DNA of 8,204 bases from Candidatus Jordarchaeales archaeon (GTDB lineage Archaea > Asgardarchaeota > Jordiarchaeia > Jordiarchaeales > Freyrarchaeaceae). Positions 1 to 8,204 of the stretch are shown here, one piece after another. The notes beneath the pieces are model-generated. The model did no database searches. It was not told the DNA's origin and was given only the letters and a program-made list of their open reading frames with translations. The position numbers and the translations under genes were made by a program. Every line of letters starts with the position of its first letter. Within the stretch, counting starts at the first letter, position 1. The stretch covers positions 1-8,204 of the forward strand of contig JAWCFL010000056.1 of the NCBI GenBank assembly GCA_038858525.1, read 5' to 3'.

Positions 1-75
1 TGCGTGTCGTTGCCAAGGTTGGAACCCCAAGGATTAATTGGGACTTGGGGAATATATTTGGCAGTGTGTCTTCTA

Positions 76-102
76 TTTCCAGTGTTTCCACTGTTTCCAG
101 TG
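76..102 (+). repeat. 3 x 9-bp tandem repeat TTTCCA(G/C)TG upstream of purM
   Basis: TTTCCAGTG (76-84), TTTCCACTG (85-93), TTTCCAGTG (94-102), followed by CCCTCCCCC. Confidence 0.85.
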
Positions 103-178
103 CCCTCCCCCGTTTTCGTCAAACTTAAAAATGAGTGCTACAGTATGGCGAGTGGTGTTCTGTTTGAACGGCAGCAAA

Positions 179-1237
179 ATGACGTATAAGGATGCTGGCG
201 TGGATGTTGATAGGGCTAGGAGAGTCCACCAAGAGATTGGTGTACTTGTCGAAAAAACGTTCGCCTTCAGGAAGGGGAGGTTCGGGGAGGTTTTGGGCAA
301 GTTTGGGCACTACGCTAACCTGATAGATGTTGGTGGTGGGAGGGCTCTGGCACTTCACAGTGACGGGGTAGGAACGAAGGTTCTGGTAGCTCAACTGATG
401 GATAAGTACGACACGGTCGGCATAGACTGCGTTGCCATGAATGCTAACGATTTAATATGCATTGGAGCGGAGCCCGTAGCTTTAATTGACTACTTGGCTG
501 TCGAGGAGCCAAGGGAGGAAATGATCTCAGAGATAATGAGGGGGCTTGTCGCCGGGGCAGAGGAGGCGGGGATGGCTATTGTTGGAGGGGAAACAGCTAT
601 AATGCCGGGCGTTATAAAGGGCGCTGTTCCGGGGAAGGGGTTTGACCTTTCGGCGGCAAGCGTAGGAGTAGTGGAAGTTAACAAGATTGTGACGGGAGCA
701 GCTATGAAGCCGGGAGACGTGGTCGTGGGGATAGAAAGTAGCGGAGTACACTCGAACGGTATCACCTTGGCGAGGAAAGTGCTCCTCGAAATGAAGGGAT
801 TAAGCGTTCATGACAGGCTTCCGATCTCTGGTGAAAGGGTTGGAGAGGCACTCTTAAGGCCGACGAGAATTTACGTTAAACCTGTATTGGAGGCTTTGAG
901 TGTAGCTGAGGTCCACGGCTTAGGGCATGTGACGGGGGGCGCTTTTAGTAAGCTTAACAGGATCTGCATGGGACAAGTGGGATTACTTTTAGACCAAATG
1001 CCTGAGCCACACCCAGTCTTTCTAGACATACAGGAAGCGGGAAACGTTGACGAGAAGGAAATGTATCGAACGTTCAACATGGGAGTTGGATTTGTGATCG
1101 TGACGAGCAAAGAAACTGTAGGAGACGCCATTGAAGCCTGCAAGAAGCACGGGGTAAACGCAAACGTTATAGGAAGAGTCGTTGATGAAAAGGGGGTAAA
1201 GATAGTTACACCAAAAGGAAGAACCATCGATTTATAG
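179..1237 (+). CDS. purM: Phosphoribosylformylglycinamidine cyclo-ligase (AIR synthetase), 352 aa
   Basis: PurM motifs in order: MTYKDAGVDVD, SDGVGTK, DCVAMNANDL, GGETAIMPG, SSGVHSNG, HVTGGAF, MYRTFNMGVG. The family N-terminus places the start at ATG 179; the ORF-track extension from 38 is not PurM-like. Confidence 0.97.
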   Translation: MTYKDAGVDVDRARRVHQEIGVLVEKTFAFRKGRFGEVLGKFGHYANLIDVGGGRALALHSDGVGTKVLVAQLMDKYDTVGIDCVAMNANDLICIGAEPVALIDYLAVEEPREEMISEIMRGLVAGAEEAGMAIVGGETAIMPGVIKGAVPGKGFDLSAASVGVVEVNKIVTGAAMKPGDVVVGIESSGVHSNGITLARKVLLEMKGLSVHDRLPISGERVGEALLRPTRIYVKPVLEALSVAEVHGLGHVTGGAFSKLNRICMGQVGLLLDQMPEPHPVFLDIQEAGNVDEKEMYRTFNMGVGFVIVTSKETVGDAIEACKKHGVNANVIGRVVDEKGVKIVTPKGRTIDL

Positions 1238-1254
1238 CTCGGGAAGGATAAAAC

Positions 1255-3315
1255 ATGAGTAGGAGTGGTGTAAGCTGGGTCAGCTTCGCAGCCAGCCTGC
1301 TCGGGCGAGGCAACGTTAAAATGTGGAGCAAAGATGAACTTAACGCCTCGCTCCTCCTCTTCGGAGACGTCTTAACCAAGCTCCTCCTCTTAGGATCAAT
1401 TCTTCCCATCTTGTGGCATACAGACTATCTTCCGGCATGGTACCTCTCAGCGGTTGCCGGAGTATACCATGCACCTTTCACGCTTACGGGAATTATGACC
1501 ATTCAGGGAGTGCAGATTCCAGTCGTTGTTACGGAGGGTTATCCTCTCCCTCCAGACCTCCAAATCTATGCACCCCACACACCGTGGACGCTAATATCAG
1601 CTCTCATCTCATCAAGCGCCTTTGCGACCCTAGTGGGAGGACTAGCCTACAGTTACTACGCTTACCATAAAACCGTCGAGACTGGAAAAGACTTCACAGC
1701 CCCACCATTCGGCCCAAGCCTCCCGGCAGCATTCCTGATACTAATAGGCGTCGTGGCTGCTGCCCAAAACCTCCTCGGCTTAGACATCTACACCGCTGTC
1801 TCGATAGCTATAACAGCCAACATCGCGTGCTCAATCATAGAAGCAATAATCGCCCTTATCGTAGTGGAGCGCATCAAGGGGCGTCTCCCACTTCCCGGAG
1901 TCCTCGGAGCCGCGGCAGGCATAGGATTCGCATGGATCATCGTCGGGCTCTTCAGCTTCGCAGCGGGAACACCTATAGGCGGAGTCTACGGGGCGACAGG
2001 TAACTGGCCTCAGCTTAGCCCTGCGATAGGATTGATCGTAACCGTCATGCTACTAAGTGGACTGTTATTCAAAAAGCACAGCAGGGTTCCGCCAGCTCTG
2101 GCCGCGTTGGCGATAGGCGTAATTCTGGTGGTAGCCAGCACCGTTTACGCAGGTTCAGGTGCAGGCGACTCATACCTTTACTTTAGGGAGGTTTGGGTGA
2201 GCGTCTTCGGCGGGATTGGACCCCAGTTCCTGCTAGCTTACATGTTAGGGCTTGATCCAACACCGTACGTTCACTTAGGCTGCTTCACGGCGATGTTCCC
2301 ATCGCTCCGCCTTGAATTTCTGGGAAGAGGACTTGAAGCGCTCCCATTGATCTTAGCCGTAGTCGTCCCGATTCAGGTTTACGACGTAGTGGAGAGTTAC
2401 GCCAACACGAAGGCGTGCAACCTTGAACTGGCGCGCAGAATAGGGATCAGTAGCGATGAGATTGAGAGGTGGACGGAGGAAAACGGATATTCTCCCTCAA
2501 AAATAATGCTGATAGATGCTCTTGCAAGCCTAATTAGTGTTCCTCTCGGAGGATGGGTTCCAACAGTCAACTACGTGGGCTCGGCGGGATATGTGAGGAC
2601 AGGTGCTAGAGCAGGATACCCTGTGCTGGCAGGATTACTCCTGATTTCTTTAACATGGACGGGCGTATTCTACCTCGTCCCCATGTTTCTACCCATTTCC
2701 GTAACGGCACCAATACTTCTGTTCATAGGCGGAGTAACCGTTGTTCAGGCGTTCAGAGAAGTTCATGAGGCAAACATAAAGGAAGGAGAAAAAATTTGGG
2801 GAGACTTATTCGCCGTATGCCTAGCGATGACGCCGCAGTTCTTCTCGTCGATAGCCAGCATGTTAGCCCTCAACTTCAGCCTGTCATTAACTGAAACCCC
2901 GATGAGCATGGCTCTCTCACCCTACAAGTTGCTAAACGACGTTTTCTACTTCGCCTACGAGTTTGACGGCTTAATCCTCAAGGTGCCATACGCGAAGCTT
3001 CTCGGAGCATATGGATACTGCGTAAACACAACATTCAACTACGCGTCGCTCATAACGGGATGGTCAGGGATGCTGTTCCTAGGCCTAAACGCGAGCTTGA
3101 TAGGACTTATTTGGGGGAGCATAGCTTCTGACTTGAACCATGAAAGGTTTAACCGCGCCGCAAAAACATCAATCGTTGCAGCCGTGTTATCGCTTTTGGG
3201 AGTTATGCATTCGTATTCCGTTCCACTATCAGGCCTTGAACTCTTCTCCACTCTCCCATGGGCACTGGCGTACTTAGCGGTGGCTGCATTAATTTTCTTT
3301 AGAAGACGGAAGTAG
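1255..3315 (+). CDS. NCS2 / AzgA(AGZA)-like nucleobase (probably purine) permease, 686 aa
   Basis: More than 12 hydrophobic segments. Recognisable family segments: LVGGLAYSYYAY..G.DFTAPPFGP, IEAIIALIVVERIK.RLP, VVVPIQVYDVVESYAN, LGGWVPTVNYVGSAGY..TGARAGY, APILLFIG. GGAAGGA RBS lies in the 17-bp gap after purM. Substrate is inferred from family and context. Confidence 0.75.
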   Translation: MSRSGVSWVSFAASLLGRGNVKMWSKDELNASLLLFGDVLTKLLLLGSILPILWHTDYLPAWYLSAVAGVYHAPFTLTGIMTIQGVQIPVVVTEGYPLPPDLQIYAPHTPWTLISALISSSAFATLVGGLAYSYYAYHKTVETGKDFTAPPFGPSLPAAFLILIGVVAAAQNLLGLDIYTAVSIAITANIACSIIEAIIALIVVERIKGRLPLPGVLGAAAGIGFAWIIVGLFSFAAGTPIGGVYGATGNWPQLSPAIGLIVTVMLLSGLLFKKHSRVPPALAALAIGVILVVASTVYAGSGAGDSYLYFREVWVSVFGGIGPQFLLAYMLGLDPTPYVHLGCFTAMFPSLRLEFLGRGLEALPLILAVVVPIQVYDVVESYANTKACNLELARRIGISSDEIERWTEENGYSPSKIMLIDALASLISVPLGGWVPTVNYVGSAGYVRTGARAGYPVLAGLLLISLTWTGVFYLVPMFLPISVTAPILLFIGGVTVVQAFREVHEANIKEGEKIWGDLFAVCLAMTPQFFSSIASMLALNFSLSLTETPMSMALSPYKLLNDVFYFAYEFDGLILKVPYAKLLGAYGYCVNTTFNYASLITGWSGMLFLGLNASLIGLIWGSIASDLNHERFNRAAKTSIVAAVLSLLGVMHSYSVPLSGLELFSTLPWALAYLAVAALIFFRRRK

Positions 3316-4209
3316 ACAGCTGGCTTCACCCTGCAAAGAGAAGATGGAATCGCTTTTTCCATCATTTCTCCCGTTAGAGACTAGAGTAGTTAATGGGTAA
3401 ACCTCGCTTAGCGCCGCTTCGAGGAAAAGCGAGTTGAGGGGGGTCATTTTGAGGGAGGGAGATGCAGCGCCAGAGGCAACGAGTATCCTGAGAGCCTCTT
3501 TCAGTCTGATGTCTGATGTGCCGTTCATGTAGACTCTGAGCGGGCTTCTGAGAAGGTATAGGGCGGCGTCTTGTAACCCTTTTCTTCTCAGTTCCTGAAG
3601 AGCGAGACTACAGCTTCTCGGCGGAGGAGGAGTAGCCCACACGAACGTGTCTTTTCCCACACCTTGAAGGTATATGATGCGGTTGTCGTAAAGCGTCTTC
3701 AGCACTTTTCTAGGGTTGGAGAAAAGCTTGCTTGAGACCCTTAAAACCAAGTTGACGTTAATTCCCGGTGGCATGTGAAGTATGAGGTCATAGAGCGCCC
3801 TAGCGTCCTTCCAATCGTCGTGCTCCCCTTTAAGAAGGCCACCACTGGTGACTGTAGCAGTAAGCTTTCCATCAGAAACAATGAATTTTCCAGCCGACTC
3901 AAGAAAAATTTTGCTTATCTTCTCCGCCTCGTCACCTGAAACCTTAGCCACTTCCTTTATGAGCCTTGGTAGTTCGGCTGGCACTTGAAGTAGCCTGAGA
4001 AGCCGGGCAGTAAGAGCGTACGTTTTTCCCATGAAGAACACGTCTATGTGCCTTCTTGCCTCGTAGGCGGGGAGACGCAACTCTCCACAACTAAATTTCC
4101 TGTTAAAGGAGTCAAGAAAAATTGCTCTCACGGGTCCAGCAAAGGAGGCGTTAATCGAAGCAGAGAAGGATACGGCGTCCCTGCAAGCTCGCGTAGAGCT
4201 AACAAGCAA
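3289..4209 (-). CDS. Hypothetical protein, 306 aa, third gene of the herA-nurA operon; possibly tandem degenerate winged-helix domains
   Basis: Fills the gap between nurA and the permease. TTG start 3 nt after the nurA TGA with a GGAGGGGGG RBS upstream; globular composition. No family recognised. The last 27 bp overlap the permease stop convergently. Confidence 0.8.
   Translation of the reverse strand: MLVSSTRACRDAVSFSASINASFAGPVRAIFLDSFNRKFSCGELRLPAYEARRHIDVFFMGKTYALTARLLRLLQVPAELPRLIKEVAKVSGDEAEKISKIFLESAGKFIVSDGKLTATVTSGGLLKGEHDDWKDARALYDLILHMPPGINVNLVLRVSSKLFSNPRKVLKTLYDNRIIYLQGVGKDTFVWATPPPPRSCSLALQELRRKGLQDAALYLLRSPLRVYMNGTSDIRLKEALRILVASGAASPSLKMTPLNSLFLEAALSEVYPLTTLVSNGRNDGKSDSIFSLQGEASCLLPSSKEN
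3338..3370. terminator. Stem-loop at the convergent junction; possible terminator or 3'-end structure
   Basis: GAGAA-GATGGAA (3338-3349), loop TCGCTTT, TTCCATC-AT-TTCTC (3357-3370): a 7-bp perfect stem plus 5 bp beyond a 2-nt bulge, beginning 23 nt after the permease stop. Confidence 0.35.
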
Positions 4210-4212
4210 TGC

Positions 4213-5406
4213 TCAGACCCCCCTCCCCCTCTTACCCCAGACGGCCTCTAGGCCGTGTTTAGGCTTAAACATCCTGTAGAAGACCTTTGCTTCGACACCA
4301 TTCCTCCTAGCTATCTTGATTATTCTGGTGAAGAACTCGTCAGTTAGAAAGTCAAGTAGGGGATCCTCAACGAGACTGAAGGCGTGCGCGAACTCTAACG
4401 GCCAGGGAACATTGTTCACGTTGCTTGCCTGATAATAAATAGCTGAGCAGACATACTCGAAGAGCCGCTCATCCTCCACTATGCTCCGGTGAACTTCAAC
4501 TCTTATTGGCATAGCATCATTTGGCTTAAAGTAAAAGAAGCGCATGTCTGATATGAAGTTCGCATAGTTCCCGCCGAATATCTTTCTCTTCGCCAAGTCA
4601 TCCCAGAGCTTGCTCTTGCTGGGGGACGTGATAACCAGTTTCCTCTCTCCGTTTTTGCCGGATGCTGGGAGGAGCGGGTCGAGAAGGGCTACGTCGCTAA
4701 CCCTGCCATAAAAACCTATTGATTCCGGAAGTTGAGACGAGCTTGAAATAAGCTCTGTCGAGTGAGGTGCTTTGACTATGCAGGCATGAGGGCGATCCAT
4801 GAGCTTTTCAGCCAATACGTCGGCTATTCCCCCCTCTCCATATATTCTTCTGAAAACCCTTTCATACTCCTTCTGGACTTCTCTCGAGACTCTATACTCG
4901 CGTGCGAATGGCCTATAGAACGGAAGAAGGGCATGGTGTGGGAGAATCGGGCCGTCAAGGAGGACTAAGTCACAGTTGTGGGAGTGAAGGGCGTCAAGCG
5001 CCACCAGTCGTTCAAGATACTGGCGTGAGATCGCTTCAACCCTTTCCAAGTCCTCGTCCACCATTCCTATGGTGGGAATGCACTTGGCTGCGACGCGGGG
5101 ACTATAAACAAGCGGGTTATCGCATTTAAAGAAGACAGCCACAGCCGATACCACTATAAGCGACAACCCAGCTCTTTCACTTCTGTTCGACGAGCCATCA
5201 ATACCAACAGTTAGTGCTTCCTTGGCTGCAGGGTTAACGTTCAGCTCGACAAGCTTCAAGTCTCCCCTAAAGGTCTCAATTCCCCTTATCATTGAAATGT
5301 ATGCGTTATAGAAACGCTCGGCTTCGTCTCCCAGTATTTTTAGCGCTTCATAAAATAACTGGCCCTTTTGAAGTTCTCTTTCTTCGAGTATTTTAAGAAG
5401 GTTCAA
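4213..5406 (-). CDS. nurA: NurA-family nuclease (RNase H-like fold), ~397 aa
   Basis: NurA motifs: VGIDGS (catalytic Asp), YLERLVAL (Glu), LVLLDGP (second Asp), CIVKAPHS (Lys), MPIRVEV, VPWPLEFAH (His). Likely start TTG 5406 behind GGAGGGGGTG, overlapping the herA stop; the ORF track starts at 5445. Orthology to the mre11/rad50-linked NurA is not established. Confidence 0.88.
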   Translation of the reverse strand: MNLLKILEERELQKGQLFYEALKILGDEAERFYNAYISMIRGIETFRGDLKLVELNVNPAAKEALTVGIDGSSNRSERAGLSLIVVSAVAVFFKCDNPLVYSPRVAAKCIPTIGMVDEDLERVEAISRQYLERLVALDALHSHNCDLVLLDGPILPHHALLPFYRPFAREYRVSREVQKEYERVFRRIYGEGGIADVLAEKLMDRPHACIVKAPHSTELISSSSQLPESIGFYGRVSDVALLDPLLPASGKNGERKLVITSPSKSKLWDDLAKRKIFGGNYANFISDMRFFYFKPNDAMPIRVEVHRSIVEDERLFEYVCSAIYYQASNVNNVPWPLEFAHAFSLVEDPLLDFLTDEFFTRIIKIARRNGVEAKVFYRMFKPKHGLEAVWGKRGRGV

Positions 5407-7003
5407 GACGCGCCACCCCCTCCGCGAACTCCTCATGAAGCTCAAAGACTGTCTTGCGGCCGTATCCGAGCCTTATATCCCCCTTATCAATGGACACGCA
5501 TACCGGCTCCCTTATCGGGGTAGCCATCCCGGCAACCAGAAACTCCCCCACTCCCAGCCTCGGAAGGATACCCTTTATCTCAGGGAAGTCTGTGTACCCC
5601 TCTATAGCACTCATATCGCTAGCGGCAGTAAGGCAGCCGCAAAATAAAGTGCAAAGATTCGAAAAAACAGCCTTGGAAATTCTCGATATACGCTGGTTAA
5701 CTATGGTCAAGTTAGCCCCAAACTTCCTCCCCTCCTCCGAAAGGCTGGTTATCTTCCCCAAGCAGAGGAACGGCTTCCCAACAATGACCTGCGAGTAAGC
5801 TCCCCCGGTTTCCGGAATGTAATTTTTAGCTTCATCTATCACTAGGTGTATGGGGAGACGCTTCTTGAGTATCAGGTCGGCGATTGTCCCCAGCTTCGCC
5901 TGCCTCGCCTCGAGAGGATCCTGAGAAGCATCAATCACGAGTATCCTGTTAGCTGCAAGCTTCCAAACCTTAGAGTAATCATCAATGCTACTGCCATTAA
6001 AGAAGCAGGATCCAAGCATCTTTATCCGTTTCTCTATAGCAACGCTCCAAGTCCTACTAGACTGGTCCTTACTATAAAACTCCTTAAGCCAATCGTTGAC
6101 GTAGTTCATGAATACACTCGAGTCGAGCCCAACTTCCCCCGCCAAGAAGTCCATCATGAAGAGATCGGCCGCCACCTCAACCGCCTTACGAGCCTGGGAA
6201 GGAAGCACGTCAAGCATCAGAAGCTTAACAAGGTCGCCCGAGTCTGTAGGAACAACAGGTAGATCAGAGCTCTGAAGCACCTCAAACCTACTGCAAAGCT
6301 CACCGAGATTTCCAGTAGCATACTCCCCCGTGTGATCCCAGACAAGGACATTAATCTTCTTCGACAAAGAGGATAAACCAACCAAGAAGGATGCAGCAGT
6401 CACGCTCTTCCCCATGCCAATACGGGCGAATATTCCCACACCAAGCCTCAAAATGGCAGAAGCGTCAACCTCCACAGAATAGTCCGTCTCCCTTATTCGG
6501 CCTATCTCGAAGTACTCGTCCTCCCTCGAAGGATCCTTGAAAAGCAAACGGTAATCTTCCTTACTGGCCACATAAACAGGGGAGCACGGTTTCGGCGGAT
6601 GAGCAATGCTCGCGACGCCAGGACCGACGGGTTTGCCATAAATCCTCAGCTCTCCATATTTAAGGTTCTGCTCAAGCTGAGGGATCTCACCGTAAATACT
6701 TGAAAAGTAGTTTAATACATCAGTTGTTGCCCCCCTAGTGGCGGCGTTAAGACCAGTAACCAACCCTATAACTTTAACCCCACCATGCCTAATCGTTAAA
6801 AGTTGCCCCTCGTACACATACTCGTCAGCATAGTCGAAAACCGCAAAGTTGCAGACCTTCGTGCTCGTCGGGCTTACGATAAATCCGACAGGAACTTCCC
6901 CCTTGAGAATCTGCTCTTTAGACCTCACATAGTCGTAATCCTCAACTTCTGAGCTCATGAATGCGCGCAAGAGCGCAGGATCGAAATTGTCTCCCAGAGA
7001 CAA
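5393..7003 (-). CDS. herA: HerA/FtsK-family ATPase with N-terminal HAS barrel, 536 aa
   Basis: HAS barrel (VGFIVS...EGQLLTI...VIGLV...PPKPCSPVY), IGRI strand, Walker A ARIGMGKS (6404-6427), VWDHTGEY, Walker B LVIDEAK (DEAK at 5825-5836), arginine-finger EGRKFG, sensor NQR, C-terminal LPRLGVGE. Start TTG 7003; alternative ATG 6958. Confidence 0.92.
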   Translation of the reverse strand: MSLGDNFDPALLRAFMSSEVEDYDYVRSKEQILKGEVPVGFIVSPTSTKVCNFAVFDYADEYVYEGQLLTIRHGGVKVIGLVTGLNAATRGATTDVLNYFSSIYGEIPQLEQNLKYGELRIYGKPVGPGVASIAHPPKPCSPVYVASKEDYRLLFKDPSREDEYFEIGRIRETDYSVEVDASAILRLGVGIFARIGMGKSVTAASFLVGLSSLSKKINVLVWDHTGEYATGNLGELCSRFEVLQSSDLPVVPTDSGDLVKLLMLDVLPSQARKAVEVAADLFMMDFLAGEVGLDSSVFMNYVNDWLKEFYSKDQSSRTWSVAIEKRIKMLGSCFFNGSSIDDYSKVWKLAANRILVIDASQDPLEARQAKLGTIADLILKKRLPIHLVIDEAKNYIPETGGAYSQVIVGKPFLCLGKITSLSEEGRKFGANLTIVNQRISRISKAVFSNLCTLFCGCLTAASDMSAIEGYTDFPEIKGILPRLGVGEFLVAGMATPIREPVCVSIDKGDIRLGYGRKTVFELHEEFAEGVARLEPS

Positions 7004-7093
7004 AGGACCAACCCCAGCAGACTACATAATAACTCAACTAACCATACAAACTACAAATAAATTTATTACTAATGGAAGTATATCCTATCATGA

Positions 7094-7109
7094 TATATAA
7101 ATTTTTTCC
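7094..7109 (-). promoter_or_regulatory. Candidate BRE/TATA promoter of the herA operon
   Basis: The minus strand reads GGAAAAAA-TTTATATA (purine-rich BRE then TATA box), ~90 nt upstream of the herA TTG. Confidence 0.6.
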
Positions 7110-7291
7110 TTTTTTTGTGATAGTATTGCCTTAAAAAAATTAATTATTTCGTCATGTGGTCGTATGGAAGGAGAATGTTTCTCAGAGTGCCGGAAAGGAT
7201 TCACAGGAGTTAGGTAAGATTTCGGTTTATTGTTCCTATTATAGTATAATAAATTAACGGGATTTTCGTGATAGGAACAGTCATGTTTAGA

Positions 7292-7306
7292 GGAAAAACT
7301 TATAAG
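7292..7306 (+). promoter_or_regulatory. Candidate BRE/TATA promoter of the wHTH cluster
   Basis: GGAAAAA-CTTATAAG; predicts a transcription start near 7330. The box sits in a near-palindrome (AAAAAC-TTATAA-GGTTTTT). Confidence 0.5.
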
Positions 7307-7356
7307 GTTTTTTGTGTATTGATTCTATCAAATAACTTCCGATTTTATTTTTTTGA

Positions 7357-7659
7357 GTGAAAGATTGTGGGAGTGAACGTCTGGTGGAGGACGTGTTGAG
7401 AACTCTTATGGATCTGGATAAGGCTAAGACCAGGTTGGAGGTCTTGAATGCCGTTCTAGATTATGGCCCTGTATCTCCATCCGAGGTCGCTGAGAAGCTT
7501 GGCTTATCACAGAACGCCGTTAACATTGCGCTTCACTACTTGTCTAAGAGCGGCATTGTTAGAAAAGTCGAGAGGGGGCTTTACGAGGCGAACTATGCTG
7601 TTTTCTGCAAAGCTTTTTTAGCTTTAGCCTTTAAGTTGAGAGATGTTGTTGGGAGGTGA
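7357..7659 (+). CDS. Small winged helix-turn-helix DNA-binding protein (wHTH-1), ~91-100 aa
   Basis: RLEVLNAVL..GPVSPSEVAEKLGLSQNAVNIALHYLSKSGIVRKVERGLY is a typical ArsR/MarR/TrmB-like wHTH. Alternative start GTG 7384 has GGGAGTGA 7 nt upstream. Confidence 0.9.
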   Translation: MKDCGSERLVEDVLRTLMDLDKAKTRLEVLNAVLDYGPVSPSEVAEKLGLSQNAVNIALHYLSKSGIVRKVERGLYEANYAVFCKAFLALAFKLRDVVGR

Positions 7660-7665
7660 AGGAAC

Positions 7666-7938
7666 GTGAGCATGCTTGGGGATAGTGTTTTGAGGCTTCG
7701 CGGGGGGAGCTTGAAGGTGCTGTCGCTTCTCTCGGTTTCAGTTAAGCCTCTTAGGCCGAGCGAGATAGCTGAGATTCTCGGTATGCCGTTGAAGGACGTT
7801 GGAAAGTACCTTGTGAGGCTCTCGGAGAAGGGGTTGGTTTCGAAGGTTGAGGTGAACGGTTCTCCCGGCTATGTCTCCAAAATAGACTTACTAGAGCTAC
7901 TTCTGGACCATGAGAGGCGTTTGAGGAATTTGGAGTAG
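7666..7938 (+). CDS. Small wHTH DNA-binding protein (wHTH-2), 90 aa, with C-terminal amphipathic/coiled-coil helix
   Basis: LKVLSLL...PLRPSEIAEILGMPLKDVGKYLVRLSEKGLVSKV; tail LLELLLDHERRLRNLE. Perfect GGAGGTGA RBS (7652-7659) 6 nt before GTG. Confidence 0.9.
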   Translation: MSMLGDSVLRLRGGSLKVLSLLSVSVKPLRPSEIAEILGMPLKDVGKYLVRLSEKGLVSKVEVNGSPGYVSKIDLLELLLDHERRLRNLE

Positions 7939-7952
7939 GCTGAGGTCTTACC

Positions 7953-8204
7953 TTGAGGGTTGAGGAGCTTGAAGGTGTCTTTGAACGCATACTGAGTATG
8001 CGGGAGAGCTCGCTGAAGGTTTTAGTTTATATTCTAGTGAAGGGGAAACGAGTTACCCCTAAGGAGATTATTGATGAGACAGGGTTAAGCCAGAATAGCG
8101 TCTGGAAAGCTGTTAGGCGGCTTGAGGCGGCAGGCGTTATAAGATCTGTTGAGAGGGGGTGTTACGAGGCGAATTATGGCTTCATACTAGCCCTGTTGCT
8201 TCTT
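7953..8204 (+). CDS. Small wHTH DNA-binding protein (wHTH-3), 3'-truncated by the window edge; absent from the ORF track
   Basis: Hand translation from TTG 7953 (GAGGT RBS at 7942-7946): MRVEELEGVFERILSMRESSLKVLVYILVKGKRVTPKEIIDETGLSQNSVWKAVRRLEAAGVIRSVERGCYEANYGFILALLLL, open to the window end. Shares GLSQN and VERGxYEANY with wHTH-1. Confidence 0.9.
   Translation, partial: MRVEELEGVFERILSMRESSLKVLVYILVKGKRVTPKEIIDETGLSQNSVWKAVRRLEAAGVIRSVERGCYEANYGFILALLLL

Follow-up and report, generated by a model that had tools for sequence, protein, structure and literature searches.

A third, lineage-specific HerA–NurA paralog pair associated with winged-helix genes in Jordarchaeia

The window, that is, the whole stretch of DNA analysed here, is one complete contig of 8204 bp whose end truncates the third of its wHTH genes. 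Three minus-strand genes, orf306 (3289–4209), nurA (4213–5406) and herA (5393–7003), form a tightly coupled operon and lie exactly where an earlier sequence-only reading had placed them. The coupling claimed there is confirmed: herA and nurA overlap by 14 bp (herA stop TAA at 5395–5393, conserved nurA start TTG at 5406), a gap of 3 nt separates nurA from orf306 (nurA stop TGA at 4215–4213, orf306 start TTG at 4209), and the three genes are translationally coupled to each other. A Shine–Dalgarno-like run, GGAGGGGGG, lies just 5′ of the orf306 start, and the nurA–orf306 gap is 3 nt in family f1 and 1 nt in most f2 genomes. The nurA reading frame is open back to 5445; the start at TTG 5406 agrees with the 397-residue gene calls of relatives. 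Stranded metatranscriptome reads indicate low-level sense transcription of orf306, nurA and herA in situ. The 3′ end of orf306 overlaps by 27 bp the 3′ end of a convergent gene (1255–3315) encoding a 686-residue putative membrane protein, labelled a permease in the sequence-only reading, with no Pfam or NCBIfam matches to back that name. On the other side, the herA operon and an array of small winged-helix (WH) genes point away from each other across a 353-bp AT-rich spacer. The pair stands alone, as had been claimed, with neither mre11 nor rad50 present in the window or in a 21.6-kb same-species locus.

The herA product (536 residues) matches PF01935 at 49 bits (cut-off 23.2) and aligns through residues 59–508 with Sulfolobus solfataricus HerA (PDB code 4d2i), with Walker A GMGKS at residues 196–200 and Walker B VIDE at residues 388–391. 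The NurA paralog (397 residues) matches PF09376 at 52.9 bits (cut-off 21), and the top fold matches of its AF2 model were S. solfataricus NurA (PDB code 2ygk_A; E = 4e-10) and the NurA proteins of Thermococcus kodakarensis and Pyrococcus furiosus. Aligned with the two other paralog classes, it shows no variation at D70, E132, D151 and H341, residues that correspond to the DG, LDG and AH motifs of 2ygk. Judged from the sequences, the catalytic motifs of both the ATPase and the nuclease are intact.

Three nurA–herA pairs were found in this genome. One, on contig C28, belongs to a nurA–herA–mre11–rad50 operon whose Rad50 carries a zinc hook, so that the linked second pair for which the sequence-only reading had suggested searching does exist. 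Another, on contig C10, is of a type common to at least four other Asgard families. The pair described here is about 25–30% identical to either of these (25–26% for HerA), and its NurA forms a clade of its own (support 96/95), apart from the canonical pair, with a branching order that follows taxonomy and 5.6 substitutions per site separating it from the closest NurA outside the clade. The proposal that the pair is paralogous is thereby upheld.

The orf306 product is basic (pI 9.6) and is predicted from an AF2 model (pLDDT 78, pTM 0.78) to consist of an N-terminal helical part followed by three tandem WH domains (about residues 60–125, 130–195 and 196–275). No Pfam, NCBIfam or PADLOC model matched it, and its profile, searched against 1.84 billion representative proteins, recovered no family but its own; orthologs with 34–80% identity are present in ten of ten relatives. 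It is restricted to this lineage and, on this model, a three-WH protein. Fold searches returned other tandem-WH proteins, with Foldseek giving RPC34/RPC6 as the best match (PDB code 8iue_P; E = 4.8e-3 over 254 columns) and all others at E = 0.1 or worse; the latter include ESCRT-II and, near the top, the SMC-associated 'kite' proteins ScpB (PDB code 3w6j) and JetB. Single WH domains matched with Z up to 6.2. RPC34, ScpB, the ESCRT-II subunits and Stn1 share with the orf306 model a run of consecutive WH domains, but with TM-scores of 0.2–0.3, identities of 12–18% and no family profile match, the likeness is one of predicted domain arrangement and not demonstrated homology.

On the plus strand, wH1 (7357–7659) gives generic wHTH Pfam matches (MarR_2, TrmB, HTH_24), wH2 (7666–7938; 90 residues) matches HTH_IclR and TrmB, and the truncated wH3 (7953–8204; 99 residues at full length) matches HTH_24 at 36 bits. 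The start of wH1 may be GTG 7357, TTG 7396 or ATG 7408, the call on a same-species contig being 87 residues. The 'triple' wHTH cassette of the sequence-only reading owes its number to truncation at the contig end: same-species contigs that reach further (L072–L075; HerA protein 100% identical) continue to wH4 and wH5, completing an array of five genes (87, 90, 99, 99 and 110 residues), and the sister family has six. Gene order is fixed across the order. Ortholog identity within the order is 74–92% for wH2, the best conserved member, and 55–90% for wH1; in the outlying MAG L071 it drops to 52% and 43%, respectively. Decay of wH5 in three sister-family genomes and absence of wH6 from this family show that some members are dispensable, a pattern more in keeping with redundant regulators than with an obligate hetero-oligomer; some paralogs of the sister family are neutral or acidic. 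The nearest language-model neighbours of wH3 (score 0.95, a lead only) are small wHTH clusters in Bathyarchaeota and Nitrososphaerota.

The spacer between the operons (7004–7356) appears to be a divergent control region for herA and the wHTH genes, with a GC content of 0.36 in the 7001–7500 bin compared with about 0.49 elsewhere. Alignment of eight orthologous spacers revealed conserved blocks. Box 1 (7084–7123), 81 bp upstream of the herA start, is a 40-bp palindromic element, CCTATCA-N26-TGATAG, around a TATA-like ATATATAAAT; its minus strand reads as a BRE/TATA-like GAAAAAATTTATATA directed towards herA. Box 2 (7235–7274), a second 40-bp copy (CCTATTA-N26-TGATAG), is spaced 151 bp from Box 1 and precedes the wH1 GTG by 83 bp; the direction of its internal promoter is ambiguous. 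Each of the two divergent operons thus has a box about 82 bp upstream, in which half-sites TCCTATCA, about three helical turns apart, flank the TATA-like sequence. The 40-bp element of Box 1 is shared by genomes G001, G002, G006, G007, G008 and G009, and box length and half-sites are kept across both Jordarchaeales families. A search of five genomes, one of them a complete chromosome, placed boxes with a TATA-like core at this locus and at no other. Both families have orf306 and the boxes, and an outlying relative lacks both; by this single phylogenetic contrast, orf306 is a candidate box binder.

Each of the ten other Jordarchaeales genomes searched has the module, as far as its contigs allow, with orf306 and the wHTH genes accompanying the pair. 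Nothing found here took the form that the sequence-only reading had named as contrary to it, namely a sole herA–nurA pair branching with canonical ones, with mre11–rad50 elsewhere and with no orf306 or wHTH genes beside it in relatives. A search of about 390 other Asgard genomes yielded no such module, and neither NurA nor HerA has a close relative beyond Jordarchaeia and one outlying MAG. Across the order, orthologs of this HerA share 70–93% identity. Between the two families its identity is 70–72%, whereas PurM has 64% and the C10-type HerA 63%, a difference that indicates strong purifying selection on the module HerA. The flanks consist of housekeeping genes that differ between three lineages; they contain no integrase, CRISPR array or PADLOC match, no cas, Sir2, DUF4297 or DndC-like genes and no nearby Xer, SMC or pilus genes, and NurA had no matches on plasmids or phages. 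The locus reads as a chromosomal, vertically inherited third HerA–NurA paralog module specific to Jordarchaeia.

We favour, at about an even chance, an autoregulated cellular DNA-processing machine in which HerA–NurA has WH partners. In the canonical complex the HerA ring drives double-stranded DNA into the NurA dimer, where it is degraded from an end, and the core of the module most likely works in the same way. At least one WH protein, with orf306 as one candidate, would bind the boxes and gate access of TBP/TFB, so that both divergent operons would be self-regulated. Such control has a precedent in S. islandicus, where the wHTH regulator Csa3a activates the stand-alone nurA–herA operon SiRe_0094/0095 by binding two palindromic sites about 50–140 bp upstream (PMC5587795). 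The other small WH proteins and orf306 are probably partners of HerA–NurA that act as DNA-recognition or loading subunits, in the position that Mre11–Rad50 occupies for the canonical pair. Invading DNA would be a less likely substrate than the cell's own, which would be acted on in repair, recombination or processing linked to replication.

It is possible, with perhaps half the weight given to that reading, that this is instead a back-up end-resection pair that performs the function of the other pairs in certain conditions, with the WH array and orf306 as plain regulators that have no physical role in the machine. The locus-unique operator boxes do indicate regulation, Csa3a control of a second nurA–herA operon in Sulfolobus is a precedent, and both the loss of single WH genes and the neutral or acidic paralogs of the sister family would be in keeping. 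However, five to six order-wide, one-to-one WH paralogs far exceed the need of one operator pair, and they keep their order even in the distant MAG that lacks the boxes. The close translational coupling of orf306 to nurA is also typical of subunits made in step, and 25% identity to the two other pairs is too divergent for a simple spare. HerA belongs to the FtsK–HerA superfamily of pumping ATPases, and a DNA-translocating machine for DNA uptake, for ending replication, or for chromosome segregation or dimer resolution, with NurA trimming DNA and the WH proteins recognizing specific chromosomal sites, can also be imagined. Very high HerA conservation would suit an essential chromosome function, and ScpB and JetB are among the top folds of orf306, but those matches are weak and generic to tandem-WH arrangements, the module proteins contain neither a membrane anchor nor an FtsK γ domain, no Xer, SMC or pilus genes are nearby and the weak CedD match of HerA is limited to residues 165–230 around Walker A; we consider this reading improbable.

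The sequence-only reading had raised defence, and HerA–nuclease pairs do recur in defence, where a core-genome position would be compatible with an anti-invader role. We regard a chromosomally fixed system of this kind, in which, by analogy with Sir2–HerA, DUF4297–HerA or the HerA/NurA-like restriction module TdpAB, the WH proteins would sense or mark foreign DNA for degradation by HerA–NurA, as unlikely, if somewhat less so than translocation, and a defence role as less likely than cellular DNA processing. In its favour, effector-paired HerA ATPases are active in phage defence (PMC11472057, PMC11291478), TdpB of TdpAB (PDB code 8wfd_G) matches the NurA model with E = 1.7e-5, there is a weak similarity (E = 1e-5 to 1e-7) between the small WH proteins and the HTH region of Csa3/CARF regulators, and one Pyrobaculum nurA–herA paralog is CRISPR-linked. 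Yet the module occurs order-wide with a NurA tree that tracks taxonomy, its HerA evolves more slowly than PurM and its housekeeping flanks, when run through PADLOC, gave no defence-specific signal. The PADLOC match of HerA itself (80 bits) is generic, since the Mre11–Rad50-linked and C10-type HerA proteins score 170–195 bits, and NCBIfam anti-phage HerA models reach 39–45 bits against cut-offs of 800–850.

Among known systems, canonical HerA–NurA (PDB codes 4d2i and 2ygk; T. kodakarensis 9x1l–9x1p; P. furiosus 3tal) shares with the module both families in adjacent, coupled genes, Walker A/B and the D-E-D-H nuclease centre. The module differs in being unlinked to mre11–rad50, in its order of herA then nurA, in its ∼25% identity to the C28 pair, in scoring 35–44 bits against NCBIfam repair-HerA equivalog models with cut-offs of 800–970, and in having a three-WH protein of its own, an array of WH genes and operator boxes private to the locus. 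Sir2–HerA, DUF4297–HerA and the TdpAB of phosphorothioate TdpABC (PDB code 8wfd) likewise combine a HerA-type ATPase with a nuclease effector, whereas the module has no Sir2, DUF4297 or tdpC-like gene and is core-genomic, vertical and slow-evolving. Several nurA–herA pairs per genome, one canonical and others of unknown role, also occur in Thermoproteota, with at least three in Pyrobaculum including a CRISPR-linked nurA–csm6–herA (PMC3396285); compared with these as described, the module lacks a CARF domain, csm6 and a nearby CRISPR array, and encodes its own stand-alone WH paralogs.

No paper describing the module architecture was found in the literature. A 2026 review (PMC13748450) records lineage-specific NurA duplications, calls Asgard NurA completely uncharacterised and reports four NurA homologs in Candidatus Freyarchaeum, of the same order; it contains neither gene neighbourhoods, the words 'winged' or 'paralog', nor this architecture. 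Multiple Freyarchaeum NurA homologs are thus already in print. One of those four homologs is probably the ortholog of the module nurA in G006 (CP147778.1).

The window comprises the whole of contig C56 (8204 bp), from a 2.09 Mb assembly in 63 contigs that is ∼92.7% complete by estimate. The source names of near-identical and related proteins assign it to the Asgard order Jordarchaeales (Candidatus Jordarchaeum / Freyarchaeota). Its plus strand carries purM (listed at 38-1237, with the ORF starting at TTG 38) and a gene for a 686-residue polytopic membrane protein (1255-3315), and its minus strand carries orf306 (3289-4209), a NurA-family gene (4213-5406, stop TGA 4215-4213) and a HerA-family gene (5393-7003, stop TAA 5395-5393). 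An AT-rich spacer of 353 bp separates herA from small plus-strand winged-helix (WH) genes, the third of which is truncated where the contig ends. As nurA has its conserved start at TTG 5406, herA and nurA overlap by 14 bp; the gap between nurA and orf306 is 3 nt, with a GGAGGGGGG run preceding the orf306 start TTG 4209, and the 3' ends of orf306 and the convergent membrane-protein gene share 27 bp. These junctions and the convergent overlap define an operon of three genes, as a sequence-only reading of the window had proposed. That reading also placed the operon away from mre11 and rad50, neither of which was found in the window or in a 21.6-kb locus from the same species. The convergent gene, which it described as a permease, is at most a putative one, as the product gives no match in Pfam, NCBIfam or PADLOC. 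The membrane protein is 64-83% conserved beside the module solely within the family of the window genome (f1), and for this reason is not regarded as part of the module. For PurM, homology begins near residue 46 and the gene calls of relatives are 357-363 residues long, placing the true start probably near position 170.

HerA matches the FtsK-HerA superfamily (Pfam PF01935; 49 bits, cut-off 23.2) and aligns with Sulfolobus solfataricus HerA (PDB code 4d2i) across almost its full length, starting at residue 59. The Walker A motif (GMGKS, residues 196-200) is a variant of GxxGxGKS/T that retains the Lys-Ser pair, and both it and the Walker B motif (VIDE, 388-391) are invariant in seven orthologs. 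The N-terminal HAS-barrel, on which NurA docks, was not matched by PF09378 at E values up to 0.01; the NCBIfam model HerA_Thermprot aligns residues 39-236 with model positions 3-188. Scores against the DSB-repair HerA equivalogs NF040937 and NF040819 (43.9 and 34.8 bits) fall below the cut-offs of 800 and 970. NurA matches PF09376 (52.9 bits, cut-off 21), and the closest solved structures to its AF2 model (pLDDT 69) are NurA structures, headed by 2ygk_A (E value 4e-10) and followed by those from Thermococcus kodakarensis and Pyrococcus furiosus. The metal-binding catalytic residues of P. furiosus NurA (D51, E105, D126 and H411; PMC3300031) correspond to D70, E132, D151 and H341 of the window protein. 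All three paralog classes share these four residues without exception, and the DG, LDG and AH motifs in which they lie can be aligned with S. solfataricus NurA (2ygk). On these alignments, the catalytic motifs of both HerA and NurA are intact.

The genome contains three nurA-herA pairs, confirming that the window pair is a paralogous one. Downstream of the pair on contig C28 lie genes for a metallophosphoesterase (Mre11) and for a Rad50 that has a zinc hook, so that a herA/nurA linked to mre11-rad50 is indeed present in the same genome; the pair on contig C10 precedes genes for a Rio2 kinase and a DUF460 protein. Identity between the window HerA and either of the other two HerAs is 25-26%, the latter sharing 31% with each other, and the NurA paralogs give only partial alignments at 25-30% identity. 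A maximum-likelihood tree of 30 NurA sequences places the window type in a clade of its own (support 96/95) with members from the window genome, from G002, a further genome of the order, from G006 and G009 of the sister family (f2, Freyarchaeum type) and from one outlying metagenome-assembled genome (MAG), and branching within the clade follows taxonomy. The Mre11-Rad50-linked NurA occupies a separate long branch, and the nearest NurA outside the window clade is 5.6 substitutions per site away. The C10-type NurA groups with NurAs of at least four other Asgard families and is thus taken to be the pan-Asgard form. A 497-residue NurA-like protein of genome G084 also joined the window clade, on a branch of 4.3, and was rejected as a member: it stands alone, without a HerA or a WH array, so that the grouping is probably due to long-branch attraction.

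The neighbourhood proves to be well conserved, since each of the ten other genomes of the order has the module and the arrangement of herA, nurA and orf306 opposite the WH array is kept wherever contigs allow. orf306 was found in each of these genomes (34-80% identity) and in none of the 30 other Asgard genomes searched with it; window-type NurA and HerA are likewise confined to the order in searches of 200 and 400 Asgard genomes, respectively. Between f1 and f2, HerA is 70-72% identical, compared with 64% for PurM and 63% for the pan-Asgard C10-type HerA, and is, judged by sequence, under strong purifying selection; the corresponding values are 50-55% for NurA, 34-37% for orf306 and 74-77% for the second WH protein (wH2). 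In f1 the module is flanked on one side by purM and the membrane-protein gene. The genes on its other side have redox and biosynthetic functions and comprise, 3' of the WH array in same-species contigs, those for a pyridine-nucleotide disulphide oxidoreductase of the Pyr_redox_2 family, a PALP enzyme, Thi4, FdhD and NifS/NifU. In f2 the flanking genes encode DUF362, aldehyde:ferredoxin oxidoreductase, nitroreductase and an Arf-like GTPase. As the flanks of the two families differ, the module moves as a unit among housekeeping genes.

The outlying MAG (GCA_014730365.1, locus L071), labelled Heimdallarchaeota at NCBI, encodes a HerA and a NurA with 61% and 41% identity to those of the window, together with six or seven WH genes that include clear wH1 and wH2 orthologs; in this MAG orf306 is undetectable and the palindromic boxes described below are absent. 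Its spacer lacks the CCTATCA boxes and contains other AT-rich palindromes, and a 63-residue zinc-ribbon ORF (CPRC...CNHC; L071:9606-9797) lies directly upstream of herA on the same strand. Scans of genome and metagenome contigs returned Jordarchaeales loci only, using back-translated patterns that are very specific and could miss distant relatives; word-seeded protein searches reached NurA at identities of at least 50%, plus one HerA at 61%. In the complete Freyarchaeum chromosome (G006), a non-coding insert of 317 nt (G006:C1:894734-895050; L032:9735-10051) separates nurA from orf306, where the gap is elsewhere 1-3 nt. The insert, like the window, has no Rfam match, and does not fold above the level of shuffled sequences (z = -0.65). 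A single partial copy exists elsewhere (72% over 118 nt), and the insert is probably the remnant of a small inserted element.

The WH genes of the window had been read as a triple cassette, but the array there simply runs into the contig end: same-species contigs of up to 68.7 kb, with a HerA protein 100% identical to that of the window, carry five such genes (87, 90, 99, 99 and 110 residues). Six are found in f2, the sixth (wH6) being missing from f1. The fifth (wH5, of 'SNLSH' type) is intact in G006, f1 and the outlying MAG and has decayed in three f2 genomes (L038:14952-15302, L039:11081-11429 and L035:2364-2715), with stops in every frame and remnant similarity over ∼30 residues. The composition of the array is therefore not rigid. 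Against the Lrs14 and Sta1 families (NCBIfam NF040939 and NF053606), wH1 scored 23-26 bits and wH3 19-22 bits, compared with cut-offs of 90 and 80, and the likeness is that of a generic winged helix-turn-helix (wHTH) only.

The orf306 product has no match in Pfam, NCBIfam or PADLOC, and a search of 1.84 billion representative proteins with a profile built from 15 orthologs recovered only three proteins, with strong full-length or part-length matches, evidently from its own family. Its AF2 model (pLDDT 78, pTM 0.78) shows an N-terminal helical part followed by three consecutive WH domains. The best Foldseek hit is the RNA polymerase III subunit RPC34 (E value 4.8e-3, TM score 0.22), followed by ScpB and ESCRT-II, all of them tandem-WH proteins; an exhaustive aligner (VIA) gave single WH domains with Z scores of at most 6.2, and a search of the ESM Atlas gave archaeal two-WH proteins (TM scores 0.33-0.37 by query). 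Look-alikes suggested by a language model reached a top score of 0.84, which is at noise level. With a pI of 9.6 and a net charge of +12 the protein is strongly basic, and every one of its domains is basic. An origin by fusion of array-type WH genes was considered: profile-profile comparison (hhalign) of the orf306 family with 22 small WH proteins was insignificant, at a probability of 0.3%, so that orf306 is not demonstrably such a fusion. Co-folding of NurA, the N-terminal 165 residues of HerA and the orf306 protein gave a median score of 0.01, with one run at 0.56.

The spacer between herA and the WH genes contains two palindromic boxes, box 1 at 7084-7123 (CCTATCA-N26-TGATAG) and box 2 at 7235-7274 (CCTATTA-N26-TGATAG), each enclosing a TATA-like AT-rich core. 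The half-sites form an inverted repeat with its arms about three helical turns apart. Box length is exactly 40 bp in both f1 and f2, the distance between the boxes being 151 bp in the window and ∼185 bp in f2. Of six other spacers examined, five have both boxes; for G002, the pattern search returned box 1 alone. Box 1 is 81 bp away from the start of herA and reads on the minus strand as a BRE/TATA-like element directed at herA, and box 2 ends 83 bp before the GTG of wH1, with an ambiguous predicted promoter direction. Among five genomes, including one complete chromosome, boxes with the AT-rich core occur at this locus only, suggesting that the module has a private control of its own. A wider regulon was considered and discarded, as loose or degenerate forms of the pattern elsewhere are at or barely above control level and lack the AT-rich core.

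In one run of a stranded hot-spring metatranscriptome, 34 reads map to the window at 95% identity or above. For the plus-strand membrane-protein gene the first mates map to the minus strand, and for orf306, nurA and herA to the plus strand; this orientation is that expected from the usual stranded library, so the transcripts are read as sense for the genes of both strands. Read depths are similar for the membrane-protein gene and the operon (0.2-1.4 and 0.3-3.8, respectively), and none of the 34 reads falls on the WH genes. Contigs from a second RNA library, in which DNA carry-over is possible, span most of the window, including wH1. The sense-oriented stranded reads indicate that the herA operon is transcribed in situ at a low level.

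The sequence-only reading saw in this locus a candidate DNA-processing or defence module, possibly degrading foreign or damaged DNA. Analogies alone speak for defence: HerA is a component of the Sir2-HerA and DUF4297-HerA systems, the TdpAB proteins are HerA/NurA-like and TdpB matches the NurA model, a CRISPR-linked nurA-csm6-herA locus occurs in Pyrobaculum, and the small WH proteins weakly resemble Csa3-type regulators, in the HTH part only. Sir2 and DUF4297 effectors are missing from the flanks of the module; unlike the Thermoproteales nurA-csm6-herA arrangement, the module lacks a CARF domain and csm6, and the 21.6-kb locus has no repeat array; and the Pfam families identified in the flanks of three lineages include no counterpart of tdpC (DndC-like), the modification gene of the TdpABC phosphorothioate system. 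Defence islands generally are patchy and have a mobile context, whereas this module is ubiquitous in its order, has housekeeping flanks in three lineages, includes a NurA whose tree tracks taxonomy and a HerA under strong purifying selection, and gave no NurA matches on plasmids or phages.

Profile scores weigh in the same direction. The PADLOC HerA models give the window HerA 80 bits and the two other HerAs of the genome 170-195 bits, so that the match is generic, and the NCBIfam anti-phage HerA models (NF042943/NF042944) give 38.9-45 bits against cut-offs of 800-850. The 21.6-kb same-species locus contains no CRISPR arrays and its flanks no PADLOC defence matches. Taken against the analogies, these observations make an anti-invader system quite improbable. 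The canonical herA-mre11-rad50-nurA operon also differs from the window locus, since mre11 and rad50 sit with the C28 pair. The module is a HerA-NurA paralog with dedicated WH partners and a predicted private operator; it is conserved and probably cellular rather than defensive.

In archaea, HerA-NurA takes the place of the end-resection machines of eukaryotes and bacteria. In the most likely mechanism for the module, a HerA ring would pass DNA to a NurA dimer in the manner of the canonical complex, and at least one WH protein may bind the boxes and gate both divergent promoters. The orf306 protein is a candidate box binder, as f1 and f2 have both the protein and the boxes and the outlying MAG has neither, a single contrast that constitutes weak evidence. 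The remaining WH proteins, with orf306, would serve as partners for DNA recognition or loading, a role that belongs to Mre11-Rad50 in the case of the canonical pair. A stronger version, in which the WH array and orf306 form a hetero-oligomeric recognition and loading platform docked on HerA-NurA, replacing Mre11-Rad50 as sensor, and the module belongs to an old and as yet undescribed archaeal class of 'winged-helix-guided' HerA-NurA machines, is a speculation that we consider unlikely.

Pyrobaculum genomes with several nurA-herA pairs, of which one is canonical and the rest are of unknown role, have been in print since 2012 (PMC3396285), and the wHTH regulator Csa3a binds two sites upstream of a second nurA-herA operon in S. 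islandicus (PMC5587795). Freyarchaeum is credited with four NurA homologs in a 2026 review, which describes Asgard NurA as 'completely uncharacterised' and gives neither gene neighbourhoods nor winged-helix partners (PMC13748450). A literature search found no published description of the operon of herA, nurA and a triple-WH gene, of the WH array or of the boxes. The window-type NurA is no spare copy: together with a HerA, a multi-WH partner, a fixed set of small DNA-binding proteins and a predicted operator of its own, it makes up a strongly conserved unit that evolves separately. If the WH proteins are subunits, they would represent a new mode of targeting a ring translocase-nuclease to DNA and offer a handle on the role of the non-canonical nurA-herA pairs of Pyrobaculum and Sulfolobus known since 2012; if they are regulators only, the locus would be a clean case of archaeal promoter control by TATA-bracketing palindromes.

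Some further observations concern the other nurA-herA pairs. On contig C10 (G000:C10:48114-54254; L019), the Rio2 kinase and the DUF460 protein (674 residues) are encoded on the same strand as the pan-Asgard-type nurA-herA and may form a functional neighbourhood with it. The two-ORF appearance of the mre11-rad50-linked herA (G000:C28:19041-19402; L018) is an assembly artefact: a tRNA-type intron was considered and rejected, as the split is a scaffold gap of 92 N (19176-19267) flanked by an exact 135-bp duplication, with no frameshift. In f2 (G006:C1 and G009) this herA has no ortholog, the best match being 32-33%, and there are 4-5 NurA homologs, among them a NurA-containing protein of ∼646 residues and one encoded a few kilobases from a divergent Rad50-like gene (685-726 residues). 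The two Jordarchaeales families thus have different sets of resection genes.

Follow-up and report, generated by a model that had tools for sequence, protein, structure and literature searches.

Conserved, widely spaced inverted repeats as candidate operators between a herA-nurA operon and a winged-helix gene array in an order of Asgard archaea

A HerA-NurA module facing an array of small winged-helix genes

The stretch of DNA analysed here, referred to as the window, is the entire contig JAWCFL010000056.1 (8204 nt) of Candidatus Jordarchaeales archaeon (GCA_038858525.1). Its source genome is a hot-spring Asgard MAG (Jordarchaeia/Freyarchaeia) of 2.09 Mb in 63 contigs, and the window sequence is also present in hot-spring metagenomes. 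Two sets of genes diverge from an intergenic region of 449 bp. Leftwards, on the minus strand, lie herA (5393..7003), which encodes a divergent HerA paralog, nurA (4213..5445), which encodes a NurA paralog in the same operon, and orf306 (3289..4209), whose product is conserved after nurA in Freyarchaeia. Rightwards, on the plus strand, follow genes for small winged-helix (wHTH) proteins, namely wHTH-1 (7357..7659), wHTH-2 (7666..7938) and wHTH-3 (7953..8204). The last of these is cut by the contig end, and wHTH-4 continues on contig C24 (G000:C24:19-261). The start of herA is probably TTG 7003 and not ATG 6958, since the gene callers propose a protein of 536 aa and the resulting 15-residue extension (..LRAFMSSEV) matches the ATG-initiated extension found in Freyarchaeia. 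For wHTH-1, the conserved start is ATG 7408, which is aligned with the start in all relatives, and the in-frame GTG 7357 is unconserved. An EM search of upstream regions in G000 (n=289) recovered a purine-rich GAAG / TTGAAGA-type word near start codons, rather than GGAGG or a promoter; this word is possibly the local ribosome-binding signal of that genome.

The genome holds three NurA-HerA pairs (G000:C28:18028-20553, G000:C10:51855-54017 and window 4213-7003), and the pair in the window scores lowest of the three against both Pfam models. Relatives of its HerA form only eight clusters in 5.8 billion proteins, and none was found in viral contigs. The product of orf306 is conserved together with herA-nurA in the order; it matched no protein family and gave only weak wHTH-like leads. 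The arrangement of orf306-nurA-herA divergent from the wHTH array is a conserved module, the outer neighbours of which vary between genomes. In the closed Freyarchaeia chromosome, the wHTH array is directly followed by a gene for an Arf-family small GTPase, and about 6 kb separate the module from an AbiEii/AbiEi-like toxin-antitoxin pair (L081:867-2437; G006:C1:886866-888436). HerA, wHTH-2 and the sites described below have a common narrow distribution. Searches at the thresholds used detected this HerA and wHTH-2 in the genomes of the order but in none of about 290 other sampled Asgard genomes; the genome G111 carries a single distant homologue of wHTH-2 without herA.

The window contig breaks inside the array, and the three adjacent wHTH paralogs counted in the original prediction fall short of the five to six that relatives hold in a row (five in genus g1 and six in the closed Freyarchaeia genome; L066:1197-2741, L069:1182-3126). 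All paralogs of the array have in common an RGxYEaN wing and a very hydrophobic C-terminal helix, and the most conserved of them is wHTH-2, with 74-84% identity across the order. Against PF01978, wHTH-1 scored 27.8 (cut-off 25.6), several other wHTH families being reached too, and the NCBIfam models for Lrs14 and Sta1 gave about 19-23 bits, far under their cut-offs of 80-90. The proteins scored weakly with ArsR and Csa3-type wHTH models, and PADLOC returned weak hits to Csa3 wHTH domains. In the AF2 monomer model of wHTH-1 (pLDDT 70), the C-terminal helix is limited to residues 77-88, about 12 residues of low confidence. A Foldseek search of the PDB with this model returned generic wHTH neighbours, none of them at E<=1e-3, a sequence search of the PDB gave weak hits to AdcR, TFE and HlyU, and the protein Atlas gave generic MarR/TrmB-like clusters of small wHTH proteins.

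Letters, spacing and conservation of the sites

Three copies of a widely spaced inverted repeat had been described between herA and the wHTH genes, and their coordinates and letters proved exact (A, 7085-7123; B, 7236-7274; C, 7325-7363). Each belongs to a 41-bp unit without strand. Site A (7084..7124) reads CCTATCA-N27-TGATAGt, with arms CTATCA at 7085-7090 and TGATAG at 7118-7123, the right arm forming part of the heptamer GTGATAG at 7117-7123; it is conserved in all relatives. Site B (7235..7275) reads CCTATtA-N27-TGATAGG, with CTATTA at 7236-7241 and GTGATAG at 7268-7274, and is conserved order-wide; in the window genome its arms extend to TGTTCCTAT (7231-7239) and ATAGGAACA (7271-7279). 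Site C (7324..7364), which is weaker and restricted to one genus, reads tCTATCA-N27-TGAAAGa, with CTATCA at 7325-7330 and GTGAAAG at 7357-7363. The spacing originally claimed also holds. It amounts to 26 nt when measured to the heptamer, to 27 nt when measured to the hexamer TGAWAG and to 33 bp from start to start, and both figures for the gap agree.

The pattern CTATYA-N26-GTGAWAG occurs three times in the 2.09-Mb genome, each time within the 279-bp stretch 7085-7363, and the two words at other spacings occur 0-2 times each genome-wide. A genome scan for more sites, which the original prediction had proposed together with a shuffle, found the pattern nowhere beyond this locus. The shuffle likewise bears out the rarity of the arrangement: with 300 dinucleotide-preserving shuffles of the 449-bp intergenic region, and counting any 6-nt inverted repeat with at most one mismatch whose copies have common arms and spacing, three copies were reached in only two shuffles and two copies in about 47% of them. 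A genome-wide count of 7-nt inverted repeats showed no peak at gaps of 25-29 nt, which indicates that such a wide geometry is not a general habit of the genome.

A scan of 11 genomes of the order found CTATYA-N27-TGAWAG at the herA/wHTH intergenic region in all of them, and a negative control with the gap one base short gave only scattered hits at control level. Conservation was followed in 15 distinct orthologous intergenic regions, 10 of them derived from genomes and 5 from further metagenome contigs. All 15 contain exactly two strong sites, A and B, with the consensus CCTATCA-N27-TGATAGG. A gap of 27 nt is invariant among the A sites, and among the B sites only those of G002 (28 nt, with two arm mismatches besides) and of the metagenome contig L101 (26 nt) depart from it. 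Arm identity across families is 0.93/0.93 for A and 0.82/0.92 for B, compared with a background of 0.37 in the A-B interval and 0.46 in the whole region (range given, 0.37-0.47). The expectation that relatives would conserve the motif is thus borne out for A and B, with both arms and spacing kept order-wide, but not for C, which is limited to the genus of the window. T-tracts had been noted in the spacer's 3' half; of these, a TT(T) run preceding the right arm is kept almost without exception, but the remaining spacer varies.

Site A lies about 125-153 nt from the herA ATG in the 15 regions. In one of the two families B lies 151 bp from A, in the second 176-188 bp, and the distance from B to the predicted wHTH promoter (block 7292-7307, see below) also varies. 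As a consequence, B has no fixed geometry relative to another element, which argues against a rigid loop or a fixed activator position. Neither site is indispensable, since some lineages have a degraded copy of one of them (A in G004, B in G002).

The sites are also unique to the locus in other members of the order. When the 14-nt consensus was searched in five genomes with up to two mismatches allowed, hits with at most one mismatch were restricted to this locus and those with two mismatches came in control numbers. At this stringency there is hence no wider regulon, and the one-locus pattern would fit a local regulator. Among 24 units, none of the 7 arm pairs was altered on both sides, so that compensatory changes numbered 0, and the covariation score equalled that of shuffles. 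This indicates that the letters are conserved and not their pairing, as expected for protein contacts. Arms and spacing kept across two families amid surroundings that are not, confinement to a single locus and the lack of covariation together amount to the operator-like behaviour that had been foreseen for these repeats.

Predicted promoters, the third site and a distant locus

The placement of the sites relative to promoters is a sequence prediction. Oriented 8-mers were counted in regions between same-direction genes of the window genome, where T-first words (TTTATATT, TTTAAATA, TTTTTATA) and A-runs leading into TTTA show a 3- to 8-fold excess in gene direction over the opposite direction. 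A TATA-like box, TATATAAAT or TTTATAAAT, is present in both A and B at unit positions 10-18. By k-mer orientation, the box in A reads towards herA in six of seven lineages. In the window, the form on the herA strand is GGAAAAAA-TTTATATA, and the box TTTATATA (7094..7103, minus strand), preceded by an A-rich BRE-like run at 7103-7109, is the predicted herA promoter. The orientation of the box in B is ambiguous by the k-mer score, and in Freyarchaeia this box is a perfect palindrome. The conserved BRE/TATA-like block GGAAAAACTTATAAGG (7292..7307, plus strand) reads towards the wHTH genes by the same measure and is the predicted promoter of the wHTH operon. Two placements in the original prediction agree with this picture: A brackets the predicted herA TATA box, which is enclosed by the arms and has flanks that read better towards herA, and B, said to end about 18 nt before the wHTH BRE, ends 17-18 nt before the conserved block.

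With the standard archaeal TATA-to-start spacing, transcription of herA is predicted to start near 7070, which would put the arms of A at about -53/-47 and -20/-14, and transcription of the wHTH operon near 7330, inside the left arm of C. A contig from an RNA library covers 7336-7589 and none covers 6851-7335, in a single low-depth run whose sparse contigs can neither fix the starts nor rule out transcription between A and B; the beginning of this contig at 7336 is consistent, as a weak hint, with a wHTH start near 7330. The actual herA promoter could instead be another TATA-like run, at 7057-7068, in which case A would lie upstream of the promoter.

The word ACTTCC, conserved across families, is found at 7335..7340 (plus strand), just past the predicted wHTH start, and the same word occurs beside A on the herA strand at 7075-7080; it also lies between A and B (7165-7172). 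In several lineages this word, read as TGGAAGG on the strand opposite to herA, stands beside both A and B and on the same side. Since A and B repeat each other in direct orientation, their TATA-like boxes at equal offset, and have this word in common, B looks like a duplicate of the whole A module.

No TATA-like box is present inside C. The cross-family arm identity of this site is 0.18/0.40, and it is absent from the family's other genus and from the other family (g2, g3). Within the genus of the window, its 27-nt gap is kept in three of the four lineages, with left arms CTATCA/TTATTA/TTATCA and right arms TGAAAG/TGAAAG/CGAAAG; the left arm in G001 carries two mismatches, and the gap in G002 measures 31 nt. 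Given A and B, an extra site of the quality of C arose in 0.08-1% of shuffles of the remaining region. A change common to the three sites was seen in L101 (metagenome contig Ga0105158_1009438, 632-680 and neighbouring sites), whose HerA is 93% identical to that of the window. There, GCGA replaces the GTGA of the window in the right arm of each of the three. The background of T-to-C differences between the window and L101 is 11.8%, and three homologous changes have a p of about 0.002 before post-hoc correction. The wHTH-1 protein of L101 has the recognition helix of the window despite the arm change, its other paralogs lying off the contig. The same change turns GTG 7357 into GCG. This GTG thus lacks conservation as a start codon and offers no reason for the arm to be kept. 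As the original prediction states, C spans GTG 7357 and the predicted wHTH start, its left arm lying at the start predicted from the block at 7292-7307.

From these data it is plausible that C is a weaker third member of the site family, limited to the genus of the window. Alternatively, C alone could be a chance look-alike, or a by-product of constraints on the start region or 5' end of wHTH-1. We regard this as possible but doubtful: the low arm identity across families, the absence of the site from g2 and g3 and the deviations in G001 and G002 are in its favour, but a site like C is rare in shuffles, its gap is kept in most lineages of the genus and it has undergone, along with A and B, the T-to-C change in L101 that also destroys the GTG.

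A comparable arrangement exists at a more distant locus, L108 (GCA_014730365.1, labelled Heimdallarchaeota), where herA-nurA, with a HerA 62% identical to that of the window, is divergent from about six small wHTH genes. No CTATCA sites were found at L108, and no orf306 after nurA. One inverted repeat, TTATGTGTA-N27-TACACTTAA, surrounds a TATA-like box some 70 nt upstream of the first gene of the wHTH array (L108:3273-4000), and a second copy of the TATA-like element is present without arms. The repeat has the same 27-nt gap as A and B, but since one like it arises in 4-8% of shuffles, it is no more than a hint.

Candidate binders, precedents and rival readings

The explanation that we favour, with a probability of about 0.55, is that A and B, as well as C in the genus of the window, serve as operators for a regulator specific to the locus, which is most likely one of the adjacent wHTH proteins or several of them. 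For A and B there is good support for reading the sites as operators, and for C this reading is plausible. A common narrow distribution of the sites, the wHTH proteins and HerA makes these proteins the obvious candidates for the binder. Recognition helices are near-invariant in all four aligned paralog groups, and this equal conservation singles out no one paralog as the binder.

The geometry of the sites is unusual for winged-helix proteins, with half-sites three turns apart and a TATA-like box enclosed between them. The half-sites CTATCA and TGATAG are inverted, and their centres are 33 bp apart, instead of one turn, in every A site and in the B sites other than those of G002 and L101. In straight B-DNA, 33 bp would correspond to 3.1 helical turns and would present both arms on roughly the same face, on either side of the putative TATA box in A and B. 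This spacing is three times that of an ordinary winged-helix dimer, which suggests that the arms could be held by the heads of a tetramer, by two cooperating dimers or by an extended dimer. A protein bridging the arms of A would occupy DNA needed by RNA polymerase and TFB. TBP bends and unwinds the TATA box, and a rigid bridge over the box should hence compete with TBP. The archaeal wHTH repressors MDR1, Phr and TrmBL1 have sites downstream of TATA, from which polymerase recruitment is blocked (PMC4158304). As one arm of A would lie at -20/-14, where such repressors act, and competition with TBP may be added to this effect, repression is the favoured outcome. From this we infer that herA-nurA-orf306 would be kept repressed until some signal frees the protein. 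The position of C over the predicted start of the wHTH operon may add autoregulation in the genus of the window, and B could be either a second promoter-plus-operator or an auxiliary operator.

The motif is a known kind of element in a new form, in a lineage for which no description of a regulatory site was found in the literature searched. The Thermococcales glycolytic motif (TGM), TATCAC-N5-GTGATA, which is bound by TrmBL1/Tgr (PMC4158304), is likewise an inverted repeat with half-site letters TATCAY / RTGATA and is read by a winged-helix protein, and the position of the site relative to BRE/TATA sets repression versus activation by TrmBL1. However, the gap between those hexamers is 25 nt here compared with 5 in the TGM, that is, 20 bp or two turns longer, and a TATA-like box lies between the halves. 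The candidates here are proteins of 83-123 aa without a second domain and thus lack the sugar-binding C-terminal effector domain of TrmB. Moreover, the TGM serves many promoters of one pathway in Thermococcales, whereas the present motif is found at one locus in Asgard archaea. Repressors of the MDR1, Phr, LrpA and Lrs14/Sta1 type (PMC4158304, PMC11841832) resemble the system proposed here as small regulators encoded beside their target, with palindromic sites that overlap promoters, and a mechanism of blocked polymerase recruitment combined with autoregulation would be expected by analogy. Their half-sites are about one turn apart and on one side of TATA, in contrast to the three turns that enclose TATA here.

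A precedent for DNA-reading heads held far apart could be Sso10a, an archaeal protein of about 95 aa with a wHTH, a C-terminal helix and several paralogs, as far as the 2004 work is reported where it is cited (PMC4941522). By the same report, Sso10a differs in being architectural, with little sequence specificity, and neither the sequence search nor the Foldseek search of the PDB linked the wHTH proteins to it by sequence or fold. The mark of an Sso10a-like extended dimer would be a long C-terminal helix in an antiparallel coiled coil, compared with the low-confidence helix at 77-88 in the model of wHTH-1. A functional parallel is offered by the wHTH regulator Csa3a of Sulfolobus islandicus, which recognises imperfect palindromes in the promoters of nurA-herA operons that stand by themselves (PMC5587795). 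Csa3a is an activator with a CARF sensor domain and acts from upstream of the promoter, whereas the candidates described here have no CARF domain and come as five to six paralogs, and their putative sites enclose the TATA box.

Other readings of the sites have to be weighed against operators for the adjacent wHTH proteins. The sites could be operators for a different binder, either the orf306 protein, whose gene belongs to the putatively controlled operon and which may comprise more than one winged-helix unit, or a regulator whose gene lies elsewhere. With multiple domains a protein could reach across 40 bp, orf306 is conserved with herA-nurA in the order and has only weak wHTH-like leads, and no one wHTH protein stands out; but orf306 matches no family, L108 keeps a wHTH array beside herA-nurA with no orf306 after nurA, and sites confined to one locus usually belong to a neighbouring regulator gene, which together make such a binder unlikely. 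It is also conceivable that A and B arose by duplication of a core promoter module (arm, BRE, TATA, arm, ACTTCC), the hexamers of which are read by the basal machinery or by a specialised TFB/TBP. This would account for the direct repetition of A and B with the TATA-like box at the same offset, for the TGGAAGG/ACTTCC word on the same side of both in several lineages and for the left arm, which abuts the TATA box at the position of a BRE-type element. We nevertheless consider this reading quite unlikely, given that in five genomes no other promoter carries the pair of hexamers, that C has the arms without a TATA box, that inverted symmetry with a fixed 27-nt gap is foreign to known basal elements and that the coordinated arm change in L101 includes C.

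Far less weight goes to two further possibilities. The AT-rich region, with repeated inverted words that are unique in the genome, might suggest a mobile or replicating element, with the repeats as its replication-origin boxes, centromere-like sites or recombination sites. Yet the locus is chromosomal and syntenic across the order, no orc1/cdc6, whiP, integrase or ParA gene was found within 17 kb of it in the closed Freyarchaeia chromosome, the HerA is without relatives in viral contigs and the arms measure only 6-8 bp, in only two to three copies. The initiator, centromere-like and recombination alternatives left standing by the original prediction thus find no support and are very improbable. 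Hardly credible, finally, is a hairpin formed by the arms in RNA or single-stranded DNA, acting as a leader structure or processing signal. Although pairing is possible in 89% of cells and some variants would be tolerated as G-U pairs on one strand, the variants that pair on one strand break pairing on the other, site B of L101 carries both kinds, and the absence of compensatory changes and of covariation beyond shuffles has been described above. The stem would have 7 bp with a loop of 27 nt, and an Rfam search of the window gave no match.

Returning to the wHTH proteins as binders, it is tempting to consider a more specific model, in which the 41-bp units would be docking sites for a hetero-oligomer of the five to six wHTH paralogs. 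Arrayed along four turns of one DNA face, the oligomer would clamp the TATA box between two outer specific heads, the 27-nt gap remaining fixed and the arm letters drifting with the proteins (GCGA in L101, possibly GTGTA/TACAC in L108). A complex prediction for wHTH-1 to wHTH-4 gave a score of 0.25 (mark 0.32), which counts neither for nor against it. We hold this model to be rather unlikely. If true, a lineage-specific HerA-NurA machine of Asgard archaea would be under the control of a promoter-specific clamp made of multiple subunits.

Asgard archaea are the closest known relatives of eukaryotes, and no description of a regulator-operator pair from them was found in the literature searched. 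If operators for the adjacent wHTH proteins are confirmed at this locus, they would provide a case in which a TBP/TFB promoter is controlled by holding the DNA that flanks it rather than by covering one side. The 41-bp site, with its sharp letters and spacing, and a few candidate proteins of less than 125 aa, which can be produced recombinantly even though the organisms are uncultured, form a compact and testable pair. Confirmation would also give a handle on when the divergent, order-restricted HerA-NurA-orf306 module is switched on, and hence on its purpose.
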